A stretch of DNA of 63,722 bases, counting the filler, from Candidatus Delongbacteria bacterium (GTDB lineage Bacteria > UBA4055): the NCBI GenBank assembly GCA_016937995.1. It is 6 parts of 6 records of this genome, joined end to end, with 100 filler letters (N's around TTAATTAATTAA, not from the genome) between each part and the next. Parts side by side here need not be neighbours in the genome. Positions count along the whole stretch, not along the records: positions 1 to 12,047 come from JAFGVM010000096.1; 5 more parts are not named here. The stretch is one strand, 5' to 3'. Each line of letters starts with the position of its first letter. Positions within the stretch are counted from its first letter, which is position 1. Below the pieces are notes generated by a model that worked only from the letters and a program-made list of their open reading frames with translations, did not search any database and was not told the origin of the DNA. Positions 1 through 63,722 of the stretch are shown in pieces. The translations under genes were made by a program, and so were the position numbers.

Positions 1-35
1 ATACCTCATACATCATACATCATACCTCATACCCA
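1..35. repeat. Heptamer tandem array (C[C/A]TCATA)n ending in CCCA; same type as 15914-15952
   Basis: ata-cctcata-catcata-catcata-cctcata-ccca read directly. Confidence 0.9.
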
Positions 36-40
36 AAAAA

Positions 41-91
41 AAGTCTTACACTTCTCCGATAAATCGGAGCAGGCAAACTCAGTGTGACTTT
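41..91. repeat. REP-like palindrome with a nested CTCCGAT-AA-ATCGGAG palindrome
   Basis: Aligns with 15956-15990 except for the inserted palindrome at 54-69. Confidence 0.75.
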
Positions 92-2710
92 TTATAACAT
101 ATCCTTAATTTCTTTCAATTTATTCAACGCCTCTATCGGTGTTAAATTATTTATATCGATCTCATTTAATTTTTCTCTGAGAACATCATTGTCAGAACTG
201 AATAAACTTGGCTGTTCAAGAACAATAATTTTTTCCTTATCCTTTGCCAGTTTAGGTTTTGCGTCAGGAGTTAACTCATTCTCTTCAAGATTTTTTAAAA
301 TGATATTAGCTCTGTCTATTATTTCTTGAGGTAATCCTGCAAGCTGAGCTACGTAAATACCGTAACTGTGATCAGCTCCGCCTTCAATTATTTTTCTCAT
401 GAAGATGATCTCATCCTTATACTCTTTAACACTGACTGAGTAATTTTTTACTCTGGAACAAATCCTGTCAATCTCTGTAAGCTCGTGATAATGAGTTGCG
501 AATAAAGTTCTGGATGATAATTTCGCGTTATTATGAATATACTCTATGATCGACCAGGCCAGACTGAGACCGTCAAAAGTGGCTGTACCTCTTCCTACTT
601 CATCGAAAATTATTAAACTTCTCTGAGTAGCATTGTTCAAAATATTTGCTGTTTCATTCATCTCTACAAGAAATGTACTTTCTCCACCTGCCAGATTATC
701 TGAAGCACCCACACGTGTGAATATTTTATCCACCATACCTATCTCTGCGAGGTCAGCAGGAACAAAACATCCAGCCTGTGCGAGAAGAACTATCAGAGCT
801 GTCTGCCTTAAATACGTTGACTTACCCGACATATTCGGACCGGTTATTATGTGAATATTCTCTTCTTCGGTCAAATTGAGATCGTTAGGGATATATTCTT
901 TCCCTGTTTCGATCATTCTTTCAACTACCGGATGCCTGCCATTCTTGATGTTGATGCTTACTGTATCAACAAAAACCGGTCTAGTAAAACCGTACTTTTG
1001 CGAAACAACAGCATACGAATGCAGAACATCTAGGTTGGCGATTATATGTGAATTATTCTTTATCTGAGAAATGTAGTCAAGAAGTTTGAACTTGATATCA
1101 TCGAACAGCTCCTTTTCCAGACTGGATATTTTATCATCTGCATTAAGTATGCTCTCCTCATACTCTTTCAGCTTTTCATTGATAAATCTGTCGGAGTTTA
1201 CAAGTGTCTGTTTTTTAACAAAATTATCAGGTATCTGATCAGCATATTTCTTCGTTACCTCGAAGTAATATCCGAAAACTTTGTTGAACCCGACCTTTAC
1301 GTTCGGAATACCAATTTCCTCTTTGACTTCCTGCTGTAATAACAGCAGCTTCTCTTTTCCGTGATTGATAATGTCATACAGATCATCCAGCCGGGCTGAA
1401 TATCCTTTTTTGATGAATCCACCATCGTTCATAGTAAGAGAACAATCCTCGCTGATAGAACTCTCAATGATCTCTATAATGCCTGAATTATTCTCAAATT
1501 TTGAGATAGCATCATCCACATACACTGAATTCAACTGCCTCAGCAGCTCAGCAACATCAGGTATCTTTTCAAGAGAGTCTTTCAGCTTTAAAAGTTCTAC
1601 AGGTGTTATCTTGTAAGTACTTATCTTACCTGAAAGTCTTTCAATATCCACGATTTCATTTAGAATTTTACCGAGCTCTCTGTTTATTGAATTATCATTA
1701 AGAAGTGAGTTTGTAATTTCAAGACGGCTGTTGATCTTTTCACCCTCTTTTAAAGGGTTGATCAACCATTTCTTCAATAATCTTGATCCCATTGGTGTTT
1801 TTGTAAAGTTCATTACAGCATAAAGAGTAGCACTTTTATCGCCATCTGAATTTACAGGTTCAAGGATCTCAAGGTTTTTTCTTGTCCTGTAATCTATACT
1901 GCAGTATTTATCGTTATCATATTTCTTCAAAACATTCAGATGTGAGAAACCTGATCTTATATTTTCCTTCAGATATGATAGAACAACTCCCGCTGATATC
2001 ATTGCAGGATCATTGTCTTCAAAACCCAAAGATCTCAAACTTTTCAATTTATAAAATTCTTTAAGTTTATCCACGCTTAGTTCAGGAATGAAATTCATCC
2101 CTTCAAGTCGTGTTATCATATATTTTTTTTCGTTGATATTTTTTAAAATTGAATCATCATCATGTGATATCAAAATCTCTGAAGGATCAAATATTTCAAT
2201 AATCTCGACAAGTTCATGTAACGATGAAATATTTGATGCTGAAAATTCTCCTGTCGATATATCAGAAACAGCAAAACCATATCTTTTAGATTTTTCATCT
2301 TCCCAGGCACACATAAGGTAATTATTGGCGGAACTGTCGATCATATTCTCAGACAGTGCAGTTCCTGCAGTGATTATTTCAACAATATCTCTTTTGACTA
2401 TTCCCTGGGCAAATTTAGGATCTTCGGTCTGGTCACATACTGCGACCCTGTATCCGGCTTTGATTATCCTGGGTAAATAATTATCAAGCTGATGATGAGG
2501 GAATCCCGCTAACGGTATTGATGTTCCCATATGCTTTCCCCTGGTCGTTAAAGTAAGATCAAGAACCTTACTTGCGACCTTTGCATCATCGAAGAACATT
2601 TCGTAGAAGTCGCCCAGTCTAAAAAAAAGTATATGGTTCGGATTCTGATTCTTAATATCCATATACTGTTTCATCATCGGGGTTAAATTATCTGTCTTTT
2701 CTTTGCTCAT
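92..2710 (-). CDS. mutS: DNA mismatch repair protein MutS
   Basis: TPMMKQY start, FRLGDFYEMF mismatch-binding motif, GPNMSGKST Walker A, STFLVEM, DEVGRGT, FATHYHEL; 872 aa. Confidence 0.98.
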   Translation of the reverse strand: MSKEKTDNLTPMMKQYMDIKNQNPNHILFFRLGDFYEMFFDDAKVASKVLDLTLTTRGKHMGTSIPLAGFPHHQLDNYLPRIIKAGYRVAVCDQTEDPKFAQGIVKRDIVEIITAGTALSENMIDSSANNYLMCAWEDEKSKRYGFAVSDISTGEFSASNISSLHELVEIIEIFDPSEILISHDDDSILKNINEKKYMITRLEGMNFIPELSVDKLKEFYKLKSLRSLGFEDNDPAMISAGVVLSYLKENIRSGFSHLNVLKKYDNDKYCSIDYRTRKNLEILEPVNSDGDKSATLYAVMNFTKTPMGSRLLKKWLINPLKEGEKINSRLEITNSLLNDNSINRELGKILNEIVDIERLSGKISTYKITPVELLKLKDSLEKIPDVAELLRQLNSVYVDDAISKFENNSGIIEIIESSISEDCSLTMNDGGFIKKGYSARLDDLYDIINHGKEKLLLLQQEVKEEIGIPNVKVGFNKVFGYYFEVTKKYADQIPDNFVKKQTLVNSDRFINEKLKEYEESILNADDKISSLEKELFDDIKFKLLDYISQIKNNSHIIANLDVLHSYAVVSQKYGFTRPVFVDTVSINIKNGRHPVVERMIETGKEYIPNDLNLTEEENIHIITGPNMSGKSTYLRQTALIVLLAQAGCFVPADLAEIGMVDKIFTRVGASDNLAGGESTFLVEMNETANILNNATQRSLIIFDEVGRGTATFDGLSLAWSIIEYIHNNAKLSSRTLFATHYHELTEIDRICSRVKNYSVSVKEYKDEIIFMRKIIEGGADHSYGIYVAQLAGLPQEIIDRANIILKNLEENELTPDAKPKLAKDKEKIIVLEQPSLFSSDNDVLREKLNEIDINNLTPIEALNKLKEIKDML

Positions 2711-2720
2711 TTATTCTTTT

Positions 2721-2804
2721 CCCACAGGTTGAAACCTGTGGTTATTAGGGTTATATCCAGTTGGAATAATTTTAAACTTCTGAATTCTAATTTCTAACTT
2801 CTAA
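2721..2804. repeat. REP-like element CCACAGGTT-GA-AACCTGTGG with heptamer tail (copy 1 of 3)
   Basis: Reverse-complement match to 5219-5294 and 59548-59632. Confidence 0.85.
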
Positions 2805-2806
2805 TT

Positions 2807-3781
2807 TTATAATCCTGCGTTTAGTATATCATGTAGCTTGATCAATCCAATAGGTTTACCGTCTTTCATAACCGGCATGACCGTAAAACTTCCACTTTTT
2901 TCTATTATCCTTACGGCATCATAAGCCAGCATATCATGATTGATAGACTTTGGATCTGAAGTCATGATCTTACCGGCAGTCAGATCTTCTATACTTGTAT
3001 GTTTAAGCAATATTCTTTTAATATCACCGTTGGTTATGATTCCTTTCAATTTCTTTTTCTCAATGATAAGGCATGCTCCAAGATTCTTATCGTTCATTCT
3101 GATAATAACTTCTCTGAAATCATCTTTCTCAGAACATACTGCTACCTCTTCAAGAGGATGTATAAAATCATCTACTTTTAGTAATAATCTTTTTCCCAGA
3201 GTTCCACCAGGATGGAACAGAGCAAAATTTTCTTCTTTGAATTCCTTTACATCTGACAGAACTGTTGAAAGAGCATCACCCATGACCAATGCAGCAGTTG
3301 TACTTGAGGTAGGGGCCAGATTTAAACTGCAGGCTTCTTTGTCAACTTCCGTATTAAGAACAACATGTGAATTTTTTGCAAGAGTTGAGTTAACATTACC
3401 TGTAATAGCTATTATCTTACACCCTATTTTTTTCAGAACAGGAAGCATTGCTACCAGCTCATCTGATTCACCGCTTTTTCCAAGCATTATCATTGTATCT
3501 TCATTCTGCACCATTCCAAGATCACCATGCAATCCTTCTGCAGGATGCATATGGATCGCCATTGTACCTGTAGAACTTAATGTTGCCGCTATTTTTTTTG
3601 CAATGATACCTGATTTTCCCATACCTGTAACAACTACTTTGCCTGTAGTTGACATTATCAGGCTGACTGCTTCCACAAAGTTGTCATCAAGATTATTTTT
3701 CACCTTTATTAAAGCTTCTATCTCTGTGTCAAAAACCTTTTTTGCCAAATTACTTAAATAAGAATCATCCGGTTGTCTCAT
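2807..3781 (-). CDS. kdsD: KpsF/GutQ-family arabinose-5-phosphate isomerase (SIS + CBS domains)
   Basis: VTGMGKSG, HPAEGLHGDLG, LAPTSSTTA, FALFHPGGTLG, C-terminal CBS pair. Confidence 0.93.
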   Translation of the reverse strand: MRQPDDSYLSNLAKKVFDTEIEALIKVKNNLDDNFVEAVSLIMSTTGKVVVTGMGKSGIIAKKIAATLSSTGTMAIHMHPAEGLHGDLGMVQNEDTMIMLGKSGESDELVAMLPVLKKIGCKIIAITGNVNSTLAKNSHVVLNTEVDKEACSLNLAPTSSTTAALVMGDALSTVLSDVKEFKEENFALFHPGGTLGKRLLLKVDDFIHPLEEVAVCSEKDDFREVIIRMNDKNLGACLIIEKKKLKGIITNGDIKRILLKHTSIEDLTAGKIMTSDPKSINHDMLAYDAVRIIEKSGSFTVMPVMKDGKPIGLIKLHDILNAGL

Positions 3782-3993
3782 AGCGAATACCTTTTTATTG
3801 GGGTTGTAGCCTTATTGTGGGATATTTATTTGGGAGGGAAGTAACTTAGGATTCTCTCCAGCATATTACTTGATAATAATAAGGATTATTGTCATTTAAG
3901 TCAAGACATAATAGGAAAAAAGTATCCAAAATTTATTTTGCATAACTGATAAATGATATGGTATTCCACCTTTATTTTTTTTATATTAAAAAT

Positions 3994-4440
3994 ATGAAAA
4001 AAAACGTTAGAAATATTTCAAGAATATACAAGCCTGAGATTAACTCTGAAGTAGTACTGCCCCTTTACACTGAAAAACTTTCTGCAGGATTCCCTTCCCC
4101 AGCCAATGATTACATTGACAGAGGACTTGATCTGAACGAACTGCTTATAAAAAATCCATCTGCAACTTTCTATGTTGAGATAGAAGGTGAGTCCATGATA
4201 AATGCAGGCATAAATTCAGGAGACATTCTTGTTGTTGACAGATCACTGGAAGCAAAGCATGGAACTATAATAGTAGCAATACTTGATGGAGAATTCACAG
4301 TAAAGAGACTTTACTGGAAGGGAAAAACCGTAAAGCTTTTGGCGGAAAACCCGAACTATAAACCTATTATTATCACTGATGAGATGGATTTTGAAATATG
4401 GGGTGTTGCGACAACAGTGATACATAGAATAAAAACGTAG
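3994..4440 (+). CDS. umuD: UmuD-like S24 autopeptidase (start 3994 preferred over 3958)
   Basis: SAGFPSPA cleavage motif, GESM catalytic Ser, TVKRL catalytic Lys; no HTH; upstream of umuC. Confidence 0.92.
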   Translation: MKKNVRNISRIYKPEINSEVVLPLYTEKLSAGFPSPANDYIDRGLDLNELLIKNPSATFYVEIEGESMINAGINSGDILVVDRSLEAKHGTIIVAILDGEFTVKRLYWKGKTVKLLAENPNYKPIIITDEMDFEIWGVATTVIHRIKT

Positions 4441-4441
4441 T

Positions 4442-4507
4442 TGCAATTACCCAAATGGCACCGTCTGGGGAGTAGCAACTGCGGTGATACATAAACTGAA
4501 TAAATAA
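4442..4507 (+). pseudogene. Remnant second umuD 3' end
   Basis: 4463-4507 translates VWGVATAVIHKLNK*, versus the real UmuD end IWGVATTVIHRIKT*. Confidence 0.7.
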
Positions 4508-4516
4508 AGGAAAATT

Positions 4517-5173
4517 ATGTGTGGAAGATTTGCTCAAATATATGATGACTCTGCTTTGAAGCAGGAGTTTCAGTTAGAAGATATCAGGGAAAATATTACA
4601 AATAGATTTAATATTTCACCTGGGATGGAAGTTAATACTATCATCGGGGTATCAGATAAAAATTCGTTTGTAAAACAACATTGGGGTATTAACAGTATTC
4701 ACGGCCGTGAACTGGATAATCTTGTATTCAATACAAGATCGGATACATTTATAAAAGACAGGTTCGGCAAACATTTTCATAAGACCCGTTGTATCATACC
4801 TGTCAGTGGATTTTTCGAATGGAATAATAAACAACCTTATTTTGTAAAGAGTTTAAAAAATGACATTCTTTCTTTAGCAGGTGTTTTTATTCTGGATAGA
4901 AGGACCAATGAGTATTCCTGCTCAGTTATGACCGTAAATTCTATCGGGCAACTCTCAAATATCCATGAAAGAATGCCGTTGATACTTTCCGGCTATGATA
5001 AAATCAAGTGGCTGAATAATTCAAGATCAGATGTATCCGATCTTGAAAATATTTGTTTAAAAAGGATCGATACTACTGAGTTGGATATATTCAGAGTTAC
5101 CGACAGGGTTAATTCTTTACTGCATGATTCTCCCCAGTGTATTGAAAAATTAAATGAAAATTCTTTGCTCTAA
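4517..5173 (+). CDS. SOS response-associated peptidase (SRAP/HMCES/YedK family)
   Basis: N-terminal MCGRF, RCIIPVSGFFEW, IHERMP. Confidence 0.95.
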   Translation: MCGRFAQIYDDSALKQEFQLEDIRENITNRFNISPGMEVNTIIGVSDKNSFVKQHWGINSIHGRELDNLVFNTRSDTFIKDRFGKHFHKTRCIIPVSGFFEWNNKQPYFVKSLKNDILSLAGVFILDRRTNEYSCSVMTVNSIGQLSNIHERMPLILSGYDKIKWLNNSRSDVSDLENICLKRIDTTELDIFRVTDRVNSLLHDSPQCIEKLNENSLL

Positions 5174-5218
5174 TATCACTTAAAGGTCACTATTTGACCT
5201 TATGAGTTATTTATATTA

Positions 5219-5294
5219 AAAGTCAGAAATTAGAACTTAAAAAATTATCCCAACGGGATATAACCCCAATAACCACAGGTTTCAACCTGCGGGG
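5219..5294. repeat. REP-like element with heptamer leader (copy 2 of 3)
   Basis: aattatcccaacgggata...taaccacaggtttcaacctgcgg matches 59584-59632. Confidence 0.85.
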
Positions 5295-5331
5295 AAAAAT
5301 GCACTGAGCCTACCGAAGTGTGAGAGATAAA

Positions 5332-6603
5332 ATGAAAAAAGAACATGATAAAATATTTGCATTGATCGACTGCAACAGTTTTTATGCATCCTGTGAAAGG
5401 ATTTTCAGACCTGACCTGAGAGATAAACCTGTGGCCATTCTTTCCAACAATGACGGCTGTGTTGTCGCTTTAACAAAGGAAGCAAAAGAACTAGGTGTTA
5501 CCAGAGGTGAGCCATATTTTAAGATAGATCCTGAAATAAGAAAAAATCTTTCCGTTTTTTCATCGAACTATTCAATGTACGGTGATATCAGCCACAGAGT
5601 AATGAACATACTTTCAGAGTTCTCTCCTGAGACAGAAATCTACTCTATTGATGAAAGCTTCCTTGATCTTACAGGCATGAATATTGATCTTGCCGAGTAT
5701 GGAAATACAATAAGAAAAAAGGTAAAATGGTCAACCGGAATACCGGTATCAGTAGGCATCGGTAAAACAAAGACACTGGCAAAACTGGCTAATCATATCG
5801 CTAAAAAACTTGATAGATTCAACGGTGTTCTTGATCTGTCATCTGAAAAAGACATTGATAAGTATCTGGCAATGGTAAAAGTCAGCAGTATCTGGGGTGT
5901 CGGCAGAAAACTTTCCATGAAACTTGAAAGGCAGAATATCATCACTGCCAAAGATCTTAAATACACCTCAGACGGATGGATACAGAGAAATCTCGGAGGA
6001 GTGACCGGTATGAGAACGGTCTGGGAACTCAGAGGTATTTCCTGCATTCCTCTTGACTCTGTTCCAGCTACGAACAAAGGGATCGTAAGCTCCCGTTCTT
6101 TCGGTAAACCTATTGAAACTCTCATTGGCTTGAAAGAGGCCGTATCTTCGTATATTTCCATTGGTGCTCAGAAACTAAGAAAACAGAAAACTGCGGCATC
6201 TGCGGTAACAGTATTTATCAACACGAACCGTTTTAAAGATGAACCTCAGTATAACAATGGAATAACATATAAAACCCCCTACCCTACCTCTTCGACAATA
6301 GAGTTGACAGAATATGCTCTTAACCTGCTGGAAAGAATATATAAGGATGGCTATAAATATAAGAAAGCAGGTATCATGCTTGACGGTATTGTTCCCAATA
6401 ATGCTATTCAATACAGCCTTTTCACTCCTGAAAAATTCAGTGCTGATATTGATATTACTATGGATGCTGTAAATAAAAAATGGGGACGGAATACTCTTTT
6501 TACAGCCAGCTCAGGCATCAACCAAAAATGGTCAATGAGAAGAGAATTCGTATCTCCGAGATATACCACCAGCTGGGATGATATCTTGAAAATTAGAATT
6601 TAG
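5332..6603 (+). CDS. umuC: Y-family DNA polymerase V subunit UmuC
   Basis: ALIDCNSFYASCE, LSNNDGC, SSNY, YSIDESF, C-terminal WSMRREFVSPRYTT. Confidence 0.96.
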   Translation: MKKEHDKIFALIDCNSFYASCERIFRPDLRDKPVAILSNNDGCVVALTKEAKELGVTRGEPYFKIDPEIRKNLSVFSSNYSMYGDISHRVMNILSEFSPETEIYSIDESFLDLTGMNIDLAEYGNTIRKKVKWSTGIPVSVGIGKTKTLAKLANHIAKKLDRFNGVLDLSSEKDIDKYLAMVKVSSIWGVGRKLSMKLERQNIITAKDLKYTSDGWIQRNLGGVTGMRTVWELRGISCIPLDSVPATNKGIVSSRSFGKPIETLIGLKEAVSSYISIGAQKLRKQKTAASAVTVFINTNRFKDEPQYNNGITYKTPYPTSSTIELTEYALNLLERIYKDGYKYKKAGIMLDGIVPNNAIQYSLFTPEKFSADIDITMDAVNKKWGRNTLFTASSGINQKWSMRREFVSPRYTTSWDDILKIRI

Positions 6604-6660
6604 ATTTTATAAGTTGACAGTTGACAGCTACGATATTTTATCCAAAAGTTTAAAAAAATA

Positions 6661-6843
6661 ATCTTTTGACTTACTTTCCCAGACTGTCAAGGATCTATAC
6701 AATTTATTCTCCCCGTGAAACCGACGATCCACATCACGGGGAAACCTGCGACACTGCTATAAACCAGCAGTCACTTAGGGGCAAGAACTTGGATCGTCTT
6801 GATTTTGGTCCCGATCAATCGGGATCATCAAGGAAAGTAACGT
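6661..6843. ncRNA. Candidate structured RNA / repeat with hairpin and pseudoknot, copy 1
   Basis: Stem 6710-6718/6734-6742; loop 6723-6731 complementary to 6790-6798; ends TTACTTTCC...GGAAAGTAA are inverted. Confidence 0.6.
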
Positions 6844-6897
6844 AAAAAAAATTATAATAAAACGTATTAAGATTCTGAATCAAGTTCAGAATGACGG

Positions 6898-7869
6898 TTA
6901 GCTCTCCAACTTTAATTCAAATCTACAGCGATCATCTCCTTTAAGTGGGGATTCCAATAGTTTGATCTCAAGATCCATACCGAGCATATTATCAAATGCG
7001 TTCTTTGTAAATCCGGCACTGCAATAACACCAGTTCTCATTTACTTCATTGTTTCCTTTTAACAGAGAATCTCTGACGAACTGACAGTGACAGGCATAAT
7101 ATTTTCTTTCTTCTGGAGTTCTGGCATTCAGATAATTTTCTATATCATAAGGGATCTTAGTAACATACAATTTATTTCCATCTCTTACAGCTGAAAGTAT
7201 TTCCTGGTCAGCTTTCACATAATCAACTACTTCCTGAGTGATCCTCTGCTCGAACCAGACTATATCGTTATCACAGTGATACTGCAATTCAGCCACCTTA
7301 CGATCATGAAGTTCTTTGAGAAAAGTATCTAGATCCGATGCTTTTTTATAATTTTCATGCTCTTTTGCAAAAGCTTCCTTCGGAATATTATGGTTATTTC
7401 CTATAAGAACTTTTTGGTATTTATCCTCAGGAAGTACTTTGGTAAGCCTGTTCATAAGATCTTTGGTGAATTCAGGATATGCGGATAGAGGTGATCCAAG
7501 CGGAATATCTGGAAGATCTCCGAATATTTTTTCAGAAGTATTCTCACCAACTACCTTTATAGCTCTCTTTTTAATGTTTTCAATTACACCAACACCACCG
7601 AGAATGGTAGTAAAATAAATATAGATATCATTCTTTTTCAGAAGATAGAAATATCTCGCTATTGCAAGAATATTATCAATAGAATTATCACCCTGCTCTA
7701 TAAGCATTTTCACATATTTTTTGATATCACTGACCTCTGCTGAAACTGTATCTTTATTTATTTCCTGTAGGTATTTTTCCAGTTTTTCAATATCTCTGAG
7801 GGCCTGTTCGATCTGCTGCTCATCATAATTCCTCTGCTGATAAAGTTCCTTTAATTTTTCCTTACTCAT
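6898..7869 (-). CDS. Hypothetical protein with Cys-rich C-terminus (DUF6144/V4R-like)
   Basis: 323-aa ORF with GGAG RBS; CHC, CYCSAG and GDDRCRF motifs. Confidence 0.7.
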   Translation of the reverse strand: MSKEKLKELYQQRNYDEQQIEQALRDIEKLEKYLQEINKDTVSAEVSDIKKYVKMLIEQGDNSIDNILAIARYFYLLKKNDIYIYFTTILGGVGVIENIKKRAIKVVGENTSEKIFGDLPDIPLGSPLSAYPEFTKDLMNRLTKVLPEDKYQKVLIGNNHNIPKEAFAKEHENYKKASDLDTFLKELHDRKVAELQYHCDNDIVWFEQRITQEVVDYVKADQEILSAVRDGNKLYVTKIPYDIENYLNARTPEERKYYACHCQFVRDSLLKGNNEVNENWCYCSAGFTKNAFDNMLGMDLEIKLLESPLKGDDRCRFELKLES

Positions 7870-8012
7870 AATTTCTCCTGCAAAATATTTCTATATGAGA
7901 TAATATACTAATCTTTTGATTGAATATAATATAAATCCGATGAACTGTAATAAAAAGGGATTAAAACAATTAATCTCTCACGGAGGCACAGAGGTGGTGG
8001 GTTGTGGGTTGC

Positions 8013-8197
8013 ATCTTTTGAATCACTTTCCCAGACAGATAAGGAACTTACAAATTATATTCCCCGTGAAAAACCGACGATCCATCATCACGGGGAAACC
8101 TACGACACTGCTATAAAGTACTGATAACTAAGGGGTAAAAACATGGATCGTCTTGATTTTGGTCCCGATCAATCGGGATCATCAAGGAAAGTAACGT
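8013..8197. ncRNA. Candidate structured RNA / repeat with hairpin and pseudoknot, copy 2
   Basis: Stem 8060-8069/8088-8097; loop 8076-8085 complementary to 8143-8152; close match to copy 1. Confidence 0.6.
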
Positions 8198-8213
8198 AAA
8201 AAAACATAAAAAA

Positions 8214-8241
8214 AGGGGACTAATGGAAATCGTCCCCTACA
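8214..8241 (-). repeat. GTAG-type REP hairpin
   Basis: aggggac...gtcccctaca; similar copies at 10051, 50712 and 53475. Confidence 0.8.
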
Positions 8242-8265
8242 TTATCAATTATTAATTATTCATTG

Positions 8266-9420
8266 TTAATTATAATCATAAACATTCACATAAACCTCTC
8301 CATCCTCATCCATTGCAACATATAATTTATCTCCAACAAAATAGAAAATATCTTTCATAATTAAAATTTCATTGTACACAATATTACCTTTGAATTTATA
8401 ACTATTTAAATAAACACCATCTTTGAAAATGCTGAATTCTGTATAACCACCTGCGACACTTTCGTCAGTCTTGGCTTTCTTAACCCACACACGACCGAAT
8501 TTATCGCAATAGATATCTTCAATAGCTTTATTATATGCTCTTTTAAGATCGTTTTCTTTCTTCCCATCACTATTGATCACAGCCCCTTTGAATATTTCTA
8601 TTCTGTCTTTAGAGACTTCTGATTTTTTATAACTCATTTTAACAGTCTGTTCAAGTTTTCCCGAAAGACCATATACTTTATATTTGAAAAGATTCTCATC
8701 AACTTCTGCAGTGAAAATATTATTATCTGAAAAAGTCACCGGAGTAAATATATCTGTCGGATTAACCTGTGGATTATTTGTATCTATTTCCATACTTCTT
8801 TTATCCAAAGAAAAGATCTCATTATACTTTGAATCATACATCTGTACTTCTACAGTAAAATATACAATACCATCGATCATCTTTGGTGCCATTTTAAGAC
8901 CTAGATTTCTTTCTTTGTTTATCTGTTCTAAGAACATAGGTTTCGCATCCTGTTGAAAGTGCTTAAATCCTAAAAATTCACCATCAGTATCAAACTTAAC
9001 ACGTTTAATTGCAGCCTGATCAAAAACAACGATCGTATCATTGAAAATACTCATATCTCCAAGCATTCCATATTCTCCGGGACCATTGCCTAATCTTCCA
9101 AAAGTTTTAATATATTTACCCGCCCTATCAAACTTTTTAATAGTAGAAGAGTGACTGTCAGCTATATAAATGCTCCCTTTCGAATCTACAACAATATCTG
9201 ACACTTTTGAAAATACTCTTTCTTCCGGATCATCATCGCTTTCAGTGCCTGATATTTTTATTTTGAGTTTTAAACCGGGATCAAAATCCGGTATTGAAGG
9301 TGTGCCATTATTGGTGAAATTCTTTACTCCATCAACTGTTTCCACTTTGTACGTGCTGTTATTTGAGCACGATGTCAAAGCAATTAGTAATGCCATTAAA
9401 ACGAATAAATATTTTTTCAT
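8266..9420 (-). CDS. Lipoprotein, 6-bladed beta-propeller (NHL-like)
   Basis: Lipobox LTSC; DSKGSIYIAD and FGRLGNGPGEY motifs; paralog of 49077-50180. Confidence 0.85.
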   Translation of the reverse strand: MKKYLFVLMALLIALTSCSNNSTYKVETVDGVKNFTNNGTPSIPDFDPGLKLKIKISGTESDDDPEERVFSKVSDIVVDSKGSIYIADSHSSTIKKFDRAGKYIKTFGRLGNGPGEYGMLGDMSIFNDTIVVFDQAAIKRVKFDTDGEFLGFKHFQQDAKPMFLEQINKERNLGLKMAPKMIDGIVYFTVEVQMYDSKYNEIFSLDKRSMEIDTNNPQVNPTDIFTPVTFSDNNIFTAEVDENLFKYKVYGLSGKLEQTVKMSYKKSEVSKDRIEIFKGAVINSDGKKENDLKRAYNKAIEDIYCDKFGRVWVKKAKTDESVAGGYTEFSIFKDGVYLNSYKFKGNIVYNEILIMKDIFYFVGDKLYVAMDEDGEVYVNVYDYN

Positions 9421-9537
9421 ATTTTTCTCCTGTAATTTTAATTCTTTGACTGAGGAGAAGGGAAAAGGTTGTCTTTGTGTAATTTTAGATTTTAGATTTT
9501 AGAAGTCAGATTTAAGAGAATGCGAAGAATTGTGCGA

Positions 9538-9707
9538 AACTTTCCAGATTGATAAGGATCTTTCCAAATTATCCTCTCCATCCATCATCGGCAGTTCAAC
9601 AGGATGGAGAAACCTGCGATACTGCTATAAAGTACTGATCACTAAGAGGTTAAAACTTGAACTGCCTAGCACTTTTTGTTACTTTTTGCTGCAATGGGAA
9701 AAAGTAA
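9538..9707. ncRNA. Candidate structured RNA / repeat with hairpin and pseudoknot, copy 3 (diverged, covarying)
   Basis: Stem 9575-9583/9602-9610; loop 9590-9599 complementary to 9657-9666; shares core AAACCTGCGAyACTGCTATAAA. Confidence 0.6.
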
Positions 9708-9784
9708 AGATCATGTACTCTTTCTAAATAAAACGAATTATAATACTCTTGGATTCCCGGATCAAGTCCGAGAATGACAGAATA

Positions 9785-10030
9785 TTATTTTTTCTTAAAC
9801 GGGATCAGATCCAATCCCAAATACCTTAAACACATAAACAAAAAATAAGTAACCCCAGCCTCATCAATATTACCGAAAAAAGGTATATTATCCGGCAATA
9901 TCTCAAAAATCCCAGCTGTAGGGTTAATAATATAAACCAAACTAAAAAGAATCCCGATTATAGCTAAAAACACACCAAATAATGATCTCGGTTTCTTAGA
10001 ACTTTTAACAATTATTCGTTTCTTATCCAT
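9785..10030 (-). CDS. Small membrane protein, DUF1232/YkvA family
   Basis: YIINP...LPDNIPFFGNIDE motif. Confidence 0.8.
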   Translation of the reverse strand: MDKKRIIVKSSKKPRSLFGVFLAIIGILFSLVYIINPTAGIFEILPDNIPFFGNIDEAGVTYFLFMCLRYLGLDLIPFKKK

Positions 10031-10050
10031 AATAGTTCCTTTTTTTTAAA

Positions 10051-10080
10051 AGAGGGGACGATAAGAAATCGTCCCCTACA
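10051..10080 (-). repeat. GTAG-type REP hairpin
   Basis: aggggacgat-aagaa-atcgtcccctaca. Confidence 0.8.
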
Positions 10081-10101
10081 ATTGGTAATTGTTAACTCTT
10101 T

Positions 10102-10812
10102 TTAAACAAAAATTCCAGCGTCTTTTTCTTTCTTCAATCTGTCAAAAAGATCTTTAACTACCTTTTCAGCATTAGCTTTAGCTTTCTCAAGCAGCAGCTC
10201 ATGCTTGCCTGCCTCGATAACTTTGCTTCTGAGCTCTCCCCTGATCTGATCCTCCATAGCTTTACCTGAATAAGCATCAAATCTTGCCCATCCGATCTCT
10301 TTTTTGACCATGATCTTATTTGGATCACTCTGAACTTCCACAATGTCCTCATCCAGTATTACATCAGGAAGATCAAGAACAAGTTCCTGTTTCTCTATAT
10401 CCCATCTGATACTATTTGAACTGAGAGAATCTGCAGGTATATAATACTGAACTTTATTACCTGGAACTTTCATTTCGACAGTTGTAGTACCTAAATGATA
10501 CCAGTCCCATAGTATTTTTGAGGATGATCTTTCGATTTCTACAGTCAATTCTGCTGTCATGACCACTATCTTTGATTCCTGCTTTAATTGACCTATTGTA
10601 TTCAAAATGATCTCTGTATTATAAACATTTGGTCTGAATACATTATTGAAAGTATCGTGAAAACCCATACTGAATTTGTACAGAATATATCCTGTGGTCA
10701 ATATAGCTACGACACAAACTACTGCAAATGCCCAGTATTTTGAAGTATTTTTCTCAGGTCTTTCATCTATAACTTCAATTATATCTTCTATATTTTTGAT
10801 TTCTTCAGTCAT
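10102..10812 (-). CDS. Membrane-anchored DUF4230-like protein
   Basis: One N-terminal TM helix; LVLDLP and LLEKAKANAE patterns. Confidence 0.7.
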   Translation of the reverse strand: MTEEIKNIEDIIEVIDERPEKNTSKYWAFAVVCVVAILTTGYILYKFSMGFHDTFNNVFRPNVYNTEIILNTIGQLKQESKIVVMTAELTVEIERSSSKILWDWYHLGTTTVEMKVPGNKVQYYIPADSLSSNSIRWDIEKQELVLDLPDVILDEDIVEVQSDPNKIMVKKEIGWARFDAYSGKAMEDQIRGELRSKVIEAGKHELLLEKAKANAEKVVKDLFDRLKKEKDAGIFV

Positions 10813-11077
10813 TTTATACTCCTGTATTATTTATTTAATATGTTCAAAATTACACATTATTGCAATTTATAATTTTTATGTTTTTACTATTAATATGTTA
10901 AATATAAATATCAAAGGTTAAAACTGAGAGTGATCTAAGCCTATATCTCCAGAATACATTCGGTTATTTAAAAACTGCACTTATTGCATTTTCTTAAAAT
11001 TTCTCTATGTTATAAATTCTTTCTTTATTAATATTCATTTTTACCATTACTATACTAATATCATACTGGAGAAGATC

Positions 11078-11857
11078 ATGAAACCAAAATCAAGTTTTAT
11101 ATCAATTCCTCTTATCGCTGTATTTTTGCTATCAGTTCAAATTCAAACTACTTATTCTCAAGAAGTTATGAAAATTAAGAAGAAAGATAACACTATTATC
11201 AGTATACCAATGTCTGAGATCGCAGGAATATCTTTTAGCGGTTCTGACCAATTACCTGACAATGAGTTCGCTGATATTGATGGAAATATCTATAAGATCG
11301 TAAAAATAGGTTTACAATCATGGGCAGGGTCAAATTTAAATGTTAGCCGTTTTCGTAATGGAGACCCGATCCTTGAAGCAAAATCAGATGAGGAGTGGAT
11401 AAAAGCCGGAAAAAAAGGAAAACCTGCCTGGTGTTATTATTTGAACAGTTCAGAAAATGGTCCTCTGTATGGAAAGCTTTATAATTGGTATGCTGTTAAT
11501 GATAAAAGAGGTCTCGCTCCTAAAGGATGGCGTGTTGCTTTTGACCAGGATTGGGATGCTCTTTCCAAGGGACTGGGTGATATACCCGGTGCAAAATTAA
11601 AAGAAGCTGGAAAAAACAACTGGCTCAAAAATGCTGATAATGTTACTAATGAGACCGGGTTCACTGTTCTTCCAAGCGGATCAAGATTTGCTGCCGGTAA
11701 ATTTTCCGGTGCGGGATCACAGGCAACTTTGTGGACAAGCACTGAAAATACTCTTAATGAAGGGTGATCAAGAATTATTTATGACTACAATAGTACTGTC
11801 TCCAAATACAGCTATGATAAAAATTGCGGACTGGCTGTCCGTTGCGTTAAAGAATGA
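11078..11857 (+). pseudogene. Secreted Fib_succ_major (FISUMP) domain protein interrupted by in-frame TGA at 11765-11767 (pseudogene or recoded CDS)
   Basis: DIDGNIYKIVKIG, YGKLYNWYAV, APKGWRV; frame continues past TGA to the family C-terminal motif GLAVRCVKE. Confidence 0.8.
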
Positions 11858-11960
11858 TCATAGTGATTTGATTTGTACTAAATTCAACCGTCAGTTTAGT
11901 TTTTTTTACAATAATACAACTATTGGATTATTGTTTATAAAGACTGCGATTGGTATATTT

Positions 11961-12047
11961 AAGTCAGAAGTCAGAAGTCAGAAGTCAGAAGTCAGAAGTC
12001 AGAAGTCAGAAGTCAGAAGTCAGAAGTCAGAAGTCAGAAGTCAGAAG
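11961..12047. repeat. Perfect (AAGTCAG)n heptamer microsatellite, at least 12 units, runs into contig end
   Basis: Read directly. Confidence 0.97.
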
Positions 12048-12147
12048 NNNNNNNNNNNNNNNNNNNNNNNNNNNNNNNNNNNNNNNNNNNNTTAATTAAT
12101 TAANNNNNNNNNNNNNNNNNNNNNNNNNNNNNNNNNNNNNNNNNNNN
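12048..12147. other. Artificial contig linker
   Basis: N44-TTAATTAATTAA-N44. Confidence 0.99.
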
Positions 12148-12272
12148 GAAGCCCAGCCGGGTTTTCCGTTGGCTTTGCGGTGCTTGTATGCATTATCGTG
12201 CCCGAAATAGTGTGTTTTCATTTCTTATTTATCCCTTATATACAACAAATCGCTTGCCGCAATTTCGAATCA

Positions 12273-13247
12273 TCACTTTATGCTTCCTTTTGTTAAATAT
12301 GGCAATGTTCTTGATATACAGTGCAAAACACTATTCGATTCGACTATCTTTCTTGAATCTATGCCCACAACTTTATATCCATAATTTTCCAGTATCTCTT
12401 TTATGAATCTGTCTTCCTCAATTTTGTATTCAGGCACGAGAATATAACTGTTTAAAATAATGCTGTTCACATAATTAGGCATAGTGTTTATATCACCATA
12501 TTTTATGCTTTTCAATCCAGGAATAAAATGGATCCTGTGTCCTAAATTTTTCAAAATAGAAACTGTCTTGTCAATCGCAGATATCTGGACAGAGTCTGTC
12601 GGATATTGCGAAACTATCCATGTTTTATTTTTCAGAGGCATGAGGAAGGTGTCAAGATCTTTTGTAAAGTCTCCCGGAAGAGAAGGCACGAAATAAACAT
12701 CCTGAGAGAATAATTGAATAAGTATATCCTTAATTTCAACCTCTCTGTTTTTATCAATTATATCTTCAGAAACAAGCACAACATCATCCATAACTGCTAT
12801 TGCCGCACTGTTAAAATCGAAATCAAGATGAATTTCTTTTAACCCTTCCTTTTCAACGATCCATTTTCCGAATTTTTCTATTTTTTTGAACGAACAATCA
12901 TAATTCTCATGATTCCTGAGGTAGTTATAAGTTATACCAAAAAACTCAGAACCGTTTGTGCTTTCAGCGAAGATCGGAAATCCAGATGTAGTGATTGAAG
13001 TGCCTGAATATTTATTGATAATCTTCACATTTTCGAGAGAAATTCTTTTCTTCTGAAATTCCTTAAAAAGAACATTTTCATCATCCGTTTTTACAAATAT
13101 CTCAACAGGCACTAGGGCATTTACGGCATCAACTATTTCGGCAATAGCTTTTCCGTACCCGAAACGAGTATTAAAAAAAGTATTCTCAAAGCTCAGGTAT
13201 AATTTTGAGACTTTCTCATATTCCGGGATTAATCTTAATTTATTCAT
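12273..13247 (-). CDS. Agmatine/peptidylarginine deiminase-like (pentein) protein, divergent active site
   Basis: PNYVNS and C-terminal VLHCISR resemble SYVN and IHCITQ motifs of the family. Confidence 0.75.
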   Translation of the reverse strand: MNKLRLIPEYEKVSKLYLSFENTFFNTRFGYGKAIAEIVDAVNALVPVEIFVKTDDENVLFKEFQKKRISLENVKIINKYSGTSITTSGFPIFAESTNGSEFFGITYNYLRNHENYDCSFKKIEKFGKWIVEKEGLKEIHLDFDFNSAAIAVMDDVVLVSEDIIDKNREVEIKDILIQLFSQDVYFVPSLPGDFTKDLDTFLMPLKNKTWIVSQYPTDSVQISAIDKTVSILKNLGHRIHFIPGLKSIKYGDINTMPNYVNSIILNSYILVPEYKIEEDRFIKEILENYGYKVVGIDSRKIVESNSVLHCISRTLPYLTKGSIK

Positions 13248-13412
13248 TTTTTTATATTTGAAATTATTGACAATTAATACTTTTATTATCCATTTGAATT
13301 CGTGTGTGTTTTGAGACGAGATAAATTATCTTTAATTATCTACATCACTTCTGTATCTGAATAAGCATTTAGACAACTTGAATTTATCCTAACCTGTAAA
13401 TCCTAATTTTTT

Positions 13413-13937
13413 CTAATCCATATGAACGATCCCGCTAGATTCATACTTTGCCTTTTTGCCATAAACAGCTATTCCGTAATGTTTAAGTATTTTCTGATCT
13501 TCTTTGGCATGCCATCTGTCCTTCAGTTCCTGAAATTTAAGCCAGGTATGTTTGAATGAATAAGGGTCTTCAAAGATTATTTTTTCTTTATCATATCCGA
13601 TAGCTATTACCCAGTGACCATGATCATAATTATTTTTATAATCAACAGGATCCTTGCTCCATGCCTGTAACAATATTATCACAGGAATATTGATATGAAT
13701 GTAATTTTTCAGATCTTCTATCGACATCCTTCTTTGATCGTATTGAAGATTATATCTTTTGAGAACAGTCAGAATATCTTTTGAAAGAGTGCCAATTTCT
13801 TCATTTGTGTTGGCGTGTTTTATCAGTATATCCTCGCTCAGTTCGATACCATAATATACTAGAATAGACTGGAGGGCTTGTGCTCCGCAGTCGTAATCGT
13901 AGGTTTGTCTGAGTTTAGGTAGATCGAGTGTCTTCAT
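13413..13937 (-). CDS. Stand-alone C39-like cysteine peptidase
   Basis: QTYDYDCG (Q/C), GHWV (H), FEDP (D). Confidence 0.85.
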   Translation of the reverse strand: MKTLDLPKLRQTYDYDCGAQALQSILVYYGIELSEDILIKHANTNEEIGTLSKDILTVLKRYNLQYDQRRMSIEDLKNYIHINIPVIILLQAWSKDPVDYKNNYDHGHWVIAIGYDKEKIIFEDPYSFKHTWLKFQELKDRWHAKEDQKILKHYGIAVYGKKAKYESSGIVHMD

Positions 13938-13966
13938 ATAATTTAATTCCTTTTAATTTTTCGATA

Positions 13967-15049
13967 TTATTTACTTGCTGTAGTTTTTTTTACGAACTCG
14001 ATCCATTTCACATAAAACATATTCTCTCCGCATACTACCTTCACAGGTCCTTTTATCATATTATCCACACCATCCTGATTTATTTTCAGGAAATGCTTAT
14101 GTAAATATTCATTACCTCTTTTAAGGATATTCATAGGGTCAAAACCAGCAAATGAAACATTCTCTAACTTTTCAATATTGTCAGAACTATTAAAATTATT
14201 AAACTCTTTATCTATATTTTCTTCCCATTCTGCTATACAATTTATAACATCTTCAGAGATTAAGTATTCCTTTTTTGCAGGAACAATCACGATATTAAGT
14301 TTGTTTAGAATAAAATCACTTAAATACAGATCTGAGTTTTGAAATTCTATTTTCCATTCAGGTATCAGATCATCAGCAATCATGCATAAGACCATCCCCT
14401 GAAAATATGAACTTCTTCTGATAGCTAGATTAGACGGGGAGATATCAGTGAAACCATTCAAGAATTCTACTAACATACTATCTTTATCCTGAGACATCTG
14501 CTTTAAAGCCTGAAATTCAACGAATACTGCATTACCTTCGAATGTTTCTATGGCTTTTTCATATTCAATAAACTCGCTTAATATTTTTTCTCTTTCAGCT
14601 CTGACATTGAAAAATTCCTTAAGTAACTCTAGCTTTTGTGTTTTGTTTACTTCTATAGCTGAATTATACAGCAGTTTTCTTTCAAGAGATCGAAGGTTAA
14701 TGTTTTCCAGCTCTATAGGATAATCTATCCCGAGTATTTCATTTGCATGTCTTTTTTCACCATACTGCCCCTGAAAGCAATGGAACATTTCGTGAACTAT
14801 ACCTGATGTGATTTTTTCATCACTCTTGTATTCAGCTGACATTGACATATTCCATATTGCAATAGCCTCATTTCCCAGTTTAATTGCAGAATTACCCATA
14901 AACCTCTCATCGATCTCACCGACATAACCATCCATATAATAATTCTTCTCATCATACAAAGCGAATTTGAATTTCCTGAATTCAGGCCAGAGAGCACTAA
15001 AGTCTAAAGAGTTAATGAGGATATCAATTTCTTTTATGATTTTATCCAT
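13967..15049 (-). CDS. Hypothetical protein with HExxH motif (possible zinc metallopeptidase)
   Basis: VHEMFH plus downstream EGNA; adjacent to the OsmC-family gene. Confidence 0.6.
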   Translation of the reverse strand: MDKIIKEIDILINSLDFSALWPEFRKFKFALYDEKNYYMDGYVGEIDERFMGNSAIKLGNEAIAIWNMSMSAEYKSDEKITSGIVHEMFHCFQGQYGEKRHANEILGIDYPIELENINLRSLERKLLYNSAIEVNKTQKLELLKEFFNVRAEREKILSEFIEYEKAIETFEGNAVFVEFQALKQMSQDKDSMLVEFLNGFTDISPSNLAIRRSSYFQGMVLCMIADDLIPEWKIEFQNSDLYLSDFILNKLNIVIVPAKKEYLISEDVINCIAEWEENIDKEFNNFNSSDNIEKLENVSFAGFDPMNILKRGNEYLHKHFLKINQDGVDNMIKGPVKVVCGENMFYVKWIEFVKKTTASK

Positions 15050-15463
15050 TTACTCTCCCTTATACTTCAGCTCAACAATTCGATTCACTTCTTTGCTCAG
15101 ACTGGCCGAAACGGGACATGTGTCAACAACATGCTGCAGTGCTCTTTTCTGCCTGTCAGTATAATCATTATGCGGAAAAGTTATAGTCATCCTGACCTCT
15201 GCAACTCTTCTGGGATTTGCAGACATGATCTTTTCTGTCTCTGCAACAGTTCCGTCAATATTAAATCCCTGTGTCTGAGCAGCTATACCCATAATTGTCA
15301 TGATACAAGCTGGCAAAGAAACTGCGAACAGATCCGTAGGTGAAAAGGCTTCTCCTTTCCCCTGATTGTCTGGTGGTGCATCTGTTATAAGTTTTAAACC
15401 TGAAAGGTGATGAATAGATTCGGTTCTTAAATTGCCTGTGTAAGTTGTAGTCATTTTACTCAT
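15050..15463 (-). CDS. OsmC/Ohr family protein
   Basis: TDAPPDNQGKGEAFSPTDL, two Cys (PACI, CPVS). Confidence 0.92.
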   Translation of the reverse strand: MSKMTTTYTGNLRTESIHHLSGLKLITDAPPDNQGKGEAFSPTDLFAVSLPACIMTIMGIAAQTQGFNIDGTVAETEKIMSANPRRVAEVRMTITFPHNDYTDRQKRALQHVVDTCPVSASLSKEVNRIVELKYKGE

Positions 15464-15486
15464 GTTTTACTAGCTCCTTAAATTGT

Positions 15487-15520
15487 TGGGTATGAGGTAT
15501 GAAGTATGAGTTATGAGGTG
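15487..15520. repeat. Left heptamer array TGGG-(TATGARK)4
   Basis: Inverted counterpart of 15914-15952. Confidence 0.9.
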
Positions 15521-15874
15521 TTATTTAACTCGCTTTTTCTGTTTCATGGTTAATATAGAAGATGAGAGCATTTTTCTTAGTTGTTGTAATTCTTTATTTA
15601 CAGCTTCGTATTTTGATTTTGTAATATAATCCGTTCTATGCAATAATATTAGCCAGTATTCCGTTTCACCGGCTTCTTTTTGAGAAATGGCTAGTTTATG
15701 AATGAAGTCAGCATCACTTTCAGCATGCCTACTTTCTTTTATGTTTGCACCAATTGATGTTCCACTTCTTAATATTTGCTTTGATAACACAAACTCTTTC
15801 TTATCATATATCAGATATTTGTATAATTCAACAATATTAACAGCAAAATCCAAACTTTTATCTTCAATAACCAT
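15521..15874 (-). CDS. Four-helix-bundle protein (TIGR02436 / 23S rRNA IVP family)
   Basis: KQILRSGTSIGANIKE, DFIHKLAISQKEAGETEYWL. Confidence 0.95.
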   Translation of the reverse strand: MVIEDKSLDFAVNIVELYKYLIYDKKEFVLSKQILRSGTSIGANIKESRHAESDADFIHKLAISQKEAGETEYWLILLHRTDYITKSKYEAVNKELQQLRKMLSSSILTMKQKKRVK

Positions 15875-15913
15875 ATTTTATCCTATACTTTATCTTTTAA
15901 TCTTTTGACTTTA

Positions 15914-15990
15914 CCTCATACCTCATAACTCATAACTCATACTTCATACCCAGAGAAGTCCTAGACTTCGATAAACTCAGTCTGACTTTT
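15914..15990. repeat. Right heptamer array of five CCTCATA-like units ending CCCA, followed by a REP-like palindrome
   Basis: cctcata cctcata actcata actcata cttcata ccca, then aagtcctagacttcgataaactcagtctgactt. Confidence 0.9.
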
Positions 15991-16015
15991 ATCTTCACTT
16001 CATACCTGAAGAAAT

Positions 16016-16435
16016 CTATGATTTCTTCGACAAGTAATACGCCAGTTCAGCTGCCGAAACCTGATAACCGAACTTAGGAGTGAAAGGTAATTCATTCTTT
16101 TTTATGAAAGCTCTCAACGATTGAGGTGTTATAAAATCGATCTTCTGATCAGGATATATTTGGATAAATCCTTCAAGTTTAAACGAGATTGGAGAAACTC
16201 TAAATTTTGCTTTAACACTTTTATTTCTGGTTAATATTCCGATCTTATCGAACTGCATATTCTTGAAATACGAATGAACAATGTTCATAAATTCATGAAC
16301 TTCTTCAGTACTTTCATCATCCCCCAGTTCTAACTTTTTCATATCCCCTGTAATGTCTGTCATAGCTCCGTCTTTTTCTTCTATTGCAAAAAAAACAGTA
16401 ACATTAGCTTTGATCTCAATACCGAGTGTTTTCAT
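16016..16435 (-). CDS. DUF3010 family protein
   Basis: MKTLGIEIK start, ISFKLEGFIQ, FGYQ..A pattern; GGAG RBS. Confidence 0.75.
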   Translation of the reverse strand: MKTLGIEIKANVTVFFAIEEKDGAMTDITGDMKKLELGDDESTEEVHEFMNIVHSYFKNMQFDKIGILTRNKSVKAKFRVSPISFKLEGFIQIYPDQKIDFITPQSLRAFIKKNELPFTPKFGYQVSAAELAYYLSKKS

Positions 16436-16459
16436 ATATTAACTCCGTTATTTTAGTGA

Positions 16460-16540
16460 TTATTGGTTAGTTTTGATCTTCGTACTTTTAGTCAGTAATT
16501 CGATCCTGATCATAGCCAAAATCACTAATATTCTTTTCAT
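16460..16540 (-). CDS. Possible 26-aa small ORF or gene remnant (MKRILVILAMIRIELLTKSTKIKTNQ)
   Basis: GGAG RBS upstream; signal-peptide-like start. Confidence 0.35.
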   Translation of the reverse strand: MKRILVILAMIRIELLTKSTKIKTNQ

Positions 16541-16590
16541 TATTTACTCCGTTTACTGTTCAAAAGTGATATATGTTGTATTTTTGTAGT

Positions 16591-17337
16591 CTAAGAAATG
16601 AATTGTTGTATAACTAGATCATCTGCAGCTTCAATTTCAGGGATGTTTCCGTCAAAAATTATCCTGCCTTCGTGGAGCATGATTACTCTATCAGCTATCT
16701 TTCTAACCGATCTCATATCATGCGTGATCACAATAGAAGTAAGATTATATTTTGAATTCATATCCAAAATAAGGTCATTAATAATATCTGAGATTACCGG
16801 ATCAAGGCCTGTAGTAGGTTCATCATAAAGGAGAACTTCAGGAGACTGCATAATAGCTCTGGCCAGAGCAACTCTCTTTTTCATACCTCCGGAAAGTTCT
16901 GAAGTATGTAATTTCTCGATACCTTCCATACCAACAAGTGATAGTTTCTCGGATATCTCTCTTGTAATGTCCGCTTTTTTCATACTTGTGTGCTCAAGCA
17001 ATGGCAAAGCAAGATTCTCTTCCACGTTCATTGAGTCAAATAATGCCCCGGACTGGAACAGCATAGCAACTTTCTTTCTTAGAGAGTAAATATCACTGTG
17101 TTTAAGATCGGATATATTTTTCCCGTTGTAAATAACTTTACCTTTGTTAGGTTCGAGCAAACCGTTCAAATGCTTGATAAGGACAGATTTCCCTATTCCA
17201 GACCTACCAATAACACATAGAATTTCACCTTCATAAATATCAAAGCTGACATCTTTCAGGACATCCTTACTCCCGAAGGACTTTGAAAGATCTTTAATGG
17301 TAAATATTATCTTTTTATCTTGTTTCATATAAATCAT
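16591..17337 (-). CDS. mlaF: ABC ATP-binding protein, MlaF/Mkl family
   Basis: GRSGIGKS, FQSGALFDS, LSGGMKKRVALARA, YDEPTTGLDP. Confidence 0.9.
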   Translation of the reverse strand: MIYMKQDKKIIFTIKDLSKSFGSKDVLKDVSFDIYEGEILCVIGRSGIGKSVLIKHLNGLLEPNKGKVIYNGKNISDLKHSDIYSLRKKVAMLFQSGALFDSMNVEENLALPLLEHTSMKKADITREISEKLSLVGMEGIEKLHTSELSGGMKKRVALARAIMQSPEVLLYDEPTTGLDPVISDIINDLILDMNSKYNLTSIVITHDMRSVRKIADRVIMLHEGRIIFDGNIPEIEAADDLVIQQFIS

Positions 17338-17341
17338 CTAT

Positions 17342-18109
17342 CTACAACATCGTTAATGCAATTACAAGGTCGGCGATAAGAATAAGTACAGATGATAACA
17401 CAAATGCTTTCACAGTTGCCTTTCCGACTCCTTCTGCACCGCCTTTTGCCTCGAAACCAACAAAACAACCTACTGTGGAAATGATCCCGCCAAATACTGC
17501 TGTTTTTACGAGTCCTATAGTAATATCCATCATATCAAAGAAATTTTGTATCTCATTAAAGAATTCATGAAAATTCAGATCAAAGAACAGATAAGAAATT
17601 AAAAAGCCTCCCATCACACCAATGAAATTTGCAAAGACCACCGCAATAGGCAACATGATTAATGCTGCTATAAATCTCGGTACAGCCAAAAATTCTATCG
17701 GCTCGATCGCCATTGATTTTAAGGCGTCGATCTGCTCAGTAACCTTCATTGTACCCATTTCTGCTGCTATAGAAGCACCATATCTGCCTGCCATGATCAC
17801 ACCTGTAAGCACAGGACCTAATTCCATGACCATCATTTTATAAACAGACACACCTAAATATGTCAAAGGAACTAAATTTACCATTTGAGCACCTGTCTGG
17901 TAAGCCGTTACCGTACCGGTGAAAAAAGCCACACTTACAATAAGGATAATAGATTTCACACCTACTTCATAAGCCTGATTAAAAAACAGGTCCCTTCTTT
18001 TGAGAACCGTAAAACTTTTAATGCAAATATCTTTTGTCAGATCAATGTATTTACCTGATTCAACAAAGAAACCTATAAAAAAACCACCTATTATCTCAAA
18101 AATTTTCAT
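17342..18109 (-). CDS. mlaE: ABC permease, MlaE family
   Basis: ELGPVLT, AAEMGTMKVTEQIDAL, GGAEGVGKAT. Confidence 0.92.
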   Translation of the reverse strand: MKIFEIIGGFFIGFFVESGKYIDLTKDICIKSFTVLKRRDLFFNQAYEVGVKSIILIVSVAFFTGTVTAYQTGAQMVNLVPLTYLGVSVYKMMVMELGPVLTGVIMAGRYGASIAAEMGTMKVTEQIDALKSMAIEPIEFLAVPRFIAALIMLPIAVVFANFIGVMGGFLISYLFFDLNFHEFFNEIQNFFDMMDITIGLVKTAVFGGIISTVGCFVGFEAKGGAEGVGKATVKAFVLSSVLILIADLVIALTML

Positions 18110-18416
18110 TCTTTCTTTTGTTCATTAATTTACAATCGGTAAAATCTATAGGTAATTTATATAAAAATCAAGGTAATAAAATTGGTAATTGGGCTTATTT
18201 GCAGTGTTAAATTTATTTAGTTTTATACATTATCCATCTGATCTTATTAAGTAATACATGAATTAATTTCCAATAATATTCAAAGATAAAACTTGCGTGT
18301 AACAAATTATTTTCTTATGTTCATAACTTAAAGTAAAGAGAGAAGCACGAAGTCAAACTACATATTTTTAAGTTAAAGAAAAGAAAAAAATAATAAAATA
18401 ATTTTAGGAGATCCCA

Positions 18417-19679
18417 ATGGCTGGTCAAACAACCATTCAAAAAATTTTGTCAAAAAGAGTCGGCAAAGAACTGCAGATCGGCGAAATAGCTTTCGTTGAA
18501 CCGGATTATATCCTTACTCATGATAATACAGCCGCTATAAAAAAGAAGCTGAAAACTTTCGGAGAAGGTGTAAAGGTAAAGTATCCTGAAAGACTTGTAG
18601 TAATAATCGATCATGTAGCGCCGGCCTCAAAAGAACAGGATGCAATCAATCATAAAGATATTAGGGAATTTGTAAAATACAACGAGATAAAGAATTTTAC
18701 AGATGTAGGACACGGTATATGCCATCAGGTTTTACCTGAAATGGGTCTGGCAAGTCCTGGAAAGATCATTGTTGGCAGTGACAGTCATACTTGTACATAT
18801 GGAGCTTTCGGAGCATTTTCAACAGGTATTGACAGAACAGAGGCTGCAGGTCTGTGGATCAGCGGTAAAACATGGTTCAAAGTCCCTAAGACTATAAAGA
18901 TCAACCTTACAGGATCTTTCTCAAAAGGTGTCTACGCAAAAGATCTGATCCTGAAAATAATCGGAGATATCGGAGCAGACGGTGCGAATTACAGATCAGT
19001 TGAATATGTCGGTGACGGAATTAAAAATCTGACAGTTTCTGAAAGAATGACTATTGCTAACATGGCTATAGAAATGGGCGGTAAATGCGCTTTCTTCCCT
19101 GTTGACGATGTACTTAAAAATCATTTACTGGCAAATAACATCAGTGAATGGGAAGCTTTTGAAGGTGACATTGATGCAGAATATGAAAGCATTTTAAATT
19201 ATGATCTGAGTAAGATCAAACCTCAAGTTGCTTTCCCTCACGCAGTTGACAACACTAAAGATATTGACGCTTTTGAAGGTCCTGTAAAATTAAATCAGGG
19301 ATTGATAGGTACTTGTACAAATGGCAGATTGGACGATCTTCAAATAGCAGCAAGTATCTTAAAAGGTAAAAAAATACATCCTGATATGAGACTGCTTGTT
19401 CTTCCTGCCTCAAGATCAATATATATGGATGCAATGAAAGACGGAACTCTGGAGATCCTTATCGAAGCTGGTGCAACAATATTACCTCCGGGTTGCGGTC
19501 CGTGTCTGGGTGCACATCAGGGTGTAATGGCTCCGGGTGAAAGAACTATTTCAACTGCAAACAGGAACTTTAAGGGCAGAATGGGAAGTAAAGAGGCTGA
19601 AATTTACCTTGCTTCACCTGCGACAGTTGCAGCAAGTGCCATAACCGGCATGATCTCAGACCCGAGAGAAGTATTATAA
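18417..19679 (+). CDS. 3-isopropylmalate dehydratase/homoaconitase large subunit (LeuC/HacA family)
   Basis: GICHQV, GSDSHTCT, IGTCTNGR, PGCGPCLG, STANRNFKGRMG. Confidence 0.93.
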   Translation: MAGQTTIQKILSKRVGKELQIGEIAFVEPDYILTHDNTAAIKKKLKTFGEGVKVKYPERLVVIIDHVAPASKEQDAINHKDIREFVKYNEIKNFTDVGHGICHQVLPEMGLASPGKIIVGSDSHTCTYGAFGAFSTGIDRTEAAGLWISGKTWFKVPKTIKINLTGSFSKGVYAKDLILKIIGDIGADGANYRSVEYVGDGIKNLTVSERMTIANMAIEMGGKCAFFPVDDVLKNHLLANNISEWEAFEGDIDAEYESILNYDLSKIKPQVAFPHAVDNTKDIDAFEGPVKLNQGLIGTCTNGRLDDLQIAASILKGKKIHPDMRLLVLPASRSIYMDAMKDGTLEILIEAGATILPPGCGPCLGAHQGVMAPGERTISTANRNFKGRMGSKEAEIYLASPATVAASAITGMISDPREVL

Positions 19680-19705
19680 TCGAGTATATTAAGTTTTAAG
19701 GAAGA

Positions 19706-22606
19706 ATGCGTAAATATATTTTCCATACAGATTTCCAGTATTCAGCCAGCAAAGATTGTTATCTTGTCTGGCTGGAGATCTTTGACGAAGAAAAGAACAT
19801 CAATAAGTTCGGTACTAAAGAAGATATTTATGAACTGTTCTTTAAGAACAGCATACCAACCTATGATACAATGAGCAGGGATTTCTATATCCCACATTAC
19901 AATAATATCAGGTTGTTAGATTCTTACGACGAAGAACTTTACCCGGATGTTAATGAAAAGTTCAATGATCTAACTTTTCTTAAAAAGTATGTTGATTGTG
20001 CTTTGGTCCCCTTTTATGACTATACCTACTTTGTCAAGCAGGTAAAGTTGATGCAAAATACTGATTATTCAATATCTAAATCCTTTAAATTTTATACCAA
20101 ATTCAATTTATTTGTAAGGAAACTTATTGAAAAAAAATATTTTATTCCCGGTTTCTACAGAGACGATGAGGATGATTATGAATTCAGCTATTATCCGTAT
20201 TTCACCAGACAGATAAAAGAAATGCTTAAAATATTCGTTGATAATATTCCAATGATCTCTATACTTGATAATGGTAGGATTGAAGATAGAGTGGAATTCA
20301 TAAATAACTTACTCCGTTCACAAATGAATTCAATTATTCAGTTCTTGCTTACTAAGGGTGATGCTTCAGAGTATGTTGACAGAATATTGAGATCGAGCAA
20401 TCTGGCACATCTGGTAATTAAAAATGATAATGTTAAGATATGTGATTATAATTTTGATGAGTGGAAGAACTGGGTATCAACGATAACATCAAACTACAAA
20501 TTTGTATTGAATTTCAGTAATACCGGCGACCAATGCTGGAGAATAAATTACGGACTGCTTAATGATGACAGTGTGATCTCTGCAAAAGATATCTACGAGG
20601 GAGATGAAAAATTGAAACGTTTCTTTGTTTCTGAATTGATCAGAGCATCCCAGTTTACGCAGTATATAAAAGATTCATTGCTTTCTCCAAAGCCGGAATA
20701 TGTTGACCTTACAGAACAGGAACTGCTTAAATTCTTAAAGTATGATTCTATTGATCTGAAAGAGAACAGAATTGTGATCCTCTATCCTAAATTTTATAAG
20801 GGAATTAAAAAATTAAGTGCAAAAGTAACTTTCCAGAGAAGAACATTATCCTCCTTGTCTAAAGGTATCATGTCTAATCTCATTCTCGATTTTAGATGGA
20901 AGCTCTTTGCAGGTAAAAAAGAGATAGAAAAGCAAAGAATTGAAGAGCTTTTATCCCAAAACAGAGAGTTCGTAAAAATAGATGATGAATACATTGAACT
21001 TGATCTTCAATCTTTGAAAAGGATAATAAAAGAGCTGAAAAATGAAGAAGAAAGATTTGAGAACGGGATATCGTTCTTTGAGGCACTTAATTATGATATC
21101 TCCGATGATTTTGAAGTCGATAAGACACATTTACTTGAAAGTATAATGAACAAAGAATCGTCTGACACCGTTTTTAAGATCGATTCAAACATTGAAGGAT
21201 TTAACGGCAAATTAAGAAAATATCAGGAAGATGGAGTTTCATTTATAAAATTCCTTGATAATATGGGACTCGGTGTGATTTTGGCTGATGATATGGGACT
21301 TGGGAAGACGATCCAGATCATTGCTTTACTATTGCTTAAGAACCCTCAAAAACCTGTCCTGATAGTTACTCCAACTACATTGTTATACAACTGGGAGCTC
21401 GAGATCAAGAAGTTCTCACCTTCCTTAAAACCGTATCTTCATTACGGTGTGAATCGAAGAAAAGATATTAATAACATAATCAAGGATTATAATATTATTT
21501 TATGCAGCTACGGTGTTATAAAACGTGATCTTGATGTGTTCCTTAAATATTCTTTTGACTCAATCATTATTGATGAGGCTCAATACATAAAGAACCCATT
21601 GAGCGATCAGGCTAAAGCCGTTAAAAAACTCGTAGGTGACAACAGATTCGCTTTAACAGGAACACCTATAGAAAACAGGCTTATGGAACTTTGGTCTATC
21701 ATGGATTTTGTTAATCCCGGTTTACTTTTAGATTCGAATAATTTCATGACAAAGTATGAAATACCTATCATGAAAAACGATGATGAAATAAAGAAGAAGC
21801 AACTTTATGGAGTAATATCACCGTTTGTGCTGAGAAGAATGAAAACAGATAAGAATATCATCCAGGACCTTCCTGAAAAACAGGAAACAAAGATATACTT
21901 ACCTCTTACCGATGAGCAGATATTACTATATGATCAGGAAATAAAAAATGTAGAAAAAGAATTTACCACCGGTAGTAAGCTTAAGTCAAAAATGAATATG
22001 CTTGCAGTCATTACCAGATTAAAACAGATCTGTAATCATCCTGTAAATTATTTAAAGGACAATTCAAACGATCTGTTCGGGAGATCATCAAAGCTTGATT
22101 CACTTAGACAAATGATAAAGACTATAGATCAGGAAGAAAGAAAAACACTTGTCTTCACACAATTCGTAGAATCCGGTAAGATGATAAAGAAACATTTAGA
22201 AGAATCTCTTGGAAAAGATATACTTTTTTTTCATGGTAGTTTAAACTTGCAAAAAAGAAAGGAAATGATAGCAAAATTTGAAAATGACAATAATATACCT
22301 GCTATGGTGCTTTCATTAAGAGCAGGTGGATTGGGATTGAACCTGACGGCTGCAAATTATGTTTTTCATTATGACAGATGGTGGAATCCGGCAGTTGAAA
22401 ATCAGGCAGTTGATAGAGTTCACAGGATAGGTCAGACAAGAAATACATTCGTGTATAAGTTCATTACAAAGGATACTCTTGAAGAAAGGATCGATGAACT
22501 GATAGAGTCAAAGATCAAACTTTCCGACGGGATAATTCCTAAAGGTGAAAGTATAATATCTGAACTGTCTGAAAAAGAATTTATGAAATTAATCAAAAGG
22601 ATATAG
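19706..22606 (+). CDS. SNF2-family helicase/ATPase
   Basis: LADDMGLGKT, DEAQ, LTGTPIEN, GGLGLNLT, WWNPAVENQAVDRVHRIGQ. Confidence 0.95.
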   Translation: MRKYIFHTDFQYSASKDCYLVWLEIFDEEKNINKFGTKEDIYELFFKNSIPTYDTMSRDFYIPHYNNIRLLDSYDEELYPDVNEKFNDLTFLKKYVDCALVPFYDYTYFVKQVKLMQNTDYSISKSFKFYTKFNLFVRKLIEKKYFIPGFYRDDEDDYEFSYYPYFTRQIKEMLKIFVDNIPMISILDNGRIEDRVEFINNLLRSQMNSIIQFLLTKGDASEYVDRILRSSNLAHLVIKNDNVKICDYNFDEWKNWVSTITSNYKFVLNFSNTGDQCWRINYGLLNDDSVISAKDIYEGDEKLKRFFVSELIRASQFTQYIKDSLLSPKPEYVDLTEQELLKFLKYDSIDLKENRIVILYPKFYKGIKKLSAKVTFQRRTLSSLSKGIMSNLILDFRWKLFAGKKEIEKQRIEELLSQNREFVKIDDEYIELDLQSLKRIIKELKNEEERFENGISFFEALNYDISDDFEVDKTHLLESIMNKESSDTVFKIDSNIEGFNGKLRKYQEDGVSFIKFLDNMGLGVILADDMGLGKTIQIIALLLLKNPQKPVLIVTPTTLLYNWELEIKKFSPSLKPYLHYGVNRRKDINNIIKDYNIILCSYGVIKRDLDVFLKYSFDSIIIDEAQYIKNPLSDQAKAVKKLVGDNRFALTGTPIENRLMELWSIMDFVNPGLLLDSNNFMTKYEIPIMKNDDEIKKKQLYGVISPFVLRRMKTDKNIIQDLPEKQETKIYLPLTDEQILLYDQEIKNVEKEFTTGSKLKSKMNMLAVITRLKQICNHPVNYLKDNSNDLFGRSSKLDSLRQMIKTIDQEERKTLVFTQFVESGKMIKKHLEESLGKDILFFHGSLNLQKRKEMIAKFENDNNIPAMVLSLRAGGLGLNLTAANYVFHYDRWWNPAVENQAVDRVHRIGQTRNTFVYKFITKDTLEERIDELIESKIKLSDGIIPKGESIISELSEKEFMKLIKRI

Positions 22607-23406
22607 TGATTTTGGATTTTGATCAAGAAAACAACAGCGTTGACAATCATTCACATATATGGTGGCATGATGCTATTTATCAAAAATTTTATGAGAACAG
22701 TAATATAACCAAGTTCAATCTTGGTAGAAAATTGTTCAATAAGAGAGCAATCACTTATTTTGAAATTGATGAAGCATGTGTAGAAGCTGTTGTGTTTGAC
22801 GGGAAAAAGGGATATTATGAAGTTACAATAGAATTTAAACCTATTGCAGGTATTTTACGTGAAAAACTGATCGAACTTATTAAGGACAGAATGGATAATG
22901 TTCTTGATATAATAAATGGAAAATTTTCTAAAGAATTTTACGATGAGATGAAGGATATTGGTATCGACATATTCCCTGGCTGGGCTAATTTTACATACAG
23001 ATGTACATGTAAAAAATCAAAAAAATGTGACCATGTTGCAACAGTTCTTCACAGAATTATTAATGAGGTTACTTTCAATCCTATCCTGATCTTTGCATTA
23101 AGAGGTATCTCAATTGAAAATATTTATCAGATCATACTTGATGATGAAGATTTTGAGATGGAGGATATTGAACTTCCTGAAGAATTAACACCTGAATTCT
23201 ATTCTGTAGGTAGTTCACCACACGATGAGACAGCTATCACTCCAAATGAATACTACGGAACTGAAATTAATTTATCAATGCTGGATGATATAAAAGAATC
23301 TTATTTGAAATATTCTCAGGTTTACCACGGTAAGATCCGTGATGAATTCTATGATATTTATAAAAACATTACGAAATACCTTAAAGTAAATATTAAAAAA
23401 TTTTAA
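22606..23406 (+). CDS. SWIM zinc-finger protein
   Basis: CTCKKSKKCDH (CxC...CxH), IFALRG; GTG start overlaps the SNF2 stop. Confidence 0.85.
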   Translation: MILDFDQENNSVDNHSHIWWHDAIYQKFYENSNITKFNLGRKLFNKRAITYFEIDEACVEAVVFDGKKGYYEVTIEFKPIAGILREKLIELIKDRMDNVLDIINGKFSKEFYDEMKDIGIDIFPGWANFTYRCTCKKSKKCDHVATVLHRIINEVTFNPILIFALRGISIENIYQIILDDEDFEMEDIELPEELTPEFYSVGSSPHDETAITPNEYYGTEINLSMLDDIKESYLKYSQVYHGKIRDEFYDIYKNITKYLKVNIKKF

Positions 23407-23417
23407 AGGAGTATTAA

Positions 23418-23894
23418 ATGGCTATTTTCTATTACGATCAGAATGATATTAACACTGATCTTCTTTTCCCTGGAAAATACACTTACGGTTCAACTGAACC
23501 TGACTTCATCAAGGAACATCTTTTTGAGGACCTTGATCCTGAATTTTCAAAGAAAGTTCAAGCAGGAGACATTGTTGTTGCAGGATCGAACTTTGGTTGT
23601 GGTTCGAGTAGAGAACATCCTGCTCTCGGAATGAAACTTGTCGGAGTTAAGGCTGTAATCGCAAAATCATTCTCAAGGATATTCTACAGAAGTGCGACTA
23701 ATCAGGGATTACTTTTGCTTGAATTACCGGAGCTTGTTGATTTCTATGAAGAGGGTATGGATGTAAAGGTTGATGCTTTAAAAGGAGAAGTTGAAGCTGG
23801 CGGTAAGGTGTTTAACTTTCCTCCACTTCCTACTGAAATGCAGAACATCATAGATGACGGTGGATTGCTGGAACATCTGAAGAAAACGTATTAA
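23418..23894 (+). CDS. 3-isopropylmalate dehydratase/homoaconitase small subunit (LeuD/HacB family)
   Basis: DINTD..FPGKY, NFGCGSSREH, SFSRIFYR. Confidence 0.93.
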   Translation: MAIFYYDQNDINTDLLFPGKYTYGSTEPDFIKEHLFEDLDPEFSKKVQAGDIVVAGSNFGCGSSREHPALGMKLVGVKAVIAKSFSRIFYRSATNQGLLLLELPELVDFYEEGMDVKVDALKGEVEAGGKVFNFPPLPTEMQNIIDDGGLLEHLKKTY

Positions 23895-23945
23895 ATAAAT
23901 TCAGTCTGAGTTTATCAAAGACTAAGTCTGAATCGAATAACAATT

Positions 23946-23980
23946 AAAAAAGGTGATCAAAACTGATCACCTTTTTCTTT
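23946..23980. terminator. Intrinsic terminator
   Basis: AAAAAGGTGATCA-aaac-TGATCACCTTTTT. Confidence 0.85.
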
Positions 23981-24088
23981 TCCCTCCCCATTTTATAAGA
24001 TACTATTTTAAGTTTGTATCAAATGATACCAAAGGTTAACTTTAATAAAAATCTGGAGGTATCATGGAACGGAATTCGTTGGAAAGGC

Positions 24089-24188
24089 NNNNNNNNNNNN
24101 NNNNNNNNNNNNNNNNNNNNNNNNNNNNNNNNTTAATTAATTAANNNNNNNNNNNNNNNNNNNNNNNNNNNNNNNNNNNNNNNNNNNN
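24089..24188. other. Artificial contig linker
   Basis: N44-TTAATTAATTAA-N44. Confidence 0.99.
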
Positions 24189-24548
24189 CAGTTAAATGAT
24201 GAAACTTATAAATATCAGTGGTATACTGCTAAAGTTTTTGCAGCATGGGATTACACAAAAAAGATCAATTTTAACGGTACAATTGGTATGAAGTATGGTG
24301 AAACTGGTGAGCAGACAGATGATCCTGATTATAATCCACGTAATAATCTTGCAGGGTCTACAACCTGGTTCATGATCGAAGGTGAAGTGAACTACTATGT
24401 AAAACCCGATATAAGTGTGTTCTTTGGTTTTGCTGGAGAAAGCTTGTTATTTGCTATTCAGGAACAAGATGAATGGCAGAGAAATGCTTCTGAGCTTAAT
24501 ATAAGACTTGGAGCAACATACCAATTGAACTTTATAAATGAATATTAG
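24189..24548 (+). CDS. 3' fragment of a probable outer-membrane beta-barrel protein
   Basis: Amphipathic beta strands ending LNIRLGATYQLNF; truncated by contig start. Confidence 0.55.
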   Translation, partial: QLNDETYKYQWYTAKVFAAWDYTKKINFNGTIGMKYGETGEQTDDPDYNPRNNLAGSTTWFMIEGEVNYYVKPDISVFFGFAGESLLFAIQEQDEWQRNASELNIRLGATYQLNFINEY

Positions 24549-24563
24549 CAGTATAAATTCTAC

Positions 24564-24596
24564 AAAAAAGGCGATCTGAATTGATCGCCTTTTTTT
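24564..24596 (+). terminator. Intrinsic terminator
   Basis: AAAAAAGGCGATC-tgaatt-GATCGCCTTTTTTT. Confidence 0.85.
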
Positions 24597-24806
24597 GTAT
24601 TTATTTTGACAGATATTGTGCTTAACATTGTTTTAAATAAATTTAAATACTCCACCCTTGACAATGTATATTTCATTTATTAACTTCATTAACCATGGCA
24701 GAACAACTAAATAAAACAATATACATATACAATTTTTTAATTGAGTTTTATCGTAATAAAATTATCTGGTTTGTTATAGTCATCTTGACAATAAAAGGAA
24801 AATCTA

Positions 24807-25217
24807 ATGATTGAAGCATTACTAAGACAAAAAACAGATAATATTTTTATCCAACTTATAAGATATACATTCGTAGGCGGTTTCGCATTTTTTTTCGATT
24901 TTTCAGCTCTTTTCATTTTAACCGAATATTGTGAAATGCATTATTTATTTTCAGCTGTATTTGCCTTCCTTATCGGATTATTAATAAATTATAAGATCAG
25001 CATTTTATGGGTTTTTAAAAATAGAAATCTTAAATCTAAACATAATGAATTACTTGTATTCGCTTTTATCGGTCTAGTCGGGCTAATATTAAATGAGTTT
25101 TTTATTTGGTTCTTTACTGAAAAACTTAATAATTATTATATGATTTCAAAATCCATTTCTGCTATTTTGGTATATTTATGGAATTTCTTTGTTAGAAAAT
25201 TTACTTTATTTCGATAG
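24807..25217 (+). CDS. GtrA-family flippase-like membrane protein
   Basis: [10 protein letters not shown], four TM segments, WNFFVRKF. Confidence 0.9.
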
Positions 25218-25224
25218 GAAAAGT

Positions 25225-26799
25225 ATGACACAAAAAACTGCAATTATTATAGGTGCAGGCCCGGCAGGTCTTACCGCTGCATATGAACTCTTAAAGAGAA
25301 CAACAATAAAACCTATAATTTTTGAAAAATCATTTGATGTAGGTGGAATCTCAAAAACAGTCAATTACAAAGGCAACAGGATTGATATTGGTGGTCATAG
25401 ATTTTTTTCTAAGTCTGATCGTATAACGAATTGGTGGCAAAATATATTACCTTTGGCAGGAAAACCTGCATGGGATGACATAATCCTTAGCCGATCTGTT
25501 GTATTATCAGAATCTGAAAGTGCACCTGATCCAGAATCAACAGATCTTGTCATGCTAACAAGAAACCGCCTATCCAGAATATTTTTTCTGAGATCATTCT
25601 TTGATTACCCGATATCTTTGAAATGGCATACCTTTAATAATCTTGGTGTAATAAAAGTCATAAAAATCGGATTCAGTTATATCAAGTATAAGTTGTTTCC
25701 AATCAGAAATGAGAAGACTCTGGAAGATTTTTTCATTAATAGATTTGGTAAAATACTTTATCTACTTTTTTTTAAAGATTATACAGAAAAAGTATGGGGT
25801 GTACCTTGCAGTAAGATAAAGCCTGAATGGGGTGCGCAACGAATTAAAGAGCTATCTTTGAAAAAAGCAGTCTTACATGCTTTCAAGAATATATTTTTTA
25901 AAGGCAGTTCAGTTTCTCCGAAGAATATTGAGACAACATTGATCGAACAGTTCACTTACCCGAAACTGGGTCCGGGGCAGTTATGGGAAGAAGTTGCTAG
26001 CCAGATTATTTCCATGGGTGGTGAAATATACTTTGATCATACTGTTATAGGACTAAATATTTTAGATAACACGGTTAAAAGCGTTCTGATTAAAAATAAC
26101 TCTGTTGGAGATGAAAAGGAAATTTACGCAGATTTTGCTTTTTCTACAATGCCTGTCAAGGAGCTTATCAAAGGGATTTACCCTCCTTCTCCAATAGAAG
26201 TTATGCAGATCTCTGAAGGTTTGATATACAGAGATTTTATTACCGTTGGTGTTCTATTGAAAAGAATGAAGATCAAAAATGAAACTAATATCCCAACAAT
26301 AAATAACATTATTCCTGATAATTGGATATATGTTCAGGAAAGAGATGTAAAACTCGGTAGAATTCAGGTTTTCAATAACTGGAGTCCATATCTTTTAAAA
26401 GATCCTGATAATATTTGGTTAGGGCTGGAATATTTCTGCAATGAAGGTGATGAACTCTGGAGTAAATCTGACAGCGATTTTGCAAGTTTTGCCATTGCAG
26501 AACTTGAAAAAATTGATATTATATCAAAAGATGATGTACTTGATTCTACTGTAATTAGAATGCCCAAAACTTATCCTGCTTATTTTGGCACTTATGATCA
26601 ATTTGATATCGTTAAAGATTATACAGATAAAGTTGGCAATCTTTTTTTAATCGGCAGAAATGGAATGCATAAATACAATAATGCTGATCACTCAATGTTA
26701 TCAGCTATGGTCTCTGTAGATAATATTGTTGCTAGCGTGGATTCAAAAGAAAATATTTGGGCAGTTAACACTGAGAATGAGTATCATGAAACTAAATAA
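25225..26799 (+). CDS. FAD-dependent oxidoreductase (UDP-galactopyranose mutase / protoporphyrinogen oxidase-like superfamily)
   Basis: [39 protein letters not shown]. Confidence 0.85.
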
Positions 26800-27760
26800 T
26801 ATCCTGTCTATTCAAAAAAATAAAAAACATAAAACATTTATACGAATGATATGTGTATGGATTGCATTGTTATTTGGTTATTATTATGTTCGATTTATTT
26901 CAAATCCGAACTTGGAACCAAGGGAAAATTTGATCCCGGAAATAATTAATGGAACTGCAAAGATTGACTACATTTACAGTATGTATATCATGGTTAAATG
27001 TTATTTAATTTTGAAATCAATTGGTATTTCAAGCTCTTTAAGTTTTGCATTAATTGACTTTGCAGGTATTTCTTTTTTAGTTTTCTCTGCTTATTGGTTT
27101 TTAAAAGAGTATACCGATAGGTTTTCAAGTCAAATTTTAGCAATTCTATGGTTACTCGGAACAACTCCATTGCTTTTTAAGAGACATTTCTATCATCCAT
27201 CAGATTTTTATGGTGTTGGCATAATGTTTTTTATTTTATTGACCGGAATGAAAGAAAAATATATCAAGGTTGCTTGTTTGTGCTTTTTATCAGGCTTTTT
27301 ATGGGAAAAAGCAATATTTGTACCAGTTATACTATTTATTTACTACGTTTTCAAAAATGGATTGAAAAATGCTTCAATTATATCTCTCCCTATTGTAATT
27401 GGGACATTAATACCTTTCTTAACTTGGCGATATCTATTTTTTAAATCCTCTAGAATTTTAGCGTTCTCATCTTGGGATAATTTTTTTTCTACAATTCCAA
27501 GTGCTTCAATTGAGTGGTTTATATGGACTAGTCCAATAATAGTGATTTTTTACGATATTATTGCGAATAAACGTAATATAAAAATGTACTGGTTTGTATG
27601 GATGATATATTTGCCTCTAATCTTGTCTGTTTATTTTATTTATAAAGGTATACTGATTGAATTGAGATCTTTTTGGATCCTTCAACCAATTTTTATGGGT
27701 ATTATTGTTAATTGGGCGGATGTTACCTTCAGCAAGATTGATAAAATAAATGAAACTTAA
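26786..27760 (+). CDS. Polytopic membrane protein, possibly a GT-C glycosyltransferase
   Basis: Many hydrophobic segments; operonic with GtrA and the oxidoreductase. Confidence 0.55.
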
Positions 27761-27813
27761 CCTATTAGTAATATCTGTTAGAATATTTATATTGAATTAT
27801 AATTTATAATATA

Positions 27814-30800
27814 TTAATATTTGATCGCAATAACATAATAGAATTTTTTAGTATCAGTTATATTATATACCGTATAATTCTCATCACTCGTTTCATCCAA
27901 AAGTACAAATCCGGAATATGGATCATCTGATATGAATATCTTGTAACTTGTTGCAGTTGCCACTTGATCCCAGTATATCACAAGGTCATTACCGCTTTGT
28001 ACTGTCGAAATATTACCGGGAACTCCTAATACTACACTAAAGAGTCCTGAATTATACTGGTCACCTCTGAATTTATCGTAAGTATCTATCCTTGTAGTAT
28101 TAGTGGGATAATCATACACCAGCATTACTCCATTATTAGTACCTACCGCAAATTCAAGATCATTATCACCATCAAGATCCATTATTGGTAGCGCGGTCAT
28201 CTCGGTTCTGCCGATATCTTCTACTTGTATAGGAAATCCTTTTATTAAAGATCCCGATGATCCTGAATAACACCAAATTCTAAAATTCGCATCCATGAAT
28301 AAAACATCTAATACTGTATCTCCGTCAAGATCACCAAAAGAAGGTGCAGAAGAATTATTTGTTTCTATTCTGGAGTCCAGATCAATTGGAAAATTGTTTC
28401 TTGAATTAAATTGGTTATCATAGATGTAAAGTTTAGAGGAAGTTAGTGCAACTATATCAGGCGTTAAATCTCCATCAATATCGGGAAATGATACTGGTGG
28501 AAGCAGATCAGAAAATGCTGAAGATTTCATGCTGATTGAAATACCTCCTGAAATACTTAATATCTCTCCTAATGTAGAACCGTCAAATCTATATCCGAAA
28601 AGTTTTCCTGTATTACCCATGCTTTCAGAAATTGCGAATACTTCAATTTGGCCATCATCATCTATGTCACAGTATGACAATGCCGTTTGAATTCCAGTAG
28701 ATAATCCATATGTTGTTATATGGGAAAGATCTGAAGAGCTATATATTTCTATTTTATTGTAGCAATCAGCGATTATCTCTTTGATACCATTGTTGTCTAG
28801 ATCTATTAGAGAAGGAGTATGTGTATAATACTGACCATAAGCTGAAATTAATGGAAATCCTGAAACCATTTCCAGAGTTCCATTTACATAATCAAGCATG
28901 TAAAAGTATGCTCCCTTTGGATCACCTGCAATATTTCCATTAAAACATGATATCATTATTTCCAACTCCGGGTCCTCATCGTACTGCACAAGAACGGGTG
29001 TCGTTTCCATAAAATATCCATATACTTTCTTTGATGCTATCTTATTTCCCGTTGTAAGATCTACTACTTTTACCTGAACACTATCACCTACATTCCTCAA
29101 ATAATTTACAATATTATTTGCTCCGTCCCCATTAACATCTCCAATTGCATATCCTTGTTGTAACGCTGTTGAAAACCCTTGAACTTCAGATTCATGTATA
29201 ATACCTGTTCCATTTATCAATGACCCATCCTTATTAATTCCAGATACAGATGAATTTATCAGGTTCGCAATTAGTTTGTTATCAACAAACATCGGATTAT
29301 ACATTTCATACTGATTTATTTTAAATTCCTTCCCTGTATACAATGGGATGAAATTTATTTCTTTAACAGGGGAGTAGATAAATTCCACATTGTTTGTATC
29401 CAAAAGAGCAACTTGGACATACAAATTCGAAACTTGATCGTCGTAAAATGTGTAACTTGAAGTATTCAAAGATTCAAAATTTTTCAATACCGGATCAGTA
29501 AAATTAATATCTGTATCAATGTACACATTGTATTTAAAATCTCCTGAAAGATCATGGGTCCATTGTAAATTGACTCTCCCTGGCGAATAATCTGTATTTA
29601 AAGTAATATTACCTGATCCGGAAGTATAGGCTTTAAAATCAGATGTATCGTAAGTATATTCATCATTAATAACAATTTCAAATTTATATATTTTTGTTGA
29701 GTCTGCTGCAAATACCAGAGTATCATTTTTTACAACGGATAAACCTGAGACGTTATATAATGTTTTTGTACCTTTAATGGAAGTTTCATCTTCTTTAATT
29801 ATCTCAAGCAAAGAAATTTGAACCTTGTTTATTAATCCTTGAGAGTCGTTAATAAATGTAGGCAAAATATTATTCCCTGTAAATGAAACTGACTGCAATT
29901 TCAAAACCGGATCTGAGTAAGGTATATAAATATCCTTCTGCAATAATAATGAACCTCCATCGATCTGGAAATTCAATTTTACTTTGAGTGAAGAATCCGG
30001 CTTTGCTTTAGTTAAAGGATCATATACAATATCAAAAACTGAGATGTTTGTTAAATCATTCAAGGCCGGAATTGCTATTTTCATACTATCATTTATAAAA
30101 TTAAAATTTTCATCATTATTTTGTGAAAGATAAACTATCAGAGAATCGTGATTAAGCTCGTTCAAACTTACATTAACATCGAAATTCAAAGCGAAATGAT
30201 CTCCTGATTCGCAAATATCGGTGTTGTTATCATCATCGATACCAAGATTTGTTATCTCTATTTCAGTGTCATTGTTATCATATACTTTGTAACCCTTTTC
30301 CTTCAGATAACACTCCTGAGAGTGATAATATACATAAACACTGTCAGTAAAAAGATTTTCATAGTCTAATCTGAAAGACTGATTTGATGTAGTTGTTTTA
30401 GAAATAATTTCTCCATCAGCTATCAAAGTTATTTCAACAGGTTCAATTGGGACCATATTAAATATACCGTTTACATATCCACTTCCTTTTTTGAATTGAT
30501 TAATACCAAGGATACCAATATTTCTTGGTTCTCTTAGAAATAACTTATTGGAAGGATCTCCTTGAATATTATAGCATTGAACTTGGTATCTTCCTACTGG
30601 ATTTCTGTTTAGATCACCGTAAATAAGCAGATTTGACAAGGTGATACTCTCTCCCATATCTTTACCTTTAAATATATGGTTAAAAAATACAGAATGCATA
30701 TTTATGGAAGCAGCAGGATATTCTTCTGCAGATGAACCTATATAATTAATGCAACCTCCGCTAGGATTAATCATAGCTTTTTGCGAAAGCCCTGAATATG

Positions 30801-32082
30801 AAATATCTCCGGGATGACAAGATGAGATGAAATATAATCCAGAAATACCATTTAGGTTATAAAAATGATCACTCCACAAAGCCCATTTATTTTCATTTTG
30901 CCCAATTTTATTATAATCCCCATGAGATTGATGATAAAATATATTATAACCTAAATTCAAAGCATTTAGTAAGGTTTGTTGGTTGAATTCAAGAGAATTT
31001 TCTTCATAAAAAGTACTAACGTTAAAATACGAAGGAAATTCGTCCTTTACTATTTCACACCATTTTTCCCCATCTCTATCATAGAAAACATTAAATCCCG
31101 ATAAGAATGATGATGTATTGAATCCCAACCGTTGTTCAATATTACCAGTAAAATAATCAATATCTTTTTTTATAATGGCTTCAATTTCATTTATATTCAT
31201 TCCAGGAACCCTACCCACAGATACATCACTATAAAAGTCTATAAAATCTTCTTGTTCTAAGTATACTCCATTTTGATTTAAATCCAATTCACCATCAAGA
31301 TTAGAATAAAAGGTATCGGTGGGTACTGACCCTTTCTCGTCAATAGGGTGTCCGAACCCAACAGGAATCACATCGTAATTTCCTCCTAAAATAACATACT
31401 TTATATTGTTTTTGTTATAAGTATCTTTAATAAAATTCCTGATTTTTATAACATTATTTTCACCTTGAAATTGCTTATATATATCTTCTATTGTTTTTAC
31501 TTTGGTAGTTAGTCCCATTTTATTCTTAAAGATTCTGTAAGGTTCAAAAGCTTCCTTAAAACTCTCGGTGGTAATTATGATCATATCTATTTCTTCTGAA
31601 ATGGGATACTCTTTACTTGGAATAACAAAACTATCTTGGTAAGAATATTCTAATCTTGGAATAAAAAATAATGAATCTTCCTTAAATATAAATGGAAATG
31701 TCTCTAAAACAGCAAGGTACTTGTGTCTCAGTATACCTCTACCTCCAAGTTTTATCGGCTCGTTACTATATTTCGGATTTTCTGCTCTTTCGTTTTCTAT
31801 AGGATCATTACTTTCGATAATATTATTTACAAACACTGTTTCTATTGAATCTACAAGAACATACAATGGGATTTTTCCAGAAGAAAATTCTAGCAAATCA
31901 GTTGTAATAGATAATCTTAAAGAATCCTTATAAATATGCTTGTAAATACTGCTTTCATCAATATGCTCAATTTTATGATTCTTTAGATCTATCGTGTAGT
32001 CGTTAATGTTAAAAGTTATTACTTCTGATAGCAAACTTGATATCAGAATTGTTAATAACAATCTTGTTACTGTTTTAAGCAT
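27814..32082 (-). CDS. Large secreted C25 (gingipain-family) peptidase with FG-GAP-like repeats
   Basis: YVILGG, DVSVGRVP, HQSHG (His), SSCHPG (Cys), GDP; repeated DLDGD/GDVNGDG; ATG 32082 has GAGG RBS. Confidence 0.88.
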   Translation of the reverse strand: MLKTVTRLLLTILISSLLSEVITFNINDYTIDLKNHKIEHIDESSIYKHIYKDSLRLSITTDLLEFSSGKIPLYVLVDSIETVFVNNIIESNDPIENERAENPKYSNEPIKLGGRGILRHKYLAVLETFPFIFKEDSLFFIPRLEYSYQDSFVIPSKEYPISEEIDMIIITTESFKEAFEPYRIFKNKMGLTTKVKTIEDIYKQFQGENNVIKIRNFIKDTYNKNNIKYVILGGNYDVIPVGFGHPIDEKGSVPTDTFYSNLDGELDLNQNGVYLEQEDFIDFYSDVSVGRVPGMNINEIEAIIKKDIDYFTGNIEQRLGFNTSSFLSGFNVFYDRDGEKWCEIVKDEFPSYFNVSTFYEENSLEFNQQTLLNALNLGYNIFYHQSHGDYNKIGQNENKWALWSDHFYNLNGISGLYFISSCHPGDISYSGLSQKAMINPSGGCINYIGSSAEEYPAASINMHSVFFNHIFKGKDMGESITLSNLLIYGDLNRNPVGRYQVQCYNIQGDPSNKLFLREPRNIGILGINQFKKGSGYVNGIFNMVPIEPVEITLIADGEIISKTTTSNQSFRLDYENLFTDSVYVYYHSQECYLKEKGYKVYDNNDTEIEITNLGIDDDNNTDICESGDHFALNFDVNVSLNELNHDSLIVYLSQNNDENFNFINDSMKIAIPALNDLTNISVFDIVYDPLTKAKPDSSLKVKLNFQIDGGSLLLQKDIYIPYSDPVLKLQSVSFTGNNILPTFINDSQGLINKVQISLLEIIKEDETSIKGTKTLYNVSGLSVVKNDTLVFAADSTKIYKFEIVINDEYTYDTSDFKAYTSGSGNITLNTDYSPGRVNLQWTHDLSGDFKYNVYIDTDINFTDPVLKNFESLNTSSYTFYDDQVSNLYVQVALLDTNNVEFIYSPVKEINFIPLYTGKEFKINQYEMYNPMFVDNKLIANLINSSVSGINKDGSLINGTGIIHESEVQGFSTALQQGYAIGDVNGDGANNIVNYLRNVGDSVQVKVVDLTTGNKIASKKVYGYFMETTPVLVQYDEDPELEIMISCFNGNIAGDPKGAYFYMLDYVNGTLEMVSGFPLISAYGQYYTHTPSLIDLDNNGIKEIIADCYNKIEIYSSSDLSHITTYGLSTGIQTALSYCDIDDDGQIEVFAISESMGNTGKLFGYRFDGSTLGEILSISGGISISMKSSAFSDLLPPVSFPDIDGDLTPDIVALTSSKLYIYDNQFNSRNNFPIDLDSRIETNNSSAPSFGDLDGDTVLDVLFMDANFRIWCYSGSSGSLIKGFPIQVEDIGRTEMTALPIMDLDGDNDLEFAVGTNNGVMLVYDYPTNTTRIDTYDKFRGDQYNSGLFSVVLGVPGNISTVQSGNDLVIYWDQVATATSYKIFISDDPYSGFVLLDETSDENYTVYNITDTKKFYYVIAIKY

Positions 32083-32241
32083 AAATTCCTCACTTTTTAA
32101 CAATAATCTTTTCTATAGTAAATACTACAAAGTAAGTATACTGATAAACTTTACATTAGTTCCATTTTCGATTAAATTACTACATAAGAAACAAAAATTA
32201 TATTTCTGAGTATAAAACGAAATTAATGGAGGTTCAAATAG

Positions 32242-33675
32242 ATGAAATATATTAAAGCACTTGTGTTTGTTATGTTAATATCTACGATTTACACTAAACT
32301 TTTTTCGGAAGATTATATTGCTTCATGGGATGGTGGTAATATCTCACAAAAAGAATTTGAGAATGAACTTTTAAAAAATATTTATAATTTCAGCTATCGC
32401 AATGCAAAATCAGGATCAATCCAGAAGAACAAAGAATTCTTTAGAAATTATTTAACTAATAAATTAATCATCCAACATGCAATTCTCATGAAAATTGATA
32501 CGACCCCTGAACTTAAAGAAAGAATAAAAAGCAATATTTACTATATCGCAACAAAAAAATATCTTTTGGTTGACAGTGTTCAAAATAAATTATTCTCTGA
32601 AAAAGATATAAAATCTGTTTATAATGCGATATTTTTTAATTACAATGTTAGTTATATAGTTGTAGAAACAAAAAATATTGCAGATTCGATTTTTCTTTTT
32701 CTTACCACAAATAATACAAACTTATCAATGCTTATTGATAATTCTTTAAATAAACATGACTCATTAAGTATTAAAGCTGATTGTGAGTGGATTGATATCG
32801 AAGAATATCCATTATCTTTTATTAATTCATTATGTGAACTTAAAGCAGGGAGTATTTCACTCCCATTTAAAACTAATTCAGGATGGTGTATATTGCAATT
32901 GAATGAAATAAATGCTAATAACGATATTGTTGAGTATGAAATTATTAAAGATTATATTTCAGATAAATTAGTGAAAAATAATTTAGAAGATCATAAAGAA
33001 GCTTACAATATTTTTATTGATTTTCTTTATCGGAAGTATCGTTTAGAGCTTAATAATACAAATATTGATAGTTTTATTAAGAAATCTTATGAACTTTCTA
33101 ATCTAACATTTAAGGTAAATTCTGATCCATTTAGCTTTGTAAATGATTCAAATAAAGATATTATTGTAGCATCTTCTGATTGTAAGAATCTAACTTATCA
33201 GGACTTGAAATCATCTTTATCAAAGTTTGATCTATCTAATAATGAAACTCTTGACAGCTCGAATAATTTAATCCAATACATCTACCAATTTTACGAAAAC
33301 TACTTAATGAATATTTTTGCTGATGAATCAGGTTACACAGAAAGAGAAGATATCATTAGCAGAAGTATGAATTTCTCAATATTTGAATTCAATCATTATT
33401 TTAGATATCAGTACTTACCTCGTTTTCTTCCAAATATTTCGAATAAAGAATACGAAGCATATTACAACAATAACAAATCTGAATTTAGAAATAATGATGT
33501 TTTATTGCCCATTGATCAGGTAAAAAACAAAATAAAATACTTAATTGAAAAACCAAAATTAGAAAAACTTGAAATACTTTGGAATAAATACCTTATTAGA
33601 AAATATAAAACTGTAATTAATGAAGTATTATTAGAGAATTTGTTCGCAGATTATTACTTAGATCTTAGGAAATAG
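32242..33675 (+). CDS. Exported PrsA/SurA-like foldase (degenerate parvulin PPIase)
   Basis: Signal peptide; LKAGSISLPFKTNSGWCILQL parvulin-like end; LPIDQVKNKI. Confidence 0.65.
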   Translation: MKYIKALVFVMLISTIYTKLFSEDYIASWDGGNISQKEFENELLKNIYNFSYRNAKSGSIQKNKEFFRNYLTNKLIIQHAILMKIDTTPELKERIKSNIYYIATKKYLLVDSVQNKLFSEKDIKSVYNAIFFNYNVSYIVVETKNIADSIFLFLTTNNTNLSMLIDNSLNKHDSLSIKADCEWIDIEEYPLSFINSLCELKAGSISLPFKTNSGWCILQLNEINANNDIVEYEIIKDYISDKLVKNNLEDHKEAYNIFIDFLYRKYRLELNNTNIDSFIKKSYELSNLTFKVNSDPFSFVNDSNKDIIVASSDCKNLTYQDLKSSLSKFDLSNNETLDSSNNLIQYIYQFYENYLMNIFADESGYTEREDIISRSMNFSIFEFNHYFRYQYLPRFLPNISNKEYEAYYNNNKSEFRNNDVLLPIDQVKNKIKYLIEKPKLEKLEILWNKYLIRKYKTVINEVLLENLFADYYLDLRK

Positions 33676-33689
33676 TATTTCACATTAAT

Positions 33690-33726
33690 AAAAAAAAAGA
33701 CTGTGTTAAACACAGTCTTTTTTTTT
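33690..33726. terminator. Bidirectional intrinsic terminator
   Basis: A-tract, GACTGTGTT-A-AACACAGTC, T-tract between convergent genes. Confidence 0.9.
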
Positions 33727-33741
33727 ATTTTATGATGACAA

Positions 33742-34042
33742 TTACTTAACAAGAACCATTTTGTTTGTCATAACTTTGTTATCTGCTTCTAAAGTGTAGT
33801 AGTAAACTCCTGCACTTAAGTTTGAAGCATCAAAGTTAACTGTATGGTAACCAGCACTCATTTGACCATCAACTAATGAATTTACAAGCTGTCCAGAGAA
33901 GTTGTATACATTCATTTGAACATTTCCAGCAGTTGCTAAAGAAAAGTTAATCGCTGTTGTTGGGTTGAATGGGTTTGGATAGTTCTGCTCTAGTTTTGTT
34001 TCAAGTGGCATATTTCCGTCGATTGAAGAAACGTCAACAGAA
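33742..34042 (-). CDS. 3' fragment of a secreted protein with T9SS type-A C-terminal domain
   Basis: QNYPNPFNPTT...LSAGVYYY...KMVLVK. Confidence 0.92.
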
Positions 34043-34142
34043 NNNNNNNNNNNNNNNNNNNNNNNNNNNNNNNNNNNNNNNNNNNNTTAATTAATTAANN
34101 NNNNNNNNNNNNNNNNNNNNNNNNNNNNNNNNNNNNNNNNNN
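34043..34142. other. Artificial contig linker
   Basis: N44-TTAATTAATTAA-N44. Confidence 0.99.
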
Positions 34143-35189
34143 AAGCAGTTCCGGATCAACTGTTACAAAATAAGGTACTCCGATCTCTTTATATTTCATA
34201 GATCTTATTTCCAAAGTTCCTTTTTCATCAAGAAGGGTTTTGAATTCATTGTTCAGGTCAGTGTGTATCTTCTCTGATCTCATTCGAACATTCCTGTCAA
34301 CTGAACTCAAAGGGAATACACAACACTTGACCGGGGCTATCTGAGGAGAGAAGATCACTGTTGGTATTATTGCATTTCTGACCTGTAATTCTCTATAGCC
34401 ATTAAATATTAAAGCCAATATCAATTTGTCAACATCAATATTGATGCTCAGCATATGCGGTAATAATTTCTCGTTTCTTAAAGTATCTTTTATCCTGAGA
34501 CTGTTAATTTCCTCTTCTGAAAAGCTTCTCTCCGAATTCTCAAAGTAAAAATCAATTCTATCAGAAATAGTGAATACAGTTTCTTCACCGAAAGGAAATT
34601 TGAATTTTGTGATATAGCGGTCAAAGAAATAATCATCAGTGCTTGGATGATCTACAATGTTCTGAAACTCGGTAACAATATTTTCATCATTAAATCCGAT
34701 CTTGTAAAAAAAATCAATAACGAAGTCATTCCATGTTTTCAGCATGGCTTCAGAAGTTGACGGGACAACAAAATAATCCATATTTATATGATTGGAATCT
34801 CCGCTATGAAATGTAAATTCGGCAGACTCAAATTGTTCAACATTAACATTTGAGATACGATTTATACCGAAAGGGATCTCCATTTTTTTTGAACGGAACA
34901 GTTCTGAAAATTTATCCAGAACGTCCGTATTTGTAATTTTATCCATACCGTATATATTGTTCAGTGAAAGGACTGTGGTGTTTTTCCAGGATGCGATTAA
35001 ATTATTTTTGATCAGTTTACCCATTGCTCCCAGTTTCCAAACATAATGATCAGGATTATCAATATCAAAAATTTTTGAGAATAACAGCTTTTCATTGATA
35101 AAATTTTCGATCTTAACGAACTGGTTTATCTGTTTAAGATGTTCTTCCTCTGAATAACTTTTTCTTTCCTTACGTTCCAAAAGAGTCAT
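34143..35189 (-). CDS. Degenerate alpha2-type glycyl-tRNA synthetase paralog with anticodon-binding domain (3' truncated by contig end)
   Basis: GAMGKLIKNNL, IPFGI, FPFG, SDRIDF, PQIAPVKCCVFPL, EIGVPYFVTVD align to GlyRS; class II motif 2 and 3 arginines absent. Confidence 0.75.
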
Positions 35190-35206
35190 AATTTGATCCT
35201 CTAATA

Positions 35207-35938
35207 TTATTTTGCGATCCTGTAATTAATGTGAAAATTTGTATATGTGTTGAACATATTGATAAATTCTTTTTTTAAATATTCTTTCTGTGGTTTAATC
35301 TTGTATAACTCTTCAAATTTTATTTTTGAAATGCTCTTTAGAAATGTGGATAATTTTTCAGATATAGGAAAACTGTGGTCGAACATATTTTTACATTTTT
35401 TACAATGAAGGTTACCGTTGGTCATATCAAGGTAGTCTGTAATATTATTGGAATTACAATTGATACAATTGTCTGTAATAGTGAATTTTATCCCCAGGCA
35501 CCAAGCAAGCTGGAAATAAAAATAAATTTCAGTATTCTGAGATGAAAATTCATGATCCATGTCAGTTGCTTCCAATAATTTTTTTACCAGAAAGAACGTC
35601 ATCCTGTTCCCGTCGAGGTCATTTAAAGGTAATGTGTTCAATACTGCAAATATATTTAGAACTACAGTGGTCTTTTCGTAATGATCTCTAATATAAGAAT
35701 AATTCTTCATCAATTCAAAATCAATAATCTTATATTTATTTTTCTCCCTGAGTATCTCAAGTTTAACATAATTCATTGGTTGTAAAATTGATCTGCCGGT
35801 ATTTTTTTTTGAAGTAAAACCATGCTTGATTATAGGAATCATTCCAAAGTCAGGTGTAAGGAAATTAATAAGTCTGCTGTTTTCCCCATGAACACTACTT
35901 TTAAGGATTATACCTTCAGTTTTGATCTCAGTAATCAT
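35207..35938 (-). CDS. recO: DNA repair protein RecO
   Basis: TEGIILK...GENSRLINFLT OB-fold start; CxxC...CxxC zinc finger. Confidence 0.85.
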   Translation of the reverse strand: MITEIKTEGIILKSSVHGENSRLINFLTPDFGMIPIIKHGFTSKKNTGRSILQPMNYVKLEILREKNKYKIIDFELMKNYSYIRDHYEKTTVVLNIFAVLNTLPLNDLDGNRMTFFLVKKLLEATDMDHEFSSQNTEIYFYFQLAWCLGIKFTITDNCINCNSNNITDYLDMTNGNLHCKKCKNMFDHSFPISEKLSTFLKSISKIKFEELYKIKPQKEYLKKEFINMFNTYTNFHINYRIAK

Positions 35939-37153
35939 TTATACTTTTGCTCTTAAAATTGAACCTGGAACAACTGATTTAAAATATTTCAGCACAACAA
36001 TCTGATTTGGGTTTGTTTTATAAACATCTCTACCGATAGCATCTTTTATTTCCCTGAAACTGACTGTCAATATTCTTTTTCCGGGTATAACGATATCTAT
36101 TTCCTGCTCTGGATAGAAAGCTCCTTTTACCTCAACCACCATTTTCTCTTTGTTAATTATCTCTTTTACCAGACCTACGATCTCATGTGTAATTTCTGCT
36201 TTACCGGTATCATATGACTGAGAAGCTTCAATACTTTTATCAAGGAATTTGAAAGTTGTATAACCTCTGTTGGAGACTTTTTTCAGTTCGATCAACGATT
36301 CAGGGTCTGTTTTATAATTTTCCGGATCATTTGAGTATCTGTCAAGAGCTTCACGGTACGTTTTAATTACAGATGACAGGTAGCTGAGTGTCTTCATTCT
36401 TCCTTCGATCTTGATAGAATTTATACCTGCTTTAACGATCTCCGGGATATATTCAATCAGGCACAGGTCCTTGGAGTTAAAAAAATATGTTCCGCGTTTA
36501 GCTTCCTCTTCAATATAAAAGCCCTCCGGGATCTGTTCTGCTGAAATATCATACTTGAATCTGCAGGTCTGGTTACACTCCCCACGGTTCGCGTCTCTGT
36601 CCTTTGTATGATAGCTCAGCATACATCTTCCTGAGTAAGCCATACACATTGCTCCGTGAACGAACATCTCAAGTTCTATATCGGTCTTAGCACGGATCTC
36701 TCTAATTTCTTCTAAAGATAATTCTCTGGGTAAAATTATCCTCTGAACATTCAGGCTTTCAAGAAATTTGATTGTTTCATAGTTCATAGCTGAGAATTGA
36801 GTTGAAATATGAACTTCGATCTCAGGAACAACTCTTTTAACGATGCTTAGTATTCCTAAATCGGATACGATGATAGCATCAACTTTTATTTCATAAAGGA
36901 ATTTTAAGTAATCCTCAATACCGATAAGGTCTTCGTTATGAGCTATGATATTAAGAGTTACATATAATCTGACATTATTTTCTTTGCAATATTTCACAGC
37001 ATTTTCAAGTTCCTCATTACTGAAATTACCTGCGAAAGCTCTCATTCCAAACGATTTTCCAGAAAGATATACTGCATCAGCTCCGAACTGGATAGCTGTT
37101 ATCATTTTCTCATAGTTTCCTGCAGGAGCCAATAGTTCTACTTTATTATTCAT
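35939..37153 (-). CDS. U32 peptidase-family protein (TrhP/YegQ-like tRNA hydroxylation)
   Basis: ELLAPAG, GADAVY, FVHGAMCMAYSGRC, NRGECNQTCR, KIEGRMK. Confidence 0.92.
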   Translation of the reverse strand: MNNKVELLAPAGNYEKMITAIQFGADAVYLSGKSFGMRAFAGNFSNEELENAVKYCKENNVRLYVTLNIIAHNEDLIGIEDYLKFLYEIKVDAIIVSDLGILSIVKRVVPEIEVHISTQFSAMNYETIKFLESLNVQRIILPRELSLEEIREIRAKTDIELEMFVHGAMCMAYSGRCMLSYHTKDRDANRGECNQTCRFKYDISAEQIPEGFYIEEEAKRGTYFFNSKDLCLIEYIPEIVKAGINSIKIEGRMKTLSYLSSVIKTYREALDRYSNDPENYKTDPESLIELKKVSNRGYTTFKFLDKSIEASQSYDTGKAEITHEIVGLVKEIINKEKMVVEVKGAFYPEQEIDIVIPGKRILTVSFREIKDAIGRDVYKTNPNQIVVLKYFKSVVPGSILRAKV

Positions 37154-37235
37154 TTATTCCCTTTTTTGATGCTTTCTTTGATACAGTAGTGTAATAAAGC
37201 CAAAATATGCTATAATATCAATCATAATCTAAAAT

Positions 37236-37264
37236 AAAAAAAGCTTCCGGAAGGGAAGCTTTTT
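37236..37264 (-). terminator. Intrinsic terminator downstream of the tRNA
   Basis: AAAAAAAGCTTCC-ggaag-GGAAGCTTTTT. Confidence 0.75.
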
Positions 37265-37274
37265 AAAGATTTTG

Positions 37275-37348
37275 TACACCATAGAGGATTCGAACCTCTG
37301 ACCTACGGATTAGAAATCCGGTGCTCTATCCAGCTGAGCTAATGGTGC
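37275..37348 (-). tRNA. tRNA-Arg(TCT), CCA not encoded
   Basis: Cloverleaf GCACCATTAGCTCAGCTGGATAGAGCACCGGATT-TCT-AATCCGTAGGTCAGAGGTTCGAATCCTCTATGGTGTA. Confidence 0.96.
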
Positions 37349-37401
37349 ATGTCAAAAGACAGACCCCAATATAATATTATAGAATTGTATTGTCAATGAA
37401 T

Positions 37402-38529
37402 TTATGGGATATTTAAGTCTGATCTATTTATAGTTATTTGAAGTTTTCTCTCAATTTTTTTGAGAAATTTAGTTTCGTATTCAGTAGTAAGAGAAATAGT
37501 AACACCTTTTTCGCCGGCTCTACCGGTTCTCCCGGCTCTATGAGTATAGTTTTTCGGGTCTTCAGGAATATCAAAATTTATAATATGACTTACATTTTTG
37601 AAATCCAGGCCTCTGGCAGCTATATCAGATGCAACCAGTAGATTAATTCTATTGCTTCGGAAATCTCTGATCGCTTTTTCTCTTTCAGATTTTTGCCATG
37701 ACCCATGGATACAATCTACTTTCAAGTTATGAAATTTAAGCTTATCATTTAGAATTTCAAGATCATCACTTTTGTTTAAAAATACAATAGCTTTCAGGTT
37801 TTTAATGTTTGCAGCAAGATTTCTCAAGATCTTGATCTTATCTCTCTGCTCACAAACTATGTATTCATGAGAAATATTCAAAGTTGTAACCTGGGTATCT
37901 TTAATAATAATAACTTCAGGTTCTTTCATCAATTCAATCAATTTTTCTTTGGAGTTATCTGGTATGGTAGCTGAAAATGCCATTAACTGACGATCTTTCA
38001 TCGTAGCTTTGATTATAGCTTTAGTTTGTACGATATTATTATCATCAATAAGCTTATCAGCTTCGTCTAGAATTATAGTCTTCACAGTATGCATTATTAT
38101 ACGCTTCCGAGTGATCAATTCCAGGAGTCTTCCAGCCGATGCCACAATTATCTGAGGGCTTTTCTTCTTTAGATTCTCGATCTGCCTTTTAATATGAACT
38201 GATCCTAGTACAGGTTGGACTGATATTTTAATTCCTGAGTTGCTAATTAAACTTTCAATTTGACTTTGAATTTGTATAACAAGTTCATAGGTAGGGGCCA
38301 GGATCACCACTTGAAGAGATTTGTTATCAATATCCATATTCTGGATCATAGGTAGCAGATAAGCTAAAGTTTTTCCTGTACCGGTTTCAGAGCTGGCAAT
38401 TATATCTTTTTTGTTAAAAATAAATGGTATTGTTCTTTGCTGTATCGTTGTAGGTATAGATATTTTTTCAACTTCGAGAGCTTTTAATAATTTATCATTG
38501 ATTTTTAATTTACTGAATTCGTTTGTCAT
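37402..38529 (-). CDS. DEAD-box RNA helicase
   Basis: TGTGKT, APTYEL, DEAD, SAT, ARGLD, HRAGRTGR. Confidence 0.95.
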   Translation of the reverse strand: MTNEFSKLKINDKLLKALEVEKISIPTTIQQRTIPFIFNKKDIIASSETGTGKTLAYLLPMIQNMDIDNKSLQVVILAPTYELVIQIQSQIESLISNSGIKISVQPVLGSVHIKRQIENLKKKSPQIIVASAGRLLELITRKRIIMHTVKTIILDEADKLIDDNNIVQTKAIIKATMKDRQLMAFSATIPDNSKEKLIELMKEPEVIIIKDTQVTTLNISHEYIVCEQRDKIKILRNLAANIKNLKAIVFLNKSDDLEILNDKLKFHNLKVDCIHGSWQKSEREKAIRDFRSNRINLLVASDIAARGLDFKNVSHIINFDIPEDPKNYTHRAGRTGRAGEKGVTISLTTEYETKFLKKIERKLQITINRSDLNIP

Positions 38530-38643
38530 AATTTTTCCATTTGATTTCTATGACATAATGTATAAAGTATAGGGCTATATTACAAATTATATTTAACAGG
38601 AATTTAAATGTGGTTTGATATTATGCTTGAAAGTTAGATAAAA

Positions 38644-39480
38644 CTAATTTTTATCAGGACCGTAAATTTCTATCTTACATTTAGGGCAGATAGAATGTGA
38701 GAATTTTATATTAGTATGCTGAGACAGATAATCTGTGACAGGATGCCAGTTTTCTTCTTCATCCCTTATCTGATGACAGGAAGCACAAATAGGAATAAAA
38801 CCACAAGCTATTTTATCGCCGTCAGCTAATTTGATTTCCAATTCCTTTATAAGTTCTTCTTTTTTCTCAGCGATTTGCTTTTGCTCTGTAATATCAGTAA
38901 AAAGTCCAAATGCTCCTTTATATTCACCATTTTCATCAATAACAGGTGAACTTTTTACAAGAATTGTTCTGATCTGTTTATCGCAACGAATAATATCAAG
39001 TTCATAAACCTCGGTTGTACCTTTTTTCCTGATCGCTGTTTTATTCAGGATAAAATTAAAATCTTCAGAAGAAGTGAATTCATTAAGACCTTTACCTACC
39101 AGTTCATTGCCTTCGCAACCAAATATCTCGTTCCCGGCCTTGTTTGCAAAAGTAAAAACTTCATTTTCATCTACAATTCCAATTCCCTCGATAAGAGATT
39201 CCACAAGAGTTCTATACCTGTGCTCGCTTTTCTTTAGTGCTTTTTCACTATCCTGAAAATCATGATTCAATTTTTTGACACATTTCCATCTGTAAATGAA
39301 TATAAAATTAAGGCTTAAAGAAACAAGCATTAGTATAAATATGGTAATATCTTTAGTATTATTTTTATGAATAGCAATACCATAAGTAATAAAGATAAAA
39401 CCAATGAAAGTGAAGAGCAGAACTATTAAAATATCTACAACGAATGCTTTATTTTTATTTTTAAAAAATTGATTTAACAA
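38644..39480 (-). CDS. Membrane-anchored PAS-domain sensor with C-terminal Cys/His zinc-ribbon-like motif
   Basis: Two TMs; PAS/PAC ending DITEQK; PICASCHQIRD...SHSICPKC. Confidence 0.8.
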   Translation of the reverse strand: MLNQFFKNKNKAFVVDILIVLLFTFIGFIFITYGIAIHKNNTKDITIFILMLVSLSLNFIFIYRWKCVKKLNHDFQDSEKALKKSEHRYRTLVESLIEGIGIVDENEVFTFANKAGNEIFGCEGNELVGKGLNEFTSSEDFNFILNKTAIRKKGTTEVYELDIIRCDKQIRTILVKSSPVIDENGEYKGAFGLFTDITEQKQIAEKKEELIKELEIKLADGDKIACGFIPICASCHQIRDEEENWHPVTDYLSQHTNIKFSHSICPKCKIEIYGPDKN

Positions 39481-39598
39481 TTAACGCCCCGGTATTTATT
39501 ATTTTCTTAAGAAATTAAGATGTTTTTTATAGTGTCGTTGTGACACATATCACAAGATAAGAATAATTATTCAAAAAGTAAATTAAAAAGGTAAGGTT

Positions 39599-40717
39599 TT
39601 ACACAGTTTTTTTATATCTCCAGACGGCGAGAGAATTTACGATCGCAGCGTAGATAAGCATTTTAACACAGAACCCTGAGACAACATTCCAGCCTGCATT
39701 TTTCAACAAGATCAGTCTGTTAACTTCGACAGCATATTTAATTGGATTGCCAATGTTCAGTATTTTGATCCAGTTCGGCATACTCTCGATCGGAGTAAAA
39801 AGACCGCTGGTAAGAATAAAGAACATTACAAAAAAGAATGAAACGAACATTGCTTCCTGCTGAGTATTCACAGTCGTAGATATTAATAATCCAAGCCCAA
39901 GAACAACGAATAGCAGCGTGGAGATAAACGCAAAAGCGTAAAGCAGGTTTCCTTCAATAGGTATATCAAAGATCAGCTTTCCTACTCCGAGAGCTGCAAA
40001 ATATATCAGGTGACCGATGAACCAGAAAGGTATCATCTTACCGATAATAAGTTCATGCTTTCTGATCGGGGTAACATTCAGCTGTTCAATAGTTCCGATC
40101 TCTTTTTCCCTGACAATATTTAAAGCAGTTAAAAGCATCGTAAGCAGAGTAACTAGTTCAGCTACGATCCCGGGGACCATCAGTGTAGGATAATCAAAGG
40201 ATGGATTATACCAGTAGTTCGGAATAACATTAATATTTTTGAAATTATTCACAGCAGAAGAAGGTATTAGCTTCATGGAAATATCCTGATTGAAATCACC
40301 TATGATAGAGCTAGCATAAAAAAATGCAAGTTCAGCTTTCTGATTATTGATAGCATTTACAAGTATCTGGATCTCACCGGAATTTTCTCTTAAAATATTA
40401 TTTTCAAAGTTCTCAGGCAGAACGATAATAATATCACTATCATCACTGTCGAATTTTTTCAGAGCATTTTCCACAGAGAATTCAAAATCCTCGACGATAA
40501 AGAACTCAGATCCCTCAAATTTATTTACAAGTTGTCTTGAAGACGATGAAAGGTCATGATCAACTATAGATAGCTTTATATCCTTGATCTCATAGGTAGC
40601 TGCATAGGAAAGGATCACTGTCTGGACTATAGGAACAATGAAGATCAAAGGTAAAAGAGCTTTATTCCTGAAAATCTGAATAAATTCCTTCTGGACTATG
40701 TAAAAAATTCTCTTCAT
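39599..40717 (-). CDS. ABC-2 exporter permease (YbhR-like)
   Basis: KEFIQIFR, IVREKEIGTIEQLNVTP, TPIESMP. Confidence 0.9.
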   Translation of the reverse strand: MKRIFYIVQKEFIQIFRNKALLPLIFIVPIVQTVILSYAATYEIKDIKLSIVDHDLSSSSRQLVNKFEGSEFFIVEDFEFSVENALKKFDSDDSDIIIVLPENFENNILRENSGEIQILVNAINNQKAELAFFYASSIIGDFNQDISMKLIPSSAVNNFKNINVIPNYWYNPSFDYPTLMVPGIVAELVTLLTMLLTALNIVREKEIGTIEQLNVTPIRKHELIIGKMIPFWFIGHLIYFAALGVGKLIFDIPIEGNLLYAFAFISTLLFVVLGLGLLISTTVNTQQEAMFVSFFFVMFFILTSGLFTPIESMPNWIKILNIGNPIKYAVEVNRLILLKNAGWNVVSGFCVKMLIYAAIVNSLAVWRYKKTV

Positions 40718-41827
40718 TTACATTCTCGATTTATAGTTTTTAAGGCTCAGAAGAATAAAGAACACCGTCATTCCTGCGAGAACAAGTGTCGGTTTCCAGA
40801 TGTATTCTATCCCGAGACCTTTGATCATGATATTTTTAATTATTTTGATGAACCAGGTTGCGGGTATAGCTGATGAAACATATTGAAGTATCTCCGGAAG
40901 ACTTTCAACAGGGAAGATGAATCCAGTTAGAAGTATTGTAGGAAGCATTAAACCTATCAAAGAAGCGAACATTGCCGTCTGTTGAGTTTCTGCCTTCGTC
41001 GATATTAAAATGCCCAGAGAAAGTGCTGTAATAGCGTATAAAGTGGATTCTGCAAGTAAGATGAAAATATTACCTTCCATAGGCATATTGAAGACATACA
41101 TTCCCATTCCGATGATAATTCCACTGTTTATAACTGAAAGAATCAGATAGGGGAGAACCTTGCCGATTATTATCGTGATCGGCCGTAACGGAGTGATCAT
41201 CAGCAGTTCCATTGTTCCAAGTTCCTTTTCCCTTGCAAGAGAGATAGAGGTCAGCATAGCAGATACTATCATCAGCACCAGAGCCATTACGCCCGGTATA
41301 AATACAAATACCGACCTAAGTTCCGGATTATATATCATTCTGACCTTAGGCTGAATAAGCATTTTCATATCTGGATTTATCTCTGAACTGTAATTTACAA
41401 TGATAGAGGAAGTATAGTTCGTAAGCATTACAGCGGTATTGATATTTGAAGCATCAGCAATTATCTGGACATCGACATTGCCATCATGATCAAGTTTATT
41501 TGCAAATTTTTCCGGAAAGATCAAAGCTATCTGAGCAGAACCGTTCATGAATGAAGTCCCGATGTCATCATATTTGTCAAAGTATTGTACCGAACTGAAA
41601 TATTCAGACGAAAGAATTTTATTCGTAATATTTATCGTATAGTTATCTCTGGAGTAATCAATGACAGCTATCTCAGCATTCTTAACTTCATTGGTCAAAG
41701 CAAAACCGAAAAGAATGACATCCATGACCGGAATACCGAACAGGATCAGCAAAGTCCTTCCATCTCTGAAAATGTGGAAGAATTCCTTTTTGACAAATGC
41801 TATCAGCTGTTTAAATTGAAATATCAT
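40718..41827 (-). CDS. ABC-2 exporter permease (YbhS-like)
   Basis: KEFFHIFRD, AREKELGTMELL, GFIFPVESLP. Confidence 0.9.
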   Translation of the reverse strand: MIFQFKQLIAFVKKEFFHIFRDGRTLLILFGIPVMDVILFGFALTNEVKNAEIAVIDYSRDNYTINITNKILSSEYFSSVQYFDKYDDIGTSFMNGSAQIALIFPEKFANKLDHDGNVDVQIIADASNINTAVMLTNYTSSIIVNYSSEINPDMKMLIQPKVRMIYNPELRSVFVFIPGVMALVLMIVSAMLTSISLAREKELGTMELLMITPLRPITIIIGKVLPYLILSVINSGIIIGMGMYVFNMPMEGNIFILLAESTLYAITALSLGILISTKAETQQTAMFASLIGLMLPTILLTGFIFPVESLPEILQYVSSAIPATWFIKIIKNIMIKGLGIEYIWKPTLVLAGMTVFFILLSLKNYKSRM

Positions 41828-41832
41828 TAAAA

Positions 41833-42033
41833 TTACCCTTTTGTAGAGGTCCCCCTGGCTAATATTTGAAATACTCCGTCCATTGAATCAGCAGAATATT
41901 GTTTTTTAAGCTCGGAAGGTTTATCCAGAGCTACGATCTTACCATCGACCATGATAGAAACTCTATTGCAGTATTCAGCTTCATCCATGTAGTGTGTTGT
42001 AACGAATATTGTCGTTCCGTTATCAGCAGCTTC
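41833..42033 (-). CDS. 3' fragment of ABC ATP-binding protein (YbhF-like)
   Basis: Manual translation GTTIFVTTHYMDEAEYCNRVSIMVDGKI...; not in the ORF track. Confidence 0.9.
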   Translation of the reverse strand, partial: EAADNGTTIFVTTHYMDEAEYCNRVSIMVDGKIVALDKPSELKKQYSADSMDGVFQILARGTSTKG

Positions 42034-42133
42034 NNNNNNNNNNNNNNNNNNNNNNNNNNNNNNNNNNNNNNNNNNNNTTAATTAATTAANNNNNNNNNNN
42101 NNNNNNNNNNNNNNNNNNNNNNNNNNNNNNNNN
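42034..42133. other. Artificial contig linker
   Basis: N44-TTAATTAATTAA-N44. Confidence 0.99.
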
Positions 42134-43111
42134 AATATCCATATACTGATCAGTTCCGACAACACAACCGAGCATCGGGTCCTGTGATCCGTAAGTGGAT
42201 GTTACACTGTTCAGATACTGTGATTTTAAAGCTGCCCAATCCCCTACAAGCTGAACATAAAGTATATTTGGATTTGCATCGTATTCATCCTGAATGTCCC
42301 CTGATACATATAGATCAGTTCCATAATTCACCTGAAGGGTATTGACTTTGTAACCCATTTCCTCTTTCCACTGAATATATGGCTGTAAAGCTGTAAGTCC
42401 ACCGTATGAAGAAGTATATACTAAAAGGATTTCACCAAGTTCTCCAACGTCCATTACTTTCGATTCATTGTAGTTCAGGAACATACCCTTGTACATACCG
42501 TTCATTTCTGAAACCACTGTCGATGATTTTTTCAACAACGGATTCACAGGTTTAGTATCATTATCTGTGAGTATAACAGTGATATTTTTGTACACTCTTA
42601 AAGTTTGAGTTGCTGCATTGTACTGGAAAGGATGTGTAATTACACTTGTTCCTCTTACATCTCTCATGATGAAAGGCTCTGTTCCTTCTACAATATTTCC
42701 GGGATACCATGAATCTGTCACAGATTCTTTTGCTATCTCATAAGGTATTTTGCTTATATCCATGCTTCTTGACATAATACCTCTTGAAGGTAACAATGGG
42801 TGATCAAGCTTGATCTCAACATATTTGCCTGCATCATAATCCAATGTCACGTTCTTTTCATTTGATAACTGAACTGATTTTGTGAATCTAGGTAATTCAG
42901 CATAACCTAATTCATTGGTCCTTACCCCACCTTCAAAATCTATTCTGGTGAATGTTTGACCATCTGCTTTAACTTCACTTAGGCTGTATGAATCAACAGT
43001 GATGTCAAGCTTCATCTGGTCACTTGATACCCTCGTATAATTCACGTCATAGCTGTTCGCCAGTAATGAAACTATCATCACTAAGAACAGTAGGACTGTA
43101 CTTTTTTTCAT
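42134..43111 (-). CDS. Gingipain-like C25 peptidase: signal peptide, propeptide and start of catalytic domain (truncated)
   Basis: GYAELP, EPFIMRDVRG, PFQYN, YIQWKEEMGY, YVQLVGD. Confidence 0.88.
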
Positions 43112-43425
43112 AAAACTCTCCCCTTTTTACATTAGTCTATAAGTATTTCACATTCCCTTCAACAGTGGTAAGTCCTACAATATTTTGGATATACAAATTC
43201 GTCTCCCGCAAGTTATCAGGCCTACCTTGAGTCGTTTAATAAAATATCCAATAATGTAAAAGTTGTCAATAGAAAAATAAAATATGATTAATATCCTAAC
43301 CATCTTGGTAAAAAAGGTATTTTTGCACCTTGCAAAAACCTCACATAAATTTCTTGACTAAGATTTATCCATCTGTTATATTTCATCATCGGTAAATAAT
43401 TGAACAAAACATTAAGGAGAAAAAA

Positions 43426-43662
43426 ATGTCTATCGAACAAAAAGTAAATGAGATCATCATGGACGAATTAGGTGTTGACGAAGCAAGTGTTGTACCTGAA
43501 GCTTCTTTTATAAACGACTTGGGTGCTGACTCTTTGGCAACTGTAGAACTTGTAATGAAGTTTGAAGATGAATTTGACATAAAGATTGAAGAAGATGAAG
43601 CTGAAAAGATCACAACTGTTGGTTCAGCTATCGATTTCATAAAGCAAAAACTTGGTGAATAA
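43426..43662 (+). CDS. acpP: Acyl carrier protein
   Basis: DLGADSL.TVELVM.FE.EF; upstream of fabF. Confidence 0.96.
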
Positions 43663-43772
43663 TCCTTTTTCAAAACGTGAATATTATTATCAGGGGAAAT
43701 ATACAATTTCCCTTGTTTTTTATTAGTTAATATGCTGCTGGTTGTGTAAAAATAAATATTGGGACATAAATT

Positions 43773-45014
43773 ATGAAAAGAAGGGTTGTTGTTACTGGAA
43801 TGGGAGTTGTTTCCGTATTGGGATATGATGTGGAAAAATTCTATCAAAATTTACTTGATGGAAAGAGCGGTATATCAAGAATTGAAAGATGGGATACAAC
43901 CGAACATACAGTAAAAATTGCAGGTGAGATCAAAGACTTTGACCCGGCTGAACATTTTGAAAGCAATGAAGCTAAAAGACTGGATAGATTCACTCAATAT
44001 GCTTTGGTGGCGGCAAAAAGTGCTATCGAGGACTCCAAAATCGACCTTAATAAAATAGATAACGATAGATTTGGAGTTATCACAGGCAGTGGAATAGGTG
44101 GAATGGAAACTTATCAGGACAACCATAAGAAATTGCTTGAAAGAGGTCCGCGAAGAGTTAGTCCTTTATTTATTCCAATGATGATCCCAGATATTGCTGC
44201 AGGTAGAATATCCATGAAGTGGGACCTGAGAGGTCCGAATTATACAACAGTTTCCGCTTGTGCTTCATCCGGACATGCCATTGGAAATGCCTACAGAACT
44301 ATTCAATATGGTGATGCTGATATTATGATCGCTGGTGGATCTGAAGCTGTTATTACCGATCTGGCCATAGCTGGATTTTCAAACATGAAAGCACTATCAA
44401 CAAGAAATGATGAACCTGAAAAAGCAAGTAGACCTTTTGATAATGACAGGGATGGATTTGTCATGGGTGAAGGGGCCGGTATGCTCGTTCTGGAAGAATA
44501 CGAGCATGCTGTAAAAAGGGGAGCAAAGATCTATGCCGAGATCGCAGGTATTGGATTCTCAGGTGATGCCAAAGACATTGTTGCGCCCGATCCTGAGGGT
44601 GGCGGTGCTAAAAGAGCTATGCTTGCGGCAGTGAAAGATGCTGGTATTAAACCTGAGGACATAGATCATATCAATACTCATGGAACTTCAACACCAACCG
44701 GTGATATCCCTGAAACCATCGGCATCAAATCCGCATTCGGTGAACATGCATACAAAATAGCCATCAACTCAACTAAATCAATGATCGGACACTTACTAGG
44801 TGGAGCAGGAGCAGTTGAACTTATTGGAACTATAAAAGCTGTTCAAACTGACACAGTCCACCCTACTATAAATCTGGATACTCCTGACCCGTTGTGTGAT
44901 CTCAATTACACTCCGAATAAATTCATTCAGAGAAAAGTTGATTACGCACTAAGCAATACATTCGGTTTCGGTGGACACAACTCATCTATATTGGTAAAAA
45001 AATTTAAAGGTTAA
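43773..45014 (+). CDS. fabF: Beta-ketoacyl-ACP synthase II
   Basis: RRVVVTGMG, SACAS, HGTST, KSMIGHLLG, FGFGGHN. Confidence 0.97.
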   Translation: MKRRVVVTGMGVVSVLGYDVEKFYQNLLDGKSGISRIERWDTTEHTVKIAGEIKDFDPAEHFESNEAKRLDRFTQYALVAAKSAIEDSKIDLNKIDNDRFGVITGSGIGGMETYQDNHKKLLERGPRRVSPLFIPMMIPDIAAGRISMKWDLRGPNYTTVSACASSGHAIGNAYRTIQYGDADIMIAGGSEAVITDLAIAGFSNMKALSTRNDEPEKASRPFDNDRDGFVMGEGAGMLVLEEYEHAVKRGAKIYAEIAGIGFSGDAKDIVAPDPEGGGAKRAMLAAVKDAGIKPEDIDHINTHGTSTPTGDIPETIGIKSAFGEHAYKIAINSTKSMIGHLLGGAGAVELIGTIKAVQTDTVHPTINLDTPDPLCDLNYTPNKFIQRKVDYALSNTFGFGGHNSSILVKKFKG

Positions 45015-45016
45015 AC

Positions 45017-45760
45017 TTGTTCGAAAAGTTTTTTTCAAAAAGTAAAGATGGAAGTAACGATCCGCTGATAAGGGATAATCTCAGCGGACTCGAAAGTAAA
45101 ATATCGTACTCATTTAAGAATAAAGACCTGTTGTATAGATCACTTATGCACAGGTCTTTTCTTTCCATGAACAACATGGACAGGAACGAATCTAATGAAA
45201 GGTTGGAGTTCCTTGGTGATTCGGCTTTGAATTTCATTGTTGTTAAGTTTCTTTGCAAAACATATCCTGATCTTGATGAGGGTGAATTAAGTAAGATGAA
45301 ATCAATCATCGTATCCGGTGAAAATCTTTCTACAATAGCCAGAGAGTTACAGTTGGGAGATCATGTTCTGTTAAGCGATTATGAAGAGAAAGCGGGAGGA
45401 AGAGATAAATCTTCGATACTTGAAGATACATTTGAAGCTATAATCGGAGCTGTGTATCTTGACAGTGGTATCAATAAAGTTCAGGAGATAGTAAGTTCTC
45501 TGATCTTGAACAGCATTGATAAGGCTTTTGAAAATTCTCTTACAAGAAATTATAAATCTGAACTTCTCGAATATGTTCAATCAATGGGCCTTGAACCTCC
45601 AACATACGAAGTTGTGAATGAGGAAGGACCCGAACACGAGAAAATATTCACAATAAAGGCAATTGTGGACGGTAAAGAAATCGCTCAAGGTTCTGCATCT
45701 TCTAAAAAAAAGGCTGAACAGGAGGCAAGTAAAAATGCATTGGACAATCTCAATACGTAG
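45017..45760 (+). CDS. rnc: Ribonuclease III
   Basis: NERLEFLGDS signature, FEAIIGAVYLD, C-terminal dsRBD. Confidence 0.96.
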   Translation: MFEKFFSKSKDGSNDPLIRDNLSGLESKISYSFKNKDLLYRSLMHRSFLSMNNMDRNESNERLEFLGDSALNFIVVKFLCKTYPDLDEGELSKMKSIIVSGENLSTIARELQLGDHVLLSDYEEKAGGRDKSSILEDTFEAIIGAVYLDSGINKVQEIVSSLILNSIDKAFENSLTRNYKSELLEYVQSMGLEPPTYEVVNEEGPEHEKIFTIKAIVDGKEIAQGSASSKKKAEQEASKNALDNLNT

Positions 45761-45863
45761 TCCAATAAATAAAAAAAAGACTTGCCTTAACCGTAAATTT
45801 TATGCAAATTAAGTTCTAATTAAAATATTTCTAAAAAAAATAACCTTTATGGAGGATTTATAA

Positions 45864-48059
45864 ATGAAGAAGTTGACTATATTCTTTTTCTCGCTGTTGC
45901 TACTGTTGACTATGTTCTTTCAAACGGGATGCTCTTCTGATACACCAACAGATGAAACAGATCCTATCGTGATCGATATTAAAGTTACAAATCTGGGTCA
46001 TCAGACAGTTGGGATCGATAGTTTTGATACTCAGACATCTTTTACTGTAATAGTTCAGCTTACCGGATTAACAGAAAATTATTCGCAGATAAATTTTTAT
46101 CTCGGCACGGATACTAATCCTGTCGAAGAGGTGACTAGAGCAACAATTTCTACACTTGCTGAACAACAGAGCTTAGATGCTACCATAACTCAGGATATAA
46201 GTACTCTCGGTCTTAGTGAAGGTCCTATTGATTTAAGAATTGAAGCTATCGGTACTAACTTTGCTGTTGACGAGGTCATAATACCTATTTACCTGAATCT
46301 TCCGGATGAGAACAGTGAATGGATCGATATTGCTTTAATAAGTCCTGAAAATCCTAGCGAATACGATATTGGAGATATGATAGAAATGCAGATCCATGTT
46401 CAGGGTAATAGCACAATGTTCAAATCATTCGAGGCTTATTTTGAAATGGACCCTGATCCAATTTTTCAGACAACTACATTCGATGACACACTCTACTTTT
46501 CGTTCGAAACTGAAGATCTTGCTATCGGTGATTACGCGATCAATTTCAATGTTACTGATATTTATGATGTCGTTAAGCAAAAGAGTTTAAATTTCAGACT
46601 TAACGAGTTCATTCCAACGTTCGAGGTGGTGGATAACAACGGTGTAGGTTACGAATTAAAATCCATGGTCCAAACTTATGATGGCGGCTATGTTACTGTG
46701 GCATCTGATTCACTGCTCGGTACAAGAATAGTGAAATATATTTACAATAAAGAGCTTGAGCAGGTTGATGTTTTATGGGAAGAAAACATAAGAGCTGAAG
46801 TTGGAGTTGCTGAAAGTGTTTGCGAGGATAAGGATTATAATGGTGGTGTGATCATTGCGGGTTGGAGAATAAGTGATATTGATGGTCTGAAAGACACCTG
46901 GGTAAGAAAGGTTAGCTCTGATGACGGAAGTTTGATCTGGAATAAGCATTACGGTTATAACGGGATCGATGACGGTGCAACTGTAATTAAAAAATCAGTT
47001 GACGATGGTTATATAATTGGTGGTTACACTTACAACTATTATCATGCCGATGGGTTGGATGGCGGATATACAGAATTCGTAATTCCTGGTGAAAACGAAT
47101 TTGATGTAGACAGTGTAACGTATAACTGGGATACTGGTTATGACGTCAGACTATTGAAGATCTATAGTAACGGCAACGAGATCTGGGGACATAATCATAG
47201 CTACGATTCACATAGAAGATGGCATGATATTTCATCACATAGTTTATGGTGGGATGGATATCTTATCGCTTGGTGGGTAAGGACAATGGGTGATCAATAC
47301 ATCACTGACTTATTCGCAAAAGATGATGGTACATATATCGTTACAGGATGGAATAATGCCCGTTTATATATCTATGATGGATCTGATGATAGGGATATGT
47401 ACTATGCCCATCTTGATAATACAGGAGGTTTTCTTGAAACTATGACTTGGTCAGAAATGACTGGTTTTGACATAAGTCATCCATCTAGAACAGATGATTT
47501 CTGGGGATTCTACGATGTTCCAGGTGTATACGATAGATTAAATAACAGTCTTTATCGTGCCAATCATTTAGGAACTGTTACAGAGGATGAGATCGGTTAT
47601 GGAATAGTTGAATCATTTAAGGGTTACACTGGAGATGTTGTACTGGCCGGAGAAACTTATGAGATCGACGACGATCCTGTAACTAAAAGTAAATTCCATG
47701 ATGGCTGGGTAGTTGAATTCACTATCAATGGTGATGAGGACGGTGCTTTGTGGGAATATAGTTTTGGTGAAGCAGAAGTTGAAGATAAGGCTTATGGGAT
47801 CGACCAGACAAAAGATGATGGATACATTGTTACAGGTTATACTACTATAGGATCTGATAAAGCAACATGGACATACAAACTCAATACTGAGCTGTTGGTA
47901 GTATGGTCAAAGAAATTCGATGTTGCAGGTGACGATTGGGGTATGAAAGCAATTCAAACTAGAGATGGTGGATACATCACAGGTGGTAATGTTAACCCTG
48001 GTGGTGGTTTAAGAGCTAGGTTGATAAAAATCAATAAATTGGGGCAGTTTAACGAATAA
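45864..48059 (+). CDS. Acidic surface lipoprotein with Ig-like N-terminal domains and beta-propeller-like repeats
   Basis: Lipobox QTGC; repeated QTxDGGY motifs. Confidence 0.75.
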   Translation: MKKLTIFFFSLLLLLTMFFQTGCSSDTPTDETDPIVIDIKVTNLGHQTVGIDSFDTQTSFTVIVQLTGLTENYSQINFYLGTDTNPVEEVTRATISTLAEQQSLDATITQDISTLGLSEGPIDLRIEAIGTNFAVDEVIIPIYLNLPDENSEWIDIALISPENPSEYDIGDMIEMQIHVQGNSTMFKSFEAYFEMDPDPIFQTTTFDDTLYFSFETEDLAIGDYAINFNVTDIYDVVKQKSLNFRLNEFIPTFEVVDNNGVGYELKSMVQTYDGGYVTVASDSLLGTRIVKYIYNKELEQVDVLWEENIRAEVGVAESVCEDKDYNGGVIIAGWRISDIDGLKDTWVRKVSSDDGSLIWNKHYGYNGIDDGATVIKKSVDDGYIIGGYTYNYYHADGLDGGYTEFVIPGENEFDVDSVTYNWDTGYDVRLLKIYSNGNEIWGHNHSYDSHRRWHDISSHSLWWDGYLIAWWVRTMGDQYITDLFAKDDGTYIVTGWNNARLYIYDGSDDRDMYYAHLDNTGGFLETMTWSEMTGFDISHPSRTDDFWGFYDVPGVYDRLNNSLYRANHLGTVTEDEIGYGIVESFKGYTGDVVLAGETYEIDDDPVTKSKFHDGWVVEFTINGDEDGALWEYSFGEAEVEDKAYGIDQTKDDGYIVTGYTTIGSDKATWTYKLNTELLVVWSKKFDVAGDDWGMKAIQTRDGGYITGGNVNPGGGLRARLIKINKLGQFNE

Positions 48060-48072
48060 ATATATTGTTATG

Positions 48073-48105
48073 AAAAAAAGGGAAGCTAGAAGCTTCCCTT
48101 TTTTT
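48073..48105. terminator. Bidirectional intrinsic terminator
   Basis: A7-GGGAAGCT-aga-AGCTTCCC-T7. Confidence 0.9.
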
Positions 48106-48118
48106 ATGGTTTAAATAT

Positions 48119-48802
48119 TTACTTTATGTAATAAACCAGAACAGCTATGAACAATAGGCTCGGAACTAAGTTAAGTATCTTAAGTTTTTTTATCTCAAGG
48201 ATATTTATTCCCAATCCGATGAGAATGATCCCTCCGACTGCAGAGATCTCATTTATCATCAGTTCAGTGAACATTCCCTCCAGTAATCCTGCAAATAATG
48301 TTAATCCTCCCTGGTATATCATCAGCGGTACGACAGAGAACAATACCCCTAAACCAAGCGACGATGCCAGGGCAATTGATGCAAATCCGTCCATTAAAGA
48401 TTTTGTTAAGAGCAGATCTGAAACACCACCCATTCCTTCTTCAATAGCACCAAGAATTGTCATTGAACCCATACAGAACAGCATAAATGCTGTTACAAGC
48501 CCTTCAGTGAACTTATCATTCTTTGTTCTTATCTTACTTTTGACCTTATCACCCAGAAATTCAATTCTTGCTTCAAGTTTAAGCAGTTCACCCGTGATCG
48601 CACCCAAGACAAGACTGAAGACCATCAATAGAATATTATTAGTTTTTAAAGCCATCGAAAAACCAAGAAAAAGAGTAAAAAGACCGATTCCCTGAAATAC
48701 GGTCTTAATGATCCTCTCAGGCAGCTTATTATGAATGATCAATCCAATTATACTGCCTGATATAACTGCAGCAACATTAACAATTGTTCCCTGTATAAGC
48801 AT
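48119..48802 (-). CDS. DUF554 family membrane protein
   Basis: GTIVNV, LFCMGSMTILG, KSLMDG. Confidence 0.9.
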   Translation of the reverse strand: MLIQGTIVNVAAVISGSIIGLIIHNKLPERIIKTVFQGIGLFTLFLGFSMALKTNNILLMVFSLVLGAITGELLKLEARIEFLGDKVKSKIRTKNDKFTEGLVTAFMLFCMGSMTILGAIEEGMGGVSDLLLTKSLMDGFASIALASSLGLGVLFSVVPLMIYQGGLTLFAGLLEGMFTELMINEISAVGGIILIGLGINILEIKKLKILNLVPSLLFIAVLVYYIK

Positions 48803-48820
48803 TTGATTTCAACCTGTTAT

Positions 48821-49072
48821 TTATTTCAAAAGCATGTATGAATCAATATCTATCTCGTTGTGCTTTGATTCATAGTATTCTTTGGTGTCATTGACAGCTT
48901 TATTATAGATCACTTTTCCAAAAGAGCTCATTATGTGATCAAAAAGTGAATCTGCACCTATATTACCTATCTCAACATCAAGCTCATTTTTACAGAATTC
49001 TCTCAGGTTCTCAATTATATCAACTTTATTATCTTCTGAAATATTTATTTCAAATTTTTCTTTTTCTCTCAT
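48821..49072 (-). CDS. DUF2164 family protein
   Basis: ELDVEIGNIGA..L, G.VIYNKAV pattern. Confidence 0.75.
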   Translation of the reverse strand: MREKEKFEINISEDNKVDIIENLREFCKNELDVEIGNIGADSLFDHIMSSFGKVIYNKAVNDTKEYYESKHNEIDIDSYMLLK

Positions 49073-49076
49073 AATA

Positions 49077-50180
49077 TTAATATGTATATATGTTTAGTTT
49101 AGACTTACCGTTTACCAGCTCATATATCTTATCTCCCAGGAAATATATTTTGGAATCGAACCTGCTGACAAAATCCTCTCCGGTCAATCCCTGAATTTTT
49201 GATCTGCTGATGAAAGAGTCATCTTTATACATGTCAATTATAAAATCATTTTGATTTGTACTGTCCCTTTCAATTGAAGGACAAACGATAAGCCTGTTGT
49301 ATTTATCATAGAATAGATCGTTGATTGATTTTTTATAAGATTTATTCTCGGTCATAAGGTTTCCGTTAGCACGTAAATTCATGGTTTTGATCTTATCCTG
49401 TTCGTAATGATTATATTCTATTTTTGAATAATCGTGCGATATTTTATGGATCTTTTTCCCTTCAAGATCAAATACATCAATAGCATATTTATCCTCATTG
49501 TTCTCAGCAACATAGATCTTTCCACCGCCCGATGTAAATTTAGAGATCGATTCAAAGTACTTGATATTATAAGGATCAAATTCAATTTGATAATCCCTCA
49601 GAACTGCAATTTCTTCGAATTTTTTATTCATAAGAGCAAGATTATGCCTAAAAAGCAGTTGACCCTTCCTGTTGTCCTCAACATTATGCATATAACCGAC
49701 AATTTTATCATCTGAGACTGAACGGAGTATCTCCCCTATCACACCTTTAAAAAGTCCTTCATTTCTATAATCAAAAGTTTCAATATAATTACCCTTATCA
49801 TCAAACTTAACTATCTTTTTGTTTGGAAATGATTTTACATATACAGTATCCTCAATGATCACAAGATCAAGACTTAGAAATTGCCCGGGTTCTTTGCCTA
49901 AACTTCCAAATGAAGTAATGAAATCACCGGTATCATTGAATTTCAGGATCTTTCCTTTTCTTGAATTCAGTAAATAAATATTTCCATCGCTGTCAATATC
50001 CATGTCTTCGATCTCACTGAAAGTTCTGGTCGAATCTTCTGTATCGACATCTCCGGATATAGAAAATAAAATATCCAGAGCCAGAGTATCCGGTTTGTAA
50101 TTAGGATTTTTTTTGCTGCAGCTTATTGTGTATAATAACAAAAAACTCAACGCAACAGGGAAGTACTTTTGAAATTTCAT
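49077..50180 (-). CDS. Lipoprotein, 6-bladed beta-propeller (paralog of 8266-9420)
   Basis: Lipobox TISC; DSDGNIY, FGSLGKEPGQF. Confidence 0.82.
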   Translation of the reverse strand: MKFQKYFPVALSFLLLYTISCSKKNPNYKPDTLALDILFSISGDVDTEDSTRTFSEIEDMDIDSDGNIYLLNSRKGKILKFNDTGDFITSFGSLGKEPGQFLSLDLVIIEDTVYVKSFPNKKIVKFDDKGNYIETFDYRNEGLFKGVIGEILRSVSDDKIVGYMHNVEDNRKGQLLFRHNLALMNKKFEEIAVLRDYQIEFDPYNIKYFESISKFTSGGGKIYVAENNEDKYAIDVFDLEGKKIHKISHDYSKIEYNHYEQDKIKTMNLRANGNLMTENKSYKKSINDLFYDKYNRLIVCPSIERDSTNQNDFIIDMYKDDSFISRSKIQGLTGEDFVSRFDSKIYFLGDKIYELVNGKSKLNIYTY

Positions 50181-50191
50181 ATTTTATTACC

Positions 50192-50689
50192 CTACTTCTT
50201 ATTCATTATTATTTCTGAACTTTCTTTGATCTTTTTCCAGTCAAAGTCTTTGCTCAACTTAAGAGCTTCCTCAGGTTTCATATTCTCAAAGCTGAACATT
50301 AGAAATCCACCATCGGTCTCACTTTTACCAAGATCTACGATTATCGCCCCTGCATTTTCTTCTTTATCATAAGCCTGATAAGCATCCATTCCATTTATCT
50401 TATCAGTCTGATAGATTCCTTCCTCATTTTCCACGTTCATTTGAGGCATTTGACCTGTCACCAAAGTGTTGGTGCCAATGATAACCGTAACCAGAAACTC
50501 TTTATCACCGTTAGTATATTCTCTCACAGCATTGACCATTTTCATACCACCCATGTCCATACTCATACCTTCAGCCTCACCTGCTTCCCAGCCTTTGATA
50601 TCCACCAGTTCTTTCTTCAATGCTTCAGATTGATCTGCAAAAACTATGGTTGCCATAAGCATTAAAATTAAAACTATCATCTTTTTCAT
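50192..50689 (-). CDS. Secreted hypothetical protein
   Basis: Signal peptide, GGAGG RBS, 165 aa. Confidence 0.7.
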   Translation of the reverse strand: MKKMIVLILMLMATIVFADQSEALKKELVDIKGWEAGEAEGMSMDMGGMKMVNAVREYTNGDKEFLVTVIIGTNTLVTGQMPQMNVENEEGIYQTDKINGMDAYQAYDKEENAGAIIVDLGKSETDGGFLMFSFENMKPEEALKLSKDFDWKKIKESSEIIMNKK

Positions 50690-50711
50690 CTTATATCCCT
50701 CCTTTTTTAAA

Positions 50712-50741
50712 AGAGGGGACGACTGGTAGGCGTCCCCTACA
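50712..50741 (-). repeat. GTAG-type REP hairpin
   Basis: aggggacg...cgtcccctaca. Confidence 0.8.
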
Positions 50742-50752
50742 ATTGTTCATTA

Positions 50753-51298
50753 TTAATTATTAATTAATTTTCTAAACTCATCATCAAGTATGTCCATCAT
50801 TACATCATCATATTCCTTACCGTACATTAAAATTGAATTCCTTCTACGACCGATTTCTTTGAATCCACATTTTCTGTAGGATGCCATCGCTCTTTCGTTA
50901 AAAGAAAATACTTTAAGCATAATGTTTCTAAAATTCAGATGGTCGAAACCATATTTCATCAACTGCTTCATAGCATCGGTTCCATAGCCCCTGTCCCAGA
51001 AATCCTTATTTCCAATGAATATTCCGATCTCAGCATTTCGGCTTATCGTATCTATCTTATGAAATCCACAATTCCCAATTAAAGTATCTGTTTCTTTGTC
51101 TATTATGGCATAATTATGTTCCCTGGATAATTTTTCAAGATATTCTCTTTCAGTATTCAAAGCAATCACTCCTCTTGACGCACCAAGGTTAGAAGTGATC
51201 TCAAGATCGTTCAACCATTCAGTATATTGCTCATGATCATCAATATTTATCGGTGAAAGATAGCACTTTTCTCCAACCAGCTTTTTGAAATATCTCAT
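50753..51298 (-). CDS. GNAT acetyltransferase (RimJ/RimL-like)
   Basis: IGIFIG...WDRGYGTDA, NERAMASYRKCGF. Confidence 0.9.
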   Translation of the reverse strand: MRYFKKLVGEKCYLSPINIDDHEQYTEWLNDLEITSNLGASRGVIALNTEREYLEKLSREHNYAIIDKETDTLIGNCGFHKIDTISRNAEIGIFIGNKDFWDRGYGTDAMKQLMKYGFDHLNFRNIMLKVFSFNERAMASYRKCGFKEIGRRRNSILMYGKEYDDVMMDILDDEFRKLINN

Positions 51299-51407
51299 AT
51301 TTGTTCCTTTTTTATACTTTTTATAATCCGATAAAATAAACAATTATTTGCTTTAAATCTATTCAATAATAATTTACTTTATAATCAAAATTATACGGAG
51401 TACTTAA

Positions 51408-52484
51408 ATGAAGATCATAGGATTGATCGTAACTTTGATTTTTATCTCTAATTTATCTGGGCTTGATAATTTATTAAAAAAATCAGACCTCAGAGTTCCC
51501 AAGATCGATTATGAGCCAAGAACTTATATTTGCCTTCACACAACTGAAAAAATTAATATTGATGGAAAAGGATCAGAAAAAGTCTGGATAAATGCTCAAT
51601 GGACCGATCTGTTCGTTGATATTGAAGGTGATCTAAAACCAAAACCTGAGTTTGATACTAAGGTTAAGATGCTTTGGGATGATAACTTTATGTATTTCTA
51701 TGCTGAAATGGTGGAACCTCATCTGTGGGCGACTTTAACTGAAAGAGATGCTGTGATCTATCATGATAATGATTTTGAGATATTCATTGATCCTGACGGA
51801 GATACTCATAACTATTATGAGCTCGAATTCAATCTGTTTGGAACTCTATGGGATCTATTACTTACGAAACCTTACCGTGACGGTGGTCATGCAATTGATG
51901 CATGGGATGTCAGAGATATTAAGTATGCTTTAAATTTAGACGGAACTTTGAACGATCCGTCTGACATTGATAAAGGTTGGTCTATTGAAGTTGCAATTCC
52001 ATGGAACGTTCTTGAGGAGGCAGCAGGTCATGGTGGGCCACCTGTGAATGGAGAGTATTGGAAAGTTAATTTTTCAAGAGTTCAGTGGGACACAGAGATC
52101 ATTGATGGTAAATACATAAAGAAGAATGATCCGGAACATAACTGGGTCTGGTCTCCTCAGGGATTGATCGCTATGCATTTCCCTGAGATGTGGGGGATCG
52201 TGGATTTTAGAATAGAAAATTTAAAACGACACGCAACTTTCAAGCTTTACGAAAATGAAAAATGGATACTGAGACAGCTTTATTACGGAATGAAATATTA
52301 CAAAGATAAAAACAAAGTTTACCCGCAGAATTTGACTGAGCTGTATTCTTTCATGGGGATTGGAGAATTAGAAGTAATCCCTGAATTGAAACTTACTCAA
52401 TCCATGTTTGAAATAACTTTATCATCAGAAGAAAATACGAAATGGCACATTAATAATAACGGTAAATTATGGATGGGCAAATAA
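51408..52484 (+). CDS. Secreted CBM9-like carbohydrate-binding protein
   Basis: KMLWDD, DNDFEIFIDPDGD, WSIEVAIPW, NWVWSPQG. Confidence 0.85.
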   Translation: MKIIGLIVTLIFISNLSGLDNLLKKSDLRVPKIDYEPRTYICLHTTEKINIDGKGSEKVWINAQWTDLFVDIEGDLKPKPEFDTKVKMLWDDNFMYFYAEMVEPHLWATLTERDAVIYHDNDFEIFIDPDGDTHNYYELEFNLFGTLWDLLLTKPYRDGGHAIDAWDVRDIKYALNLDGTLNDPSDIDKGWSIEVAIPWNVLEEAAGHGGPPVNGEYWKVNFSRVQWDTEIIDGKYIKKNDPEHNWVWSPQGLIAMHFPEMWGIVDFRIENLKRHATFKLYENEKWILRQLYYGMKYYKDKNKVYPQNLTELYSFMGIGELEVIPELKLTQSMFEITLSSEENTKWHINNNGKLWMGK

Positions 52485-53464
52485 TGAAAATATATACGTG
52501 GGTTCATGAAGATAAGACAAAATCAAAAGAACAGTGGAAAGATCATTTCAGTTTTTTGAAAGAAGGTGGCTTTGATACTGTATTCCTTGGTGGAAATATT
52601 GAATTTATAAAAGAAATAGCCCCAATTGCAAAAGAAATTGGGCTTGAAATTCAAGCATGGTTCTGGACTTTGAATGTAAATAATGATGAATTAGTTCAAA
52701 AAGAACATCCTGAATGGTTCAATGTTAGCAGACTTGGGCAAAGCTCTCTGACCGACCCACCATATGTAGATTATTACAAATGGTTATGTCCTTCCAGACC
52801 TGAAGTTACTGAATATATCACTGAAAATATACTGAAAATACTGGAAATTGATTCTATCTCAGGTATTCATTTGGACTATGTAAGACATCCTGATCAGTAT
52901 TTACCTGAAGGATTACTTAAAAATTATGATCTGGAAGATATCTATTATCCTGAATTTGACTTCTGTTACTGCGAAACCTGCAGAGAAAAATTTTTAAAAG
53001 AGACAGGAATAGATATTAAGTCTGAATCGCACATAGAACATGATGATGACTGGTTCGAATTCAGATTAAGATCTGTGATCGATCTTGTAAATCATATCTC
53101 TGAAAAAGTTCGTGAAAAGAACAAAAAGATCACTGCTGCAGTTTTCCCTACTCCTGATATGGCTTCAATAATGGTAAGACAGGACTGGGCAAGATGGAAT
53201 ATTGACGGTGCTTTTCCGATGCTGTATAATAAATTTTATAATGAGGATACTATCTGGATCGGAGACTCTTTAGAAGAATGTATTGAAGATACGAACGGGG
53301 AAATTTCCATTTCTGCAGGTTTGTATCTTCCGGAAATGAAATTATCTGATTTCGCAGACGCTTTAAAATATTCTATCAATTCAGGAGTAGCTGGAATTTC
53401 TTTATTCCCAAGCGATAAAATAACTAAAGAACATTTAGAAGTAAGAAAAACAATTAATAATTAA
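52484..53464 (+). CDS. Glycoside hydrolase-like protein (GHL10/DUF187-type TIM barrel)
   Basis: HPEW, WLCPSRPEV, GIHLDYVR, RQDW. Confidence 0.8.
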   Translation: MKIYTWVHEDKTKSKEQWKDHFSFLKEGGFDTVFLGGNIEFIKEIAPIAKEIGLEIQAWFWTLNVNNDELVQKEHPEWFNVSRLGQSSLTDPPYVDYYKWLCPSRPEVTEYITENILKILEIDSISGIHLDYVRHPDQYLPEGLLKNYDLEDIYYPEFDFCYCETCREKFLKETGIDIKSESHIEHDDDWFEFRLRSVIDLVNHISEKVREKNKKITAAVFPTPDMASIMVRQDWARWNIDGAFPMLYNKFYNEDTIWIGDSLEECIEDTNGEISISAGLYLPEMKLSDFADALKYSINSGVAGISLFPSDKITKEHLEVRKTINN

Positions 53465-53474
53465 TAATGGAAAA

Positions 53475-53504
53475 TGTAGGGGAGGGTTTCTAACCCTCCC
53501 CTCT
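53475..53504 (+). repeat. GTAG-type REP hairpin
   Basis: tgtAGGGGAGGGTT-tct-AACCCTCCCCT. Confidence 0.8.
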
Positions 53505-53522
53505 TTTAAAATGGACAAAACT

Positions 53523-54620
53523 ATGAACAAACAACTCTTAATACAAACAGCTGAAAAATTCTCCACAGCATCAAACTCCAAAGAAATCCTTATAGGATTC
53601 GATGGTTTCATTGATAATATTCTAAGACCGGTGAAAGCGAGAAAAGATCATGAGAATTTTACTCCGATCGATGATATAATTACTTTTTCTGACAGGATCA
53701 GAAGTGCATCAGGTAAAAGCACGAACATCGAGATAGTAAAAGAAAGATCAAGTATGGGTGGGAATGGACCTATCATGGCAAATTCTTTGATCGAACTGGG
53801 AAATACTATGAATTTTATCGGTTCTCTTGGAAATAATGAAATTTTACAGATATTCAGACCTTTTAGCGATAAATGCAACAATGTATTATCATTCTCAGAT
53901 CCGGGAATAACTGATGCTTTTGAAATGAATGACGGAAAAGTAATGTTCAATTACCCTCAAAGTATACTTAACATCAGCTGGGAAATGATCTTAGAAAAAG
54001 TCGGTATTAACACTCTCAGAGAAAACATAGAAAGATCAACTTACCTGGCTTTAGTCAACTGGACTATGATACCAATGATGAACGGGATCTTTAAAGGTCT
54101 ACTAGAAATACTCTCAGAAACTGCTGAAAGGAAAACAATTTATATTGATCTCACTGACCCGAGAAAAAGATCAAGGGAAGACTTAAAAGAATGCTTAGAT
54201 CTTTTGATGCAAATTAATGAGTTTGCAGATGTGATACTCGGACTTAATGAAAGTGAAGCATGTCAAGTGGCTGAAGTTGTTGAAGTGAATACAGAATATC
54301 AAGATATCAAAGAACTCGCTGAGAATATTCTTACTGCAATTAAGATCAAAGCTATTGTCATTCATAGTATCAAGCAGGCATCTGTTGCCACAGAAGAAAA
54401 TTCTTTCATAGTTGATGGACCTTATACTCCAAATCCTAAACTTTCCACTGGAGCAGGTGATATCTTCAATGCAGGTTTCTATGGAGGGTATATGACAGGA
54501 TTAAAACTTGATGAATGTCTTATCACAGGTGTCTGCAATTCCGGATTCTATGTCCGCAACGAACGACCGGCAACAAAGAATGAACTCATTGAGTTCATTA
54601 AAAAAATTATAACGATTTAA
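53523..54620 (+). CDS. PfkB/ribokinase-family carbohydrate kinase
   Basis: [27 protein letters not shown]. Confidence 0.85.
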
Positions 54621-54626
54621 AGAACA

Positions 54627-54701
54627 GTCATTGCGAACACAATGTGTGTGGCAATCTAGACCACATATAGATTGCTTCGTCATTTTATTCCTCGCAATGA
54701 C
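54627..54701. repeat. Palindromic repeat of GTCATTGCGA...GCAATCT/AGATTGC...TCGCAATGAC type
   Basis: Nested inverted repeats read directly. Confidence 0.8.
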
Positions 54702-54714
54702 AAAAGGAGAATAC

Positions 54715-55683
54715 ATGGCAGAAATAATATCAAATCCATTACCAAATATCCCCTGGGAAGAAAAACCACAAAACTACAACGGACAGGTATGGCGTTACAG
54801 TCAAAACCCAATAATCCCGAGAGATCTTTTAAAAAAATCTAACAGTATCTTCAATAGTGCGGCTGTCCCTTTCAAAGATGGATTTGCTGGAGTGTTTCGT
54901 TGCGACAACAGACAGAGACAGATGAGAATACATACAGGATTTTCAAAGAACGGGATTGACTGGAGTATCGAAGAAGAACCTATCAAATTCATCTCAAATG
55001 ACCCGGAGATCGGAAAATTTGAATATGCTTATGATCCCAGAGTAACTAAGATAGAAGACAAATATTATGTGACCTGGTGTAACGGATATCACGGACCGAC
55101 TATCGGAGTTGCATGGACTACAGATTTTAAAGAATATCATCAGCTTGAAAATGCTTTTTTACCATATAACAGAAATGGTGTTTTATTCCCAAAGAAGATC
55201 AATGGAAACTATGCAATGGTGTCACGCCCAAGTGATACTGGGCATACTGCTTTCGGAGATATTTTCTACAGTGAAAGTCCTGATCTTGTTTACTGGGGGA
55301 AACACAGGCACGTAATGTCACCGATCAGAGATGGATGGCAAAGTACAAAGATCGGTCCCGGACCTGTTCCAATCGAAACTTCTGAAGGCTGGTTAATGAT
55401 CTATCACGGAGTTCTTACATCATGCAACGGATTTGTATATCATATGGGTGTTGCTTTACTTGATCTTAACGAACCATGGAAAGTAATAAAACGATCAAAA
55501 AAATACATCTTAGCACCTTGGGAAATCTATGAATGTGTGGGAGATGTACCTAACGTTGTTTTCCCTTGTGCTGCTTTAACTGACTCTGAAACAGGCAGGA
55601 TCGCGATCTATTACGGATGTGCTGATACCGTCACAGGACTAGCTTTCACAACTGTTGATGAATTAATGAATGCGATGGAATAA
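54715..55683 (+). CDS. GH130 beta-1,4-mannoside phosphorylase
   Basis: [51 protein letters not shown] before ATG 54715. Confidence 0.93.
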
Positions 55684-55763
55684 CTTTTTTGTATTGCAAA
55701 TACATTTACAAATTATTAAGTTGTTAAATAACATACACTATCGATAAAAATATTGGAGCATAA

Positions 55764-56480
55764 ATGAAGATAAGAGCTTTAATCTTAATAATTATAGTTG
55801 GATTACTTAACTTTGGGTGTACGGATACTGATTCTGATCCAACTCAACCTCTTGATATTTGAATCATTGTTCTACAACCTTGTGAAAGTGATACTTTTTT
55901 GACTGAAACTAATTTTACTGTAGTTACCCAACTATCTGGAAGTACTTCAAATTATTCTCGTATTAATTATTATCTTGGTAAAGATAGTATTCCTGTTGTT
56001 GTTATTGATAATGATGAACTCGATTCCTTGGTAGAAGATTCTCAATTTACTGTTACAGTAAATACTATTGGTTATGTTGAAGGGGATTATGACCTTATCG
56101 TTGAAACTATTGCAACAGACCAAACTACAGAAACTGTTACAGTACCAATATATCTAATATTACCTTATCATCCACCCCTATGGATTGATTTTGATATCCT
56201 AACACCTGATGATAGTTCAGAGTTCACTGTTGGGGACACGATAAATTTTGAAGTTGCGATAATGGGTTATGCGACAAGCTTTATACAATTTGAAGCTTTT
56301 ATAGATTCATCTAATGTTCCATTCTATGAGACACCAACTTTTGATGATTCTTTAATATTTAATTGTCTTACTGACAGTTTATCTGTAGGAATTCATAGCA
56401 TTAAATTTGAATTAAAGGACATATATTCTGATATAAGAGAAAAAAGGTTTAACTTTAGCCTTATTGACAGTATTAAATAA
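55764..56480 (+). pseudogene. Lipoprotein paralogous to the N-terminal third of 45864-48059, with in-frame TGA at 55860-55862
   Basis: GGAG RBS, MKIRALILIIIVGLLNFGC lipobox, TGA at codon 33, same frame continues into ORF 55899-56480. Confidence 0.75.
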
Positions 56481-56488
56481 AAATTCAA

Positions 56489-56635
56489 GACTGATCAAAA
56501 ACGAGTTATTCAAGGAGAATTCTGATTTTGAGATCTGGAGCTTAGATGACCTAAGTGACAGAATCATAAATCGGTATTCGACGCAGAAGAACGAAGTTTT
56601 TCAGCAGTCGAAAGACGAAGTTTTTCAGCAGTCGA
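56489..56635. mobile_element. MITE-like element with imperfect terminal inverted repeats and duplicated right end
   Basis: GACTGATCAAAAAC ... GTTTTTCAGCAGTC; ACGAAGTTTTTCAGCAGTCGA present at 56591 and 56615. Confidence 0.55.
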
Positions 56636-58051
56636 CTACGGCATTGTGCACATGTCTTTGAAATTAAGCAATGCATATGGATCAATTTTAAACCCATCCC
56701 ACTCAGGTACATATATCTCCTCATTCTCCATTGATTCTAATACAGCTTCAAGTTCCATTTTCTTAACAACACCTAGTATTTTTTTGATCGTATCAAAATA
56801 ATGCCTTGATTCACACCTAGAGAAAATATCAAATGGTCTGTCTGGAAAGGTCATATGTACAAGTGACTCCGGGAACCATCCCTGCTGATGTCCGAATCTT
56901 AGAGATTGTACACAGTTCACTATGTATAGTATAAAATCGGTCTGAAGTACTTCATTAAAAGTGACATAATCCGATCTTGAGTGTTTCATCAAAATATCTG
57001 CATGAAGGGATTTCCTCCCCAGTTTCAACCTTTCGTTTCTGTAGACAAAACTGCTTAAATGATTATGGAATATCTCAAATCCCTGAAGTTGTTCAAACCC
57101 GAGATTATCTTTTTCGATATAATATCTGTCCTGGATCAGATCTTCAATGAGATCATATCTGTCATGTTTCATTAATGCTGCGATACAATATAAGAACAAT
57201 TCATGGATAAAAAATTTAAATATATCCAGACCGCATGGATGTTTATATTCGTAACCTTCCGGGAAAACCAGATATTTAGTTAAAGACTGAAAGAAATCAT
57301 GCATTCTTTTGCCAATGAAATCATCGAACATATACTGCCCTATCATATATACAAGCTCAACAAATTCATTCTTATATATAAAATACTCATCACCCGAGCT
57401 GAATATCTTTTCATCATATTCTTCATCATTTTCATCAAGATCTATCCTGAATTTTTCAAGGTTCTTTGAAAATACATTAAAATATTCTGTTACTAGTCCA
57501 ATAGCATTCGGACGTCCCTCTTTGATTGCCTTTTTTGCTGAGATATAAAGATCCGTCGTTTCAAGAGAGAATTTCTCATCTTCACTGAAACTTAAAGCCT
57601 CTCCGAAATTGGGTTTCACATAAATAGGTCTGTCATGGATCCAACGTAAAAGCTTTTCCATGTTTTTGCTGAAAGTACCCTCGTCTGACAGATCTATGTA
57701 CGATCTAAGTTTATAAAATTCAGGGATATATGGGTTGCCGTATTCATCCTTCTCAGAGAAAACAACTATGAATTTATTATTGTCAATTTTATTATAAAGC
57801 TCTTCAGAGATAATTTGAGCACCTTTGTCAGTTAAATATCTTTTACTGCAGATTATTAAAACTTTGTCTGTTTCAACATCCGTAACAGAATCTTCAATAA
57901 ATACTTTGGCATCATCACTTTCTTTCAGATCGTATTTATCAAATATAACATCCACATTTGAATCAACCAGTTTTTCAGCCAGTGCCTCTACCCAGTTATC
58001 ATGCTTGGGTGTTTCCCAGTTGTATGAAATGAATACTTTCGGTCTTATCAT
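56636..58051 (-). CDS. TIR/SEFIR-domain protein
   Basis: KVFISYNW, VDVIFDKYDL, DKVLIIC, YIDLSD. Confidence 0.85.
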   Translation of the reverse strand: MIRPKVFISYNWETPKHDNWVEALAEKLVDSNVDVIFDKYDLKESDDAKVFIEDSVTDVETDKVLIICSKRYLTDKGAQIISEELYNKIDNNKFIVVFSEKDEYGNPYIPEFYKLRSYIDLSDEGTFSKNMEKLLRWIHDRPIYVKPNFGEALSFSEDEKFSLETTDLYISAKKAIKEGRPNAIGLVTEYFNVFSKNLEKFRIDLDENDEEYDEKIFSSGDEYFIYKNEFVELVYMIGQYMFDDFIGKRMHDFFQSLTKYLVFPEGYEYKHPCGLDIFKFFIHELFLYCIAALMKHDRYDLIEDLIQDRYYIEKDNLGFEQLQGFEIFHNHLSSFVYRNERLKLGRKSLHADILMKHSRSDYVTFNEVLQTDFILYIVNCVQSLRFGHQQGWFPESLVHMTFPDRPFDIFSRCESRHYFDTIKKILGVVKKMELEAVLESMENEEIYVPEWDGFKIDPYALLNFKDMCTMP

Positions 58052-58115
58052 TTAATTTCTCCAGTATAAACTTTTTACATTTTTAAAATATAAAGATAAT
58101 AAACACTGTTAGCAA

Positions 58116-58204
58116 GGGCAGGGGCGAATAATAATTCGCCCGTTTTTTGTGTATCATTTAAATAAAATTGTTACAAAGGGCATATTGTGATACGCCCCTG
58201 CCCC
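58116..58204. repeat. Inverted pair of REP-like hairpins (GCAGGGGCG...)
   Basis: gggcaggggcgaat...attcgccc and gggcatat...atacgcccctgccc. Confidence 0.7.
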
Positions 58205-59488
58205 TTATCTATGATTCGGATATTTTTTCATTGAATAGAACATGTAGAATATCGATATGAAAATAAAAACTGCTGCAAGCATGAATGTATTGAAATAACC
58301 TATATACAGATATATACCTACTCCTATCAGAGGAGCAAATGCCCCCCTTACTCCAGTCAGAGTAATATGGATCGACTGATATGTGCTCACATCATCATTG
58401 ATGCAGAAATATGCACTTCCTATATTCCACAAAAGAAGCATCATAGCAAAAAATACAGCTAAAAATGTATGTGCGATCAAAAGAGAATAATAAAATGTCA
58501 TATTCATTAAATTAAAATTTGCCGACCAGTATTCTGTGATACCGAGAAAAATCAAAAATAGCATAAGGGACAGAAATGTAAAGATCGCAAACTTTCTCGG
58601 ATCTGTTTTTCCTATGTATCTTCCCATGAACGGTAGTATTATGAGCGATAATAAAGTAGCCTGATTTTTATAGAATGCTACTGATGAATAGTTCAGATGA
58701 AGAACATCTTCAAAAAATATCGTCATAACAGGCCATGCTATCATGAAAGACAAACCATAGAACATGAACCCTACTTCAAAATCTCTGTATGGTTTATTCT
58801 GCTTAATCACTGATGTCATACTTGAAATAGATCCTGCCAGGCTTTTCATCATTGTCGTTTTGTTCTCAGCAGGTTTATCTCTATATGGTATCCTCAGAAA
58901 AATATATCCGCCTATTATGCTCAGTATCGCAGTAACAGGATAAATGTATCTGAAAGAATAATTGTCGAAGTCCAGTAATGATCCAATGATGAAAACAGTA
59001 GCAACAACGGTTAATTTGTTGATAGTTGCAACCCGGCTGTAAATATCCCCGAAATTTTTCTCGGAATAACTTTGTCTCAGGATCATGTTCATTAAAGGCA
59101 TCATCAAAGGTTTTGTGAGTGAATAGGCAAGATATATACCTATGAAAAAATAATGGAAGAATATCTCACCCTTAGTTGCGGAAGTAAAGAATATCAGTAG
59201 AAACAGCGGAAGTTTTGTTGCCCAGATCGAGATCCTGTAAAGTTTCTTTTTATCATCTGTTCTTTTTATCAGCTGGTTGAATATAACAGAGAAAAGCATT
59301 ACGATCAGGCTCACCTGTAAGATCACACCCACAAGAACTGATGGTCCGTCAAGACTTTTAATGAATACAAATTCATTTAAGGATATCGCACCCACAGAAA
59401 ATGCTTCAAATATCTCTGCCCAGAGATGCAACTTGAATGCTACTTTTTCCCTTCTGTAAAGACCTATTGTACTCAGCAAACCTGCCAA
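58205..59488 (-). CDS. MFS transporter
   Basis: About 12 hydrophobic segments, GRYIGKTDPRK loop; TTG start with GGAG RBS. Confidence 0.8.
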   Translation of the reverse strand: MAGLLSTIGLYRREKVAFKLHLWAEIFEAFSVGAISLNEFVFIKSLDGPSVLVGVILQVSLIVMLFSVIFNQLIKRTDDKKKLYRISIWATKLPLFLLIFFTSATKGEIFFHYFFIGIYLAYSLTKPLMMPLMNMILRQSYSEKNFGDIYSRVATINKLTVVATVFIIGSLLDFDNYSFRYIYPVTAILSIIGGYIFLRIPYRDKPAENKTTMMKSLAGSISSMTSVIKQNKPYRDFEVGFMFYGLSFMIAWPVMTIFFEDVLHLNYSSVAFYKNQATLLSLIILPFMGRYIGKTDPRKFAIFTFLSLMLFLIFLGITEYWSANFNLMNMTFYYSLLIAHTFLAVFFAMMLLLWNIGSAYFCINDDVSTYQSIHITLTGVRGAFAPLIGVGIYLYIGYFNTFMLAAVFIFISIFYMFYSMKKYPNHR

Positions 59489-59547
59489 TTCTACTCCGTA
59501 AATGATTACGCATAAATATAATCAAAATATCAAAATTGGCAACATTA

Positions 59548-59632
59548 AGTTAGAAGTCAGAAATTAGAAATTAGAGGATAATAATTATCCCAACGGGATA
59601 CAAACCCTATAACCACAGGTTTAAACCTGTGG
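59548..59632. repeat. REP-like element with heptamer leader (copy 3 of 3)
   Basis: aagttag aagtcag aaattag aaattag ... ccacaggtttaaacctgtgg. Confidence 0.85.
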
Positions 59633-59784
59633 AACAACCCCTATATCAAGTCCGAGTATGACAACCTTCGTGTCTACGTGCCTTTGTGAGAACCCTAAAA
59701 TTCTTTTTTATTATACTTGAAATTCCTATACAATTTCCTTTATTCTTAGTATGTGAAATTTCACGAAATAATTTCGGGTAAAAT

Positions 59785-60702
59785 ATGGCTAAGGTAACTT
59801 TAAAAGATGTGATGAAAATATACGACGGTGGAAATATCGCCGTAAAGGATTTTAATCTTGAGATCAAAGATAAGGAATTCATGGTTTTCGTTGGTCCTTC
59901 AGGTTGTGGAAAATCGACAACTCTGAGAATGATCGCAGGACTCGAAGAGATCACTGAGGGAGATATTTATATCGGTGACAGAGTGGTCAATGATGTGCTT
60001 CCGAAGGATAGGGATATTGCAATGGTATTTCAGAACTATGCTTTGTATCCTCAGATGACAGTATTCGAAAATATGGCATTCGGTCTTAAACTGAGAAAAT
60101 ATTCAAAGAAAGATATAATTGATTCTGTTCAGAAAGCTGCTGAGATACTTGGGATCGAAGAGCTGTTGAAAAGGAGACCGAAAGCTTTATCTGGTGGTCA
60201 GAGGCAGAGAGTTGCTGTTGGTAGAGCTATTGTAAGAAAACCTAAGGTGTTTCTTTTTGATGAACCGTTATCCAACCTTGATGCAAAGCTCAGAACTCAG
60301 ATGAGAACCGAGATCAAAAGACTTCATAACAGACTTGATGCTACAATGGTTTATGTTACACACGACCAGACAGAAGCTATGACAATGGGTGACCGTATAG
60401 TTGTAATGAAGGATGGACTTATTCAGCAGGTCGATGATCCTTTGACTTTATATAATAAACCTGTAAATAAATTCGTGGCAGGATTTATCGGTATGCCTCA
60501 GATGAATTTCTTTGATGGTATTTATGAAAATTCTGTATTCAAAAGTAAAGATGGTATCAATATTGAACTAGGAAATAAAAAAATAGAGAACGGAAAAAAT
60601 ATCATTCTGGGCATTAGACCTGAGGACATTGGATCACTTACAGCAAGACAGAATGAAAATAATCCTGTTATCAAAGGAAAGATCGAAGTAATTGAACCTC
60701 TC
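59785..60702 (+). CDS. Sugar ABC transporter ATPase (MalK/MsmX/UgpC family), truncated by contig end
   Basis: [38 protein letters not shown]. Confidence 0.95.
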
Positions 60703-60802
60703 NNNNNNNNNNNNNNNNNNNNNNNNNNNNNNNNNNNNNNNNNNNNTTAATTAATTAANNNNNNNNNNNNNNNNNNNNNNNNNNNNNNNNNNNNNNNNNN
60801 NN
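60703..60802. other. Artificial contig linker
   Basis: N44-TTAATTAATTAA-N44. Confidence 0.99.
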
Positions 60803-61980
60803 CGTTCAGTCAGTCCCACTATTGTCTGAGCATTAACAAAATATTTCAACTTTGCTGCACCGTCTATACGAAGTCTTGGAGAGATCAGATAATCTTCTGT
60901 TTCGTATACACCAAAGTTGGATTGAGATGCAGAAGTAATAGAGTATAAACCACTGTGAACGTTCTGTCCCGGCTCATCTACTGTCCAGTCATGGTCCCAG
61001 GATGTAACAAAGTCATCCATAAGTACAGAGTAAACATTCCACCCTTCTGGTAGATCTCCGCTTTCAAACCCTTCTTCGAATGGTATTTCTCCCCATTCAG
61101 CAAAAAAATGATCAGTTGAACCAACAATTGCCAACTCTGAATTATCAGTTGATTCGAACCAATACTCCATAAAAGTACCCATTGGCTGACCTGTCATAGT
61201 ACAAATATAAGTGTCTATATAGTTCGCGTCAGGGTTAACTTCCATCAAGATGGTCTCTTCTGGCTGATAAGCAACTCCATCATTTAAGATGTAATGCATC
61301 CTTACTTCCATTCCTACAAAATTCCATGATTCATCGTACATAGATCTATCGTAAGGTGCTATTCTCATATCCAGATCAGCCCATGGCATAACCACACCTT
61401 CGTATATATTGGTCCAGCCGCCTTGCTCAAAATAATAACTTGGTTCAGTAATAACTGAAAATTCATCCATCAGTAATGCACCCTGACCATCTGAATCGAA
61501 ATGTCTGATCGCAACATACATAGTCGCGTCATATTGATACATGTCGAAAAAAGGCATCATATCAATGTCAATCTCTTTCCAGTCTGATGATGTTAACGTT
61601 TCTTCATAAACCGGGAAAAATGAAGCAGTATCAGTGTCTGTGTAAGACACTAAAATTTGAAAATTTTCTGCATAATTTACCGGATCAACCGCTCCTACCC
61701 ACATTTTGACATGAGGATAGTTAAAATCATCATATCTTTCTGAATAGTTCTGAGGTGATATCAACCAGTTGTCAGGAGTTAATCCGCTACTGACCGACTG
61801 TACCGCGTATGTCCCTGCGTAAGGGTTTGTTGTAGTGATCTCCCAGTTGTTGGTATCACCATCCGCATCCACTAAAACTGTTCCGTCAAGATTTCCATCT
61901 TCAAAATCTCCATAGATCCAGGTTTCAGCATAAGTACATATAGCTACTAAGATAAAAATCAACAGAGCTACTTTTTTCAT
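60803..61980 (-). CDS. Secreted protein with cleaved-adhesin (choice-of-anchor J-like) domains, truncated
   Basis: Signal peptide; DADGD..NW, TPDNWLISP, YVAIRH, second repeat EDYLISP. Confidence 0.8.
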
Positions 61981-62157
61981 AAACTTTCTCCTATAGTATT
62001 TTTGTAAAGTAATAACACTTGTCGCTTACACGCTAAGAATTTCAATATATCTCTCATAACAGGTTTGCGCAACAAAAAAAAATAAAATTATGACATAAAG
62101 CATAGCTAAATTTCTATTTATACGTTATATAATGGTTTTGCGGAACCTTGAAAGTGC

Positions 62158-63339
62158 TTATCCAAATAGTTTTGGTAGTTCGAGTATCAGTTTAGGGTAC
62201 TTTAACAGTACCCTGGTAAAAATATTTATGAGAGTTTTTTTAGCGTAAGGTTTCGAATTAAGTTCTTCAGTGATCTTATTCAGGACCTCATCGTCGATAC
62301 TTTCGATTATTCCCTTAATGATATAGAACTTGTGATTTGCTTTTCCCTGCTTTTTGTACCATTTCTTGTCGTAATTCTTTAAAAACTTTTCACTAAGATC
62401 ATTATTTCGGACCGCACTCGCCGCAACTTCTGCAGCTAGTCTGCCTGCTTTCATGGCATTTATTATACCCCCACCTGAAATAGCATTGGTTTGATGAGCT
62501 GCATCCCCTACCAGCATGATCCCGTTCCCTGAAGCCTTTTCCAGTGTTTCACCACAGATAACTCCACCACAAGTTGTGTTCAGGATCGATCCTTCTGGAA
62601 AATTACTTTTGACAAAAGAGTTCAAATAATTAACTGCTTTCTTTTTTCTTGAATATTCACCGTTAATCCCGAGTCCCACATTTGCTGTACGTTTGTCTTT
62701 AGGGAACACCCACAGATAACCTGTTGGAGCAATATCTTTACCAAAATAAAAATCCATCCTGTCCTCTTCAACATCAATATCTGACATAGTGTATTGGACA
62801 CATGATTCTATATCGTTGAATTTCGGTGTCGTTTTTATTCCTGCCCATCTCCCTACTCTGGATTCTACTCCGTCAGCAGCAATGACGATCTTCGAATTGA
62901 TTATGTGTTCCTTCCCCTGATAAAGAAATTTCACACCTACGACCGAATTATCTTTAAATATCAGACCTGTGACGTTGGCCATAGTTACCACCGTAGCACC
63001 AGCCAGCGATGCCAGTCTTCCAAGTTCAGCATCAAAGAATTTTCTATCCAGAACAGCTGCTTCGCTCTCATGGTTCAGGTCGAGAATATTACCGTTTGGT
63101 GCGATAAATCTGATCTTGTATTTCTTTTTATATCTTTGAACGATTTCGTGATCTTTGGCAAAAAATTCCAATAACCCTGCAATACCTACTGCCTCTCCGC
63201 ATCTGACAGGAATACCGATCTCACGGTCTCTTTCCAGCATTATGACTTTCAGCCCTCTTTCAGCCGCTTCTTTTGCTGCTATTGATCCTCCCGGACCCGC
63301 ACCTACGACTACAATGTCATAGTGTTTATCAAATATCAT
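62158..63339 (-). CDS. Geranylgeranyl reductase-family flavoprotein (DGGR-like)
   Basis: VGAGPGG, PVRCGEA, ADGVES, GYLWVFPK, VGDAA, GGGI. Confidence 0.88.
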   Translation of the reverse strand: MIFDKHYDIVVVGAGPGGSIAAKEAAERGLKVIMLERDREIGIPVRCGEAVGIAGLLEFFAKDHEIVQRYKKKYKIRFIAPNGNILDLNHESEAAVLDRKFFDAELGRLASLAGATVVTMANVTGLIFKDNSVVGVKFLYQGKEHIINSKIVIAADGVESRVGRWAGIKTTPKFNDIESCVQYTMSDIDVEEDRMDFYFGKDIAPTGYLWVFPKDKRTANVGLGINGEYSRKKKAVNYLNSFVKSNFPEGSILNTTCGGVICGETLEKASGNGIMLVGDAAHQTNAISGGGIINAMKAGRLAAEVAASAVRNNDLSEKFLKNYDKKWYKKQGKANHKFYIIKGIIESIDDEVLNKITEELNSKPYAKKTLINIFTRVLLKYPKLILELPKLFG

Positions 63340-63354
63340 ATGCTACCTAGAAGG

Positions 63355-63722
63355 TTACTTTCTGTCATCAATTATATCAGGTTCAGGATCTTTCTTAGGT
63401 ATAGTTGACAATATCATTCTGGTCATTCTGCTGTTAAGTTCAATGAACCTTTTCTCTACCTTTTTAAAATCTTCTGTCGGGACTCTTTTACCATCTTCAC
63501 CTTTATTGTACCTGTCCACTTCAAAAACACTACTCCACCCACCAACCTCTTTGTTATATGAATTTACAACATCAGTATATTCCTGAGTGCCATATGCCGT
63601 CTCTTTGAACAACTCTTCATATTTTACGATCATATTTTCAAGACTATCAAGCTGTTCATCAAGGGATGATCTTTTAGAAATAGTTTCATTTTTTTCGCAG
63701 GAAATGAAATTAATAGAGATAA
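63355..63722 (-). CDS. Probable lipoprotein, 5' end beyond window
   Basis: Frame open to the window edge: ...ISINFISCEKNETISK... with lipobox-like FISC. Confidence 0.6.
   Translation of the reverse strand, partial: ISINFISCEKNETISKRSSLDEQLDSLENMIVKYEELFKETAYGTQEYTDVVNSYNKEVGGWSSVFEVDRYNKGEDGKRVPTEDFKKVEKRFIELNSRMTRMILSTIPKKDPEPDIIDDRK

Follow-up and report, generated by a model that had tools for sequence, protein, structure and literature searches.

Candidate structured RNA with a pseudoknot, a conserved core and a modular 3′ end, present in three copies in a Candidatus Delongbacteria genome

The window analysed here, 63,722 nucleotides of joined contig parts from a Candidatus Delongbacteria genome (GCA_016937995.1), carries three + strand copies of a non-coding, intergenic element of ~180 bases, located at 6668-6850 (copy 1), 8020-8204 (copy 2) and 9536-9714 (copy 3). 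A covariance model applied to the window with filters off recovers these three at 203, 223 and 178 bits, respectively, and nothing else of significance (next best 15 bits, E 0.36). Two − strand genes lie between the copies as neighbours: an ORF of 323 aa with no Pfam family above cut-off (6898-7869, between copies 1 and 2), which is not part of the element, and an NHL / 6-bladed beta-propeller gene (8266-9420, between copies 2 and 3). In a relative (L001), the syntenic umuC-NHL interval conserves the 3′ end of the NHL gene, lacks the 323-aa ORF, and contains a different gene and no element. Three − strand hairpins lie next to the copies. The hairpin ATTCTGAA..TTCAGAAT with its U-rich tail (6872-6892) belongs to a REP-like family recurring behind other copies and is likely the intrinsic terminator of the convergent ORF 6898-7869. 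A GGGGAC..GTCCCC hairpin with a T-run (8215-8237), conserved at the same place in L001, is the terminator of the NHL gene, and copy 2 begins right behind it. Another REP-like family hairpin (9747-9773) stands behind ORF 9785-10030, beside the 3′ end of copy 3.

The element belongs to a family of ~23 copies in two subfamilies, distributed across three genomes of this lineage; the comparison relatives are two incomplete Candidatus Delongbacteria MAGs (G001 and G002). The alternation of the window copies with single genes, which the initial annotation had described as cargo-like, does not hold in these relatives, where the copies are single and adjoin unrelated genes, including histidyl-tRNA-synthetase-like (hisS-like) and thioredoxin-reductase-like (trxB-like) genes. 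The neighbour genes of the copies share nothing, and the copies are not gene cassettes. Of the 20 copies with a neighbour, 17 have a convergent gene on their 3′ side, mostly at 17-124 nt, and three a co-directional one, a bias in line with read-through into co-directional genes being avoided.

In copy 1, a 5′ motif (6679-6695) precedes the hairpin P2 (6710-6718/6734-6742, TCCCCGTGA/TCACGGGGA), a helix of 9-10 bp in the three copies, and the loop of P2 forms a second helix, PK, with a strand lying 55-60 nt further downstream (6723-6731/6790-6798, GACGATCCA/TGGATCGTC). These are accompanied by the core (6742-6763), an SD-like TAGGGGC (6776-6782) and a 3′ module consisting of X (CTTGAT, 6798-6803), a GC hairpin (6809-6824) and X′ (ATCAAG, 6827-6832). 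In copy 2, P2 (8060-8069/8088-8097) and PK (8076-8085/8143-8152) are each one pair longer than in copy 1 and the PK 3′ strand begins with ATG; the core lies at 8096-8117, the SD-like sequence at 8129-8136, and the module at 8152-8157 (X), 8163-8178 (GC hairpin) and 8181-8186 (X′). Copy 3 has P2 at 9575-9583/9602-9610 (TCTCCATCC/GGATGGAGA), PK at 9590-9599/9657-9666 (GGCAGTTCAA/TTGAACTGCC), the core at 9610-9631, the SD-like sequence at 9643-9650, and a module of the common type with hairpin strands Y (9679-9687) and Y′ (9699-9707). The core AAACCTRCGAYACTGCTATAAA occurs three times in the window versus zero expected from 100 shuffles, and the 5′ CCAGA..AAGGA motif is present in 3/3 window copies. 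These coordinates bear out the three + strand copies, their hairpin and loop-to-downstream pairing, and the sequence conservation of core and 5′ motif that had been proposed. The proposal that the ends close the molecule stands for copies 1 and 2, in which the closing helix P1 has 9 bp (6671-6679/6832-6840) and 7 bp (8025-8031/8186-8192), respectively; P1 is absent from copy 3, where the would-be closing 3′ strand AAAAAGTAA pairs locally with TTACTTTTT, 12 nt upstream, and it is no family feature.

Copies 1 and 2 differ from copy 3 at 4/9 P2 positions and 4/9 shared PK positions, all of them compensated, and are identical at the others; the helices that had been called fully covarying are therefore compensated wherever they differ, but do not covary throughout. 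Among nine family members (copy 1 and L089 being omitted from this count for alignment register), 98.8% of 171 P2 and PK helix cells pair and both sides change in 10 of 19 pairs, a level reached by 0 of 500 shuffles, with slid controls at 30-52%. The omitted rows also pair, copy 1 having the same helices as copy 2, and L089 forming PK from GACGATGCA/TGCATCGTC. P2 is found independently by RNAalifold. Extra hairpins are inserted in the P2 loop of L087a and L089 with the flanking helices retained, the single-stranded blocks between helices are conserved across the family, and in subfamily 2 the long-range helix is retained in L098 with a wholly different sequence (GGCAATCATA/TATGATTGCC). The relatives have thus kept the loop-to-downstream complementarity, with compensatory change beyond controls, as is generally asked of a structured RNA, and the selection on single-strand structure suggested from the window copies is upheld.

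The 3′ third of the element is an independent and widespread module, whereas the 5′ domain is narrowly distributed. The module comprises the 3′ ~37 nt in the order X(CUUGAU)-UUUUG-Y-X′(AUCAAG)-Y′, and folds as a 9-bp hairpin with a 6-nt loop that can pair with the module's own 5′ flank. Its exact pattern was found in 85 stretches of metagenome contigs and in two Bacteroidota plasmids, with unrelated sequences upstream of it among these occurrences. There were 0 matches in viral contigs; five genomes from other phyla, reached via MutS loci, also lacked the pattern, a sample too small to mean anything. The loop matches the flank in 67/68 cases for ATCAAG, 3/3 for GTCAAG and 1/1 for TTCAAG, compared with 6/75 in an opposite-strand control. 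Across 26 distinct Y/Y′ types, the 78 free positions comprise 62 Watson-Crick pairs, 7 G.T (on the given strand), 1 A.C and 8 others, and the arms vary as NNAC/GTNN (GCAC, GTAC, TTAC, CTAC and CAAC). Because there is no linker between X′ and Y′, the two module helices probably cannot both be complete at the same time in a classical H-type knot. Model R1 gave 0 hits in 80 module-bearing metagenome loci, the upstream parts of such loci showed no consistent complement to the tail, and the 371 ORFs flanking the 80 loci had no shared protein, the largest cluster covering 9 loci at differing positions. As for the 5′ domain, the exact core pattern returned 0 matches in genome contigs and 0 in metagenome contigs, so that the domain was reached only through the relatives found with MutS; within the phylum, hits were confined to 2 of 15 genomes.

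Known families were searched with Rfam 15 (4227 models), membership being taken as a score no lower than the gathering threshold of the family. At this level the sole hit in the whole window is a tRNA (37275-37348), with nothing near the element, and a search of 6500-9900 with E up to 10 yields only sub-threshold noise, the best being CRISPR-DR52 (24.3 bits, cut-off 50) and Ocean-V (23.4 bits, cut-off 75). Twenty module-bearing metagenome loci returned only tRNAs at gathering, a single module locus, searched with E up to 10, yielded five hits that were below threshold and at chance level, and 11 small loci gave nothing with E up to 0.5. The view that no known family can be assigned is consistent with these searches, and literature searches for sequence strings of the element returned no papers.

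The functional strand is probably +, judging from the G.U asymmetry of the module (7 versus 1). The Delongbacteria copies themselves point both ways as to strand: the subfamily-2 long-range helix has three U.G on the + strand in our own reading of the alignment, subfamily-1 P2 and PK have two U.G plus two non-pairs (C.A and A.C) that equal G.U on the − strand, and the subfamily-2 local hairpin TCUGCC/GGCAGA has C.A in 4/11 copies. A sigma-70-like scan gave 18 sites versus 13.6 ± 4.4 in shuffles, none common to the copies, and the − strand sites at 6879-6851 and 9765-9737 are out of register between copies in our alignment. No canonical terminator was found by scan after the element on the + strand, and the module does not itself qualify as an intrinsic terminator, its hairpin having a U-run on the 5′ side and an A-run on the 3′ side on both strands. 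Among RNA-run contigs, which cannot show absence, one run covers only 9152-9418, inside the NHL gene, and a second has only a 33-nt repeat match. Joints seen in sequencing runs (6897>9744, 8243>9750 and 6731>8226) were rejected as excision products, since their sides measure 22-30 nt and join repeated hairpin families.

We tentatively favour the reading that the copies are paralogous small structured RNA genes on the + strand with a shared 3′ cap. Each of the three would encode an RNA of ~170-230 nt lying tail-to-tail with the neighbouring protein gene, in which a conserved single-stranded 5′ motif (CCAGA..AAGGAUC) would be followed by P2, and the H-type pseudoknot between the P2 loop and its downstream partner would frame a mostly unpaired, sequence-conserved core (ACUGCUAUAAA ... 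AAGAGG). In 11/11 subfamily-1 copies the PK 3′ strand opens with a UUG/AUG start 5-8 nt past an SD-like AAGAGG, AAGGGG or AGGAG, and PK folding would therefore hide this ribosome-binding-site-like element. The module would serve as a cap, stabilising or delimiting the RNA 3′ end, presumably by protecting it, and FCB-group bacteria may use it in many further non-coding elements that are lineage-specific. This reading draws on the observed covarying helices, the modular build, the contrast between a restricted 5′ domain and a widespread module, and the orientation rule; the molecule would be RNA with its own promoter, and the core may be a binding surface that makes the element a riboregulator or decoy. 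The element resembles Weinberg/Breaker-type Rfam motifs and multicopy sRNA paralogue families in its intergenic position and ~180-nt size, in its conserved unpaired blocks between covarying helices and its pseudoknot, and in its narrow lineage with several paralogues per genome. It differs in matching 0/4227 Rfam models, in showing neither a promoter common to the copies nor a + strand terminator in the scans, and in a 3′ module common to unrelated upstream domains in other phyla. If it is RNA, it adds a pseudoknotted family from a candidate phylum without cultured members, and it would reveal a short conserved 3′ module that recurs downstream of numerous unrelated non-coding elements across Bacteroidota-related bacteria. 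Such reuse would point to shared 3′-end biology (stability, processing or a common binding protein); to our knowledge, these bacteria are without the classical Hfq/ProQ sRNA machinery.

The main rival, unlikely in our judgement yet the most serious, is a non-autonomous selfish DNA repeat (REPIN/MITE/BIME-like) settling just behind genes, whose helices would be selected as the ssDNA structures that a trans-acting enzyme, such as a Y1 (HUH) transposase, needs in order to mobilise it. The family's many copies over three genomes stand at differing places in relatives, many of them near contig ends; the L001 interval has other content, and a filled versus empty site comparison of the hisS interval between G001 and G002 finds whole blocks differing, with no clean insertion. 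Y1_Tnp genes are present in both MAGs, and one of them (G001:C9) is flanked by a different repeat with 47-nt inverted REP-like arms, which also occurs beside a subfamily-2 copy. REP-like hairpin families adjoin copies, subfamily-1 and subfamily-2 copies form head-to-head pairs (in only 3 places), and the X sequence CTTGAT is what we take to be the nick-site core of pC194/phiX174-type HUH proteins. However, the copies are 70-90% alike and none near-identical, so that nothing points to recent spread; neither terminal inverted repeats nor target duplications were observed at them, and model R1 found nothing significant beside six Y1_Tnp loci (best E 0.48). For omega-RNA or bridge-RNA systems, PF07282 (TnpB) and PF01548 (IS110) were each found in 0/2 genomes, both incomplete MAGs, and no TnpB/IscB or IS110 genes are among the copy neighbours. 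An orthologous pair whose syntenic flanks are at 87% identity (L084 in G001, L085 in G002) still carries the element, X/X′ and Y/Y′ having changed in a compensated way, and we know of no pseudoknots, conserved unpaired cores or loop expansion segments in known ssDNA recombination sites. REP/REPIN-RAYT systems and BIMEs are multicopy extragenic structured repeats behind genes, with helices kept by compensated changes. The element is like them in these respects, in its mosaic neighbourhoods with other hairpin repeats and in the Y1 transposase of its genomes, but it is no simple palindrome, has a pseudoknot and a conserved unpaired core, flanks no Y1 gene with any copy, and keeps its orientation to the neighbour (17/20). 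As selfish DNA it would represent a repeat class with unusually complex single-strand structure; RNA or selfish DNA alike, it indicates variable hotspots between genes at which MAG assemblies break.

A wider version of the small-RNA reading, to which we give little credence as a whole, would place the element in an FCB modular small-RNA class that combines lineage-specific sensor or scaffold domains with a universal ~37-nt pseudoknotted, possibly triplex-forming 3′ cap (CUUGAU-U5-hairpin(AUCAAG loop)-A-tail), the Delongbacteria family being a ribozyme, or a switch that responds to a ligand or to the ribosome, and in addition controlling antisense transcription that reaches the convergent neighbour. 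In telomerase RNA, SAM-II and ENE/MALAT1-type triplexes, H-type pseudoknots have a U-rich loop 1 lying over an A-U-rich stem 2. The module order X-U5-Y(..U5)-X′-Y′(A5..) would likewise place a U-run able to enter a putative U5/A5 major groove; unlike these RNAs, the module is without an X′-Y′ linker, and it has no sequence relation to them.

We also give little credence to a riboswitch-like 5′ leader that would decide + strand run-on into the convergent neighbour as antisense RNA, with the long-range helix and the following UUGAUUUUUG as a conditional terminator. The frequency and closeness of convergent 3′ genes suit such a leader, as do the U-rich run directly after the PK 3′ strand in both subfamilies, the finding of no + strand terminator between module and neighbour, and, in subfamily 2, a 5′ strand of the long helix that overlaps the local hairpin and so gives two exclusive folds. 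Yet P2 and PK of subfamily 1 are compatible, not exclusive, the loop of the 'terminator' would be ~58 nt, neighbouring genes have no common theme, the 3′ neighbour is co-directional in three copies, and no ligand pocket or promoter was found.

The position of the SD-like sequence and of the start, which P2 and PK would lock, could also suit an mRNA with a short ORF (type I toxin-like or leader peptide), which we regard as improbable. From this start the frame is open for 14-18 codons through the module in 10/11 subfamily-1 copies and longer in L084, and AGGAG-type sites precede neighbouring ORFs in this organism. The peptides (MDRLDFGPDQSGSSRKVT, MNCLDFCNFLSRKS and MNCLEFWLLCFKTK) are nevertheless short and non-hydrophobic, diverge along with the RNA and are not conserved beyond the RNA constraint; the conserved TTGA itself closes the other frames, and subfamily 2 reads ATG GCA GAC TAG. 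The type I toxin mRNAs hok and aapA1 have a locked SD and start. The element is like them a heavily folded ~200-nt, multicopy RNA candidate with an SD-like sequence and start inside long-range pairings and with 5′-3′ closure (copies 1 and 2 only), but it has no conserved hydrophobic peptide, and no antisense partner was found.

Just as improbable is a new self-cleaving ribozyme class, in which the pseudoknot scaffold would hold the conserved core; the idea is pure analogy, prompted by the pseudoknot with invariant unpaired nucleotides and by the multicopy, scattered distribution, and it is opposed by the lack of any Rfam ribozyme match even at E up to 10 and of any cleavage-site logic. Integron-like attC sites or solitary CRISPR repeats between gene cassettes, suggested by the alternation with single ORFs in the window and by a weak − strand resemblance of the copy-1/2 module to CRISPR-DR52 (24.3 bits versus gathering 50, E 0.21), are already contradicted and can practically be set aside, as there are no RYYYAAC/GTTRRRY boxes in the NNAC/GTNN arms, no integrase among the scanned neighbours, no tandem array in the window, no relation of the CRISPR repeat of the module-bearing plasmid pAT6 to the module, and no array of the TCCCGAT..ATCGGGA hairpin in G001 or G002, which show only scattered single hairpins and single copies beside housekeeping genes.

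Three copies of the element, each ~180 nt long, lie on the + strand of the window, at 6668-6850 (copy 1), 8020-8204 (copy 2) and 9536-9714 (copy 3), and its covariance model (R1), run with filters off over the whole window, matched these three only, at 178-223 bits, the next match reaching 15 bits. Copy 1 is about 88% similar to copy 2 over 129 nt, copy 3 is 74% similar to it over 98 nt, and the core AAACCTRCGAYACTGCTATAAA occurs three times in the window versus 0 expected. Copies 1 and 2 form the hairpin P2 from the strands TCCCCGTGA and TCACGGGGA, copy 3 from TCTCCATCC and GGATGGAGA. The loop of P2 pairs with a segment 55-60 nt downstream to give the pseudoknot (PK): GACGATCCA(T) with (A)TGGATCGTC in the first two copies, GGCAGTTCAA with TTGAACTGCC in the third. 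These helices are present exactly as the initial annotation had described them. Its statement that they differ in sequence between copies 1/2 and copy 3 does not hold throughout: the difference is limited to four of the nine positions in P2 and four of the nine shared ones in PK, all compensated. The proposed closing helix exists in copies 1 (9 bp) and 2 (7 bp); the 3' strand of copy 3 has a local pairing partner in its place.

The genes upstream of copy 1 include mutS, an S24 peptidase gene (umuD-like), an SOS-response-associated peptidase (SRAP) gene and a umuC-like gene, and the window's MutS is 86-88% identical to those of two Candidatus Delongbacteria MAGs, G001 (locus L001) and G002 (locus L002). 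R1 matched in these two genomes only among the 15 searched in the phylum, and a BLAST search started from one weak match led to a second subfamily, adding at least 11 copies; in all, 11 copies of subfamily 1 and 12 of subfamily 2 were read. In three places (L081/L100, L082/L220 and L087/L096), copies of the two subfamilies stand head to head with 5' ends 30-60 nt apart. Pairs were counted on a MAFFT alignment of nine subfamily-1 copies, copy 1 and L089 being left out because MAFFT placed them out of register. Across P2 and PK, 98.8% of cells were paired and 10 of 19 pairs showed both-sided change; for four of the five measures, none of 500 shuffles attained the values of the real alignment, and slid controls gave 30-52% pairing. 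Two cells do not pair: L082 has a C.A at the top of P2, and L087a an A.C in its PK. Of the two copies outside this count, copy 1 forms the same helices as copy 2, and L089, in which P2 is shorter, keeps a pairing PK (GACGATGCA/TGCATCGTC). The P2 loop contains additional hairpins in L087a and L089. P2 was recovered independently by RNAalifold. The long-range helix of subfamily 2, GTCTGCCATT/AATGGCAGAC, is swapped for GGCAATCATA/TATGATTGCC in L098 and contains U.G on the + strand in three copies. A local hairpin, TCTGCC/GGCAGA, with a C.A in 4 of 11 copies, overlaps the 5' strand of this helix. The structure first proposed for the element holds and is strengthened.

The element's 3' module of about 37 nt reads X(CTTGAT)-TTTTG-Y(NNACTTTTN)-X'(ATCAAG)-Y'(NAAAAGTNN) in most copies, with a GC hairpin in place of Y in copies 1, 2 and L089. 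Hairpin Y/Y' covaries, with 11 variants pairing perfectly (among 78 free positions, 62 Watson-Crick, 7 G.T on the given strand, 1 A.C and 8 other), and changed loops are still complementary to the 5' flank (GTCAAG 3/3, TTCAAG 1/1; reverse-strand control 6/75). The module thus constitutes a structured unit of its own that is strand-specific, and the functional strand of the element is likely +. The two helices of the module may form together, as a tight knot with perhaps a U.A-U triplex, or may alternate. Its exact pattern occurs in 85 stretches of metagenome contigs, in none of the viral contigs searched, and on two Bacteroidota plasmids. Marivirga sp. plasmid p1 (2337-2712) has three tandem units spaced by 121 and 170 nt, each with a terminal module-like hairpin; the surrounding stretch, close to the end of the record, contains no genes. 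Aureibacter tunicatorum pAT6 (2314-2556) has a co-directional non-coding insert of ~240 nt between cas7d and cas5d of a type I-D cas operon; the insert contains the module and also a hairpin, CTGTTTGAGC..GCGAGTT, and its 3' end is ~15 nt upstream of the cas5d start. R1 matched none of the 80 fetched module-bearing loci; in such loci, several unrelated conserved non-coding families of ~200-450 nt stand 5' of the module, and none of them is in Rfam. One metagenome family, 'a' (L109, L111, L147 and others), has a conserved ~200-nt unit that opens with GACCTCGACTGATGAGCC, resembling the CUGAUGAG hammerhead core, and is without a match to any hammerhead model.

The most likely reading, which we hold tentatively, is that the element represents a family of paralogous putative small structured RNAs sharing a 3' cap. 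The element remains without a family, as in the initial annotation; no Rfam 15 family reached its threshold in the vicinity, and matches at E up to 10 were sub-threshold, namely CRISPR-DR52 (24 bits, cut-off 50, - strand) and Ocean-V (23 bits, cut-off 75). The motif strings had no match in the literature texts searched, which bears on the exact strings in those texts only, and contigs from RNA runs did not cover the copies, although such contigs cannot show absence. An SD-like AAGAGG, AAGGGG or AGGAG is followed 5-8 nt on by UUG or AUG, the triplet with which the 3' strand of the PK begins, and the frame is open for 14-18 codons. The peptides are not conserved, and the subfamily-2 frame stops after 3 codons; the arrangement reads not as a gene but as a putative ribosome-binding-site-like element that would be masked by the knot.

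The main rival, which we consider unlikely, is a REPIN/MITE-like DNA repeat. TnpB and IS110 are absent from G001 and G002, and a single RT is found, in G001. Y1 transposase genes are present, one with its own REP-like arms on both sides, and no element copies were found beside them. At L210 (G001:C9) the arms of the Y1 gene are inverted, 47 nt long and located at 1315-1361 and 1915-1961; a ~200-nt derivative that shares these ends (L101, 827-1030) adjoins a subfamily-2 copy 3' of hisS, and together these look like a RAYT/REPIN or IS200-type system.

With respect to gene context, the 3'-side gene is convergent in 17 of the 20 copies having a neighbour and co-directional in 3, and 3 more copies run to a contig end. 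On the 5' side, the neighbouring gene is oriented divergently in 13 copies and co-directionally in 9. Neighbouring genes are unrelated (beta-propeller, LigT, scramblase, TrxB-like, ORF6N, HisRS, Eco57I-type methylase). In L001, the syntenic interval from umuC to NHL lacks the element and is occupied by one gene of 851 aa, the hisS intervals of G001 and G002 differ by blocks, and the orthologous pair L084/L085 keeps the element with compensated changes. The cassette-like alternation with single genes noted earlier is therefore local to the window and does not reflect a system.

The stretch between the module and the neighbouring gene contains probable terminators on the - strand, which belong to two recurrent families of hairpins. 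One, REP-like (window 6872-6892 and 9747-9773; L095, L096, L098, L216, L221), combines covarying stems with a flank conserved as ..(R)ATGAC(R), is often tandem, and lies directly 3' of the stop codons of unrelated genes, terminator-like on the gene's strand. The other, AAAAAAGGGGAC..GTCCCCTACA (window 8209-8241 and 10048-10080; also L001, L085, L097), is common to unrelated genes and is kept at the NHL gene in L001. Summed contig depth was very high in two DNA runs at 9464-9577 (82.7 in X2) and 8210-8323 (25 in X2, 77 in X3), which shows that these flanks, made up of TTTAGATTTTAG repeats and the terminator region, either occur in several copies or are shared among populations. The SRAP gene (4517-5173), between the S24 peptidase and umuC-like genes, falls within a stretch (4450-5347) missing from L001, which is otherwise syntenic. 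Elsewhere in the window are a perfect heptanucleotide tandem repeat, AAGTCAG x12.4 (11961-12047), ATACCTC-type heptamer repeats (1-33 and 15912-15950) and a 471-aa protein with a TIR/SEFIR domain (56636-58051).
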